Source: Scenedesmus sp. PABB004 (Eukaryota). From it: a DNA stretch of 64,000 nt. Location: positions 186,001 through 250,000 of the forward strand of contig JABVCE010000009.1 in the NCBI GenBank assembly GCA_014905635.1, given 5' to 3'. The position numbers were made by a program, and so were the translations under genes. Position 1 is the stretch's first letter; each line of letters begins with the position of its first letter. Shown here in pieces: positions 1-64,000 of the stretch. The notes beneath the pieces are model-generated. The model had not been told where the DNA came from, ran no database searches, and saw only the letters and a program-made list of their open reading frames with translations.

Positions 1-417
1 TGCCGCGGCCGGGCTGCCGGCGCCGCGGCGGCTCGGGGCCTGCTGCAGGCAGCGCAGCGCCATGGGCGTGCTGCTGGGCGACGGAACGGCGACGCACGCG
101 GCGCGAGCCGGCGCGGTGGCCGCGGTGGCGAGCAGGCGCGGCGCGGCGCGCAGTGCGGCCAGCATGCGCCTGGGCCGCGACGCGTGCGCGGGTGCGGTCG
201 CCGGGGCCACTGGCGCGAGCGCGGTGCCGGCGCGGTGGCGGCGGGCGGCAGCGGCGGCGCAGCGGCGGCGCAGCGGCGGCGAGAGCCCTGCGCGTGCGGC
301 GCACGCCCGGGGCGGCGCCTGCTCACGGGCCGCCACAGCTCCCCTGCTGAGCGTGCCCGCATGGGGACCGCCTGAGGAGCGGCGCGCGTCGGTCAACCGC
401 CCGCGCCGCCAGCCTCG

Positions 418-3235
418 ATGTCGGACTACGAGGAGGACTTTGAGGCCTACGCGGACGAAGACGACGACTTTGAGGCACGCACGCGCCGCCGCCGCCGCCG
501 CCGCCGCCGCTGCGTGCGTGCGTGCAGGGTGCGCCCGCGCCGCCGCCGACCGCCGCATGTGCGCCGCCGCTGCCGCAGAGCGATGATGCTGAGCTGGAGG
601 TGGGGCAGCTGCCGCCGGCAGCAGCAGCGGCGGCAGCGGACGAGCAGGAGATCGGAGGCCTGCCCGCGAGCGCGTGGCCGGGCCTCGCGCCGGCGGTCGC
701 CGCGCCCCCGCCGCGCCGCGGCCGCGCGGGCGGCTTCGCGCGCGCCCTCATCCCCGCCGACGGCGGGGATGGTGGGCGGGCCGGGCCCGCCTGCGCCGCC
801 GGCGACGCCGACGGTGCCGCGGCGGTCGTCATCCTGAGCCCCGCGCCGCCGCCGGCGCTGGGCGACGCGGAGCGCGCGCGCGCGTGCCGCGCGCTCGCGC
901 GCTCCGCGCGCGCCGCACAGCGCCGCGCCGCGCCGCTCGAGGTGTCGCCGCCGCTCGTCACGTTTGCGGCGGCGCCGCTCTCCACGCACGAGCAGCTGGC
1001 GCGCGGCGTGGGCGCGTTCGCCAGCCGCCGCGGCGCGGCGTGCCAGACGCGGCAGCTGGGGCAGGACGCGCAGGAGGCGGACGTGCAGACGGGCGAGGTC
1101 GAGCAGGCGGACGGGTGCTGCCAGGCGCCGGACGACACGTACGCGGCACCGCCGCGGCGCCCGCCCGCGCGCGACCAGCGCGGCGGCGCCGCCGGCCCCG
1201 GGCCCGCCGCTGCGGTGCAGCTGCAGGACCGCGGCGCGGCGCTGGCCGCCTTCCTGGGCTGGGCGGTGCCGGAGGCGCTGGCGGAGCTCGGACGGCGGGC
1301 GCCCGGGGCGGCGGCGGCGGCGGCGGCGGGGCCGGCGTTTGCGCCCTGCGCACGGCGCGCGGCGAGCCCCCGCGGCGGCGGCACGCGCCCGCTGCTGGCC
1401 GGGGAGCTCCCGCTCGCGGCGCCGGGCGGCCTGCTGGCGGGGCGCGCGGTGCTGGCGCTGGCCTGCCCGCCGACGCCGGCGGCCGCGGCGGCGGCCGCCG
1501 CCGCAGTAGGCGCGGCGACGGGCGCGGCCGTGAGCAGCGACCTGCTGCTGGCGTGCTGCAGCGCCGTGGCCATGCCGCCCGAGGCTGCCATCAGGGAGCA
1601 CGGCCTGCCAGGCATGGCCTGCCTCGCCGTGTGGGACCTCGCGGCGGCGGCAGCGCCCGGCGGCGGGCTGCTGCAGCTGCTCGTCTGCGAGGGCGCGCCC
1701 GCCTGCTGCTGCTGGGGCGCCGGCGCCCCAGGCGGCTGGCTCGTGTTTGCAGGCGCGCGCCGCTGCGCGGCTGGCTCGCCCGCCGCGCGTCCAGCCAAAA
1801 GCCCCTGCCTCGCGCGCGCGCGCTGCTGGCGCGCAGGCATGGAGGAGGGCGGTCTGTGCTGCTGGGACCTGTCGGAGCCGGGCCGCACGCACCAGCCGTT
1901 GGAGGCGGGGCCGCAGCAGCTGGCGCTGCCGCTGCGGCGGCCCTCGTGCAGCACGGGGCTGCCGCTGCTTGACGCTGGCGACGGTGCAGGCTCTGCCGGC
2001 GCAGCGCCGGGCGCCTGGCTGAGCGGCGCGGGGGACGCCCGGATCGCCGCCCTGGCGGCGCTCCCGCCCGGCTCGGGCGGGAGCGCCTGTCTGCTGGCGT
2101 CCGGCGGCGCGGCCTGCCAGGTGGTCAGCCTGAGCGCGGCGGGGAGCGTGGCGACGTACAGCGCCGTGCTCGGCAGCGGCACGGGAGAGCTGGGCCTGGG
2201 CACCCGCGCAGGTGGGCCGCGGCGCCGCCGGCTGTGCTCGCGCGCCCTCGGGCGGCCGCTTGTTGCTGCGCCTAGCGCGCCGAGCACGCCGCCCGCAGGC
2301 AGCCGCGTGTCGCTGGTCAGGACGTTTGAGGGTGTGCCGCTGGGCGTGGAGGCGGCCAAGCCCCTGCACCTGCGGTCGAGGCAGCCGCTGCGCGCGAGCA
2401 GCCTGGCGCTCCTGCCGGGGGCGAGCCAGCAGCTGCTGGTGGGCGCCGGCGGCGGCCGCGTGCTCCGTGGCGCCTGCCTCGGCACGCCGCCGCCGCCCCG
2501 GGAGTTCCTCGCGGCGGAGCGGGCGGGCCTGCCCGGCAAGGCCGCGGGCAGCGAGGGCGGCGGCGCGCCAAACACGGCGCGCGCGGCCGACAACGACGGC
2601 GGTCAGATGCGGGTCGGGGACGTGACGAGCCTGTCCGTCTGCCCGTTGCACCCCAACGCATGGCTGGCAGGGCACAGCTGCGGCAGCGTGGCGCTGTTTG
2701 CCACGGCGCGCTCGCGCCCCGCGCTGCTCTGGCGGCAGCTGCGCGCCGCGCCCGTGTTGGCGGTCAGGTGCGGCTGCGGCGGCGGCGCAGGCGCCGCGCA
2801 CGCTGCAGCGTGCGAGCCGCCTGAGCGCCCCCGCCCACCGCACGCGCGCTCTGCTGCGGCAGGTGGGTGCCGGCGCGGCCGTGCGCTTTCCTGGTGCTGC
2901 ACGCGGACGGCGCCCTCCTCGCGCTGGACCTCGCCCGCGACCCTCGCCGCCCCGCGGCGGTCGTTGACCTGGCCCAGCAGCAGCAGGCCAGCGCTCCCGG
3001 CGGCGCGCCCTGCTGCATGGAGGTGCTCGCCAGCAGCAGGAGCGGGAGCAGCAGCAGTGGCGGCGCCAGCGTGGCCGCGGCAGCGGCCGAGACGGCGGCA
3101 TGCATGGTGGCGGTCGGGCACGCTGGCGGGCGCGCCGCGGTGTACCGCCTGGCCGACGAGTGGGCGGGCTCGCGGTCGTCCGGCGGCGCCGCGGACGAGC
3201 TGAGCATGCTGACCGCGCTGCTGGCCGGCTGCTGA
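418..3235 (+). CDS. WDR60: WD40 protein, cytoplasmic dynein-2 intermediate chain-like (WDR60/FAP163); multi-exon
   Basis: Spliced reading MSDYEEDFEAY..., QTRQLGQDAQEADVQTGEVEQ, VFAGMEEGGLCCWDLSE, LRRPSCST, VRWVPARPCAFLVL matches remembered WDR60 motifs; stop at 3233-3235. Confidence 0.7.
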
Positions 3236-4865
3236 GCGACAGGCACCCGCCTCGCCGCGCCCTGGTCGGTGCTTACCAAGTGCGTGAGGGGCGGCAAGCG
3301 TGCTCGGCGTACAGCGGCTCGGTTCCGTTTGTTTTGAACCCGCGCTGCACAGCACCCGCCGCCCGCCGCCTTAGGGCAGTTCTCGCCTCGGCAGTGGGTT
3401 GGGTTTTTGTTGCGCCCGCGCCCGCGCCCGCGAATCAGAGTCCACTCCTTGCGCACGTCCATGGCAAGGCTGGGGCCTCTTCAGTTGAGTGCAGTCCTCC
3501 GTGCGTGCAATGCGCAGCACGCGCACACAGCGCCACACGCTGGGTCTGCGCGCGCGCTGCGCACGACAGTTCCTGCTCCTGCTCCTGCTTCGTCCATCCC
3601 CGCGGCGGATGGCGACACGATTACCGTCGTCGTCTGATGACGTGGCGGCCGCACGCACGCGCAGGTCACGCGCGCCCTCCAGCCGGGCAGCAGTGCCCGG
3701 GCGGCTGCAGTGTGTGGCGGCGTCCGCGTAGGCGGTGCAGGCGGTGCAGGCGGTGGGCTCGCGCCGACGCGGCCCAGGCGTTCGATAATGTGGCCCGAGT
3801 GGGCCAGCAAGCGGCTCCACAACAACAAGAGCTGTTCTCAACAAGAAGAACAGTGAGTGCGCCAGGCGTCCGAGCAGGAAGGACGGGTGTAAGGCGGACG
3901 GGGACGACCCGAGGACGCGTGGTGGGCGCAATGTGCTGGCAAGTGGCCACCTCCCACATCTTGGCAGTCTCCGCCGCCGACGCGCGTGGCATCAAGCATC
4001 AGCCGCCGCCCCGCGTGGCATCAAGCATCATCGCCGTCCAGTGTGAAAATACGAAGACAAGCCGCCCTCCGCCAGCGCCCAACCGCGCGCGCATCTGCAC
4101 ACAAGCTGGGGCCAGGAAAAGCGACGGATGCTGATCCAACAGCAGTGCTGCAGCCAGCCGCAGCTGTGCAGGGGGGACCTGATCGGGGCCCGCCGCGCTG
4201 CCGCGGCTCGGCTGCCTGCAGCAGCGTGCAGCTGCCGTCCAAGGGGACAGCAGCGCCGGTGCGCCAAATAACATGCAGCCCGCCGCCCGGCGTGGGGCTG
4301 CACGGCGCTATTGAGTGAGCGCGCGCTATTGAAGGTGGTGCGCGCGCGACCGCGCGCTTGAGAGTGCCAGGCGCCGCAGCGCCGGCCACCGGCGCAGTCC
4401 AGGGACGCCAAGCCGCCATGCGGCCGGTGTTTGAGCCGCCGAGTGCTGCGCGCCGCCATCACGCGCGCGCCGCATCCCGCGCGCGAGCGCAGTGGCAAGA
4501 GAGTCTGTGTGTGGGGAGGGAGAGGGAGAGGGGACGCCTTGCAGGCCCGGGGGCCGCCCAAGCCACACAGTGCACACAGAGCACACAGTACAACCGACCG
4601 ACTCGGGCGTGGGCCACGCCCGCCGACCGCGCCCCCAGCTCAGCGTGCCGCTGGCACGCTGCAGCCGCGAGTCGCGGCAGGGCGGGGGTGGCCTAGCAGC
4701 GCCGCAGAATGACAGGCCCCTCCAGTGCACCCAGCCAGAGTCTGGGACGCAGGACGCAACAGTTTCGCCCATGCTCAAGCCAAGCACACGCCCGCCGCCG
4801 CATAGAGGCTGCACGCATGCGCGCCCGCACGCGGCCGTGGCCACACACAAGACCGCGCGCAGCGG

Positions 4866-7800
4866 TCACACAAACCACGCGGCGCCGCGTGCGCTGCCGC
4901 TGTGGTCGAGCGCCGGCGGCATCGGCTCGCTGATGTTGTGCCCGTATGCCGCATAGACAGTGTCCAGGCCCAGCACGCCCTCGCAGTGCGCGCCCGGCGC
5001 CGCGCCGACCGTCGCCGCGCGCGCGAGCGCGGCGGCGCCCGGCGCGCCTGGCGAGCCGCGCTCGGCCGCGAGGTTGTCGCCGAACGACGTCAGCACGCCG
5101 CCCGCGCTGCTGATGTAGTTGGCGAGGCTGCTGCTGTCGCCGCTGCCGTCGCCGGCGTCGTCGGCCCGCGCGGCGGCCGCGGCCTCGGCGGCCGCGGCGC
5201 TGTCGGCGGCCATCGCAGCCAGCAGCTCCTTCTGCTTCCACGTTGCGCGCCGGGGGATGGGCTTGCGCAGCAGCGCGGGCACCGCGCCGCCGTCGGGCGG
5301 GGGCGCTTCGCCGCGCTCGCTGCCGCTGCCCGCACTCGCGCGCAGGCCGCCGCTGCCCTGGCTGCTCATGCTGCTCGGGGCTGCACCGCCGCCGCCGCCG
5401 CCGCCGCGACCGCTGCCGCTGCCGCTGCCGCCGTGGCAGCTGCCGCTGCCGCCGTGTGGCGCGCTGCCCCGGGACGAGCCGCCGCCGCCGCCGCCGCCGC
5501 CGCCGGAACCGGTGCGGGTGGTGCCGCCGCCGCCGCCGCCATCACTCGGCGGCGCACCCGCCGCCGGCGCCTCCTTGCCCGCCGCGGCCCCGCCCGACGG
5601 CTCTTCGCCCGCCGCCGCCTCGCCGGGCAGCGGCGCGCCGCCGCCCGCGCCGTCCGCGCCGTCCGCGCCGGGTGCGGCCGCCGCCGCGGCGAGGCGCGTG
5701 CTGCGCAGGGCGATCATGAAGTCAAGGGCCTCAATCACCGCGGCGATGCTCGGCCGCTCGGCCGGCTCCGCGGTCCACGCGTGCTCTATGAGCTGGTGGA
5801 GGTCGTCCGGCATGTCGTCGGGGATCTGGGGCCGCAGGTTGTGCCGCACCACAATGTCGAAGAACTGGAAAAAGTGCAGCGCCTTGAAGGCGGGCTGGTT
5901 GCAGAAGACCTGGCGCGCGCGGGGAGGGAGGGGAGCGGGTGTAGGACACGCGACGCGCGCCGACGCGGCACGCGCAAAGTGTGGCGCGCGCGCGTTCGTG
6001 CGCGGCGCGCGCGCGTGCCCACACCTCCCAGCACATGACGCCGAACGCGTAGACGTCGCCGGCGGCGGACATCTTGCCTTGCGACAGCAGCTCTGCGCGC
6101 GGACGCGCGGCGGCGCGGGTCTCGCCGGCCCGCCCGGCCGATCCGCGCGCACGGCACAAGGGCTCCCAGCCCCCTGCTCCAGCCACCCACCCGGAGGCGC
6201 GTGGCTCATTGTGCCGCACGTGTTGGTCGTGCGGTGGGTCTGGTGCTGCCGGATGACGCGGCTTAGGCCCAGGTCAGCGATCTTGGCCTGCACGCCAAAC
6301 GGCGTCCCCGCGCAGCTCGAGACGAGCACGTTCCGCGCGTTCTGAGCGGCAGGCACGGACGCGGCAGGGGCGGGCGCGGCAGGGGCGGCGGCGTGAGGCC
6401 CGGCGTGTCGCAGGCGCAGGCGGCGAGCCGCGCGCGCGCCGCACCAGGTCGCCGTGCACGACGCTGCCGTTGTGCAGCACCTCCAGCCCGCGCGCGCAGT
6501 CGCGCAGCAGCACGAGCAGGCGCAGGACGCGCTCGTCGCCCGCCAGCGGCAGCGGCAGCTTGGCCGCGAGCGCGGTGAGGGTCCCGCAGTCACAGTACTC
6601 CGTGATCAGCCTGGGAGGGAGAGAGGGAGAGAGAGAGCGTCAAGGATCTGGGTCAACGGGGTTCGCTTGACGGCGCTCAGCCAGGGGCCAGCGCTGCGCG
6701 GCGGGCTCACCAGGTCTCGGCGCGCGCCGCCCCGTCCTCCGTAAGGCCGTGGCTGTTTGTGCGGTTTGTGCCGCTGTGCAGCCCCGCCCACGCCGCCGCG
6801 TCGGCGCTGCTGGGCTCCATCGAGTGCCCCGGCGACATCGCGGCCAGGCCCTTGCTGCCGCCCGGCGTGAGGCACGCGGAGCCGGCGGCCGAGTTCGGCT
6901 GCGGCGGCGCCGCCGCGGCGGGCGCAAACGCGCTCGGGCCGCCGCCACGCAGGGCGGCGAGGCCGCGGCTGCCGGCGCTGCCGGTGCTGTGGTACGCTGC
7001 CTCCACGGCGGCCGCGGCGGAGCGCGGCGTGCACGCGAACGAGCGCGGCGACGCGCCGCCGCCGCTGACGGGCGTGCCGTGCAGCGACGGCGAGCCCGCC
7101 GCGAGCAGGCTGGCAACCGGGTTGCCGCTGCCGCTGCTCGCGGCCGGCAGCGCCGAGGCGCCGCTGCCCTGCTTGGCGAGCGCGGCGACCGCCACGGCGA
7201 CGCTGCCGCCCGTGCCGCCGTGCGCCATGCTCGCGGTCGCGGGGCTGCCGGGCTCCGCGCTGGACAGGCTGGCGTCGCGCTGCGCGCGCTTGAACGTGAC
7301 GCACCGGAACGCGCGCACCTGGTGGCGGCGGCGGCGGCGGCGCGTTGGCGCGTGGGCGGCCGCGGAGCCGGGCCGATCCCGCGCCGCGGGCTGAGCTCGC
7401 AACGCTGCAGAGCCAGCGCGCTTTGATCAGTCAAACACAGCACGAGCACAGAGTCAACACAGGCGCAGCTCACTATGTTTGGGTGGTTGAACTGCATCAT
7501 CAGCGCGACCTCGTTCTCCACGACCTGCGACGCGTAGCCGCCCGAGTGCTCGATCACCTTCACAGCGACCTGACGCCCCGCCCAGCGCGCGAGGAAGACG
7601 CGCCCGAAGCTCCCTGCGGGGCGTTCGGAGAGGTTTGGGGTCGCAAGGGTGGGCCGTCTTGCGGCGGCGGCGGCGGCGGCGCGCTGCGCGCAGCTGGCCG
7701 GCCGGCGCCGGGCGCGGCGGCGGGGGAGGGGAACGGAGCGGGGCTCACCGGCGCCGATGCAGCGACCAAAGAGCACGCGGTCGTCGTCCAGCGGGCCGAT

Positions 7801-9640
7801 GAGGGGCGTGGTGAGGCAGTGCGCCATCTGCCAGCCCTTGCGCGTGCCGCGCGGCTCCCACACCACGTCAGCCTCGTCGTCGTCGCCCCTGCGCGCGCGG
7901 CGGCGGCGGCGGCGGCGGCGCCAGCGCTCGCTCGCTCGCTTGCTCGCGCGCGCGCCCGCTGCCTTGCCCGCCTGGCGCCTGGCGTCTGCAGCTCGCGCGC
8001 GCGCGTGCGCACCCGCTGCTGTTCGTCGCGCCGCGCTCGAGGTCGCAGCCGGAGCCAGCCGAGCCGCGGTAGCGGGCCTTGCCGCCTTGCTGCTGCGCCG
8101 CGGCGCGGCGCGCGCGCCAGCACCACACGCCGCCGCCCGCCGCAACGAGCAGCATGCCTGCGGCAGCGCGCGTGCGCGCGCGTGCAGCGGCTCAGCGGGG
8201 GCGCGCGTGCGCGCCTCGTGGCGCCCCCGCTGCCACCTCACGCGCGCGCCGCGCGCGCGCTCGCGCGCACCCGCCACGCCGCCCGCGACCGCCGCGGCGA
8301 TGGTCGCGACCGGCACGCCGCCGCCGCGCCCGCCGCGCTGCTGGCGCTCCTCGTACTGATCAATCAAAAGGTTGACGCTGCGAGGCGAAGGTTTGAGGTT
8401 TAGGGTTTTGCGGCGGTGTGCGCGCGAGTGCGGGATCGCTCGAGCGCCGACCCGCGGCGGCGCGCCGTGCCGCGCCCGCGCCCGCGCGGCGGCGCGGGCG
8501 CTCACCAGTAGTCGGGGCTGCGCGACGCCAGGCAGGACGCGGGCACGTGCTCCAGGCACAGCCGGACCTTGTCGCTCTCGGACAGCGCGTAGCCGCCGAA
8601 CGACGGCGCGCCCTCCTGGGCTGCGCGCGCGCGCGCGGCGTGGCGCGTGGGGCGGCGGCGCTCGGCCGCGCGCGCGCGCGCGCGGGGCTCCGCCGCCCGG
8701 CCGCCGCGCCCCGGCCGCCGCTGCCCGCGGCGTGCTGCCGCCGCCGCCGCCACCGTGGCACGCGGGCGCCGCCGCCGTGGCACGCGGGCGCCGCCGCCGT
8801 GGCACGCGGGCGCACGCACCGGTGAGTGGGACGTCTGAGGTGAAGTCGTCCATCGCGAGCGCATCAGTATACGTGCGGCCCTCGTACGTCACGTTTACGA
8901 AGCGGAAGCGCTGCGGCGCGTGCGCGCCGGGCAGCAGCACGCTGCGCGGCGTCTTGGCGACGAGCGTGGCGAGGTGCTGCGGCGGCGTGCAGGCGATGCG
9001 GAGCTTGAAGACGTGGTGCGCGATGATGCGGCTGCCCGGCTGGCCCAGGAAGGCGTCGTACGTAGAGCCCGTGCCGCGGCGCTCGTTTGTGAGCGTGATG
9101 TTGGCGAAGAGCAGCGTGCAGTCGCCGCACAGCTCCAAGATCGCGCGGCGGAAGTGCAGGTCGAGCAGCGTGTCCAGGCCGTGCGCGCCGGTGATGGTCA
9201 CGTTCCTGCGCGCGCAGGAACGCGCAGCGCGCGCCGCGGCAGCGGCGGCGGGTGGGCGGGGCGGGAGGGGCGGAGGGGCGCGCCGCTGGCGGCCAGCAGG
9301 GCGCATCGGCGGCCCGGCGCCGGCGGGCGGCGGGCGGCGCCGGCGCTGGCCGGCGGCGCGCGTGCGGTGCCGCCGCCGCGCCGCCGCCGCTGCTTGCGCA
9401 CCGGTTCACGAGGAGGGGGTCTGTGCGGGCCGAGAATTCGTTGCCGATGTCGTACCGCGAGCCGTTGATGACGATCTCGCGCACGGTAGGGTCGCTGAGC
9501 GCGGCCAGGAGGCTCTCGGAGGCGCCATCCCCGCCGCCCTGGGCCACGAAGGCCGTGCGCGTCGCCGCGCTGCCGCCCGGACGCGCGAGCAAGGACAGGG
9601 AGACCGCCAAACACAGCAGCACCACGCGCCGGCGCTTCAT
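4866..9640 (-). CDS. Single-pass receptor-like protein kinase (TKL-like); multi-exon
   Basis: Signal peptide MKRRRVVLLCLAVSLSLLA; Cys-containing ectodomain; TM VPVATIAAAVAGGVAG-VLLVAAGGGVWCW; kinase motifs IGAGSFGRV, VAVK, HGDL-NARN, KIADLGLS, GTMSHAPPE, DVYAFGVMCWE, ERP. Confidence 0.88.
8753..8813. repeat. ~3x 22-bp direct repeat ccgtggcacgcgggcgccgccg in a kinase intron
   Basis: Read directly from sequence. Confidence 0.85.
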
Positions 9641-10043
9641 GGCGGGTGGCACCGAAAGGTCGCAGTCTCGCGCTCGCGGTCGCGCTCGGTGTCGGGGCTC
9701 CGCGCAACCTCCGCCCGACACCTCACGACACCTCACTGCACCGCCGTGAGCTAGCAGCGGCCGCTCCTGACGGTGCGCGGCTGCGGCGGACTCCGCTCGG
9801 CCGCGCGCGTGACCTCTAATCGCGCTGGAGCTGGCACGAAAAAAGTGGTGGATCGCTGAAGCGACGAAACTCTGGGGCGCGGGCGGCGCGGTTGCGCGCC
9901 TGAGCACACAACGGCGGCGTTGCAAAACCAGTGACGCCTCGAAGCGCAGCCGCCGCGCGCGGCAAGCGCGCAGCGCGGCGCACGCGTTTTCTAGACGGCG
10001 CACCGCGCCAACGCGGCACGATCATGCACGAGCTGGCCGGGGC

Positions 10044-10048
10044 TTACA
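10044..10048 (-). promoter_or_regulatory. TGTAA (UGUAA) chlorophyte polyadenylation signal for VMS1
   Basis: ttaca on + strand ~130 nt past the stop; similar sites at 26274, 36259, 48343 (minus) and 56249 (plus). Confidence 0.55.
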
Positions 10049-10178
10049 CCCTAACTTACTCGCCCGCCGGGCCGGCGGCTGGCCGCGACGAGCACGCCGC
10101 CGAGCGCGGCCGCCACGAGCGCCTTGCCCGCCAGGCTGGCCCAGTCGGCGGAGAACAGGCCCCAGCGTCGCCTCTGGC

Positions 10179-13100
10179 TCACCTGCGGCCGCGGCGGCAC
10201 AGGGCGGGCGGGCGGTGTCGGCTGGTGGCCGCCGAGGAGGGAGGGCTCGTGCGCTCGAGCGGCCGCGCGCCAGGCACTGACCAGAGCTTCTGCTGCTGCT
10301 GCAGTGCCTTGAGCCGCGCCTCGGCCGCCGCCGCGAGCTGCTCCCTCCGCCGCAGCGCGTCCTCCGCGGCAGCCTTGGCGGCAGCGGCGGCGGCGGGCCC
10401 CCCGCCCCTCCTGCCGCCGCCCCCGCCGCTGCCCACCTGGCTGCCCTTGCCAGTCGCGGCGGCCCTGCCGGGGGCGGCGGGGGAGAAAGAGGGGGCGGAG
10501 GGGGCGAGACGGGGGGAGGGGCGCTCAGGCGTAAGTCAGCAGGCGCACGGCGCGCCACCCGGCGGCGCTCGGCGCACCTGCTGCTGATGGCGGCCGCCTC
10601 CGCCATCGCCGCCGCCAGCTCGTCGTCAAAGCTGCCCGCCCCGCCCGCCGGCGCAGCAGCGCCCGCCGCCGCGCCGCTGCCGCCGCCGCCGCCACCGCCG
10701 CCGCCCTTGCCCTGCTTGGCCTTTTGCCGCGCGCGCTTGTCGGCCTGCGGGCGGGCGGCGCGCGCGCTCAGGCGGGCCCGCGCCGTGCGGCACTGCGCCG
10801 CGCCGCAAGCCGCACGCCGCGCCGCGCCTTTTTGCTGAGCTGCGCCGCCTCCATCTCCTCCGTGAGCGCGCTGGGGATGTCGGACTGCGCGTAGTCCCAG
10901 GCGTCGGGGTTGGCCGCAAGGAAGCGCCGGAAGGCGTCCCGCACCTGCAGCGCGGCGGCGGCGCGGCGGCGGCGTCGGCATCGGCGACGGCGCCGCGCCG
11001 CCGCGCCGCAGCGGCGTAGGCCAGCGCTGCCGCGAGCAGGGCTCGCCCGCGGGCGGCCCGCACCTCCTTGCTGGCCGCCAGCGCGTAGGGCGTGCGGCCC
11101 TTGGAGTCGCGGGCGCAGGGGTCGTGGCCGTTGGCGAGCAGCCGCGCGACGCGCTCTGCGTCGCCAGCCTTGGACGCCTTGGCCAGCGCCGGCTCCTCCT
11201 GCGGCGCGGCGGCGCGGCGCGCGTGGGACCGCCGCGCAGCGCGTTCGCGCTCGCGCCGCCCGCCGCGGCCGCGCGCTCTCGCGCAAACGCACCGGCTTTT
11301 TGGCGGCGCCCGCGGGGCTGACGCCGCCGAGCGGCGCCGCCGGGAGCTCGGGCACCACCGCCGCCGCCTGCTGCGCCGTCTTGACCGGCTTGCCGCCGCC
11401 GCCGCCGCCGCCCTCGGGCGCGTCGCTGGGCTCCGGCAGCGTCACGTGCCGCACGCTGCCCAGCACCAGCAGCACGCGCTTCAGCTCGGAGAACGTCGGC
11501 CGCTGCGTCACAAACGGCACGCGCCGCAGCCGCGCGTCCGACGGGTCCAGCGCGCCGCCCGCGCCGCCCGCGGCGCCGGGCAGCGGCGCCGCGTCGGACG
11601 CGGCGGCGAAGAGCGCGCGCGCGTTGGAGCCGGGCGCGGCGACAAAGACCAGCGCCGCGGCGTCGAGCCAGGGCGCCCACTCGCGCAGCAGGCCGGCGAT
11701 GTCGCGCTGCAGCGCCGCCTCGTTGTAGCGGCGCAGGCGGCTGCCCGCGCTGCGCGCAAACTTGCCCGTCGCGTCCTTGGTCGACTGCTTGCCGCCCGCC
11801 TTGGCCCTGGCGGCGGCGGCGGCGACGGCGGCGGCGGCGGGCGATCGGCGGCGGCGTCGCAGCGCGGCCGCTGCAGCGCAGCCGCCGCGGCTGCGCCGCC
11901 GGCGCACCTGACCACGTAGCGGTGGAAGGTCTTGTGTGCGAGCACCTGAAACGGCTCGGGCGGCGGCGCCGGCTGGCCCGCGCGCGGGCGCTGCTGCGCC
12001 GCCGGCTTCGCCTGGCTGCTCGAGGCCGCGGCCGCCGCGGCCGCGCCGGCCGCCGGCTGCTGCGCCGGGGCGGCCGCGCCGGCGCTGCTGCTCTTGATGC
12101 GGACCACCGCCGCCGCAAAGTGGCCGCCGCGCAGCATGAGCAGCGCCCAGATGCAGCCGCCAGTGTCCGGCTGCCCCGCGCTCGCCGCCGCGGCGCCGGC
12201 GGCCGGGTTGTACGCGTCCGGGGCGCGCCGCAGCGCCCGCAGCGTCGCCAGCAGGTGCTGCGGGCTGGCCGCCTCGTGCCGCTGCCTGTGGCTGTCGGGG
12301 AGCAGCAGGCAGCGCCAGACCGCAAAGCCCGACCCGTCGGCGCCCTGGAACACCGCCTGCGCGCCCTGGATCGTGTCGCCCCCGGCGCCGCGCCGCCGCC
12401 GCGGCGGGCCGCCGCCGCCCTCGCCGTCGCTGCCGTCCTCGTCGTCGCTGTCCGACTCGGTGTCCGAGCCGGAGATGCTCGACACCTGCCGGGCGGCCGC
12501 AGGCGCCGGTCGGGCGGGCGAGAGCGGGCGGCGGCGTCGGGCGGGCGCGGCGGCGGCGGCGGCGGGCGAGTGAGTGAGCGCGGCGCTGCTAGCTGCGGCA
12601 GCCCGCACGTCCGCCGGCGCTGCAGCGGCGCGGCGCGGCGCCGCGGCGCGCTCACGTCGTCGCCTGCTTCGATGAGCGCGCCAAACTCGGCCTCGCTGAG
12701 CGGCGGCTTCTTGTCGAGCCGGCGCTTCAGGTTGTAGCGGTGCCAGTCGCTCTTGAAGTGCGCGCGCTGCTCCGCCGACGACGCGAAGCCCTGGCTCGCG
12801 ACGCCGATGCCGCACGCGATGCAGGTGGAGCCGGCGCCCTCGGCCCAGCCGCTGCTGGGCCCCGCCGGGGGCTGCTGCTCGGCCTCGGCCGCCGCGGCGG
12901 CGGCGGTCGGGCTGCGGCAGCGGCAGCAGCGGCGGCGGCGGGCGCGGCGCCGCGCGTCGTGCGCCGCCGGCGCGCTGCGGGCCGCTGCAGCGCCTGGGCG
13001 ACAGGCAGGGCCGCTCCTCTGCCGGTGGGCGGCATCGGGGGCGGCCAGCGCGGCGCCAGCGCGCACCTGGCGGGGCCATCGGCCTCCACGCCCGCAGCCG

Positions 13101-13179
13101 CGGCCTCCGCGTCGCCAAGGGCGCGCGCCTCGTCCACGAACGAGTGCGGCAGGCTGAACAGGAAGCCAGCCCCCACCAT
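10179..13179 (-). CDS. ANKZF1: VMS1/ANKZF1 ribosome-quality-control factor (C2H2 finger, VLRF1, ankyrin, VIM); multi-exon
   Basis: CIAC...QRAHFKSDWHRYNLKRRL; LMLRGGHFAAAVV; HKTFHRYVVR-AKAGGKQSTKD...SAGSRLRRYNE; WDYAQSDIPSAL; C-terminal RREQLAAAAEAR fits the R-x5-AA-x2-R VIM motif. Confidence 0.92.
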
Positions 13180-13335
13180 GGCGCCCGCCCGCCGCTGCGC
13201 GCGGCGCTGCTGCTGCCGCCCGCTGCCCCCTGCGACCGGCGTCGGCCCGCTCGCGGCGACTGCTGCCCGGTCTGCGGCTGCCCGGTGTGGCTGGCCAGGC
13301 GGAACTCACACCGCACAGCCGTGACGCGCCAGGTT

Positions 13336-14534
13336 TTACGAAGCCCTGGTGCGCGCGACGTCCTCCACGATGGCGCGCGCTCTCGTGCGCGTGCCGCCGC
13401 TGCCGCCGCCCCGCGCGCCGCCGGCGGCCGCGAGCGCGGCCCACGCGCCGGGCCCGTTTGCACCTGCGCCCAGCAGCGGCGGCGACGCCGCGAGCGCGGC
13501 CGCGAGGTCCACCGCGCGGTCGCGCAGCTCCGGCCGCCACGCGTGCGCCAGTCGCCAGTCGCCGTGCCGGACCTCGCACTCTCCGCGCAGCCGCGCCGCC
13601 TTGCACACCGCGTCGGTGGCGGCCGCGGCCGGCGGCGCGGCGCCGGGGGGGCCCGGCTCGGCCAGCCAGCCCGCGATGGCGTTCGCCGCGGCGCCGCGGC
13701 TGTGGCGCGCCACCAGCAGCTGGCCGCGCCTGCGCCGCAGCTCCTGCAGCGAGGCGTGCAGGTCCGCGCCGACCCTCCGCGCCGCGCACGCGCCGGCGCG
13801 CCGGCCGCGCTCAAACCGCTCCGCCGCGCCCGCCGCCGCCGTCACGCACGCTGCGGCCTGCGCGGAAAAGCTACCCGCCGCGCCCTCCTGCTGCGCCTGC
13901 TCCTGCTCTGGCTGCTCCGGCAGCTCCGCCGGCGCCGCAGCGCGGGCGCGCAGCCGCGGCCCCGGCGCAAGCAGAAGCTGCGGCGCTGGCCGCAGCCCCC
14001 TGCTGCGCATCGCGCTGCACACCAGCGGCCCGGGCCCGACGCCGCCGCTGGAGCCGGCGGCGGCGCCCGCCTCGTCGCCGGCGTCGCCCTCCGCCGCGGC
14101 GGCGCGCGGCGCGTCGCCTGGCAGCAGCCCCGTCGTCCAGAGCCGCAGCTGCCGGCACAGCAGCTGCTCCAGGCGCGGGTCGCGCAGCTCGTGCGCGCCA
14201 GGAAAGGCGGCGCGCAGCAGCTCGGTCCCTGCGAGCGCCAGCGCCGCCGGCCACAGGCGCTGCGCCCCCTCCGCGCCGGCCGCCGCGGCCTCGCCCGACA
14301 GCAGCTCGCCCACGTGGTGCGCCGCGAGCTGGTCAAAGACGTGGGCCTGCATGCGGCGGCCGCGCGCGCGGCGCGGCAGCCACGGCGTCGGCCCCGCTGG
14401 CGCGCGCAGCACGCGCGCCACGCGCGGCCGGCGCCCACCTGCAGCGCGGCCGCGCGCGGGTCGTCCTGCAGGAGCGTGAGCGCGAGCGCGAGCCATGCCG
14501 CCTCGACGACGCGCGGCGCGTGGTGCTGCGCCAT
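13336..14534 (-). CDS. Hypothetical protein (probably two exons)
   Basis: Protein-like frames MAQHHAPRVVEAAWLALALTLLQDDP and AHVFDQLAAHHVGELL...LEQLLCRQLRLWTTGLL joined by a plausible GT-AG intron; no family recognised. Confidence 0.5.
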
Positions 14535-15099
14535 GAGCCATGACCGCCACGCGAGGCTGCGGGCGCGCGGCGCGCGTGGGCCGCCGCCGGCCCGGCCACG
14601 GCTGCCGCTGGCGCGCCGCCGCCGGGGTCAGCTCACCGCTCGTGGCCGCGCAGCTGGACGGCGGTAGCCGTGGCGGCGGTCTGCAGGGCTTCAAGCTCAC
14701 ATGCGCCCTCGAACAGCGGCAGCGGGCCCGTCGCTGGATCGGGGAGCGCGACCCCCGCCAAGCCCGTTGCACGTGGGCGTGCTCCCGTGCTGCTGCCGCC
14801 CACGGCCTGCGGCAGGGACCGCGAGTCAAAGGCCGCACACGCTCGGGCGGCGCGGCGCTGCTGCAGCGCTCACCTCCTGACGCCCTGCCACCTCGCTAAG
14901 CGCGGCCAGTAGGCGGCCTGCTGGGACGAACGCTCCGCTCAGCAAAAGGGCGTACACTGTCGGCGGCATCCCGCGCTCGGCCGGCCCGCTGCTCGCCTAC
15001 AGCGGGCGCTGCTCGGCCCGGCACGGCGCTGCTTACGCTGCTCGAGTGCAACTCACAGCGTTAAACGGTCGCTCGGCCCCGCTTCGCCGCCCGCGGGGT

Positions 15100-17423
15100 T
15101 CACAGCTCGTCGCGCGCCGCACCGGCCGCCGCGTCCGCCCCCCGCCCGCCCCCCGCCGCGCGGTGCAGGTTGACCGCGAGCTCCACCTCGTCCGCCGCGC
15201 GCTCGTAGGGGTGCCGGCCGCGCGCGTACGCGCGCAGCGCGTCGCGCACGCCCGTCGCGGCGGCCGCGTAGCGCGGGTCGTCGATGACCTGCGGCGCCGC
15301 CGGCGGCTCGCACCGTGCGCGCGAGCCCGCCGCCGCGGCGCGGCGTGGCGGTTGTGCGGCGCGGCGCGAGCGCGGCGCGCACCGTGCGCGTGAGGTTGGC
15401 GATCGCGGCCGCCGCGAAGGTCGTCTCTGGCAGCCCGCGCCGGAAGACGGGCGCCTGCGCGCACATCACGCCGGCGCCGCGCGCGATGTACTTTTGCGCC
15501 CACTGCGCCGACTCGAGCATGAAGGGCACGCCCACGATGGGCCGGCCGTGGAAGGCCGCCTCGTAAATGCTGTGCACGCCGCCGTGCGTGAGCATGACGC
15601 GCGTCGCCGCGTGCCCCAGCACGTCCTGCGCGCGCGCGCGGCGGCGCGCGGCCGGCGTCGGGCAGCGCGCGCGGGGGAGCGACGCGCGGGCGGCCCCGGG
15701 GTGCCGTGGGACCGGGGTGCGTCTGCACAGCGCCGCGCGGCGCACGTTGTAGTCCACCCAGTCCACGGCCATGGTGTTGGCGCCCAGCCCCAGCTCGGCC
15801 AGCGTCACGCCCTCGGGCAGGTTGGCCGCCTTGAGCGCCCACACCACGCGCACGGGCGACAGCGCCGCGAGGCCGGCCGCGAGCTGCCGCACGTCGGCCG
15901 GCGAGAGCAGCGCGGCGGCCTGGAAGGTCGAACCAAACGCGACGAGCGCGACGCCGTGCGCCGCGCCGTCCATAAACGCGGCGAGCGCCGCGTCGGCGAT
16001 CGGCCGCGGCAGGCGGGGCGTGCCGGGGCCGACGAGCACCTGCGCGCGCGCGCGCGCGCGCGCGCGTGTGAGGCGCCGACGGCGCGCGCCGCCGCGTGCG
16101 GAGCGCGCGCGAGAGAGAGAGAGCCGGCACGGGACGCGCGGGGCCGCCCACCTGGTGGCCCTGCAGGGGCATCTCGTACTCGAGCGCCCAGCTCGCCAGC
16201 TGCACCTCCGCCAGGGCCCTGCAGCGCAGCCCGCCGCGGCCGGCGGCGCGCGCGACGAGGCGGCCGAGCGGGCACTGGCTCGCCGCGCGCGGCAGCCCCG
16301 CGGCGTGCCGCACCGCGGCGAGCGGGTCGGGGGAGAGGTCCTCCACCAGCGGCCGCGCCTGTGCGAGCGCCCAGGCGGCGAGGTTGAACGCCGCGCCGCG
16401 CGGCGTGGACAGGTCGGCGGGGCTGAGCATGCTCGCAAACTGGGGCACCCAGGGCGGCTGCCCCGCCTCGAAGCCGTAGCTGAGATCGACCATCGCCGTG
16501 CCGAGCGCGTGCGCGAGCACGCAGGCGCAGCTGTCGCTGATGCCCGCGCCCGTGAGCGGCAGCCCGACCGCCATCACCGCGTCTGCGCGCAGCGCGCGCA
16601 GCCGCTGCGGCGCGAGCGCGGGCCGCGGCGCGGCGCGGGCGGGCGGCGGCGGGCGGTGAGCGCCGCCGGTGTGAGCCCGGCGCGGCGGCGCGCGCACGCC
16701 GCGCCGCGCCGCGGCCGCGCCTGCATGAGCGCGGCGTCGGCCAGCATCGCCCCGCACGGCCGCGCGACGTAGCCGCGCATGCGCAGGGTCATGCCGTTGC
16801 CAGCGCCCAGCCAGCCGGCGAGGCTCGTCGGCGCTGCGGCGGCGGGGCGGGGCGGGCGGGCGCCGGTGTGTGTGCTCGCGCGGGCGGCCGCGGCGGCGGC
16901 GGCGCCGCGCGGGCGGGCGCGGGGCGCGGGGCGCGGGGCAAGGCGCGCAGGGCGAAGGGCGCGGGGCGCGCGGGGCGCGGGGCGAAGGGCGCGGGAGGCG
17001 CGGGGCGCGCGGCGTGCCGGGCTCGCCTGCATACTTGGCCCGCATCGCCGCGCCGAGGGCCTTGAGGTTGCTCGTCTGCCCCTCGATCGCGGGCAGCGTG
17101 AGCTCGGCGGGGATGTAGGTCAGGGCCTCGCCCGTGGTGTTGCTCGCGTGCCGGGCGGCCGCCGCCTTCATGCGCTCGACCGCGCCGGCCTGCACGACGA
17201 CCGCCACCCGGTGGCCCCGCGCCGCCAGCTGCGCGCCGACGGCGACGAGGTCCATCGCAGGGCTGTTGGCGTTGAGCGGCACCAGCAGGTAGGAGTGCGG
17301 GCGCGCCGCGGCTGCCGCAGCCGCAGCTGCAGGAGCAGCCGCGGCCGCGGCCGCGGCCGCGGCAGCGGCGGCACCAGCGACGGCGGCGGCGAGCAGGAGC
17401 CAGGCCGCCAGCGCCCGGGCCAT
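15100..17423 (-). CDS. UDP-glycosyltransferase (GT1/UGT) with signal peptide and C-terminal RDEL; multi-exon
   Basis: MARALAAWLLLAAAVAG; LAARGHRVAVVV; VALVAFGS; signature DWVDYN-DVLGHAATRVMLTHGGVHSIYEAAFHGRPIVGVPF; last exon VIDDPRY...AARDEL-stop in frame (15288 to 15100). Confidence 0.9.
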
Positions 17424-17926
17424 GGCGTCGTAGGCAGCGCAGCAGGTCAGAGGGCGGTTTCGGGGGTGGCGCGACACACTCAGCCGCGGCGCGGCAGGCG
17501 GGATGCCGCTCTGTGTCGGGTGCTCGTTCGCGAACCCGACGCCGGGCGCGCGCGGTGCCGAGACGATCGCGCGACAGTTGCCGGGCGGCGGGGATGACCG
17601 GCGGCGCGGTTGCATGTACAGGGCGCGTGCGGCGCGCTGCGCCGCCGTAACGCCGCGTCGCGCGAAGAGATCGCCGCCATGCGCCGCCGCCGCCGGCCGG
17701 CGGCGGCGGGCTTGATGGGGTGGAGGGTGCCGCGGGCGCGCCGATGCGGCGCGCTCTCGCAGACAGGAGACGACGAAGCGCAGGCCCCCCCGCCCCGGCA
17801 ACAACCACAGCGCAGCCTGCTCCCACACGCGCACCCCGCCGCCCGCCCCTCCAGCCCCGGCCCTGCCTGTGCACGTTGTGGGCGCGCGGTGCCTGCTGCT
17901 GCACACGTGCGCCGCCGCCGCGCCGC

Positions 17927-18238
17927 TCACGCGACGGGCAGCGGCTCGGGCGCGGCGTCGGGCGCCGCCGCCGCCGGCGCCGCGCCCGACGCCGCGGCGG
18001 GCGTGGAGCCGCCGCCGATGGCCTGGAAGCGCGCGTCGAGCCAGCCGCGGCACTTGCCGGCGCGCGCGTCGACCGCGGCGCTCGCGGCGGCCCTGCTGGC
18101 CGCGCTGCGGTGCCGGTACATCACATCCTCGGTGTCCAGCACGTACGACACCTGCAGGGCGCAGCGCGGAGCGGCGCAGGGGCGGCGCAGGGGCGGCAAG
18201 AGGCTCGGCTCAGTCGGGGCCACGTGCGCGCACGCCGC

Positions 18239-18284
<46 letters not shown>

Positions 18285-19848
18285 CGCAGACGGGGCGCGC
18301 GCTGGCGAGCGCGGCGGCGCCCCGACCGCGGCGCATGCCTTGGAGTTTTGGCAGCTGATCTTGCACTCCAGGCCGTTGGCGACCGCGACGCCGCGCAGCG
18401 CGCCGAGCAGCCGCGGGTCGTCGCCGCCGCCGCCTCTGTTCGTGCTGGCGCTGCGGTGCAGGAACACGCGGTCCTTGTTGGCGCCCGCGGGCGAGGCCAT
18501 CAGCGTCCTGCGCGCGCGCGGGCGGCGGGCGGGCGACGCATGTCAGGCGGCCGCGGGCGCAGAGGGGCACGGGGAGGTGCGCGGCGCGGCGCCGGCAAGT
18601 CGAGCGTTTGAGCACACAACCAACAGCGCCGCCGCCGCCGCCGCGCCTGATGTACTCCTGGAAGGTGCTGTCCAGCCCCAGCGGCGGCGCCTCGCCCTTG
18701 TCGGGCTCGAGCAGCTGCAGCTGCAGCTGCCCGCCCTGCACCGGCTCGCCCTCGCGCGCGAGCAGGCTGCTGCGGCTGCTCGCGGGGAACTGGCCGTGGT
18801 CGTTGCCGACGTCGCCGCCCGCCGTGGCGCCCTCGACAAACATAAACCTGCGTCCCCCGGCGGCAGGCGGCGGCAGGCGGCGGCAGGCGGCGGCGGCGGC
18901 GCGGCGGCGGCGCGTCAGCGCAGAGGGCGGCGCCGCGGGCGGCGGGGCCTGGGCTGCCGCGGCGCGGCCCTGCGCCCTGCTCTGCGCTGCGCCACGGGTC
19001 GCACCGGTAGGCCGGCTCGTCGTGCAGCAGCACCGCCGCGTTGGCGCGGTAGACCTCGTCGCTGAGCGGCGCGCGGCGCGCGGCCTCGTACTTGTGCAGC
19101 TCCGCCAGCCGCACCGTCTGCTCGTCCGCGACCATGCTCTGCGCGCGCACACGGGGCGCGAGCGAGCGAGGGAGCGAGTGAAGGGAGGGACGGGCCGGAC
19201 GCGGCGGAGCAGTGGGGCGCGGCACGGTGCGCTGGCGCGTGCCGCAGAGAAGGGAGAGAGAGGCGCGGCGGCGCGGCGGCCTCACCGCCATGTGCTTGAT
19301 GAACTTCTGGATGAGCTTGTCCAGCGTGAACAGCACATAGCTGTTGGTGCCCAGCAGCGCGCGGCAGCTGTCCTCAAACGTGCTGCTGTCCATGTGGCCG
19401 TCGAGCACCTGGGCGGGGCGCGCGCGCGCGCGCACGTGAGGCCGAGCGCGCCGCTGGCGCTGCGCTGCGCTGCGCGCGGCGGCCCTGCACGCGGCTGGCT
19501 GGTGCTGTCCTGCGAGCTGTCCTGCGAGCGCACCTGGCGCAGCATCGCCATGAACTCGTGGTGCAGCCGCACCGCCTCCTCCGCGCGCGCCTGCTCCTCC
19601 TGCGCGCGGCCGCGCCGCGCGCGGGCACGGCGGGCGGCGGGTGAGCGGCCGGCGCGCGCAGCCACCGCGCGCCCGGCAGGCGCCCACGGTGGGTGTGCGG
19701 CACGCGGCCGGCGGCCGTGCCTGCGGGTCGTCCTGCTTCTTGATGTGCTCGTCGCCGGTCTGGCGGAACTGCGGCTGGTTCTTCTCGCGCGCGCAGCGCT
19801 GCGCCGCGGCGAGGCGGTCGTACACGTGCCGGTGCAGCCTGGCGCGCA

Positions 19849-19882
<34 letters not shown>

Positions 19883-22800
19883 GGCGGCGCGGCGGGTCGG
19901 CGCGCTGGGGGCCTCGCCCGGCCGGGCGCGCCGCGCCCTGCGAGCGCGGCTCAGGGCGCACAAACCAAGGCTGACGCTCACACGCCAGCCAAGGTTTGAA
20001 CCAAACAGCCGAGGCTCAACACACAAGGCTCGACATCCAAGGCCCGACAGCCAAGGCTCGACAGCCAAGGCTCAACACATGGGACAAGCCTCAACAGCAG
20101 CCACGCGCGCACCTAAAGAAAAAGTAGTGGTTGTCGTTGCCGTAGAGCACGTGCTGCGTGCGCCAGTCAAAGCCGCCCGGCGGCGGCGCCGCCGCGACCG
20201 CGGCGACCGCGGCCGCGTTGGCGCGCGTGTTGATGGGCTTGCAGATGTCGTAGAACCTGCGGCGGCAGGGGCACGGGGTTTAGGGGGCGCGGGGTGTGAG
20301 GGTTTTGTGGGCTGACCACACACAGGTCAGGGAGGGCCGCCGGCCCCTCGGCTGAGCCGGGGCCCCCCCCGGGGCGCGCGGCGACCGCCCCGCCACTCCC
20401 CCCTCCTCGCGCCGCCGGGCGGCGGCGCACCGGTCGGGCTCGTCGTCCTCCTCCTCCTGCTCCGCCTTGGCCCCCGGGTCCACGCTCATGTCACGCAGCC
20501 GCCGCTTGCCGCCGTCGCCCTCCTGCTCCGACATGTCGCCCGCGCCTGCGCGGCGCGGCGGCGGCGGGGCGGTCGGTCGGTCGGCGGGGGCGCGCGCGGG
20601 GAGGGGCCCGCGCGCCGCGCACCGCGCGCGGCGCGCTGCCCGCCCGTGCGCCGCAGACCCCGCGCGCGCGCGCGCGCGCACCCGCCGCCAGCAGCGCCGC
20701 CAGCGCGTCGCCCTTGGAGTCGGGCTCGGGCGTCGTGCCCGGCTCGGGCGTCACGCCCGCGCCGCCCTCGCCGCCGGTCAGGCCGCCGCTCTCGTCGCCG
20801 TCGGCGCGGCTGCGCCCGCTCGACTTGCCCGGCTTGCGCCCGCCGCCGCGCTCGCCGCCGTCGCCCTCGTCGTCGCTGCTGCTGCTGCCCTTGGCGCCGG
20901 CGTGCTCCTCCGCCTCGAGCTGCTGCAGCTCTGTCTTGGTGTGCAGCGGCACGTACGGCCGCCGCCCGCGGCCGTAAAAGGGCTCCACCACGTCGTGCCA
21001 GAACGCCAGCACCGCCTCGCGCGCGTCGCCGGTGAGCTGCTCCTCGATGCCGTACACCACCGCCGCGTACAGGTCGTCAAACACCGTGCTGTGGCGTGGC
21101 GCGGCGCGGCGCGGCGCGGCGCGGCGCGGGGCGGGGCGGGGTTTAGGGTTGAGCTTCGTGTCACGCTGGGAGCGTGCACAGCACTGTGGCGTTGCCGTCG
21201 CAGCGCGCGTGGGCGAGGGTGGGGCCAGGCGCACGAGCGCGGCGCCGCCGCACCTGCTGTTGTAGTCGAAGCTGAGGTCAGGCTGCAGCAGCAGCGCCGC
21301 CGCGGGGCCCGGCCCGCCCGCGAGCGCCTGCAGCTGCCGCTCGTCGAGGCGCCGCTTGTCCGCCGCGTCGCGCACCTGCGCCGGGCGCGCGCCGGGGGGC
21401 GGTGTGGGCGCCGGTTGCGGCGAGCGCCGCGCCGGCCTGTGTGCCCCGCCCCGCGCCGGCCGCACCTCCTGCAGCATGGCCTTGGGCGCGAGCGACTTCT
21501 TGTCGCTCTGCTTGAAGTAGAAGGAGCGGTGGTCAAGCGACTTGTGGTAGTTCTGCTGGAACACCTGGCGCCAGTGCTTGTTCATGTCCTCACGCACCTG
21601 CGCGGCGCAGCGCGGCGCGAGGTGACCAGCGGCGCGAGGTGAGCAGAGACGGGCGCGGCGCCCGCCGCGGCGCGCCGCGCGGGCGTGGGGCGCGGCCGCC
21701 GCCGCCGCGCCGCGCGTCGCGTGTGCGGCCTGTACACGAACGCCAGGCGTCGTGGCAAAGCGCCCACACGACGCGCGGCGCGGCGCCCGCGCGCGCGCAG
21801 CCCGCACAGCACGCGCAGCGCGCGCGCCTTGAGCCACTCAGCCTCCTTCTGCTCGAGGCGCAGCATGACAACCGGCAGCGCGACCGTGGGGTTCTTGCGG
21901 AGCAGCTCCACGATCTGGGGGCCCTGCGCTCACGGGGGGCGTGCGGGGAGCGGCAGGAGGTCAGGGCGGGCGGGCGCGCGGCGGCGCCGCCGCGCCGCCT
22001 CGCTGGCGCGCCGCCGCCCGTGCGCCGCGCGCCCGCCGCGGCGCGCGCCTGGTCGCCGTAGATGCGCTCCACGGCGCGGAAGTGGATCGCGCCCAGCGCG
22101 TCCTCCGGCAGCCGCCACAGCGCCTTGTCCTCGGGCGACAGCGCCGCGATCTGCGCGCGGCGCGCGAGCGCGCGCGCCGGCTCGGCGCCGCCCGGCGCCG
22201 CGGCGCCTGCCTCCCGCCGCCGGTGCCGCCGCGCCCGCCTCGCCGCGGCGCCACGCGCGCGCGCGCGGCCGCCGCACCTCGTCGCGCAGGGGGCGCATGC
22301 GCGTGAGCGCGCTCGCGCTGGCCTCGATGCACATGTCGAGCTCGTAGCGGTCGTCCTCGCAGCGGAACAGCGCCTCCTCGTACTGGTTCTTGCGCATCAG
22401 CTGAGGGGGGAGAGGGAGGGAGAGAGAGGAGAGGAGAGAGGGAGAGAGGGAGAGAGGGGGAGCGAGGCGGCGGCGGGGAGGGGCGGGAGTCAGGGGGCAG
22501 GGCGGGCGAGCCCGGCGGCGGCGCGCGGCGCGGCGCGCGGGTCTGGCCGCCGCCCCTCCTCCTCCCCCTCACACACGCGCACGCACTCACCTTGAACGAG
22601 TAGTCCTCGGAGCCGCTGATGATGGAGACCCACGCGTCGTTGAGCACGAGGCCGCCGAGCTCGGTGCGCCCCGTGGAGCGGACCTTGGGGTAGGTCGCGG
22701 GCACGCGCACGTAGCTCGGCGTGCAGCGGTCGTCGGGGTTGTACTCGGCCGCGACCTCGCTGATCGGCTTGCTCAGCATCTTGTCCCTGCGACAGGCGGG

Positions 22801-25456
22801 CGCGCGCGCGCGCGCGGCGGCGGGCGGGCGTGGTGGTCAGCGCCCGCGGGCGGCGCGCCGCGCTGCCGCGCGAGGCGGGGCGCAGCCGCCGCCGCCGCCG
22901 CGCGGGGCGCAGCGCGGGCTCACCGCACGGTCTGGCCCTTGAGTCGCGCCATGTCCTTGGCGCTGATCTTGCCCGCGCCAAACTGCGCGCGCATCTCGCT
23001 GTCGACGCTGTCCATCGTCTCGCAGCGCAGCAGAAAGCGCTGGAAGCCCTCGAGCAGGTCGGGGTAGCGCCCGATGATGTCCTGCGGGTGGGAAGAGGGG
23101 GCAGGAGGGGGCAGGTGGGCGCGTGGGCGCGCGAGCGCGCGGGCGGGGCTGCTGCCGCCGCTGCTCCTGCAGCGGGGCCTGCTGCGCCTGCTGCGCCTGC
23201 CGCCGCGGACAGCTGCCTGCCGCCGCTGCCGCCGCTGCCTGCTGCGCCTGCTGCGCCCGCTGCGCCTGCCGCGGCCGCCGCGGTCGCGCACGTGCGCAAG
23301 GTTCAGCAGCTCCTGGCGGCTGATGATCTCCTGGGCGTAGAGGTTGAGGCACTTGAGGAAGTCCTGGTAGAGCTCACGGTTGCGCAGCCGCGCCTTGACG
23401 CGCTCGAAGAACTGCATCTCGCGGTCGAGCGGCCCGCCGAAGCGCCCCGACCCGAGGCCATAGTCGTCGTCGCCGCCGCCGCCGCGCATGCCCTTGCGCT
23501 TGTTCGCGCCGCCACCGCCGCCGCCGTAGCCGCCCATGGGCATGCCTGCGCGGCGCGGCGCGCGTGGGCGCGGGGGTGGGCGCGCGCGCGGCGCGGCGGC
23601 GGCGCGGGCCCCGCCCGCAGCGAGGCCGCTGCTGCGGCGGCCGCGCCCGCGGCGCGCCGCGCACCGCCGTAGCCGCGCGCGCCCGGGCCGGTGACGATGC
23701 GGCCGCCGGGGCCCATGCCGCCGGGCGGGCGGTAGCCCACGTTGCCGCGCGCGCCGGGCAGGTTGCGGAACATCGGGTGCCCGCCCTGCGGCGCGCAGCA
23801 GCGGCAGCGCGGCGGTTGGCTGCCGCCGCTGCTGCTGCGCCTGCCGATGCCGGCGCTGCGCCCGCCGCCCGCCGCCCGCTGCGGGGGCGCCCGCCGCCCG
23901 CTGCTGCGCCGCCGGCGGCGCACCTGGCCGGGCGGGGAGTTGTCAGGCAGGAAGTAGGTGAACTCGGCCAGCAGGTCGCTGTGCGCGCGGAACAGCACCG
24001 CCACCTGCGGCGCGGCGCGGCGGGCGCTCGGGCGCGGCCGCGGCCGCGGGCGCGCCGCTGCGTGCGCTGCGCGCCGCGGCAGAGGCCCCCGAGCTGGCGG
24101 GCGGGCGGGCGGGCGGGCGGGCGCCGTCGCCGCTGCTGCTGCTGCTGGCGCCGCACCTCGTCGTAGACCTGCGTGATGGTCTTCTGGCCCTTGCGGTACA
24201 TGTTGAGGATCTCCAGGAACGCCTTGTACACGCGCTCGTCCTGCGCAAAGCGCGTCTGCGCGCGCGGCAGCGCCGGCGACGGCGCGGCGGTTGGCCGCCG
24301 CGCTGCTGCTGCTGCGTCTGCTGCTGCTGCGTCTGCTGCTGCCGCCGCCGCCGCTGCTGTGGCGCCGCCCACGCGCCGCGCTGCGCGGCTCGCAGGGCGG
24401 TGCCGCGTGCGGTGTGCTGCGCTGGAGCAGGCCCGGCCGCCGCCGCCGCAGGCGGCTCTGCTGGCGCCGCGGCCCACGCGGCCGCCGCCGCCGCCGCCGG
24501 CGCGTCTGCTGCTGCTGCCGCCGCTGCGCGCGCTGCGCGCCGCGCGGCGCACCTTGATCTTGTTGACGTAGTTGATCGCCTGGTCAAACTCCACCGGCTG
24601 CTTGTTCATCATCGGCGGCGGCTCCTGCGCGCCGTGGGCGGCGCGGCCGGCTCAGCGTGGGGCGCGCGCGCGGCGCGGCCAGGGCTGGCCGCGCGCGGGC
24701 CAGGGGCTGGCCCGCGCCGCGCGAGCTGCGGCGCGGCCGCCGCAGCTGCCCCCGGGCCTCACGTCGTCCATGTCGGCCACGTCCTGCAGCTGGATCTCGT
24801 AGCCCTGCGCCGCCGCGCCGCGGGCGGGCGGGGGCGGTGCGTGACGCGCCGCCGGCGCCGCCGCGCGCGCCGCCCGCCCCGGCCCGGCCGGCGGGCCCAC
24901 CTTGGGCAGGAAGGTGTTGAAGCCCAGTACGAGCTCCTTGTGGCCGCGGAACAGGTCCTTGACGCGCGCGATCACGCCCTGGGTGTCGATCCTGGTGGCG
25001 GGCGACGCGCGCGCGGCTCAGCCGGCGCCCGCGCGCCGCCGCCGCCGGGCCGCCCGGCCGCGCCGGGCCATCGCCGGTCTACGGGCGCCGCGCCGGGCGC
25101 CGGGGGCGCGCCGCGCACCGCTGCGCCTTGAACTCCTTCATTATCTCCAGGAAGGTGTCATACACGTCCTTGCGGTCCGCAAAGCGGTTCTTGACCTCCC
25201 GCAGGTAGGTGAGCGCGTCGTTGGTGGTCAGGCGGTGCGCGCTGGCGCCCGAGGCTGCCGCGCCCGGCCCCCGCGGCACGCTCCTGCGGCGCGGCGGCGC
25301 GAGCCGGCGCCCTCAGGCGCGGAACGGCGCGTCCCGGGCGCCCACGCCGCCGCGGTAGCTGCCCTGGGCGCCCCAGCCCACAACCACCGGGGATCGGCCT
25401 CACCCCGCCTGCCGCTTCAGCATGCCGGGCGGCGGGTCGTCTCGCTGGCGTTTCAT
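17927..25456 (-). CDS. SIN3: SIN3 co-repressor (3 PAH domains, HDAC-interaction domain, C-terminal domain); many exons
   Basis: PAH1 [20 protein letters not shown]2 [18 protein letters not shown]3 [18 protein letters not shown]...[80 protein letters not shown]. Confidence 0.96.
19961..20100. repeat. Degenerate 14-bp minisatellite (ccaaggctcgacag-like) in a SIN3 intron
   Basis: acaaggctcgacat/ccaaggcccgacag/ccaaggctcgacag/ccaaggctcaacac plus degenerate flanking copies. Confidence 0.75.
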
Positions 25457-26397
25457 GGCGCCCCGCAGCCCTGGGAGGCGCCGCAGCCGCGCTGGCGCTC
25501 GCTGGCGGGCGGCGGGCGAGAAACTCTGGAGCCCCGGGCGGGGCGGGGCGCACGGCGCGGGCTGGGCTGCCGCTCGGGAGCACGAGGGCGGCGGACTGGG
25601 CGGCGCGGGGGGGGCCGGCGAGGGCCATGAGGCGGGGCTGGGGGCCGAGCAAGTGAACAGGCGGCAGCCCGGGGGGCGGGCGCGCGCAGCACGCATACAC
25701 CTGCGGAGGACGCTGATCACGCTCTGCGCTCACGCCCGAGCGCGCCGGGGCGGCGGGGCGGCCGCCGACGGGCTGGCCCGGGCTGCGTGCCGCGCGCTGC
25801 CGCGCAGCGCGGGCGCGCCGGGCGGCGCGGGCAGTCGGCCCTGTGGTCCGAGCGCTGCAACTCGGGCCGCGGCGCCCGCTCGGCCGCGCCACTGCGCTCG
25901 GCGGGACACCTCCGGGCGGCCGCGCGCTGGGGGCCCGCGCCGCCCGCGCGCGTGGCCAGGAGCCTTGGCTCGACCGCGCCGGCCCGCGAGATGGCGCACC
26001 GCGGCGAATGCTCGCGCGCCGCGCGCCGCCCAAAACTGACGCTGCCCGCCGCCACGACGCGCGCGGCGGCCTGGCGCCGCAGCGCCGGCACCGGCATCGC
26101 GCGTGCAGCCCGGGCCGCTCTGGGCCGCGCGGCGGCGCGGCGGTGCCCCGCCGCCCAGGTGGCCGCTGGCCGCCGGCGCCCAGCGCCGCCCAGCGGCCGA
26201 GCGCTCGCGAGGCTGCGCGCCCGGCCCGCATGTGCTGCCGCCCAGCTCTGCCGCAGCGTCCGCCGGCAGCGCGTTACACGCCACGCCCTTCGGCCGGCCC
26301 ACGCGCAGCCGAGCACAGGCGTGAAGCTGGTCACCTGCACACACCCGCGCTGCGCTGGCTAGCTAGTGCTGCCTAACCAGCTCCGCCACGCGCCCCC

Positions 26398-26530
26398 GGT
26401 CTGCACTGCACTACACACTACACAACGAGGCCAGGTCTGCGCTGCACTACACACGGAGGCTGCGTCACGCCACGCTGCACACAAGTCAGAGCACAGAGCC
26501 GCTGCACAAGTCAGAGCCGCTGCACACGCC
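26398..26530. repeat. Imperfect short direct repeats downstream of the U-box gene
   Basis: ggtctgc(a/g)ctgcactacaca x2 and gctgcaca(ca)agtcagagc x2. Confidence 0.6.
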
Positions 26531-26591
26531 CGCGCGGGCGACAGATGCACACACGTACACACCAGCCCTCGCACAGCACCCGCAGCAACGC

Positions 26592-27569
26592 TCACGTTGC
26601 GACGCCGTGGCGCTGCAGCCACGCCGCGATCTGGTCGCGCAGCGCGATGTTGGGGTAGAGCTGCCCCGGGCCGAGGCTGCCGCCGCTCAGCGCGTCGCGC
26701 GCGGGGTCGTGCCCGGCGCGGGCGAGGAACTCCTCAATGTGCGACCTGCGCGGGGGGGGGGGGGGCGGACCCGGCGGGTCGGGTCGGGGGGCGGGGGCGG
26801 GTGTGTGTGCTTGCGAGCGCACGGGCGCGGGCGCCGCCGGCGCGGGCCAGCCAGGGCCGCCGGCGAGCGGGCGCGCGCGGCCGGGCTGCCGGCGCTGCGG
26901 CGCGCACCGCTCAAAGGTGATCCCGCTCGGCGTGACGCAGGGGTCGGTCATGAGGCAGCGCCCGAGCGGGCAGAGGAACTCGGCGGGCGCGAGCTCCAGG
27001 AGCTCGCGCTGCCGCTCCGCCGAGACGTCAAACTCGAGCGGCGGCGGCACGGTCGTGCAGCAGCTCGCGCTCGACGCGCGCTTGCTGGGCGGCGCGGTGC
27101 TGCTGCAGGGACCCGACGACAGCGACAGCGAGAGCACCGCCGCCGCGCCGACCGCGGCCGCCGCCGCGCCCGGCGGCAGGTCGGCCAGCGCCACGGCGGC
27201 CGCCGCCGCCGCGCAGGCGGCTGGCGCCGCGCTCGCCCGGCTCGGGGCCGCCTCCCCCGCGGCGTCGCGTGCCCAAACCCGGACGCTGTCCTGCGCCTGC
27301 AGCTGCCGGACCTCCTGCTGCAGCTCGCTGACGCAGCTGTGGAGCTGCCGCACCTCCGCCCGCGCGTCGCCGCCCTGCGGCGGGCGGTGCGCCGGCAGCG
27401 TGGGCGGGCGGCCGGCGACCGCGCGCGCTCCCCCGCAGCGCCCCAGGCAGCACCCTGCTGCGCGTCTCCACGCGCAGGGACTCACGTAGAGCTGCGCCGC
27501 CGCGAAGCACGCGCGGCTCAGGAGGTGGAGGCCCCAGCCCCACCACAGCAGGCAGGCCGTCACCAGCAT
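26592..27569 (-). CDS. U-box domain protein (putative E3 ligase); start uncertain
   Basis: APAEFLCPLGRCLMTDPCVTPSGITFER-SHIEEFL...DP...LYPNIALRDQIAAW is a U-box; preceded by coiled coil EVRQLHSCVSELQQEVRQLQ. Confidence 0.85.
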   Translation of the reverse strand: MLVTACLLWWGWGLHLLSRACFAAAQLYVSPCAWRRAAGCCLGRCGGARAVAGRPPTLPAHRPPQGGDARAEVRQLHSCVSELQQEVRQLQAQDSVRVWARDAAGEAAPSRASAAPAACAAAAAAVALADLPPGAAAAAVGAAAVLSLSLSSGPCSSTAPPSKRASSASCCTTVPPPLEFDVSAERQRELLELAPAEFLCPLGRCLMTDPCVTPSGITFERCAPQRRQPGRARPLAGGPGWPAPAAPAPVRSQAHTPAPAPRPDPPGPPPPPPRRSHIEEFLARAGHDPARDALSGGSLGPGQLYPNIALRDQIAAWLQRHGVAT

Positions 27570-28199
27570 GTGGGCGGCTGTGGGCACGCGAGTGGGCCAC
27601 TGTGGGCACGGGAGTCCGGCACTCAGTGCCTCGCCATGCTCGACGGCGGCGGCGGCGGCGAGGGCGCAGCAGCTGCGGGCCAGCGCTGGACGGGCTGGCC
27701 GGAGACGCCCGCGTGCGTGTGTGCGCTGGGACACGCCCAGCGGCTCGCCCAGAGACGGCGGCGGCGCGCGCTGCTGGCGGCGTCGGTTGGGCAGTGCTGC
27801 GTGAGTCCGCGATTGGCGCGGGCTGTGCGATCGACTTCTCCCGGCATGAGCAGTGGTGCTGCCGAGCTGGCTGGAACAGCACTGAACCACGCGGCGGAGC
27901 TCGCTGAACCTTGAGCGTCCGACCCCTCACGCACGCCCGCGCGCCGGCGCGCGGGCGCCGGGGCCGCCGCCCCCCCCGCGTGCGGCGCAGAGCTGCAGTC
28001 CTGCGCTGCTCGGGCGGCGCGCGCGTGGCGGTCCCGGGTGGTTGCAGTCGCGCGCCGAGTCCAGGGCCAGGCTGGCCCGGCAGCACACGGCAGCACACTG
28101 CTGGTCGCCGCCGCCGTCGCTGCCGCCGCCGCCGCCGCCGGGCTGCCTCGCCGGGCGCTGCGCCCAGGGCAGACGTAGCACAGAGCCAGGGCAGGCGCT

Positions 28200-28682
28200 T
28201 CACAGCCCCGCCTCGGCGGGGGTCTTGGTGTCCATCGACAGCGCGTGCACGCCGGCCTTGATCTCGTCGTCGAGCAGGCGGTACATCATCTGGTGCCGCG
28301 CGACCAGCCGCTTGCCCTCAAACTCCGCCGACACCACCTCAACCCTGCGCGGCGGGGCGCGAGCACGGCGGGCGCGCGGGTGAGCGGCAGCGCGGGGCGC
28401 GCCGCGGCGGCCGCGTCGCAGCCGCGGCCGTGGCCGCGCTCGCGCTCGCGCAGCCAGCGGCGGCGCCGGCAGCGCCGGGCGGCCCGCGCGCCTGAAGTGT
28501 GTCTCGGCGTCGGGTGCGCCGGAGGGGTTGCCGGCGTGGCCGGCGTGCTTGGCCGAGTCGTCGATGATCTTCAGCAGCGCCGGCTTGAGCGCGCCCTCGA
28601 GCTTGCGCTGCATGCTCGCCGCGATCGGGCGCGGCGCCTGCGCGTTGGCGGCGGCCATCACGCGCAGGCCGCGGGCGAGCAT
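28200..28682 (-). CDS. BolA-family protein (organelle-targeted), 2 exons
   Basis: LKIIDDSAKHAGH...ETHFR-VEVVSAEFEGKRLVARHQMMY...GVHALSMDTKTP; GC-AG intron 28345-28491. Confidence 0.93.
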   Translation of the reverse strand: MLARGLRVMAAANAQAPRPIAASMQRKLEGALKPALLKIIDDSAKHAGHAGNPSGAPDAETHFRRAGRPALPAPPLAARARARPRPRLRRGRRGAPRAAAHPRARRARAPPRRVEVVSAEFEGKRLVARHQMMYRLLDDEIKAGVHALSMDTKTPAEAGL

Positions 28683-29069
28683 GGCAGCTGCGACGGTGCG
28701 GCTGCCGTGCAAGCGGCGTGCGCGGAGAGGGACAGCAGGCGCGGCGAGCAGCGGCGCGCGGCGGCGGGTGCAGGCGTCGGCGTGGGCTGCGTGCGCGGGT
28801 CGCGGTTTGCCTGGCGGCTAGTTGAGGGAGCGGCGAGGACTGGCGGCAGCGTCCCGGCCACGCGCGCCAACGGGCGAGCGCGGCAGCGGCGGCCTCAGAC
28901 CCTGCACCGCGCCCCGCCGCCCGCCGCCCGGCAAAGCGGGGCGCGGGCTGTTCGCTCCGAGAGAGCGTGAGGGGGCGGCAGGCTCACGCACCGCTGCGGG
29001 GCCCGCGGCGGCCGCTGCCGCTGCACTCGTGGGCGCCGCTGCGGCGCTGCCCGCGCCGCCGGGGCAGCA

Positions 29070-29639
29070 ATGGAGATGCCGCCGGACCAGCCGGCTGCGA
29101 GTGCGGACGAGTGGCGGGTGGCGCTGGAGAAGGTGGTGCCGGCCTGCGTGGTGCTCAAGTGCGTGGCCGCAACGCTGGCCGGATGCCGGGCCACCAGCGC
29201 GCGCAGGCGGCTCGGCACGGCACGTCGCCCCGTGCTCAGCTTGGCAAAGTGTACCTGCCAGCACCCACCGCGCTGCGGGAGCCCGGGGGGCCCCGAGCGC
29301 GCCGCCCTGGCTGCGCAGCAGCGGCGGCCGCGCCAGGCGCGCCCCGGCGCCGAGCGCCGCCCACAAGCTCCGTCGCGGCGCCCGCAGGGTCACGCAGACG
29401 CGCGCCTTCGATACGGAGCCGGCGAGCAGCAGCTACGCGACGGGTGCGCGGCGGCGGCGCGCGGCGGCGGCGCGGCGTGCGCCCTGCGACGGTCGGCGCC
29501 CGCCCCTGCGCTGCCGCAGGCTTCATCGTGGACAAGAGCCGCGGCATCATCTGCACCAACCGCCACGTCGTGACCCCAGGCGCGCGCCGCGCGGCCGCGC
29601 CCTCGCAGCCGCCGCGGGCGGGGCCCGCCGCGCGCCGAG

Positions 29640-29676
<37 letters not shown>

Positions 29677-31317
29677 GCGCGCTCGCATCCTGCAGGCCCC
29701 GTCGTCGCGGAGGCGATCTTTTTGAACCGCGAGGAGCTGCCCGTGTTTCCGCTCTATTACGACCCGGTGCACGACTTTGGCTTCCTGCGCTTCGAGCCGA
29801 GCAAGCTGCAGTTCATGCAGGCGCGGCGGCAGCGCGCGCTTGCAGGACGGCGGCGGCGGCGGCGGCGCGCGCGCTTGCAGGACGGCGGCGGGCGCGCGCG
29901 CGCGCGGCCCGCGGCGACGCGCGCCGACGCGCGCCCCGCGCGCGCGGCGGCGCAGGTCGCGGAGGTGCCGCTCGCGCCCGAGGCCGCGGCGGTGGGGCTG
30001 GAGATCCGCGTCGTCGGCAACGACAGCGGCGAGAAGGTCTCCATCCTCGCGGGCACGCTCGCGCGGCTCGACCGCGACGCGCCGCACTACGGGCGCAAGG
30101 GGTACAACGACTTCAACACCTTCTACCTGCAGGCGGCGTCAGGTGGGGGCCGGGCAGGCCGCTGGCCGGCGGGGCGCGCTGCGCGCTGGCAGCGGCGCCC
30201 CGCCGCCGCCAGGCAGCCGCGGGCAGCGGCAGCCGGACGAGCACTGCGTGTAAGGTGGCCGCGGCGTGCTCAGTGCCCGGCTGTCTAAGGGTTTGTGCGA
30301 GAGCGCACGCGGCGGATCCAAACGGCTGCAGGGCACGGCAGCAGGTGCACTGATCCTTCGCCCTGCTGTGGCGCATGACCCCTGCAGCAACCTGTCGGCC
30401 GCACACCCACCCTCTCTCTCTCTCCCTCTCACGCGCGCGCCGCGCAGCAGCCGCCGGCTGCGCCCCGCGGCTGCGCCGCCGGCGCGCGGCCGAGCGGCCG
30501 CCCCGCCGCCGCCCCGCCGCTGCCCCGCCGCCGCTCCGCCCCGCCGCCGCCGCCGCCAGGCACCAAGGGCGGCTCCAGCGGCTCGCCCGTCATCGACAGC
30601 CAGGGCCGCGCGATCGGGCTCAACGCGGGCGGCAAGAACAAGGCGCAGAGCGCCTACTACCTGCCTCTGGAGCGCGTCGTGCGCGCGCTGCACCTGCTGC
30701 AGCAGCGCTGGCCGCTCGGCGGGCCGCTCGACGCGGGCTGGTCGGCGGCGTGCGTGCCGCGCGGCGACCTGCAGAGCACGTTTGTGTTCAAGGGCTTCGA
30801 CGAGGTCCGCCGCCTCGGGCTGCGCCAGGAGACGGAGGCGGTCGTGCGGCTCGCAAAGGCGCGCAGCCACGGCGCGCCAGGTGAGCCCGCGTCGGGCGCG
30901 CGGCGCGGCGCAGCCCGTGTGCCGGCGCAGGCCGCGGCCGGGCCGACGCGCCGGGGCCGACGCGCCGGGGCTCGCCGCCGCCGCCGCCTCCGCGCAGGCG
31001 TGGCCGGCGCGCAGCTGCACACGGTCGGGCTGCTGGTCGTTGAGGCGGCCGTGCCGGGCAGCCCCGCGGACGGCGTGCTGGAGCCGGGCGACGTGCTCGT
31101 GCGCGTGCAGGGCCAGGTGGTGAGCCACTTCCTGGCGCTGGAGGAGCTGCTGGACGCCGCGGTGGGGCAGACGGTGGAGCTGCAGCTCGAGCGCGGCGGC
31201 ACGCCGCTCGTGGTGTCGCTGCCGGTCACAGACCTGCACAGCGTCACGCCCAGCAGGTGCGCGCGGGGCGGGCGCGGGCGCGGCAGCGCCGGGCGGCGCG
31301 CGCGCGGCGGGGCCGAC

Positions 31318-31348
<31 letters not shown>

Positions 31349-34099
31349 AGCATGCTGGAGCTGGCGGGCGGCTCGGTGCACGCGCTGAGCTACCAGCAGG
31401 CGCGCAACAACCGCGCGGCGGTGGGCCAGGTCTACGTGGCCGAGGTGCGCCCCCTCCCCCGGCGCCGCCGCTCGCTGCGTGCCGCCGTCGGCCCGCGCGC
31501 CCGCCCAGTCCCCAGCGAAGCCGCCGCAGCCGCCGGCCCTCCGCTCACCCGGCCGCTGCCGCCGTCCTCCGCCCGCCCGCCCGCCGCCAGCCCGGCTACG
31601 TGCTGGGCCGCGCGAGCGTGCCAAAGTGCGCGCTCATCACGGCGCTGGACGGCGTGCCCACGCCCGACCTGCGCGCGTTTGCGCTCGTGCTGCGCAGCCT
31701 CGCGCACGGCGCACGCGTGCCGCTGGAGTACATAACCTTTGGCGAGCGCCACCGTCGCAAGAGCGCCATCCTGCAGGCGCGGCGCGGGGCCGCCGCGCGC
31801 GCGGGCAGCGCCCCGGCGGGCGCCGCCTCACGCGCGCGCGCCCCTCGCGGCCCCGCAGGTCGACCGGCAGTGGTACGGCGTGCCCCTGCACTGGACACGC
31901 GACGACGCGGCGGGCGTGTGGCACCCGAGCGAGGACTTCCCGCCGCTGCCGCCGGGCGTGACCGAGCCGGCGGCCATCTCCAAGCTCCTGCCCGCGCCGC
32001 ACGCCAACGGCAGGAGCGGCGCCAAGGCGGGCGCCGCGGCGGCAAACGGCAAGGCGCCGCCCGCGGCGGCGGCGGCGGCAGACGCAGCAGGCGGCGCAGC
32101 AGACGGCGCAGCGGGCGGCGCAGCGGGCAGCGCAGCGGGCGGTGCAGCGGGCGGCGGCGCAGCGGCGCTGCCTCCGGGCAGCGGCGAGCTGCACCCCATC
32201 GTCGCGGCGGCGCGCGCACGGCTCGCGGCGGCCAAGGCGGCGCGCGGCGACGCCGCGCCCGCGCCCGCCGCGCCCGCCGCGCCCGCCGCGCCCGCCGCGG
32301 CGCCGGCGTCCGCGGCGGCGCCGCCGGGCGCGGACGGCTTCACCGAGGCCGTGGAGGAACGGCTCAAAAACTGCCTGGTGCTGGTGGACGTCGACATCCC
32401 GCTCGTCGCGCTCAGCGACGGCGTGCACGCGCGCAGCTTCGCGGGCAACGGCCTCGTCGTGCACCACGGGCAGCACCTGGGCCTGGTGCTCGTGGACCGC
32501 AACACCATCACCATCGGCACGTGCGACGTCAACCTCTCGTTCGGCGCGCACCCCGCCGAGATCCCAGGCAGCGTGCGCTTCCTGCACCCGCTGCACAAGT
32601 GAGCGGGGCCGCGCCGCGCGGGGCGCGGCGGTCGCGCGAGCGCACTCCCGCGGGGGCGCGGCGGCCGCGCCGCGCGCTCGGCGGCGCGTGCCCGGCGGGC
32701 GGGCAGGGCGCTGACGCCGCCGCCGCCGCCGCCGCGCCGCGCGCCGCAGCTTTGCGCTGGTCGCGTACAGCCCGGCCGCGCTGCCGCCCGAGGCGCGCTC
32801 GCGCGTGTGCGCCGCGCAGCTGCTCACGGCGCCGCCGCTCGCGCGCGGCGAGCGCTGCCGGCTGGTGGGGCTGACCAAGAGCCTTCGCATCATGCAGCGC
32901 AGCTGCACCGTCACCAACGCGACCGTCGCGCTCACCATCCCCAGCGCGGAGGTCCCGCGGTGCGGCCGCCGGCGCCGCGCCCGGGCGCCGCCGGGCGGCG
33001 GCCGGCCGCTCCGCTCCGCCGCGCGCGCCCGCGCGCCGACGCGCCCGCCCGCCCGCCCGCCTCGTTGACCAACGCCGCCCCGCGCCCGCGCCCCCACACA
33101 CTCGCGCGTCGCAGCTTCCGTGCTGTGCATGAGGAGGTGGTCAAGCTGGACCAGGTGGGCCGCGCGGCGGGGCGTTCGCCGGCGCAGCGCGCAGGCTCGG
33201 CGGCGGCAGGGCGCAGGGCCCGCGAGCCCCGCCGCCGACATGCGCCGGCGGCCTCGGCCCACGCCCGCGCGCGCGCCCGCGCCCCGGCCCGCGCAGGACT
33301 TTGGCGCGACCTTCAGCGGCGTCCTCACGGACGACGTCGGCCGCGTGCGCGCGCTGTGGGGCAGCTATGCGGAGCAGGTGCGCGCCGCGCTAGGGCGCGT
33401 GCGCGGGCGCGCACCCGCATGGGCGCGCGGGCGGCCGCCGCGCGGGCGCGCGACGCACGCCGCCCCGCCGCGCCGCCAGGTGGACCGCGAGGAGCGCGAG
33501 TGGTGCGCCGGCCTGCCAGCGCACGTGTTTGCGCCCTGGGTGGAGCGCCTGGTCGCCCAGGAGTCGCCCGGCATCACCGCGCCGCCGCTGCCCGTGCGGT
33601 GAGCGCGCCGCACATGGGTTTGGGGGGGGGGGGGGCTGGGGCAGCGCCGCAGCAGGCGCCAGCGAGGGGCGGGGGTCGCCGCACGCCCAACGTGGCACGG
33701 CCGCGCCCGCCGCTGCCAGGGTGCTGGACGCGGAGCTGGAGGCCGTGCTGCTCAGCAAGGCCGCGCAGCTGGGCCTGCCGAGCGAGTGGGTGAGCCTGCT
33801 GGACGAGCTGGACCCGGAGCGCCGCCAGGTGGGGCAGGGCCCGCGCGCTCGGCGCCGCGGCCGCCGCGCCGGGCGCGCCGCCCGTGCTGCGCGCCGCCGC
33901 CCACGTGCGACCGCGGCTGCGCGCCCGCCGCCGCGCCGCTGGGCCCGCAGGTGCTGCGCGTGCGCAGCACGGTCGCGTCGAGCGCCGCCGCGGCGGTGCT
34001 GCGCAGCGGCGACATGATCCTGGCGATGCAGGGGCAGCCGGTGAGCAGCTTCACCGACGTGGAGTCGATCATCGCCGCGGTCGACGCCGACAGCGCGGT

Positions 34100-34132
<33 letters not shown>

Positions 34133-35147
34133 GCAGCAGCCGCAGGAGCGGCCGGCCAAGCGGCAGCGGGGCGGGCGGCCGCGCCCGCGGCCGAGGCAGC
34201 CGCGGCCGAGGCAGCGGCGGCGGCGGGCGACGCGGCGGCGGCGGGCCCGTGCGTGGCCGTGACGCTGTTCCGCGCGGGCGTGGTACGCGACGTGCTGGTG
34301 GGCCTCGGCCAGGAGGACAGCCTCGGCACCGACCGCCTCGTGCACTGGTGCGGCGCGCAGCTGCAGGCGCCGCACCGCGGCGTGCGTGAGCTCGGGTTCC
34401 AGCCCGAGGGCCCGGCCGGCGTCTTTATCAGCCGCTGGCACCACGGCTCGCCCGCGCACCGGTGCGGCGCGCCCGCCGCGCCCGCCGCGCCCGCCGCGCC
34501 CGCGCCGCCCGCGCCGCCGCCTGCGGCCCCTCCTCTCTCGCCGCGCCTCCCCTCACCGTGCCGCCGCCGCCGCCGCGTCCCTCCGCCGCGCCCCAGGTAC
34601 GGGCTGTTCGCCCTGCATTGGGTGCTCGAGGTCAACGGCCACCCCACGCCCGACCTCGACACGCTGCTCGCCGCCGTGGCGCACCTGCGCGACGGCGACT
34701 TTGCGCGCGTCAAGGTCTGCCACCTCGAGACGACGCAGCACAAGGTGCGGCGGCGGGCGCGCCGGGCGCACGGCGCGCTCCCCGCCGGCGCCGGCCGGCG
34801 GCCGAGGCCCTGCCCGCCGCGCCGCGCCGCGCCGCGCCGCGCCGCGCCGCGCCGCCGCCTCCGCGCAGGTGCTGACGCTGAAGCTCGACACCAAATACTG
34901 GCCCAGCTGGGAGCTGCGCCGCGACCCCGGCACCGGCAGCTGGACGCGGCGCCTCATCGGCGGCAGCGGCGCCGCCGCCGCCGCCGGTGCCAACGCGGGA
35001 CGCGCCGGCGGCGGCGCCGGTGCGGCGGCGGCGGGCGGCGCGGCGGCGGGCGGCGCAGCGGCGGGCGGCGCGGCGACAGGCGACGGCAGCGGCGCGTGCA
35101 CGTCGCCGGCGGCGGGCGGCGGTGCGGCCGAGGCGATGCAGCATTGA
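29070..35147 (+). CDS. DEG7: HtrA-family protease Deg7/Nma111-like; many exons; apparent frameshift near 34170
   Basis: Triad motifs [52 protein letters not shown]...[11 protein letters not shown] regions; second degenerate protease-like domain; [15 protein letters not shown]. Confidence 0.95.
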
Positions 35148-35460
35148 GCTGCCCTGGGCAGGACCAGCAGATTATTGTACTGATACCGTGCGCAGCAGCG
35201 GATTGCGGGCGGCCTGGCTCGACGACCAGCCGCCCCCGGCACTGCCTTTGGTGCGGGACCCGGACCGCGTGCCGGGGCTGGCTGCGCCTGCCTGCTTGAG
35301 CGGCAGTTCCGTGGCTCACGCCCTGGCCGCGCGCGCACTGCATCTGCTTCGTGATTGCTCGCAGTAACCCGGCACGAACGGACGACCGCGGGGCGTCCTC
35401 CAGCCGCGCCGCGCTGCCAGCCCGCCGCGCCGCGGCCTCGCGCGCGCCAGCGCCCCAGGC

Positions 35461-36086
35461 TCAGAAGCCCACGTCAACCTCCACAAACGTTGACACGCTC
35501 TTCTCGACAAACTCAACGCCCGCGGGGCCGAGGCTGGCCTGGAACGCCTTGAACGGCTCGGACTGCCAGTGCACACTCTCGAGGTAGTCCTTGGACTCGT
35601 ACCTGCGCGCGGCCCGCGCGCGCGCCAGGCGGCGGCTGCGGCTGCGGCGGCCCGGCGCTGGTGCCCAGGTCGCGCGCGGGCCGGGCCGCACTGCCGCGCC
35701 GCACCGCTCGTAGATGATGAAGCGGTCGGGGTCGGCCGCGTCGAGCGAGAGCTCGTACGCCGAGCAGCCGGCCTCGTGCGTCGCCACGTGCGCCGCCTGC
35801 GGCGCGCGCGCGGGGTCGCGTCGGCGGGCGGCCGAAGCGCGCCGCGGCGCGCCGCGCTGGCCGCGGCGAGCGACCGACCAGCGGCGCGAAGAGTTCTTGA
35901 AACTTGGTCATTTGGCCCGCCCCAAGCCTGCCCTGGACCAGGACGATGAAGCCCTGGCGGTTGGGCAGCGGGACGCGGCAGCGGCGCCGATCGGTCCGCG
36001 CCCGACCGCGCTCGCGCCGCTGCTCGGCGGCCGCGCGCCTTTTTGGACGGCTTGCCCGCGCCGAACGGCCGCTCGCCACCGCTCAT
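35461..36086 (-). CDS. ABM (antibiotic biosynthesis monooxygenase-like) dimeric alpha-beta barrel protein; 4 exons
   Basis: HEAGCSAYELSLDAADPDRFIIYER-YESKDYLESVHWQSEPF matches the ABM pattern EPGC..Y....D..DP..F...ERY.....H..S..F. Confidence 0.82.
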
Positions 36087-36346
36087 GGCGAACACGATGC
36101 TTCGCGGGCGCGCTGGGGCGATGCGCGCGGGCGAGCCGGCGGCAGCGGCACCGTGCCGGGCGGCGCCGCGTCCGCCTGCTCGCGCGAGCAGCATGGGCTG
36201 CGGCCGACCGCGCGGGCGCTGGCACGATCTGGGGGCCGCGTGTGCGGGGGCTCAGGCGTTACAGACGACCCGCGACGACGCGGCGCGGTTAAAACCGGTG
36301 ACACCTCAACCGCTGCCTGGTCGCTGCTGCTGCTGCTGCTGCGCCG

Positions 36347-37164
36347 CTAGCTGCTGCTGCTGCTGCTGCTGCCGCACCGCCGCCTGCGCCGCCAGCGGCA
36401 GGTGCGCCGCCGGAGGCGGCCGCGCCGGGCGCAGCTCGCCCGGGCGGTCGACGTACCTGCGGGCCGCGGCGGCGCGGCGCGCGCGTCGGCGGGCGGCCGT
36501 GAAGCGCCGCCCGCGCCCGCGCCCCGCCCGCTCCCCCCGCCGCCGCCCGCTCCCGCGCCGCGCACTCGATGTAGGCCATCGGCGCCGCGTCGTGCTGGCG
36601 GCGGCCGAGGTGCACGACGCGCGTGTAGCCGCCGGCGCGGCCCGCGTAGCGCGCGGCGAGCGTGGTGAAGAGCTTGTGCAGCTCGCGCTCGGTGCGCACG
36701 ACGCCGCTCGCGAGGATGAGGTTGTTCTTGTCGCCCTGCGCCGCGCCGGGCGCGGCCGAGCGCGCGCGCGTGACCGGCGGGGCGGGGCAGGGTGGGGCGG
36801 GCCGCGGCGCGCCGTCCGTTGGCGAGAGCGGGGCGAGGGGGCGCGCGGCGCGGCGAGGCGCGGCGAAGCGCGTCAACCTCCACAAACGGCGAGGCGCGGC
36901 GCGCCTTCTTGGCGTACGTCACCACGCGGTCCGCGACCTTGCGCAGCTCCTTGGCCTTGGGCAGCGTCGTCTGGATGCGCTCGTGCTCGATCAGCTGCGT
37001 CACCATCGTGCTGCGGCGCGGCGCGGCGGGGGCGGCGGCGTGTGGGTGCCCGCCGGCCGGCACAGGCCGCGTGCCCCCGCCGCGCGCGACGCCGCCCTGC
37101 GCGCGCACCGCAGCATGGCCCAGCGGTGGGCGGCATTGCGCCCGAGCTTGGCCTTGACCGTCAT
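36347..37164 (-). CDS. RPL17: Bacterial-type ribosomal protein L17 (probably mitochondrial); 4 exons
   Basis: [41 protein letters not shown]...KLFTTLAARYAGRAGGYTRV...DAAPMAYIE-YVDR. Confidence 0.95.
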
Positions 37165-37648
37165 TGGGCAGCGAGTGACTGGCGGCGGCCGCCGCCGCTG
37201 CTGCTGCCGCCGCTCCAGCCGCTGCTGTCGCCGCCGCCGGCACCGATCAGGCGGCCGTCTTCGTCCGACGCGCTACTCGCACGCAGGCCACAACGGCGCG
37301 GGGCCTGTCGCGGCAGAGAGAATGCGGTGCGGCCAGCCCGGGGAGAGATGATGCGGGCGCCAGGGGCGGGCACAGGCGCCTCTGCAGTGGCTGGGGTCGC
37401 GTGGCCCTCTCGGCGTGGCGGGGGCGTGGAATGGTGGAGCGGGCGCCGCCGGGCACGCGACCGCCGACGGCGCGCGTCGCTCCGGGCAGTGGCGGCGCAG
37501 GTCTTATCGCAGCGTCAGCGCCGTCAGGTGCTGGGGCCCCTCTCCCCCTCTCCCCCTCAGACCACTCCCTCCGCCGCCGCCGCCGCCGCCGCGCCGGCGG
37601 CACAGCCCGCCGCCGTGAGCGCTGCTGCCGCACCACACAGCGGGCGCG

Positions 37649-39639
37649 ATGGCTGCAGCGGCCGCGAGCGGCCTGCCGCCGGGCCTGCCAAACGTGGGCA
37701 ACACCTGCAGCCTCAACGCCGTGCTGCAGGCGATGGCAGCGTGCGAGGAGCTCACGCGCGAGCTTGGCGAGCTGTCGGCCCGCATGGCGGCCACGCCGCC
37801 AGCGCGCCAGGCGCCGCAGCGCTCGGCGGCGGCGGCACTGCTGGCAGCGGTGCGCGGCGCCGCGCGCTGGCTGCTGCTCGGCCCCGGCGACGACGACGAC
37901 GACGACGACGGCGCCGCCGCCGAGGCGGCGGCCGCGCGCGGCCCGCTCACGCGCGAGCTGGCGGCGCTGCTCGACGCACTGCGCCCAGCACGCGGCGCGG
38001 CGCGGCGCCGCGCCCCCGACCCGCACCGCCTGCTGGCCGCGCTGCGCTGCGCCGTGCCGGCGGGCGAGCTGGAGCACGGCCTGCAGCACGACGCGGCCGA
38101 GATCATGGGGGCTCTGCTGGACGGCGTCGCGACCGAGGCGGCGTGCTGGCATCAGCAGCAGCTGCGCCGGCGGCTGCCGCACGTACCGGCTGGGCTGCAG
38201 GCGCTGCTCCGGCCGCAGGCGCCGCAGGCGCAGCGCCAGCAGCACCCGCCGCCGCCGCCGGCGCCGCCGGTGCATCAGGAGGACGGGCAGGCGGTGCCGC
38301 CGCTGCCGCCGCGCCTGCTGGTGCCGCCGCCGGTGCCGCCGGGGCCGCAGCAGCTGCTGCTGGACCCGTGCCTGCAGCAGCAGGTGCTGGGCGAGCAGCT
38401 GCAGTGCCCCGCGCGCCTGCCAGCAATGGGGCTGGCCTGCGAGGAGCTCGCCTGCCTCACCTGCGGCTACCGGTGGGCGCCGCGCGCACCGCGCGGCGAC
38501 CGCGCAGCCTGCCGGGGCGGCGGCGGACGGGCCGCCTACTAAGCCGGCCTCGCTCGCCCCCGCAGGTTTCCCCGCAGCCTCACACCCTTTTCAAGCCTGC
38601 CGCTGCCGCTGCGGGCGGCGCGCGGCCGCGGCGGGGGCCTCACCGTGGCGCCGGGGCTGCGCCTGGATCGGTGCCTGGCCCTGTTCACGCAGCAGGAACG
38701 CGTTGACGGCGTGGAGTGCCTCCGCTGCAGCCTGCGCGCCTCCCTGGCGGCGGCGGCGGCGCCGCCGCCGCTCTCTCCCGGTGCAGCCGGCGCGCCAGCA
38801 AGCAGCGCCGGCGGCGCAGGCGGCGGGTCGCCGCCGGCGCTCGCGGCGCTGGCGGCGCTCGCGTCGTGCGTGTCGGACGCGCCGCTGCCGCCGCTGGACT
38901 ACACGGCGCTGCTGCGGCAGGCGGGCGCGCGCTGGGTGTGCTGCCGGCGCGCCGTGTCCAAGGCCACGCGGCTCGCGCGCCCGCCGCGCGTGCTGCTGCT
39001 GCAGCTGCTGCGCTCCGTGCACGCCGCCGGCGGCGGCGCCAAGCTGCACGGCCACGTCGCCTTCCCGCTTCGCCTCGACCTGGGCGCCCACCTCCTCGCG
39101 GCGGCAGCGGCAGAGGAGGCGCCGCCGCACCGCGATGCCGGCGGCGGCGCGCGGGACGGCGTGGCGGGCGATGCGCCGCGGGCGGCCTCGGGGCGCTGGC
39201 GGCGCGGCGCACGGCGCCGTACGACCTGGCCGCCGTCGTGGCGCACCTGGGCGGCAGCGCGCGCAGCGGGCACTACGTGGCCTATCGGCGTGCCGGCGGC
39301 GCGGGCTGGGCGCGCGCGAGCGACGCCGAGGTGGCGCCCGCAGACGAGGGCGAGGTGCGGCGCTGCGAGGCGGCGTTGCTCGTCTATGTTGCCTGTGAAC
39401 CCGTCGGCGACTGCCCCGCCGCGCCCGCGGCCAGCCTCTGTCCTTTGCGCCTCAACGCCCGCAGCTCGCAGCCCGCCGCTGCCCGCCAGACCGCTCAGGG
39501 GCGCCCGGGCGCGAGCCGCTGCAGCAGCTCGTCGATGGCAGCGCGCCGCGCCTCGGTCTGCGCCGCCGCCGCCAGCGCCGGCGCCTTTGGCTGGTGCGTG
39601 AGCGCGCCTGCGGGAGCGCAGCGGGCGGTCTGCGCGTGA
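37649..39639 (+). CDS. Ubiquitin-specific protease (peptidase C19); apparent frameshift near 39190
   Basis: Cys box GLPNVGNTCSLNAVLQ, QHDAAE, CLTC/CLRC pairs, PPRVLLLQL, HVAFP..LDL, His box YDLAAVVAHLG...GHYVAY...WARASDAEV. Confidence 0.88.
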
Positions 39640-39674
39640 GGCCCGACGTGCCGGCGCGCAGCCCCCCCCCCCCC

Positions 39675-41029
39675 TCACTCACCCGCACCTGCTGAGCTGT
39701 GTGCGGCGTGGACTCTGCCGCCTGATGGCGGCCGCCGCCTGGCAGCACTAGCGCTGACCGCCGAGCCCGGGCGCGAGGCGCCACACGCCGCCAGCGGCGC
39801 AGCGGCTGCTGGCACGGCCGCCGCCGGCGGCTGCAACAGCTCCCGCACGCGCGGCGTGCGCGGCGTGGCGGCTGCGGCCCCGCGCGACAGCAGCATTTGA
39901 GCTCGCACCGCGAGCGCGGTGGTCGTGCGGCCGCTGGCGCCCGGCCCCGCTGCCAGGGCGCCCAGGGCGCCGCCGCCGCCGCCGCTGCCGTACAGCACAG
40001 AGCCTGCGGGCCGGCCACGCAGCAGCTTCTGCTGCAGCGCTGCCAGGCTGCTGCTGCTGAGGACGTCGCGGACGGGCGCCCCGCTGCCGCCGGGCGCGGG
40101 CGCCGCCGCCAGGCCGCCGCCGGCACCTGCGCCGGCCCAGCCGGGGCTGACGCGCCGCGGCGAAATCTGCGGCGGCGGCTCCGGCGGCGGCTGCTCCGCC
40201 TGTAGCGGCGGCGGCTCCGCCTGCGCCGGCGGCAGGCACGTGCCTGGCTGCTCCGCGGACAGCGTGCGTGCTGGACAGCTGCTGCCAGCGCCGCCGCCGC
40301 AGCACGCCTGCTCCCGCGCCGCGCCCACGAGCGACTGGCTGCGCCAGAGCGCGCCGTGGCCAGGCGAGGCGGGGCCCCCCGGCAGCACCGCGCCGGACGA
40401 CAGGGTCGGCCGCAGCGCCCTGTCGCCCAGCCCCTGTCGGCCCTGGCCCTGGCTCAGCGCGTTGCTCGCCAGGCCATGGCGCGGCGACGCGCGGCCAGCG
40501 GAGGCGGGGCCCTCCGCCGGCGCCGCGCCGGACGACAGCGTCGGCCGCAGCGCCCTGTCGCTGGCCGCTGGCGCTGGCGGCGTCGGTGGGCCCTGGCTCA
40601 GCGCGTGGCTTGCGGGGCGATGGTGCGGCTCGCCGGAGTCCCCCTCCGACTCCTCGCCGCCGGCAGGCTGCCGCCCGGCCGCATGCCGCGCGCGCGCCGC
40701 GCCGCTGCGCGCACCGCACCCGCCGCTCGCGCCGGCCGGCTGTGGTGCTCGGCGGCGGCCCGGCCGCGGCGGCGGGCTGCCGGGCGCACCGCCCGCCCCC
40801 TGCGCGGCGCGGCCGAGCGGGGCCGGCCGCCGGCCTGCGCGCCGCCGGGGAGCACCGGCGCCGCGGGGCTGGCCGCCGCCTGGCGCGCCCGGGAGAGCCG
40901 CGCCGACGCCGCGCGCGCGGCCTCTGGGACTGCGGGCTCGTCGGTCCAGCCGCAGAATTCGTCCGCCGCGCAGGCACCGCCGCTGTCAGGTGGTGGCGCC
41001 GGGCTCGCACGCACGCGCACGCAGGCCAT
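39675..41029 (-). CDS. Hypothetical low-complexity protein; boundaries uncertain
   Basis: Frame of ORF 39675-40388 extends upstream with protein-like text (GGEESEGDSGEPHH...DRALRPTLSSGA twice); start not established. Confidence 0.3.
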
Positions 41030-41370
41030 GCGAAGACCGGCGGCAGGCGCGCAGGGACCGGCGCGCAGCGCAGCCTGCGGCGCAGACCGGCGGCCAGCGC
41101 GAAGACCGGCCAGCGCAGCGCTGCGGCGGGACGCTGTGTGTGAGTGGCTGACGCTGTGCGGCCGCCGGTCCACTCCCGCCGAGCAGCAGCCCTGCTTGTC
41201 GGCGGCCGGCGGACGGCGGCACTGCGCCCCGCTGCGCCCCGCTGCGCCCCGCGGGGCGCCTGCGCCGCGCGCGGTCGTGGGTGTTGACCGCGCCCCGCAG
41301 CACCCGCTCCCGCCCGCCCTCCGCGCCCTCCCGCTCGCCCCGCGGCGTGGGCCCTGCGCGCGGCCTCGTG

Positions 41371-41562
41371 ATGGCCGCGCTCCGAGCGGCGCTGCTGCTC
41401 GCCGCGCGGTCGGGCTGGGCGGCAGAGCTGGGACCGCTCGCGTCGTTGGGGAGGTGCGGCGCCCGGCGCAGCTCGTGGTTCGCGCTGCCGGCCGCCGCGC
41501 AGCGCCGCCGCTGCTGCTGCCGATCGCCGCCGCCCCTCTGCCGCGCAGGCTAGCTGCGGCGT

Positions 41563-41634
<72 letters not shown>

Positions 41635-43685
41635 GTGGCATTGGCTGCTGGGGACCGCGGCACGCGCCGCACGCGCGGCACTTCAGCAGCAGCGGCTGCA
41701 GCGCGGACGCGGGCGCGGCAGCGGTTGCGCCCGCGCCGGCCGGCGGCGACGGCGCCGCCGCGGCCCTCGCCGCCGCCAGCTCGCAGCCGCAGCCCACCGA
41801 TGACCTGCTGACGACGTGAGCGCGGCGGGGCTCGCGCACCGCCGCACACAGCAGCCGCGGCCGGCGCCGCATCGGCCTCCCACCCCCCGGCCGCGCCCGC
41901 CGCAGGCTGCTCACGGGCCAGGGCTCGGCGGCGATGGAGGCGGAGCACGTGGGGCTGTACCACGAGTTTGATCGCAGCCTCGTGCCCGAGGCGTTCCGGC
42001 CGTTCCACCAGGTTGGCTGCTGGGTCTGTGGGCCGGCCCTCCGCCGCGTGGCGCCCAGCCCAAAATCCCCCCCCCCCACCGCCGACCGCTGCCCCGCGCG
42101 CCCCAGGCCTTCTACTCGCCGCGCCCCGCCAAGCTGCAGCGCAAGGGCGGCTGCCGCGCGCTGCAGGCCGAGTTTGAGGCGGCCGGCGGCAGCGCGCTCA
42201 TGTGGCGGCGCAGCAGCCAGGAGCTCGCGGACCGCCTCGCCGCGGCGGAGGCGCCGGGCGCGCCGCCGCTGCGCCTGCACCTGCAGGGGCCACGCGGCTG
42301 CGGCAAGAGCGTCGCGCTCGTGCAGGCGGTGGAGCGCGCGCGCGCGCTCGGCTGGTGCGCGCCCGCGCGCCTGCGCGCCGCCCGCGCCGCCGCCCGCCGC
42401 CCGCCTCGGCCGCCGCCTCGGCCGCCGCCGACCGCCGCCGCCTCGGTCGCCGGCCGACCGCCGCCGGCCGCGCTCCACTGTGCGCGCGCAGGGTGGTGGT
42501 GTACGTGCCGTCCGCGGTTGACCTCACGCGCGGAGGGTTCTTCTATCGCCGCCCTGACGGCACATACGACACCATCATCGCCGCGCAGCAGCTGCTCAAG
42601 GGCGCCGCCGACGCGCACGGCCGCCAGCTCGGCGCGCTGCCGCTGGCGCACGACGCCTCGCGCGCGCTGCTCGCGTCGCCCGCGGCGGCCGCGGCGCGCG
42701 GCGGCGGCGGCGGCGGCGGCGGCTCTGCGCCCGGCGCGGGCGCGGGGACGGTGCTGGAGCTCGCCAACGTGGGGCTCGCCACGGACGACGACGTGAGCGC
42801 CGCGCCGCGGGCGCCCCGCGCCGTCGCGGCCGGCCCGGGGCCGCGCCGCCCACGCCGCGCGCCACGCCGCGCCGCGCCGCGCCGCGCCGCGCAGGGCGAG
42901 CTCGCGGTGGAGTGCGCGCTCGCGCTGCTGCGCGAGCTCGCGGCGGCGGCGGGGTCGGGCGCCGCGCGCGTGCTGCTGGCCGTGGACGACTACAACGCCC
43001 TCTACTGGGCCACGGAGTATGGCGCCAGCGTGACGCGCCCCGCCGCGCGGGGGCGCCCGGGCCACCAGTTCCGCGCCGCGGTGCCAGTGGAGGCGCTCAA
43101 CCTGGTGCGCCGCGCGTGCGCGTGCGCCTGCGGCGCGGCGCGGCGCGGTGCGGCGCGGCGCGGCGCGGCGCGGCACGCACGCACGCGCCCTGGGAGGGCG
43201 GCGCCGAGGCCCGCCCCCACGCGCCCGCCCCGCCACCGCAGGCGCGCGGGCTGCGGCTGCTCGAGCGCGACGACCTAGGGCGCTGCGCGGTGCTGGCCGC
43301 GAGCAGCGGCAGCGCGCGCGTCGCGGCGCGCGTGCGCGTCCCCAACCCCGCCGGGAGCAGCTTTCTCGTCCCCCGCTTCTCGCCGGTGCGCCGCGGGCAC
43401 ACGCGCGCGCGCTGGCGCGCCGGGCGGGGCCCGCGCGGCTGCCGCCGCCGCCCTGCGCATACGGCCGCGGCCGCCGCCGCCCTGCGCATCCGGCCGCCCA
43501 CGGCCCCGCCGCCGCCGCAGGTCGAGGCCGCCCACTCGCTCTTCTACTACGCCGAGCGCGGCGTCGCGCCGGCCGCGCCGACGGAGCGCCAGGCCGCGCA
43601 CATGCGGGCCCTGACCAACGGCAGCGGCGCGGAGCTGCGGCGCTGGAGCGTGAAGCTCAGCCAGACCGACATGGGCCTGCTGTGA
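41371..43685 (+). CDS. DAP3: Mitochondrial ribosomal protein mS29/DAP3-like; multi-exon
   Basis: Presequence-like MAALRAALLLAARS; LQAEFE..GGSALMWR; P-loop GPRGCGKS; GW-VVVYVPS; VLLAVDDYNALY; VPRFS; LTNGSGAELRR. Confidence 0.85.
41564..41632 (+). repeat. Perfect (CAG)n tract, ~23 units, read as poly-Ser in DAP3 exon 2
   Basis: Direct sequence. Confidence 0.9.
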
Positions 43686-43765
43686 CCCTGCGGCGGCGGC
43701 GTGCCGCGTGCTGCGCGCTGCGCCCGGCCTTCAGGGTAACGCGGCGCGGCCCGCCGGCAGAGGGA

Positions 43766-45812
43766 TTACCGCCGCGCCCGGCGCCCGCGGCGGCGCCCGT
43801 GCGGCCGGCCTGAATTTACCGCCACGTTGTGGGCGCGAATGAGGTCCGCGACCTCTGGGACTGCAAAGCCGTTGCGCGACGGCCAGTCGCCCTGGTCGAC
43901 GGAGACCGAGACGTTCCACAGCGCCGACGCGGGGTGGAGCCCCTGCACGTCCCACGACGCGACGCTCCACAGGAACGCGCCGTCGACGCGCCAGCGCCCG
44001 CCCCCGCCCACGAGCAGCGCGAGCGCGGCGTCGTAATAGGCGCCTAGGTATACGCGCACTGCCGCGCTGCGCTTGAAGGGGTCGACCTCGCGGCTCCACG
44101 GCAGCGTCACGCCCAGCCAGGGGAAGAGCCCAATCGTCGTGTCATTCCCAGGGATGTCGCCGCAGCTGCCCACGCCGCCGCCGAGGCCAAACTCGTTCCA
44201 CAGCAGCTCCTTGCCGGCCGGCGCCGCCTGCTGCTGCGCGCCGGCCGCGGCGCCGCGGCGGGCGGCGGGGCCCGCGAGCGCCGGCGCGAGGTCGGCGCCG
44301 AGCGCGGCCAGCTCCTCCAGCAGCTTGGCGACTGGCGCCTCGATGTGCTGCGGCGCCACCGCCGCGGGCGCCCTGCAGCGCGAGGGGGCGGCCGCGCGCG
44401 GCGGCGGCGCGTGAGGCGACGCCCGGGGCGGCGGCGGGCGTCGCGCGGCGGGGGCCCGCGCGGCAGCCGTCAGCCGGCGCCGCGCTCTCCCGCGCCCTCT
44501 CGCGCGCGCACCGCGCATAGTTTGATATGCCGATGAACTCCGCGCGCGCCAGCAGCCGCCGCGCGTCGCCCGCGGCCGCGCGCAGCACGCCCGCCCGCGG
44601 CCAGGCCGCGAGCGGCAGCAGCGGGCCGGCGCCGCCGTCGCGCGTGCCGAGCGGGCTGCGCGGCAGCGGCGACACGCCGGCCGGGTCCGGCGCGCGATTG
44701 AGCACGCCCGCGGCGTACGCGGGGTAAAACGTGACGCCCAGCTTGAGCCGCGCCGGTGCCGTCCACGCGGCGCGCAGGCGGTCAAAGATTGCCAGGTAGG
44801 CGCCCGGGTGGTGCAGCAGCGTGCCGCCCATCTCGCCTGCGGCGCGCGCGGCGCGGCGCGCGGCGCGGCGTGCGGCGCGGCGGGCTCGCGGCGGGCTGGC
44901 GGCACGCGCGCCGCGCGGCGCGCCGCGCGGCGGCGCACCGCCCATCGCGAGGTACAGCTGCTTCCCTGGCCGGCCCGCAAACGCGGCGTTGGCGGCGGCC
45001 AGGAGGGGGCGCAGCATAATGTCATAGTAGCTGGGGGCGGTGCGGGCGGGCGGGCGGCGGGGCAAGGGCTGCGAGTGCGACGCACGGGGGGCCGGGGCGA
45101 GCGCGGCGGCGGCGCGCGGCGCCGCGGCGCGGGCCGCGCCTGAAGCCCTGCCGCGGCTCGAGGGGGTCAAACGGCAGCATGTTGCGCCATTTCGCGCGCT
45201 TGTTGCTGCCGCTCACGGGGTCGAGGTGCGGCGCGACGAGCACCGCGTCAAACAGCTCCGCCGCGCGCGAGAGGCAGGCCGCCGCGCCGCGCTCAAACGC
45301 AGCGACGGCGCCGCCGTCAAAGGCCGCGCACGGCGCGTCCCACGCGCGCTTCGAGCAGTACGAGTCCACGCGCAGCGTGCTGTCGGCCCAGTTGTCTGCG
45401 GGCCGACCGGTGGGGGATGAGGCAGTGGGGCGCAGCGCGCAGCGGCACCGCGGGCGCGGCGCCTGGCGCCCCGCGCGCGCGCCGCACCCGGGTAGCAGGT
45501 GTCCGCGTTCTGCGCCGCGACGGCGGCGTCCCGCCAGTAGTGCGTGACGACGATCTGCACGCGCCGCCCGCCGTGCCGCGCCGCGCGGCGCAGCAGGAGC
45601 TCGCACTGGCTGATCGGCGCGCCGTACATCGGCCGGTCCAGCTCGTCAGAATAGAAGAGCAGCACCGAGGAGCTCAGCTCCACGCCGCCCGGGGCGGACT
45701 CCTTTGCTGCTAGCTCCACGCCGCCCCGGGCGGACGCCGTCGCCGCGAGCAGCGGTGCCAGCAGCGGCAGCAGCAGCAGCGCGGCGCGGCGGCCACCGCC
45801 GGGCCGCCGCAT
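43766..45812 (-). CDS. Secreted glycoside-hydrolase-like TIM-barrel protein (clan GH-A-like); multi-exon
   Basis: Signal peptide ALLLLPLLAPLLAATASA; VQIVVTHYW, VLVAPHLD, LAMG-GEMG, AEFIGISNY, LLWNEFGLGG, DGAFLWS. Confidence 0.6.
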
Positions 45813-46081
45813 TGCGTACGCGGTCGCGGGTCACTGCGCACGCCGCCGGGATTGCGTGGCGCGCGGGGGGCGGGCAGCGGCGGCCTCCGCGCGCCGCTGC
45901 GGGCGGCGCAGCAGCGGCCCAGCGGGCGGCCTCGGCGAGGACGGCGGCGCACGAGGGAGGGAGTCCGCGCGGCCCTGTGCGTTCGCAGGCTCGACTCCGA
46001 CGGGCGCGGCGCGGACGCCCGCGCCGTCACTGGCGGTTCAACGTGGACCGGACGTGCGCACGCGGCGCCGCCGCCCCGCTC

Positions 46082-47899
46082 CTACCCGCGCAGCGTGGCG
46101 CGCACGACGCTGGTGAGCGTGCGCGCCAGGGGCGGCTGCCCCGACGCGACGCTGCGACGCACGCCGCGCCCAGAGGGCAGGCCGAGGGACACGAGCACGC
46201 GGCGCGCGAGCTGCGGGCCCTCGGCGACGTGGCCACGCGGCGCCGGCGGCTCCGGCGACGACGCCAGCGAGCTGCGCAGGGCCTCGACATCCTCGGCCAG
46301 CAGGCCCCTGACGTCCCGGAGGACCAGCGCGAGCGCGCCCGCGTCGCCCAACGACGACGCGCCGGGGCTGGCCGCCGCCTCACCCAGCTGCCCCGCCTCG
46401 CGCGGCTGCTGCTGCCCGGGCGCGGCGCGCCGCGCGGCGACCGCCCCTGGCAGCTGCGCCTGCTGCCCCGGCGGCTGCGCCGACGGCTGCCCCGCCTGCG
46501 CGCCGCCGCCGGCTGGGCCAGGCGCGGGCGGCGCTTGGGTGCAGTCCACCGCGACCGGCTGCGTGCTGCTGAACAGCTGGTTGGTGTACAGCAGCACATG
46601 CTCGGCTGCCGCCCCCGGCTCGCAGCCCTCGCACGCGCCCGCCAGCTGCGCCGGGCAGCCGCCGAGCCCATCGCTGCCGTCCATGCTGGCGGTGCGGCTG
46701 TGCTGGCTGCACCGCCGGCCGGGGGCCTGCTGCGCCGCCGCCGCGTCGTCCGAGCCGCGCCTGCTGCCGCCACCCGCGCGGCCACCGGCCTGCGCGGCGC
46801 CGCGCCGGGGCGGCGCCGCGAGCCCCGCGCCGGCAGCGCTGCCGTCGCGGCTGCTCTGCCGGATCTGGGCAAGCTCCTCGGCAATCGCCGCCAGCGCCGC
46901 CGCGTCCGAGCCCGACGCGCTGCTGCCGTCCAGGCTCAGCTGGCGGCTGTGCGCGCTCGCCCGGCGCGAGCGGGGGGCGCAGCCCGCCAGCGGCAGGCCC
47001 GCCGCCGCCGCCGCGAGCGCGCGTGCCTCGGGCAGGAGCAGGCTGTCGCAGCTGCTGGCGCGCGCGGACACGGCGGCAAAGCTGCTCACGGCCGCCACAA
47101 AGTCAGCGCTGGCCAGCTCCTCCGGATCCGCGCCGCACGAGCGCATGCTGCCGGCGCTGGCCAGCGCCCCGCTGCCGTCCTGCGCGCCCCCCTGGCCTTC
47201 CTCGCAGCCGTCGCAGCCGCCGCCCCCGCCAACGCCTCCGCCGCCACCGCCGCCGCCGCTCAGCTGGAGTGGCGCTGCGCTGAGGTGGGGCGTGGGCAGC
47301 TCGCCGTAAGCGTCCGGCCCCGCAGCCAGCAGGGGCAGCGACGGCTGCCGCCACAGAGGCGCTGGCTCGCTGGGGCGGCCCGGCGCTGCCGCCTCGATCG
47401 CTGGCTGCAGCTCCGGGCTGCCGCTGCTGCCCCCGCCAGCGGCGCCGTCCTCGTCGCTGCTGCTGTCGTCCAGCAGCCCCGCCAGATCGCTGGCGGCGCG
47501 CTCGCAGGCGCCCGGCGGCTGCCCCGCCGCCGAGTACGGCGGCGGCGGCTGCAGCAGACCTGGCGGTGCCTCGTCGGCGGGGAGCTCCTTGCGCTCGCCG
47601 CCGGCGCCGCCGCTGTGCGCTGCCGGCGCGCTTTCAGCTGCCGGCGGCCCTCCCTGCAGGCTCTCGCGCTGCTGGCGGAAGATGCGGCGCTCGGCAGGCT
47701 TTGGCGTCAAGAACGGGCAGCCGCCGTCGTCCTCGGGCGCAGCGGGCGACGCGCAGGGGGCAAAGTCAAACGGCGCCTCAGGCGCCTGCGCGGCGCTGCA
47801 GCCGCCGCCGCCAGCGTGCGGCTGGCCGGGCAGCAGCACTCGCTGCGCGCAGGCGACGCGCACGGCTCCAGGCCCGCCGACTCTGCCAGCTCCACGCAC
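46082..47899 (-). CDS. Hypothetical low-complexity protein; start uncertain
   Basis: Long frame with non-random segments (PFDFAPC, CPFLTPKPAERRIFRQQRESLQ, EHVLLYTNQLFS, LALVLRDVRGLLAEDVEALR); no family recognised. Confidence 0.4.
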   Translation of the reverse strand: MRGAGRVGGPGAVRVACAQRVLLPGQPHAGGGGCSAAQAPEAPFDFAPCASPAAPEDDGGCPFLTPKPAERRIFRQQRESLQGGPPAAESAPAAHSGGAGGERKELPADEAPPGLLQPPPPYSAAGQPPGACERAASDLAGLLDDSSSDEDGAAGGGSSGSPELQPAIEAAAPGRPSEPAPLWRQPSLPLLAAGPDAYGELPTPHLSAAPLQLSGGGGGGGGVGGGGGCDGCEEGQGGAQDGSGALASAGSMRSCGADPEELASADFVAAVSSFAAVSARASSCDSLLLPEARALAAAAAGLPLAGCAPRSRRASAHSRQLSLDGSSASGSDAAALAAIAEELAQIRQSSRDGSAAGAGLAAPPRRGAAQAGGRAGGGSRRGSDDAAAAQQAPGRRCSQHSRTASMDGSDGLGGCPAQLAGACEGCEPGAAAEHVLLYTNQLFSSTQPVAVDCTQAPPAPGPAGGGAQAGQPSAQPPGQQAQLPGAVAARRAAPGQQQPREAGQLGEAAASPGASSLGDAGALALVLRDVRGLLAEDVEALRSSLASSPEPPAPRGHVAEGPQLARRVLVSLGLPSGRGVRRSVASGQPPLARTLTSVVRATLRG

Positions 47900-48530
47900 A
47901 CCCGCAGCTCGCCGTCGGCCAGGGAGGTGCCGCCCGGCTCAGCAGGCGGCCGCGCCGGGCCGACGCGGGCGGGCGACGCGTGCGCTCTCCCGCGCCGGCC
48001 GCCGCGCTGCTGCAGCGCGGCGGTGGTCGACCTGCTCGCGCTCCAGCGCGGTTGCTGCTCTCCGGACCTGGCGGGGCTGCCTCTTGGGCGCGGGGGAGCC
48101 ATCCCCGCCGCGGTCAACCTTTCCGCCAGCGGCGCGCGGCGACGGGCGCTGCTGCTGCTCCCGGCAGGCGCGCGTATTGAGAGGGAGCGTTGTTGGACGC
48201 GTGGGGGGCGGGCGGAGCACCTGGCGCTTCGCAGCGCGGGCGCGCCACCCGAGCAGCTCACGCAACGGCGTCGCTGAGCCCAGCCGGCAGAGCCCCGGCC
48301 CCTGGCCTCGCTGCGCCGGTGGACCTCTCACACGGGGACACGTTACACGCGGGCAGCACAGGCCGCCGGGCCGACCCGCAGCGCTCGCCGGTGCCGCCAG
48401 CGCCGCCGGGGCCAACTCACTCGCGCTCGCAGCAAAACTTGGGCGGCCGCCGCCCCCAACGGAAATCACCGGCCGCCGGTCGCAACAACCGCCGTCGGAT
48501 CACCGCGCGGCGCAGTCAGCCAGTTCGCCG

Positions 48531-51122
48531 TCATCGGCCGTGCCGGCCGCCGCCCGCGGCCGCCGCGCCGGTGGAGCTGCTGAGTGCAATCGCCTCGCGC
48601 AGGGCGATGGCCCACTCGCAGCAGTCCTCCACGCTCGCCGCCTGCGCGCGCGGGCGGCGTGCGCCGGCGCGCGCACGGTGCGTCGGCGCGCGCCCGCCCG
48701 CGCCGCACGGCGCGCGCCACCGCGACCACGGCCCGCGCGCGGCGCCCGCACCTTGAGCGTGACCTTCCGGCCGCCGCGCCCGACCAGCCAGCCGCCGCTG
48801 CCGGCCTCGCACAGGTGGAAGACCGGCGCCGCGCCGGCCTCGAACGAGCAGCGGCACAGGTTCAGCGGCGGCTCCAGCGGCGACGCGTGGTCCATGCTGG
48901 CAAACCAGTGCAGGAAGCCCGCGCGCGTCAGCACAAAGTGCCGCTCCGCCCAGGCCGAGCCGCGGCAGTCCCAAAGCTCCATGGGCCCCTGCCGCACGAT
49001 CTCGGGGCTGCAGAACAGCTCCTGCCCCACCGCCGCCACCGCGTCGGCCTGCCGCGCCGCGAGCGCCTGGTTGGTCGCGCGCATGTCTGCGGCGCGCGGG
49101 CGCGGCGTCGGCGTCGGTGCACCGCGCGGCGGGCGACGGCGGGGCGGCGCGGCGCGCAGCAGCTCTGGCGCCGGGCCGGCGCCGCAGCACGCCGCACCCG
49201 CCGCGACTCGCGCCAGGTGCGACACGCTGGCGTCGCCCGCGCCCGCGAGGCCGCCGAGCACGCCACGCAGGCCCTCCGCGGCCGCCGGCAGCCCCGCAAT
49301 CGCGCCGACGTAGGCCGTGGCGAGCGCCTGGCCCGCGGCCTGCACCGCCGCAACGCGCTCGACCTCGAGCGCCTGCAGCGAGTCAAAGCCCCGCGCGAGC
49401 AGCTCGCGCTCGTGGTCCTGCGGGCGTGCGCGCGTGCGTGAGTGCGCGCGCGTGCGTGAGTGCGCGTGCGTGCGTGGCGGTGAGGGCGCCGGCTGCGGCG
49501 CGCGTGCGAGGGGCGGCGGCAGGCCCTCGCCTGCCACCGCTGCAGCGCCTGCTGCTCCGCCACCAGCTTTCCCTCGCTCGCCCAGGGGTCGCGCGCCGGC
49601 GCGGCGGAGAAGCGCGGCCGCAGCACGCCGCCGCCGCCGCCTGCGAGCTGCAGCGCGGCCGCCGCGACGCCGCCGGCGCCCGTCCAGGCCTCGCCGACCG
49701 CCTCCACGCTGCCGCCGCGGCGGTGCGGCGGCGCCGCGCCGCGCCCCGCCGCGCTCTGCCAGACGACGGCGTCGTCAAAGGCCTCGCAGGCCGCCTTGTG
49801 CTCACTGAACGACGCGGCCAGCTGCTTGAGGCTGCCGTCCACGGCGCGGTGGACCTGCGGAGCAGCGCGCGCGCGTGCGTGGCTGCGTGGCTGCGTGGTG
49901 GCGCCGCCACCAGCGCGGCGGGCGCGGCGGGCAGGCGGGACGGTGGGGCCCGCGCTCCGCCGCGCCCGGCCCGTCCGCCCCGCACACCGTGCCGATCGAC
50001 TGCTTGGCCTCCTTGGCAGCGGCGCTGTACTTGCGCCACAGCCCCCGCACGCCCTCCACCAGGCCCTGCGGCCGGCCACGCCCGGCGCCGCGGCGGGCGT
50101 CAGGCGGCGGCCCGGCGCACCGTTCGCCGCGGCACGCAGCGCCGCGCGCCGCGCCTGCAGCTCCACGTGCAGCTGCCGGTGCCCCGCCGCCGCCGCGGCA
50201 GGCAGGTCGACGAGCGCCGCCACGCCGCCGGCAAGGCCGCCGCTGTCGGCGGGCGCCGCGAGCGGGCCCGCCGCCGCCGCCTTGGCCGCCGCGGCCATCG
50301 CTCCGCTGTACGCCGCCTCGGCCTCCATCAGGCACGTCAGCAGCCGCAGCAGGCACTCCAGCGCCCTGCGGGGCGCGGCGGGCTCGGCGCTGGGCCGGCG
50401 GCCCGCGCAGCCGGCGCCCGCCGCGCATGCCCCCGTGCTGCCGCGGGCGGGGCGCAGCAGGCCCCGCTCGCCTGCGGCTGCTGTCCAGGCGCTCAATCAG
50501 AAGGTTGGCAAGCTCTCGATTGACCTTGCCCTCCTCCTCCACGCCCTCCGCCAGCGAGGCCAGGTGCGCCGCCTGGCGGTCAAGCTCCGCCGAGTGCCCC
50601 GAGCCTGCGGCGCGGCGGCGCGGCGGGCGCCAGCGCGTCAGCGGCGCGCCGCCGCAGCAGCCGCGGCCGGCCGCGCCGCGCCGCACCCTCGAGGCAGCTC
50701 CCGACGTCGTCGTCGCCGGCGGGCGCGGGCTGCACGGGCGTGCCGCCGCCGAGCTCGCGCCGCGCGGCCGCCGCGAGCGCGGCCTTGTTTCGCAGGAACG
50801 CGTCCATGCTGAAGCGAGAGTCCAAGATCGCCGGGCTCGCCTGCTGCAGCAGCGCGCCGAGGGCCTCCGGCCCGAGCTCCGGGTCGCCGGGCGCGCCGCC
50901 GCCGCTGCTGCCCGACGAGCCGCGCCGCCCCGCGGGCACGGCGACGGGGCTGCCCGCGGCGCGCGGCGTCGAGAGCGGCGACAGCTGCGCGTCGTCGCCG
51001 CCGTCGCTCGCCGCAGAGCAGGAGCCGCTGCCGCCGCCGTCGGCGCCGAGCGGCTCGGCGGCGAGCGGGTCGGCGGCGCCGCTGGTGTCCAGGCGCACCA
51101 GCGCCGCCGCGAGAGGGTCCAT
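48531..51122 (-). CDS. Coiled-coil/BAR-like plus C-terminal PH domain protein (Slm1-like); multi-exon
   Basis: Helical region with DPWASE motif; PH domain IVRQGPMELWD...WAERHFVLTRAGFLHWF...LNL...VTLK-AASVEDCCEWAIALREAI. Confidence 0.75.
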
Positions 51123-51761
51123 CGTCCCCCCCGCGCCTGCAGCAGGCGAGCCGCTGCTGCAGCTACCGCGCGCGGGCGTGGTCCCCGGGCTGCTGCTCCT
51201 GCCACCGCTCCCGCGCGGCCGTGATCGCCGGCCCGCGAGGGCGCTGCGGGCTGGGGGCGCAGCAAGCCGCCGCGCAGGGCGCTCGCTCAACAACGGTGCT
51301 GCTGCTGCAGCCGCCGCTGCATCGCCGGTGGGCGCACAGCGACCGCGGTCCGGCTTTGCGGGGCGGGGCAGGCGAATTCGTGGCACCGGGCACGCGCGTG
51401 CGCCGCGGCAGCTGCTTGCGGTTTGGGGCTGACGGCGACGGACGGGCGAGCTGGGGCAAAGGTGATTACCGCGCGCGCCAGCGCCCGGCGCAACCGTGCA
51501 TCCTGCAGACTCTCAACATGATGACGCCGGCAGCGGCAGCAGCCCGGCCCGCACGCACCGCCGCCCAGCGAGCGCCGGCGTCCCCGCCCGCGGAGGGCTA
51601 CTCATGGTCCCCGCCCGCACCCTCCCCCACGCCCGCCCGCCCGCCCGCCCGCCTGCCGCGCGCTCGGCTGCCGCTGCAGCCGGCGCCGGCGGCGCGCCCC
51701 GCTGGTTATTCCCCGCGCCGTCGCGGGCGGCCGGCCGGGCCCGGGCGCGGCGCCGCGCCGC

Positions 51762-53717
51762 TCACTCCAGCAGCTTCACCACGTCCTCCTGCTCGTTCAG
51801 CTGCGCCACCTCCAGCGCCGTCTTGTCGTCCGCGTTCTTGGCGCTGCGGTCCGCGCCGCTGCGGGGCGCACGGGGGCGGCCGCGGCGTCGGCGGCGGGCT
51901 CCCAGCCGCGCCGCGGCGCCGCGCCCCGCCCGCGCCGTGCGCACCTGTCCACCAGCAGCTTCACGCCCTCCGCCTGGCCGTAGCCCGCGGCGTAGTGCAG
52001 CGGCGTGTTCTTGTTGTTGTCGACCAGGTCCAGCGCGGCGCCCGCCGCAATGAGCGCCTGCGGCGGCGCGCGGGCGCCGTGAGCGCGCCGGGCTGCGCGT
52101 GCTGCGCCGGCGCCCCCTGCTGCGCGCGGGCGGGCGCGGGCGGGCGCGAGCGCGGGCGCGTGCCGCGCTGCCGCGCGCACAGCGCGCGCGGCGCACCTTG
52201 GCGCAGTCGAGCTCGCCGTAGCCGACGGCAAAGTGCAGCGCGGTGCGGCCCTCGTCGTCGACGTCGTCCACCGCCGCGCCGGCCTCGAGCAGCTGCGTCA
52301 GCAGCTCCACGTTGCCTGCGCGCGGGCGTCAGCATGAGGCGCGCCCGCGCGCGCCGGCGCCCGGCCGGGCACAGAGCGCGCAAGGGCGCGGGCCGGCCGC
52401 GCCGCGCGCCGCGCGCCCACCGTCGCTCGCGGCGCTGTGCAGGTTGGCCTCCTCCTCCTCCTCCTCCTCCTCCTCGCCCTCCGGCACGCCCTCGCCCTCG
52501 CCGAGCATGGCCTGCGCGCGCGCGGGGGCGGTGCGCGTGAGCGCGGCCGCGGCGGCCGCGCGGGCGCTGGCGGCGCTGCGCGCGCGCTCGCGACGCCGTC
52601 AGCGGGGCGGGCGGTCGTACGCGCCTGGAAGTCAAACACGCCGCCCATGGCGCCGCCGAGCTTCTTGAGGACCTCCGGGTCGTTCCAGTACCTGCCGTGG
52701 GTGCGCGGCGCGGCGTGCGGCGCTGGGCGCCGGGCGTTCGGCGCGCTGCCACCCGGCGCCGTGGCGCTGCCGTTCGCGGCGCGGCCGCTGCCGCGGCGCG
52801 GCGCGCGCCGCACTTCATCATCGCCGCGGGGCCGCCGCTCTCGAGCTCGGCGAAGATCGGCCCCATCTCGGGGTCGTCCTTCAGGTCCTTCAGCGCGCCC
52901 TCGATCTGATGGCGGCGCGCGGCGCGGCCGCGTCAGCAAGCGGCGGGCGGCGGCGAGCGCGCGGCGCGCGGCCGGGGCGCCCCGCGCGTGCCGTGCTGTG
53001 CGCGCTGCGCGCGCGCGCCTTGGCCTTGTACTCGGGGTCCTGCATGGTCGACATCATCTTCTGCATGTTGGGGTCGCTCTGCGCGGCCGCGCCACGCAGC
53101 AGCGGCGGCGGCGGGGGCGCGCGCGTCGGCGCGCGGCGCGCGGCGCGGCCGCCGGCGCGGCCGCCGCGGCGGCGGGGGCGGCGCCGGGGCGGCGGCGCCG
53201 GGGCGGCGCCGACAGCCGCGCCGCGCATGCATGCGGCGTGCGGCGGCGGCGCGCCTGGATGATGGCCTGGCCCAGCTTCTCGGCCATCTGCATGAACTGC
53301 GGGTTCTGGAACATGCCGCTCATCGCCTGCATGTACTTGGTGGGGTCGAAGTTGGCGGGGTCGATGGCGGGCATGCCCGGCGGCATCCCGGGCATGCCGC
53401 CCCCGGCACCAGCAGCACCGGGGGGCATCCCAGGCAGGCCGCCCGCGCCCATCATGCTGCTCATGCTCTCTTGCAACTGCGCCGTGAGGCCCTGGAAGCT
53501 GGGGTCGCTCGCAATCTGCTCCGCCATCTGCTTGATCGACGGATCCTGCGCGGGCGGCGCGGCGGGCGCATCCACCCATCGCCCGCGTCAGGCCGCGCTT
53601 GCGCCGGCGCCAACGGGCCCGCGCCGGCGCCAATTGCGCACGCCGCACGTTGAGGGCGCTCTGCAGGGCGCTGAAGTCGAAGGGCGCCCCATTGCCGCCC
53701 GGCATGCCCGGCATCAT
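51762..53717 (-). CDS. AKR2: AKR2-like ankyrin-repeat membrane-protein chaperone (STI1-like DP motifs plus ankyrins); multi-exon
   Basis: [101 protein letters not shown]. Confidence 0.93.
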
Positions 53718-54489
53718 CTTGGCTGAGGCGCTGCGCGCGAGCCCGAGGGTGTGAGGCGTCCGGGTGGCTCGCGAAGCGCGGAGGAGCGCGGCGGGGGTGT
53801 GGGCGGCGCGGCGGCGGCGGCGGCGGGTGCGGTCGCTCGAGCCCGCCGCGCCGCAAAGCCCTGCCGCGTCGCGCGATCGGCGCGAGCGCCCGGCTGCCAG
53901 CTCCACTCAGGTGACAGCCCCTCGGGCGACCGCGCAGCGGGTCGCGTCGGTGCGCTGCCGGCCGCGCGCGCGCGCGGCGGCGGCGCTCGCGCGGCGCGCC
54001 AGGGCCCGGCGTGGCCGGGCCCGGGCGTGCAGGGCGGGGCCTCCTGCCGCGGTGGCGGGCCCGGCAGGCCACACGGCCGTCGCAACGGCGCACGCTGATC
54101 AAGTCCGGCGGCGTGGGGTCGGTCACCGGTACGTGACTGCTGCGCCGCCGTGCCGGCGCGACTCCCCGCCCCCCGCCGCGCCGCCCACACGCTCGCCTTC
54201 CACCGGTCCTGCCTCCGCGCCGTCGCCCCTGCTTCCTCCCTCCCAAAAAGGTGGGCGCACGCCTGCGACCGGCCGCGGCGCCGATCCAGCGCGGGCGGCG
54301 CGCGGCCTGGCCGCGCGCTCCCGCGCGCCCACGAGGCCGAGCGGCCGGCGTGGCGGCCGGCGCGGCCGGATCGGGCCCGCAGGCGCCGCTGGCGGCCGTT
54401 TGGACATGCGCAGCCCTCTCCGCTGCCTCCAACCCTCCGCTGCCTCTCACACGCCGCATTCGCCCGTTCCCGCTCGGCAGGTCGCGGTC

Positions 54490-55914
54490 ATGGCCTCTCT
54501 CGCCCTCGTTGCGGCGCTCCTGGCCGCCCTCGCGCTCTGCGCGACCGCGGCGCCCGAGCTCAGGTGCGCACCTTGGGGCGCACGGCGCGGGCTTGTGCTC
54601 TCCGGCGCAATCGCACCGCGCGCCTCCACACGCGCGGCCGCGCCGCGAGCGCCGCCGCGCAAGCAGCATCTTTGCGGGGGTGACGCCGCCGCGCGCGCGG
54701 GTGACGTGCGCACCCAGAGGCTTCCTGCGCCGTGTGCCGCGCGCCGGGCCTGCGCCCTGACGCCCAGCCGGGCTGCACCGGGCCGTGGCCGCGCCGCCGC
54801 GCGCCGGCGCACTCCTGGCCGCTGCGCCCACACCTCCCGGGGCCGCCCGCGTGCGCCGCAGGGGCCGTGAGCTGCTCGGCGACAAGCCCAGCGTGTCCAT
54901 TTCCGTGACCAAGGGCGGTGCGTGGGGCTGGGGAGGGGCGCGTGCTGGCGCACGTGCAGGCCCAGGCGCGCCCGCGCCAGCGCTGGTCGACGAGACCCGC
55001 CCCGCCCTGCGCCGCCCGCCGCAGACGCCGGCGCCGCCGCCGCGGCCGCCAAGCCCGCCGACGCCGCGCCCGCCGGCAAGCCGGGGCTGGTGATCCCCGA
55101 GCAGAAGTTCAGCTACTCCTGGAGCACGAACGACCAGCTCAAGGCCAAGACCTGGACCTGGGATGCGACCACCGGCTGGGTGGCCTCCTCGAAGAAGATG
55201 TCTGGCCGCAAGATGCTCGGCGACAAGCCCAGCCTGTCCATCACTGTGACCAAGGGCGGTGCGTGGGGGCTGCTGCGGGGGCGCGCTGTCCGCGCATGGC
55301 CCGCCCACGCCATCGCGGCGTGTCGCCGAGACCCGCCCCGCCCGGCGCCCGTCCGCCGCAGACGCCGGCGCCGCCGCCGCCGCCGCCGCGCCCGCGGCCG
55401 ACGCCAAGCCCGCCGACGCCAAGCCCGCGGCGGCCCCCTCCTTCAGCTCTGTCTCCTCTTGGAGCACGAACGACAAGCTCAAGGCCAAGACCTGGACCTG
55501 GGACGCGACCACCGGCTGGGTGGCCTCCTCGAAGAAGATGTCCGGCCGCAAGATGCTCGGCGACAAGCCCAGCGTGTCCGTTTCCGTGACCAAGGGCGGT
55601 GCGTGGGGCTGGGGGACGGGCGCGCTGCTGGCGCATGCGCAGGCCCATGCGCGCCCGCGCCAGCGCTGGGGCGCTCAGACCCGCCCCGCCCTGCGCCGCC
55701 CGGCGCAGACGCCGGCGCCGCCGCCGCCGCCAAGCCTGCCGACGCCGCGCCCGCGGACGCCAAGCCCGCCGCGAAGCCGGGGCTGAACATCCCTGAGCAG
55801 AAGATCAGCTACTCGTCCAGCTCGAACGACAAGCTCAAGGCCAGGACCTGGACCTGGGACGCGACCACCGGCTGGGTGACGACCGAGAAGAAGATGTCTG
55901 GCCGCAAGCTGTGA
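54490..55914 (+). CDS. Secreted tandem-repeat precursor protein, 268 aa, 5 exons (54490-54563, 54862-54917, 55025-55258, 55362-55598, 55709-55914)
   Basis: All four introns GT-AG and in frame; signal peptide MASLALVAALLAALALCATAA; three modules GDKPS...TWTWDATTGWV...KKMSGRK(M)L. Confidence 0.85.
54870..55914 (+). repeat. ~340-bp exon+intron tandem triplication
   Basis: Donor context gtgaccaagggcg|gtgcgtgggg recurs with intron starts at 54918, 55259, 55599. Confidence 0.92.
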
Positions 55915-56311
55915 GCTGCCACCGAGTGTTCAACATGCCCGCGGCACACAAGCACGCGCGCCGCAGCTTTTGGGGCGGCCCCTGGCTGGGCTGGGCGCTA
56001 TTTCATTGTGCTGGCGGCCCTGTGGCTGCTGAACGCAGCAGACGACGACGACCCCCTGCCGGCGAGCGGGCGGACGGCCCCTCGGTGACCGTGACCCGAC
56101 ACCTTGACCCCCGACGACCGCGCAGCATGCAAGCACTGCCGGGCGGCGGCCGCCTGCGCGGCGCGCACCAGTACTGCGCGCGCTCGTGCGCGCGCGCTCG
56201 CTGCTGCTCCTACGATATGCCGTGTGACAGCGCCCACGGTTACTTGCGTGTAACAGGGTTGCTCACCCACAGCCCGCGCGCGCCCGCGCCGGGCGCTCGC
56301 GTCCGCCGCCG

Positions 56312-57420
56312 CTACGCCTGCTTTGCCTCGGCCAGCTCGTCCGCGAGCTGCCCCAGCTCGCCCGCTTTGTGCATCTCCATGAGGATGTCGGAGCCGCCGA
56401 TGAACTCGCCCTTCACAAACACCTGCGGGGGCGCGGGCATCGGGCGTGCGCGGCTGGGCGGCGCGCGCGCGCACGCGGCGGCGGCCGGGCGCGGCGGCCC
56501 AGCCCGGCGCGGCGGCGGGGCGCGCGGGCGCGCCTGGGGGATGGTCGGCCAGCCCGTGAACTTCTTGACGCCCTCGCGCACCGCCGGGTCGGCCAGCACG
56601 TTGCGGCTGCCGTACTTGAAGTCTGGCGGGCGTGGCAGCAGCGCCGCGTCCGCGGCAGCGGCGTGGGCGCGTGCGCCGCCGCCGCCGCCCGCCCGCCGGC
56701 CGGCCAGCCCCCGCCCCAGCGCGCCGCTGTCTCTGCCTGCCGCCCCCGGTCCCTGCGCCGCGCGGCGGCGCTCGCTCACTGTACGCGTCCAGGATCTGGC
56801 AGGCCATGCTGCTGAACCCGCACTGCGGCTGCTCGGGCGTGCCCTGCGCGGCGCAGCGGCGGCGGCTCAGCGGCGCGCGCGGGCGCGGGCGCGGGCGCCC
56901 CTCCCCGCCCGCCGCTCCCCGCCGCCCGCCGCCGCGGCGCGTCCGGCGCTGGCGGCGGGCGGCAACCGCCCGGGCGCCGCCCGCGCCGCCGCCGCCGCCG
57001 CCGCCGCAGCAGCAGCAGCGGCCGGCGTGCGCCGCGCGGGCAGAGCCTTGGCGAGGCGCGCGCCTTCATGTAGATGAAGACCTGGTTGTCCGCCACGTCG
57101 GCCTTGATCTGCGCCTCCACATCGCCCACGGGCTCGGCCTTGTAGCGGGGCTTGAAGTCGTCGTGGCTCTCGTCGCCCGGCACGACCGCGAGTCCGCGGC
57201 GCGGCGCTGCTGCCGCGCCGCGCGCCGCCGCGAGCGCGGCCGGCGCGAGCGCCGCTGGGGAGGGCGGCGGCGGCGGCGGCGCGGGGGTGAGGGCGGCAGC
57301 AGCAACGGGGGGGGGGGAGGGGCGGCCCGCCGCGCGTGCGGCGGCGGCGAGCGTGCGGTGAGCTGCGCACGCACCGGCGGAGCGGCCACCGCGCGCGCCG
57401 AGCGCCAGCAGCAGGGCCAT
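56312..57420 (-). CDS. GRXS15: Monothiol CGFS glutaredoxin, mitochondrial GrxS15/Grx5 type; 4 exons
   Basis: ESHDDFKP...NQVFIYMK-GTPEQPQCGFSSMA...[37 protein letters not shown]. Confidence 0.95.
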
Positions 57421-57796
57421 GGTTCGGGAGCAGGGGCGCGGTCCCCGGGGCGGTGGGGGCGGGCCTCAAGGGGCAGCAGCGGCGGCGCAGCAGCAGCAGG
57501 TGCACGCGGGGTCTGCACGCAGGCAGGGAGCGCCCGGCTGAGCGGCGTCGGCAGCGGAAGGCGGTGCGGGCGGCGGGCAAGGGCGCGGGCAGAGCGCGCA
57601 GGCACCGGGGCAGCGCGGCGGGCGGGGCAGCAACAGGACCGCGCTGAGCTCAAGGGCGTGCCGGTTGCTCCCGCAGGCGCTCTCTGACAGTGACGCACTA
57701 CCGCACCACGCCCTGCGTCTCCGCAGCAGGCGCAGCGCCTCGCGCCGGCCGACGCGACCGCCGCTGCTGCCCGCGCCGCGCCGCGCTCGGCCAGCC

Positions 57797-58775
57797 ATGC
57801 TGCCGGCGGCGCTGCTGCCGGCGGCGCTGCTGGCCCGGGCGGCGCCCCTGGCCCTGGCAGCCGCGCAGCGGGCCTTTGCCGCCTCCGCGCCCGGTCGCGC
57901 CGCCGCCAGCCGCTCGCGCAGCCGCGCGCGCCCCGCCGACGCCGGCGCCGGCAGCGGCGGCGCGGCGCCGACAGCAGCGGCGGCAGAGCCAGCAGGCGGC
58001 GCCGCGCCGCGGTCGGGCGGCCGCCGCAGCAGCAGCGCCGCCGGGCGCAGCTCGGCGGCGGCAACCGCTGCCGTGGCGCAGCCCGCGGCGCAGCCCGCGG
58101 GCGAGGGCGCGGCGCGGCTGGCGTCGCTGAACGAGGCGATGCAACGGCTCAACAAGAAGTTGGGCAGCGGGACGGTGATGCGGCTCGGCCAGCACCCCGC
58201 CGGCGCGGCGCTGGAGTGGTGCGCGCGGCGCGGCGCGCCGCCCGGCCCTCCGCGCCCGCCCCGGCGCGCGCCCGACGGCCGCCGCCGCCTGCGTGCCGCC
58301 GCAGCATCTCGTCCGGCTGCAGCACGCTCGACATCGCGCTCGGCGGCGGCTGGCCGCGCGGGCGCATCGTGGAGGTCTTTGGCCCTGAGAGCAGCGGCAA
58401 GAGCTCGCTGGCGCTGCACGCGATCGCGGGTGGGCGCGGCAGCGCGCATGGCGCGCGCGGCGCGGCGCGGCGCGCGGGGCGCCGCCTGCCGACGCCCCCC
58501 GCCGGCCGGCGCCCGCCGGGGCCGGCGCGCAGAGGCGCAGAAGGCGGGCGGGCAGGCGGTGCTGGTGGATGCTGAGCACGCGTTCAACCGAGACTTTGCG
58601 CGCAAACTGGGCGTCCACGTCGACGTGAGCCGCGCTGGCCGACCGACGGGCGCGGGCGGCGGGCGGCCGCGCCGGCGGAGGGACCGGCCCGCGCCCGCGC
58701 CGCCGAGCCGCCCGCGCGCGCGCAGGACCTGGTCGTGTGCCAGCCGTCGTGCGGCGAGGAGGCGCTCGAGGTGCG

Positions 58776-58815
<40 letters not shown>

Positions 58816-59949
58816 GCGGCTGCGCGTGGGGCGGGGGGCGCGTGCTGCGCGCGCGGCGGCCCGGCCGCGCCCCTCGCCGCCCGCCCGCGCGCCCGGGCGT
58901 GACCGGGCGCGCGCCGCGCCGCGGGCAGGTCGTGGACACGCTGCTGCGCAGCAGGGCCGTCGCGCTCATCGCCGTGGACAGCGTCGCAGCGCTCGTGCCG
59001 CGCGCGGAGCAGGAGGGCGACATGGGCATGGCCCAGGTTGCGGGCCAGGCGCGCATGATGAGCCAAGGACTGCGAAAGTTGGCCGGCACGGCAGCCAAGA
59101 CCAACACCTGCCTCCTCTTCGTCAACCAGCTGCGCCACAAGGTGCCGGCGCCGCCCCCAGGGGGCGCGGCGCGGCGCCGCGCGCGTCCGCGTGCCGAGAC
59201 CACGAGCGCCGCGCTGAGCGCTGAGCGCCTGAGCGCCGCCGCCGCCGCCGCGCCTCGCCAGGTTGGTGTTTTATTCGGCAATCCCGAGACGACGAGCGGC
59301 GGCAATGCACTCAAATACTACGCCAGGTGTGCGCCCCCGCGCCGCGCCGCGCCGCGCTGCCCCGCGCCGCCCCCTGGCGCCGCGCCGTGCCCCGGCCCCC
59401 CACGGCCCGGCTCGCCGCCGCGCCGCCGCGCGCGACCGCGCAGCGTGCGCGTGGACGTGCGCGTGCGCGAGCGCGTCAAGGGGCCGGACAAGGCGGAGGT
59501 GGGCGTGCGGGTGAGGGCCAAGGTGGTGAAGAACAAGGTCGCGCCGCCGTACCGGTGCGTGCGCGCGGAACAAACGCGCGAGCCACGCGCGGCCGTCGCG
59601 CGAGGAGCGCCGGGCTCGCCACCGCGCGCTCGCGCACCCAAACCTTCCCCCCAGGTCTGCGGAGTTTACGATCAACTTTCAGCGCGGCATCGACGGCGCG
59701 GCCACGCTGCTCGAGGCGGGCGAGCTGCTGGGTTTTGTGGACTCCAAAGGCTCCCACTTCTACCTGGACGGCGCCAAGCTTGGCCACGGCCGCGACGCCG
59801 CCGCCGCGGCGCTCGAGCGCGACGCGCCGGCGCGGGAGCGCCTCGCGGCGGCCGTGCAGGCCGCGCTGCGTGACCCGGCGGCGCTGGAGCGCGCGCTCGC
59901 GGCGCATAGCGACGACGAGGCGGACGCGGAGCAGCACGCGGGCGACTGA
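57797..59949 (+). CDS. recA: Organellar RecA recombinase; multi-exon
   Basis: [97 protein letters not shown]. Confidence 0.97.
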
Positions 59950-60111
59950 GCGGCCGCGGCGCGCGCGCTGTGCCCTGCGCCCTGTGCCCAGGGGCGGCGG
60001 CGGCTTTTGTTGAAAGCTCCCACGAGCGACCCGTGCCATCGACCAGCCCCCCTCCGCTCGCGCCCAGCCGCCGCCTCCTGCGAGCGCCGCACGCGCCGGC
60101 GGCGGAGCCCG

Positions 60112-61832
60112 ATGCTGCGCGCGTGCGCGGCCGCCGCTGCGCAGCAGCCCGGGCTGCCGCGGCTGCTTGAGCTGCTGCCGCTGTTGCGCGGCGTGTGTGG
60201 GTCCGGCGCGGCGCTCGCCAGCGGGCAGCAGCGGCCGCAGCGGCAGCAGCAGCAGCGCGGCGAGCCGTCGCTGCCAGCCCAGTGGGCGGAGGGCTGGATC
60301 CGGCTGCCCCCCGTGCCCCAGGACGATGCCACGACAGCTACGGGTGCGCCCGCCGCCTCCCCGCCCTCGGCGGGCCCGCGCGCGGCGGCGCGGCGGCAGC
60401 GCTGTCGCCGCCTGAGCCGCCGCCGCGCCCGCCGCCTCCCAAACACAGCCTTCTCCTGGGCGCGCAGGCAGGCGCCGGCGCTGGCGGGCCAGCTCGACCG
60501 CCTGTTCCGGCAGCGCGCCGTGCGGCTGCTGCAGGGCGGCCGCGTCAAGCGCGTGAGCCGGGGGCGGCCGCTGGCGCCGGGCGACGTGCTGCTGCTGCCG
60601 GAGCTGGGCGGCGCCCGCGCGGCGCCTGGCGGCGGCGACGGCGGGCTGCACCGGCAGCGAGCGGCGGCGCCGGACGCCGAGCGCTGGGGGCAGGCGCCGC
60701 CCCCGGGCGCGGGGGACGGCCCGGAGGTGCCCGGGGTGGTCGAGCTGCCCCAGCTCGACCCGCCGGTGCTGGAGCAGCAGCCAGAGCCGGCGCCGGCGCG
60801 GCCGCGGCGGGGGCCCGCGCCGCCCCGCGAGCTCACGCCCGCGCAGGTGCGGCGCTGGGTGCTGGCGAGCAGCGAGGCCATCGCTGTGCTGCACAAGCCG
60901 CCCGGCGTCGCGCTCCACGTGGGCGAGGGCCGCGCGCGGACGCTGAGCCCCGCGATTGCGGCGGGACTGCGCGTGGAGGCGCCGGAGCGGCCGGCGCTGG
61001 TGTGCGGGCTCGAGCCGCAGGCGAGCGGCGCCGTGGTGCTGGCGCGCCACGCGGCGGCGGCGGAGTGGCTCTCAGCGTGGGTGGCCGGCGAGCCGGCCGC
61101 GCTCGCGGCGGCCGCGTCGGCGCTGTCGGGCGCCGCCGACGGCGGCCGCGCGCGGCCGGGCGCGCGCGGGCGGCAGCAGCAGCAGAAGCTGGCGCGCCTG
61201 GCGGCGGCCGCCGCGGGCGCGCGCGGGCGCGACGGCGGTGGCGCGGCGGCGGCGGCGCCGTCGTTCTCGGCCAAGCAGCTGGCCCCGTGGCTGCAGCTGT
61301 ACGAGGGCATGCAGGGGCTGCGGCTGCGCCGTGTGTTCTGGTGCGTGGTCAGCGGCGAGCTTCCGCGGCGGCAGGCGGGCACGCTGCGCAACCGGTGCGG
61401 CGCGGCGCGGCGCGGCGCGGCGCGGCGGGGCGCGGCGGGGCGCGGCGCGGCGCTGGGGGTCGCTGCTGCCGCGGCGGCTCGCACGCCAGGGGACGGCCGG
61501 CCGGCGGCGGCGGCCGGCGGCAGCGGGCGCGGCTCGCGCCGCCGCGAGGCCCTCACCGCCGCCGCCGGCTGCGCGGCCGCGCCGCCGGGGCGCAGGATGC
61601 TGCGCGGCGACCTGCAGCTGCCGGCGCTGACGCGCTACCGTGTGCTCGCCTCGGGCGGCGGCCTGAGCTGGCTGGAGCTGCTCCCGCTCACCAACCGGCC
61701 GCACCAGCTGCGCCTGCACTGCGCCAAGCTGCTCGGCACGCCCGTGGTCGGCGACTTCAAGTGCGGAGGCGGGGGTGGGGCGGCGAGCCGCCGGGGCGGG
61801 CGCGGGCCGCCGCAAGGGGCGCGCGCCGACCT

Positions 61833-61873
<41 letters not shown>

Positions 61874-62224
61874 GCGTGCAGGTTTGGCTACCGCCCCGCC
61901 GCCGGCACCGCCGCCGACGGCGCGGTGCCGCTGCCGGAGCGCGGGCGCGGCGCCGTGCGCGGCGGCTTTGCCTCGCCGGGCGCCGGCGCAGCCTGGGGCG
62001 CCGCGCTGGCGGCCGACGGCGGCGGCGAGGACCAGCCGGAGCTGCTGGCCGCCGACCCGGCGGCGGGGGAGCGTGGCGGCGGCAGCGGAGACGGCGCCGC
62101 CGCGCCGCTGCTGCTGCACTGCCGCGAGGTGGTGCTGCTCCGCCCGCGCCAGCGGCCCGTCACCGTCGTGGCGCCGCTGCCGCGCGAGATGCGAACGCTG
62201 CTGCACGAGATGGGCTGGAAGTGA
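60112..62224 (+). CDS. RluA-family pseudouridine-synthase-like protein with degenerate catalytic motif
   Basis: IAVLHKPPGV; ALVCGLEPQASGAVVLAR; RRVFWCVVSG; ALTRYRVL; LELLPLTNRPHQLRLHCA..LGTPVVGDFK-FG; LLLHCREV. Confidence 0.85.
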
Positions 62225-62625
62225 GCGGGTTGCGCGCTGGGAGTGCGCGCGCAGGCGGCGCCGGCGCGGGGTCGACCGCCGGTGCGGAGCGGCGCCGCCG
62301 GCGGCCTCGCGGGGCAGCGCGGGCGTCGAGGGCGTGGAACGCAACGGGCCAGTGCCTCATCGTCCTGCAGCGCGCGCCGCGGGCGAGCGCTCGCGCGGCC
62401 CCCGCCCTGCTCGCGCCGCGTCGCACCAGCGCCCGCGTGCACGGCGCGTGCGGGGCTCGGGGTCCGCCGCGGCGCGGCTGGGGCGCTCGGGCGTGGCCTT
62501 GGGCGCGCGTGGGGGCGGCAGCGCGGCGGGCGCGCTGCGCGCAGACCCCGACTGCGCACCTGACAGCGCCCGCCAGCTCCCCGCCTGGCTCCGCCGCGGC
62601 CCCCGGCGCGCCCCAGACCGCCAAG

Positions 62626-64000
62626 ATGGGTTTCTACTCGATTGCCAAACACTTTGAGGGGGCCACCGTGCTCCTGACGGGCAGCTCGGGCTATGTGGGC
62701 GGCCTGGTGCTGGAGAGGCTGGTGCGCAGCACCGATGTGGAGCGCGTCTACGTGCTCATGCGCCCCAAGCGCGGCGAGGACATAGGCTCCCGCCTGCGCA
62801 AGCAGCTGCACGAGAGCGCCATATTCCACCTGCTGCGGGGCAACCCGGTGCTCGACAAGGTCGTGCCCATCGCGGGCAACATGCTCGCCACCGACCTGGG
62901 CATCTCGCTGGAAGACCGTCGCCGCCTCGCGCGCGAGGTGACGGACGTGATCCACTGCGCAGCAGACATCCGGCTGGAGGCGGGCATCAAGGACCTGCTC
63001 CAGGCCAACTACGAGGGCACGCGCCAGCTCTGCAAGCTCGCCTGCGGCTTCGCCAACCTCTCGGCCTTCGTGCACGTCAGCAGCGCGTACACCAACATGA
63101 ACGCGCCCACCGGGAGCCTGGTGAAGGAGGCAATCTACCCCCTCACGCACGGCGATCAGCTCGTGGACGACTACGAGCTGGTGCAGGTAATTGGGGCCGC
63201 CCCACGCCGGGCGCGCGCGCCCGGGCGGGCGCCAGGCGCGCCGGGAGGGCGCGCCGAGGCCGGCCATGCGCAGCAGCCCCCGCCCGCGCGCCGCGCGGCC
63301 GGGCGGGGCGCCACGCCCGGCGCCCCAGGCGGCGCGGCCCCACCCCCGCCGCGTGCCGGCGCCGCGGGCCGCGCGGCGCGCGCGCGCGCTGCGCCGCCGC
63401 TGCTGCGCGCCGCGCGGCGCGCCCGCCGCCGCGCGCGGGCCGCCCGCCCGCGCCCACCCCGCGCGCGCCCTCCCCACCCCGCCGCCCCCGCCGCCCCCCG
63501 CCTCCCCCGCAGGAGCTGCTGTCCATGCCCGCGCACAACGCCAACCTGCGCGCGGAGGGCCTTATGAAGGCGTGGAACTTTCCCAACAACTACACGCTCA
63601 GCAAGCACCTCGCCGAGTACATGGTCGCCGACTACCACAAGCACGCCAAGCTCCCCGTCTGCATCTGCCGCCCCACGCTCATCTCGAGCGTCGCGCGCGA
63701 CCCCTACCCCGGTGCGGCGCGCGGGCCGCACGCCGCCCCGCGCCCGCTCCGCGCCCGCCCCGCGCCCGCCCGCTGCGCCCGCGCCCGCCGCCCGGGCTCA
63801 CGCGCGCCCCGCCGCGCCCCGCGCCCGCCGCGCGCCGCCGCGCAGGCTACACGGGCAACTACGCGGGCCACGTCGGCGCGACGCTCGCATTCATGGCTGG
63901 CCTCTTTGACAGCCCCGAGGCGAGCAACTACAAGGGCGGCAACGTGTGGGACGTCATCCCCGCCGACGTCGTCGTCAGCGACATCCTCGCCGCCGCGGCC
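62626..64000 (+). CDS. Fatty acyl-CoA reductase (FAR/male-sterility-2 family); runs off window end
   Basis: VLLTGSSGYVG; VYVLMRPKRG; VIHCAADIRL; ANYEGT; FVHVSSAY; NNYTLSKHLAE (YxxxK); ICRPTLISSVARDPYPG-Y. Confidence 0.93.

Follow-up and report, generated by a model that had tools for sequence, protein, structure and literature searches.

A tandemly triplicated orphan gene of Scenedesmus sp. PABB004 encodes a putatively secreted protein of Cys-free, Trp-rich modules bordered by basic junctions

Introduction

Does a green-algal protein made of three similar modules, each bordered by short basic motifs, act intact, or is it a precursor from which the modules are released as peptides? The question is raised by positions 54490-55914 of the window, a 64,000-nt stretch of contig JABVCE010000009.1 from Scenedesmus sp. 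PABB004. The initial annotation read this locus as a prohormone-like secreted polyprotein.

Gene Structure and Coding Signature

The locus (54490-55914, forward strand) is a five-exon gene, whose spliced coding sequence (CDS) of 807 nt is bounded by ATG at 54490 and TGA at 55912-55914 and encodes 268 aa. NCBI lists a "hypothetical protein" (P0001) from Scenedesmus sp. PABB004 with exactly this sequence. All four introns are of the GT..AG type (298, 107, 103, and 110 nt) and their removal restores the frame. The gene and its flanks are composed as follows.

54406..54489, + strand: upstream in-frame ATG and 28 extra codons, probably 5' UTR; GC by codon position 0.75/0.64/0.75
54490..54563, + strand: exon 1, start codon, signal-peptide-like N-terminus MASLALVAALLAALALCATAAPEL, and two bases of the Arg25 codon (the first two); codon-position GC 0.80/0.60/0.92
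54564..54861, + strand: intron 1, 298 nt, GT..AG; GC 0.815, without codon periodicity
54862..54917, + strand: exon 2, GRELL junction (54863-54877) and start of module 1 (GDKPSVSISVTKG)
54918..55024, + strand: intron 2, 107 nt, belonging to repeat unit 1
55025..55258, + strand: exon 3 (phase 1-1, 234 nt), encoding the Ala/Pro/Lys spacer and Trp-rich predicted strands of module 1, then GRKML (55204-55218) and the beginning of module 2; codon-position GC 0.54/0.59/0.96
55259..55361, + strand: intron 3, 103 nt, belonging to repeat unit 2
55362..55598, + strand: exon 4 (phase 1-1, 237 nt), encoding the spacer and Trp-rich predicted strands of module 2, then GRKML (55544-55558) and the beginning of module 3; codon-position GC 0.54/0.66/0.96
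55599..55708, + strand: intron 4, 110 nt, belonging to repeat unit 3
55709..55914, + strand: exon 5, spacer and Trp-rich predicted strands of module 3, GRKL (55900-55911), and the stop codon TGA (55912-55914)
56249..56253, + strand: TGTAA, candidate polyadenylation signal, the sole TGTAA within ~690 nt 3' of the stop

TGTAA is the polyadenylation signal of chlorophytes. Over the whole CDS, GC at codon positions 1, 2, and 3 is 0.57, 0.61, and 0.95, as against 0.82-0.84 in the introns, and this signature is present in each exon. The periodicity index of the CDS is 0.36, compared with a 99th percentile of 0.24 among the 548 stop-to-stop ORFs of at least 60 aa in the window, only one of which scores higher. 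The three introns of 107, 103, and 110 nt are not multiples of 3, yet the frame is kept after each splice, and coding length differences between the copies are all multiples of 3 (middle blocks of 95, 98, and 107 nt). Because of the codon-position signature, set against the introns, and the frame restored by intron removal, the locus is a real coding gene in a very GC-rich green alga.

The start codon bears on targeting. The in-frame ATG at 54406 lies 84 nt 5' of the annotated start with no intervening stop; if used, it could alter targeting. Translation from it would bury the hydrophobic segment. The protein might then not be secreted, the segment serving either as a membrane anchor or as the second part of a bipartite signal for the plastid and thylakoid lumen. 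The extension is Ser/Pro/Arg-rich and is followed, as read by eye, by the hydrophobic run and A-x-A, in agreement with such a signal. However, the extension lacks the coding signature, having G/C at 21 of its 28 third positions (0.75 vs. 0.95; P = 3e-4 under the CDS rate of 0.951), the NCBI model begins at 54490, and there is no twin-Arg motif. An upstream start is considered very improbable.

Protein Layout and Predicted Structure

The spliced product bears out the layout described in the initial annotation. It reads MASLALVAALLAALALCATAA-PELR-GRELL, followed by three modules linked by GRKML (twice), and ends in GRKL-stop. Each module starts with GDKPS(V/L)S(I/V)(S/T)VTKG and ends with TWTWDATTGWV(ASS/TTE)KKMS, measuring 78, 79, and 81 aa with the trailing junction and 73, 74, and 77 aa without it. 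Together the modules span ~238 of the 268 residues; the mature part is made up of whole modules from end to end, and a junction motif stands at either terminus. Introns split all modules at the same site, after VTKG. The modules are free of Cys, the single Cys of the protein being in the putative signal peptide.

The N-terminus has, on inspection by eye, the look of an ER signal, as had been claimed: an uncharged hydrophobic run of 13 residues (residues 4-16) is followed by A-T-A before AP. Entry into the ER would most likely proceed through this signal peptide. The mature part of 247 residues (A 48, K 31, S 29, T 20, P 17, W 11) would be a basic protein of ~25 kDa with a pI of 9.87.

Hydroxyproline-rich and arabinogalactan proteins carry Ser-Pro(n) blocks, or clustered Ala-Pro, Ser-Pro, and Thr-Pro. 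The mature protein has neither Pro blocks nor dense AP/SP/TP, its dipeptide counts being SP 0, PP 0, TP 0, AP 4, and KP 10, and a motif scan found no N-x-S/T sequon.

Basic residues are unevenly placed. Five of the six Arg are inside or beside junction motifs, while 31 Lys occur elsewhere. R-x-x-L is present only at residues 27 (RELL), 105, and 184 (RKML), each time directly before GDKPS. G[KR][KR] is found, as GRK, only at residues 104, 183, and 265, directly after KKMS and once per module. The dibasic pairs are RK (105, 184, 266) and KK (100, 179, 261); the motif scan of the protein found no KR or RR.

AF2 models the whole protein as all-β, but with low confidence (pLDDT 39.7). For the 77-aa exon unit (3-row alignment; mean pLDDT 53.2), three strands are predicted that cover QKFSYSW, KAKTWTWD, and GWVASSKK. 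The junction and the strand that follows it are unstructured in this model (pLDDT <50), a weak indication. Foldseek gave no match of the exon-unit model to PDB at E ≤0.001. The most linker-like segment is the Ala/Pro/Lys spacer, which sits within each module and not between modules.

Tandem Duplication

At the DNA level the modules correspond to one array.

54873..55908, + strand: tandem DNA array, period 340, 3.0 copies, score 1211, in which exon and intron are copied together

It is the sole array scoring at least 300 in the whole window. By alignment, repeat homology extends over 54863-55911, with the same 12-nt GGCCGYRAGCTG at both ends. At aligned positions, intron 2 is 94% identical to intron 4 and 88% identical to intron 3; overall, the introns of the repeat units are 87-94% identical and the coding blocks 87-97%. 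The three modules thus arose when a 340-bp unit of exon plus intron was recently duplicated in tandem, and because of this duplication the repeat pattern far exceeds chance.

Since the repeat introns are as similar as the coding blocks, the identical GRKML junctions are inherited copies and not evidence of selection. Differences between copies of coding block C comprise 1, 7, and 6 non-synonymous against 2, 1, and 1 synonymous codons, small numbers in themselves, and in five of the six pairwise copy comparisons the non-synonymous differences are at least as numerous as the synonymous. The differences, few as they are, thus show no mark of constraint on the module copies. The presence of GGCCGYRAGCTG at both array ends suggests that a single-module ancestor may already have carried G-R-x-L on either side.

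Searches for Relatives

Scanned against Pfam, neither the three exon units nor the whole protein gave anything above the cut-offs, the best score being 19.3 bits against 25 for HTH_74. A word-indexed protein search with exon 3 among sequences of near length gave 31 candidates, none of them significant, and among longer sequences the one hit in 2154 candidates was the protein's own record. Exhaustive phmmer gave three matches, the protein itself and two giant bacterial repeat proteins. Altogether, 5.8 billion clusters and 1.84 billion representatives contain one record only, and the window holds no paralogue. The ESM Atlas feature search gave no match, and its structural rows were set aside, the underlying model having a pLDDT of 0.39. 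A scan of JGI metagenomes gave 80 pattern matches and no relative. A candidate from IMG/VR (L001; 74 pattern matches) was rejected as a 707-aa phage-type ORF that shares just GDATTGWV.

Public sequencing reads that match the locus include a C>T variant at 55543, read as synonymous (TCC to TCT). Words of the gene were matched in four runs (shares 0.06-0.17), with no RNA run listed among them and three being freshwater metagenomes; the matches consist of short near-identical pieces and unrelated GC-rich fragments and are uninformative on expression or habitat. Literature searches found no mention of the gene's locus tag, and no paper joining peptidylglycine, green algae, and Scenedesmus. A cell-wall proteomics study that used a PABB004 database (PMC11839794) has no 'HT031' in its main text, and neither 'HT031' nor TWTWDATTGWV in one supplement; it concerns a different species and is uninformative here.

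The two bacterial giants are the one lead to a known family. In phmmer they align in register across several repeats (E = 5.5e-20 and 3.3e-12), and BLASTP gives 29% identity over 215 columns (E = 8e-9). One of them (P0002) carries the Pfam domain HYR_4C (E = 8.8e-97, 13 stretches, from a Pfam scan of P0002 and not of the other giant, P0003), and the modules would accordingly be degenerate Ig-type adhesin repeats, distantly related to bacterial HYR-like/Ig-like surface repeats. However, the phmmer score sums near-identical repeats of similar period (79 vs. 83 aa), and about one-third of each aligned module is Ala-rich low-complexity sequence. A single module compared by hhalign reaches a probability of 0.85% (E = 0.065) over 20 columns only, the 268-aa protein has no Pfam match to HYR_4C at E ≤1, and the modules have none of the four Cys. 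After the module-level hhalign the matches were judged periodic or compositional and the giants were rejected as homologues; such a relationship is scarcely credible.

Pfam, phmmer, and module-level hhalign agree with the earlier statement that the module falls in no recognised family, and by these searches the protein is an orphan, without known family, enzyme, or domain. They returned no homologue beyond the own record in which conservation of the junctions could be compared.

The single record and the lack of a paralogue in the window, together with the balance of non-synonymous and synonymous differences given above, would also fit a young gene that is weakly functional or non-functional, has little or no transcription, and whose repeats drift neutrally. 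Against this stand the strong codon-position signature in all five exons, which is not expected for a recent non-coding origin, the frame kept across the three introns and the in-frame length differences described above, and the enrichment of Lys (AAG 31 times), Trp, and Thr counter to a 79% GC background. A non-functional gene is considered improbable.

Intact Protein or Cleaved Precursor

The reading preferred here, to which about even chances are given, is that of a lineage-restricted, secreted, β-rich surface or wall protein that acts intact. The ancestral module would combine a short Ser/Val strand with an Ala/Pro/Lys-rich spacer and with three β-strands that are amphipathic (Trp/Tyr/Phe-Ser/Thr), and would have been tripled recently through unequal crossing-over of the 340-bp unit. 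Outside the cell, the product would probably be an intact multivalent protein associated with the surface or wall. Its three mini-sheets with aromatic and hydroxyl faces could serve as repeated binding or assembly units, kept apart by the flexible spacers.

Some features sit uneasily with an intact protein. With no SP, PP, or N-x-S/T, it is without a hallmark of known algal or plant wall glycoproteins; the clustering of Arg, with RxxL before and GRK after each module, and the build from whole modules bordered by junctions would be needless in an intact structural protein; and both structure models are of low confidence.

The release of three peptides, as initially annotated, is possible but doubtful. 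In this alternative, once the signal peptide is removed, a secretory subtilase would cut a polyprotein precursor at each junction, giving three amphipathic Trp/Lys-rich β-peptides of ~75 aa that might act as a cell-surface coat, antimicrobial, or signal. Cutting could follow two routes. In route (a), an S1P/SBT-type cut after R-x-x-L would produce GDKPS N-termini and ...KKMSGRK(M)L C-termini. In route (b), a convertase would cut behind G-R-K and carboxypeptidase and PAM would then act, leaving ...KKMS-amide C-termini and (M)L-GDKPS N-termini. The two routes predict different ends, and a single cut cannot yield both the GDKPS N-terminus and the Ser-amide C-terminus that had been suggested.

The claimed fit of the junctions to published motifs stood: RELL and RKML agree with RxxL/RxLx of S1P/SBT6.1 and SBT3.5 (PMC13082318), and GRK agrees with G(K/R)(K/R), the pattern by which amidation was sought in Chlamydomonas (PMC6313938). 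Both motifs are confined to the module borders, and Arg is nearly restricted to the junctions. SGRKML↓GDK resembles TGRRLM↓GSG of PROSCOOP12, cut by SBT3.5 (PMC13082318). GGCCGYRAGCTG at both array ends, with G-R-x-L possibly on both sides of the ancestral module, and, weakly, the unstructured junction of the AF2 model are also in line with cutting. Precedents for such polyproteins are the fungal KEPs and U. maydis Rep1 (PMC3133707, PMC9769878, PMC6339444).

On the other hand, recent duplication explains the identity of the junctions, which consequently carries no weight, and the mostly non-synonymous copy differences, small in number, give no sign of constraint. Gly-dibasic motifs are frequent: of 771 soluble Chlamydomonas proteins with a signal peptide, 331 contain G(K/R)(K/R), and RK is excluded from the 'known motifs' of NeuroPred (PMC6313938). 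With 15% basic residues, chance alone should, by our own estimate, supply about two dibasic pairs in each module. The spacer, the most linker-like segment, would lie inside each released peptide and not between peptides.

Significance

What the present evidence establishes is that the gene is real and an orphan. Should the junctions be cut, the protein would be a clean case, beyond animals and fungi, of a propeptide with tandem copies; its host is a coccoid green alga that is not a model species, and the released peptide would be of a new type, Cys-free and Trp-rich. The precursor would then offer a simple substrate for asking which algal subtilase performs S1P-like or convertase-like processing, and a handle on whether PAM-type amidation reaches beyond Chlamydomonas. 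If they are not cut, the locus encodes another lineage-specific secreted repeat protein, of use chiefly for its well-documented and very recent exon-plus-intron duplication.

Comparison with Known Systems

HYR_4C repeats of the giant surface proteins of Bacteroidota type have a similar period and match the modules weakly in register (GD.P...I.V... / ...T.T.D.T), but have four Cys where the modules have none.

Plant propeptides processed by S1P/SBT6.1 or SBT3.5 include RALF23, cut at INRRIL↓ATRRY, and PROSCOOP12, cut at TGRRLM↓GSGASG (PMC13082318). As in these, R-x-x-L directly precedes the proposed mature N-terminus in 3/3 modules. The plant precursors, however, yield one peptide each and not tandem copies, share no homology with the algal protein, and have R at P3, where the algal protein has E or K.

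Peptides cleaved from Rep1 of U. maydis form amphipathic, amyloid-like surface fibrils (PMC3133707, PMC9769878, PMC6339444). As in KEPs and Rep1, nearly the whole of the putatively secreted protein consists of at least three tandem amphipathic units with basic junctions, and it has the repeat features asked for by the KEP pipeline of PMC6339444 (at least three repeats; repeats at least 15% of length), which also asks for secretion. KEPs are fungal, however, and are defined by KR/RR/KK between repeats and a host with KEX2, whereas here the junction pair is RK, with KK five residues upstream, the host is a green alga, and there is no sequence similarity. It is rather unlikely that junction cutting makes the protein an algal counterpart of Rep1/KEP-type or neuropeptide-type polyproteins; the three ~75-residue β-peptides, possibly Ser-amidated, would then self-assemble or signal at the surface, and duplication through the 12-nt repeat would provide more peptide per transcript.

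Among the secreted proteins of Chlamydomonas are prepropeptide-like ones whose processing involves subtilisin-like convertases, carboxypeptidase, and PAM (Luxmi et al. 2018, PMC6313938; 2019, PMC6919629). The Scenedesmus protein, from a scenedesmacean host and not Chlamydomonas, has no sequence similarity to them, and its junction pair R-K is the one left out of the NeuroPred set. Its unit measures ~75 aa, whereas the single Chlamydomonas product tested was studied as an amidated peptide of 23 residues, derived from a protein of 94 kDa. The likeness lies in the layout: an N-terminus that, by eye, may be a signal peptide, no recognised domain, and several similar units, each followed by Gly and two basic residues, so that paired-basic sites, G(K/R)(K/R), and multiple similar copies without a domain, prohormone features listed in PMC6313938, are all present in the Scenedesmus protein.

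Gene model and neighborhood

The gene, read from the window, comprises five exons:

54490–54563 (+), exon 1
54862–54917 (+), exon 2
55025–55258 (+), exon 3, internal, 234 nt
55362–55598 (+), exon 4, internal, 237 nt
55709–55914 (+), exon 5

All four introns (298, 107, 103, and 110 nt) have GT..AG borders, and the spliced CDS of 807 nt encodes 268 aa, identical letter for letter to P0001, the NCBI record of this protein, named by one source 'hypothetical protein HT031_003318 [Scenedesmus sp. PABB004]'. The window has 79% G+C (75–83% in each 2-kb bin) and contains 548 stop-to-stop ORFs of at least 60 aa in six frames, and an open frame alone is therefore uninformative. Long antisense ORFs over the gene, e.g., 53461–54900 (-) of 479 aa, are composition artefacts. 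GC at codon positions 1, 2, and 3 of the spliced CDS is 0.57, 0.61, and 0.95, with 0.82–0.84 in the four introns; the codon-position pattern is seen in every exon taken separately and is missing from every intron. The periodicity index of the CDS, GC3-(GC1+GC2)/2, is 0.36 vs. 0.24 at the 99th percentile of the 548 window ORFs, one of which is higher. None of the three introns within the repeat array is a multiple of three in length, yet splicing out each one regains the same frame. Thus 54490–55914 is a real gene.

An upstream in-frame ATG at 54406 lies 84 nt (28 codons) 5' of the annotated start with no intervening stop, and bears on any targeting prediction for the protein. The stretch 54406–54489 (+) is rich in pyrimidines, and the GC3 signature of coding sequence is missing from it (G/C at 21 of the 28 third positions, P=3e-4 at the CDS rate), so the annotated start at 54490 is the likelier one, and a different targeting via the upstream ATG is very unlikely.

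Downstream, a convergent, intron-split glutaredoxin gene occupies 56312–57420 (-) (Pfam Glutaredoxin, E=1.5e-8 in a stop-to-stop frame). One of its exons reads PQCGFS, the CGFS presumably denoting the monothiol type, and the last exon ends with FIGGSDILMEMHKAGELGQLADELAEAKQA and a stop at ~56312. About 60 nt separate its 3' end from the TGTAA belonging to the gene under study, so adjoining or overlapping 3' UTRs are probable for the pair. Upstream, a divergent ORF at 53054–53527 (-) encodes 157 aa rich in Met, Gly, Pro, and Gln and matches no Pfam family at E<=0.01; it probably represents an exon of some genuine gene that has a ~1 kb 5' intergenic region in common with 54490–55914.

Protein architecture

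The initial annotation proposed a prohormone-like polyprotein, and the layout on which it relied is borne out by the translation: the hydrophobic N-terminus MASLALVAALLAALALCATAA, a GRELL joint (preceded by PELR), three modules starting with GDKPS(V/L)S(I/V)(S/T)VTKG and ending with TWTWDATTGWVxxxKKMS, none of them containing Cys (0/3), two GRKML joints, and a terminal GRKL-stop. By the look of its N-terminus the protein would be exported. The modules with trailing joints have 78, 79, and 81 aa, with 4, 4, and 3 Trp, and introns interrupt all of them at the same point, a feature absent from that annotation. With a pI of 9.9 the mature protein is basic, and Ala, Lys, Ser, and Thr are abundant in it. 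It contains four Ala-Pro and 10 Lys-Pro dipeptides, and no N-x-S/T sequon, Ser-Pro, or Pro-Pro, and is therefore unlike a hydroxyproline-rich wall glycoprotein.

Origin of the repeats

At the DNA level the repeat forms a tandem array (period 340, 3.0 copies) spanning 54873–55908, likewise not reported initially; no other array in the 64-kb window scores 300 or more. Exon and intron were duplicated together. The three array introns are mutually 87–94% identical at aligned positions, coding block A (GR..LGDKPS..VTKG, 54 nt) is 87–93% identical between copies, and block C (WSTND...KKMSGRK, 93 nt) 88–97%; short indels are many in the array introns and absent from both blocks. Pairwise copy differences are mainly non-synonymous, with 4/3/3 non-synonymous vs. 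2/1/0 synonymous codons in block A and 1/7/6 vs. 2/1/1 in block C. Because introns are as similar as coding blocks and the differences are mostly non-synonymous, the triplication is recent, and the identity of GRKML across copies is inheritance and not a sign of constraint. That the gene is young and weakly functional or non-functional is considered improbable.

Repeat homology begins at GGCCGTGAGCTG (54863) and ends at GGCCGCAAGCTG (55900–55911), just 5' of the stop codon. In the internal joint, GGCCGCAAG-ATG-CTCGGC, the 3' copy seems to have been fused to the 5' copy at this 12-nt repeat, with a single C-to-A change (Leu to Met) afterwards. A single-module ancestor may already have had G-R-x-L on both flanks, and its module may have been amplified by unequal exchange through the short 12-nt repeat. 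At 55543, a short near-identical contig has C>T in two freshwater-metagenome runs (depth 2–3.4, one contig each). Read by eye, this is the third position of the Ser codon that precedes the second GRKML, which makes the change synonymous; it could reflect strain variation or an error.

Relatives

No family had been recognised for the module initially, and Pfam, 5.8 billion clusters, and 1.84 billion representatives indeed yield no accepted relative. Neither the exon units nor the whole protein scored above Pfam cut-offs. The word-indexed search of the clusters gave no match from 31 candidates of near length and, among 2154 longer ones, only the protein's own record. Exhaustive phmmer against the representatives (E<=0.001) returned three proteins, the query itself and two bacterial giants (2029 and 4417 aa); P0002, the one of the two that was scanned, is built of HYR_4C repeats (Pfam E=8.8e-97, 13 stretches). 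This match, with 29% identity over 215 columns and in register across several repeats, would favor an HYR-like ancestry. Against it, module-level hhalign gives a probability of 0.85% (E=0.065, 20 columns), P0001 has no HYR_4C match in Pfam, and its modules lack the four Cys; homology was rejected, and such an ancestry is barely credible. The phmmer score is a single weak unit match counted several times, because each of the two proteins consists of nearly perfect repeats and their periods are similar.

The ESM Atlas feature search gave no match, JGI metagenomes no relative among 80 pattern matches, and the window no paralogue. One IMG/VR match, a phage-type ORF, was rejected as motif-only. As judged by sequence, the gene is without a known family. 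These searches covered protein sets, JGI metagenomes, and IMG/VR, and unannotated homologues may therefore exist in sister algae.

Structure and proposed processing

AF2 predicts all-β strands for the whole protein at low confidence (mean pLDDT 39.7). The 77-aa exon unit, modeled with a three-row alignment, is also of low confidence (pLDDT 53.2), with strands covering QKFSYSW, KAKTWTWD, and GWVASSKK, and the joint plus the following GDKPS...VTKG segment unstructured (pLDDT <50). Foldseek of this model against the PDB found no match at E<=0.001. In the strand sequences Ser/Thr alternate with Val/Ile or Phe/Tyr/Trp, so one sheet face would be hydroxyl-rich and the other aromatic; such alternation would be typical of an amphipathic β-sheet engaged in packing, assembly, or polysaccharide binding.

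Cleavage at the joints into separate peptides is regarded as rather unlikely, in spite of a suggestive distribution of motifs. RxxL is confined to residues 27, 105, and 184, each directly before GDKPS, and G[KR][KR] to 104, 183, and 265, each directly after KKMS; five of the six Arg are in or beside joints, Lys being used elsewhere (31, all AAG), and whole modules tile the mature protein. The joints fit the RxxL/RxLx site of S1P/SBT6.1 and SBT3.5, exemplified by INRRIL|ATRRY and TGRRLM|GSGASG (PMC13082318), and the G(K/R)(K/R) pattern by which amidated products of Chlamydomonas have been predicted (PMC6313938); in that alga an amidated product acts as a gamete chemoattractant (PMC6919629). However, joint identity is inherited, a composition of 15% basic residues would by itself yield about two dibasic pairs per module (own estimate), and each proposed peptide has the most linker-like stretch in its interior. 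G(K/R)(K/R) is also frequent (331/771 Chlamydomonas soluble signal-peptide proteins), and RK is outside the NeuroPred known motifs (PMC6313938). The two routes proposed initially cannot be put together: cutting after RKML leaves GRKML, untrimmable to Gly by a basic-residue carboxypeptidase, and cutting after GRK leaves ML-GDKPS. A GDKPS N-terminus together with a Ser-amide requires two cuts per joint. The sequence evidence neither refutes nor shows processing.

We judge the chances to be even that the protein acts uncleaved outside the cell, as a β-rich protein of the surface or associated with the wall. The gene encodes an orphan, probably secreted protein of tandem repeats, and possibly a polyprotein.

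Comparison with fungal repeat proteins

KEX2-processed repeat proteins are fungal, whereas this gene is from a green alga, and the algal protein falls outside their site definition, KR/RR/KK (PMC6339444). If the protein is cut, they would nevertheless be its closest functional analogues, the best example being Rep1 of Ustilago, from which peptides are released that form amphipathic fibrils on the surface (PMC3133707, PMC9769878, PMC6339444).
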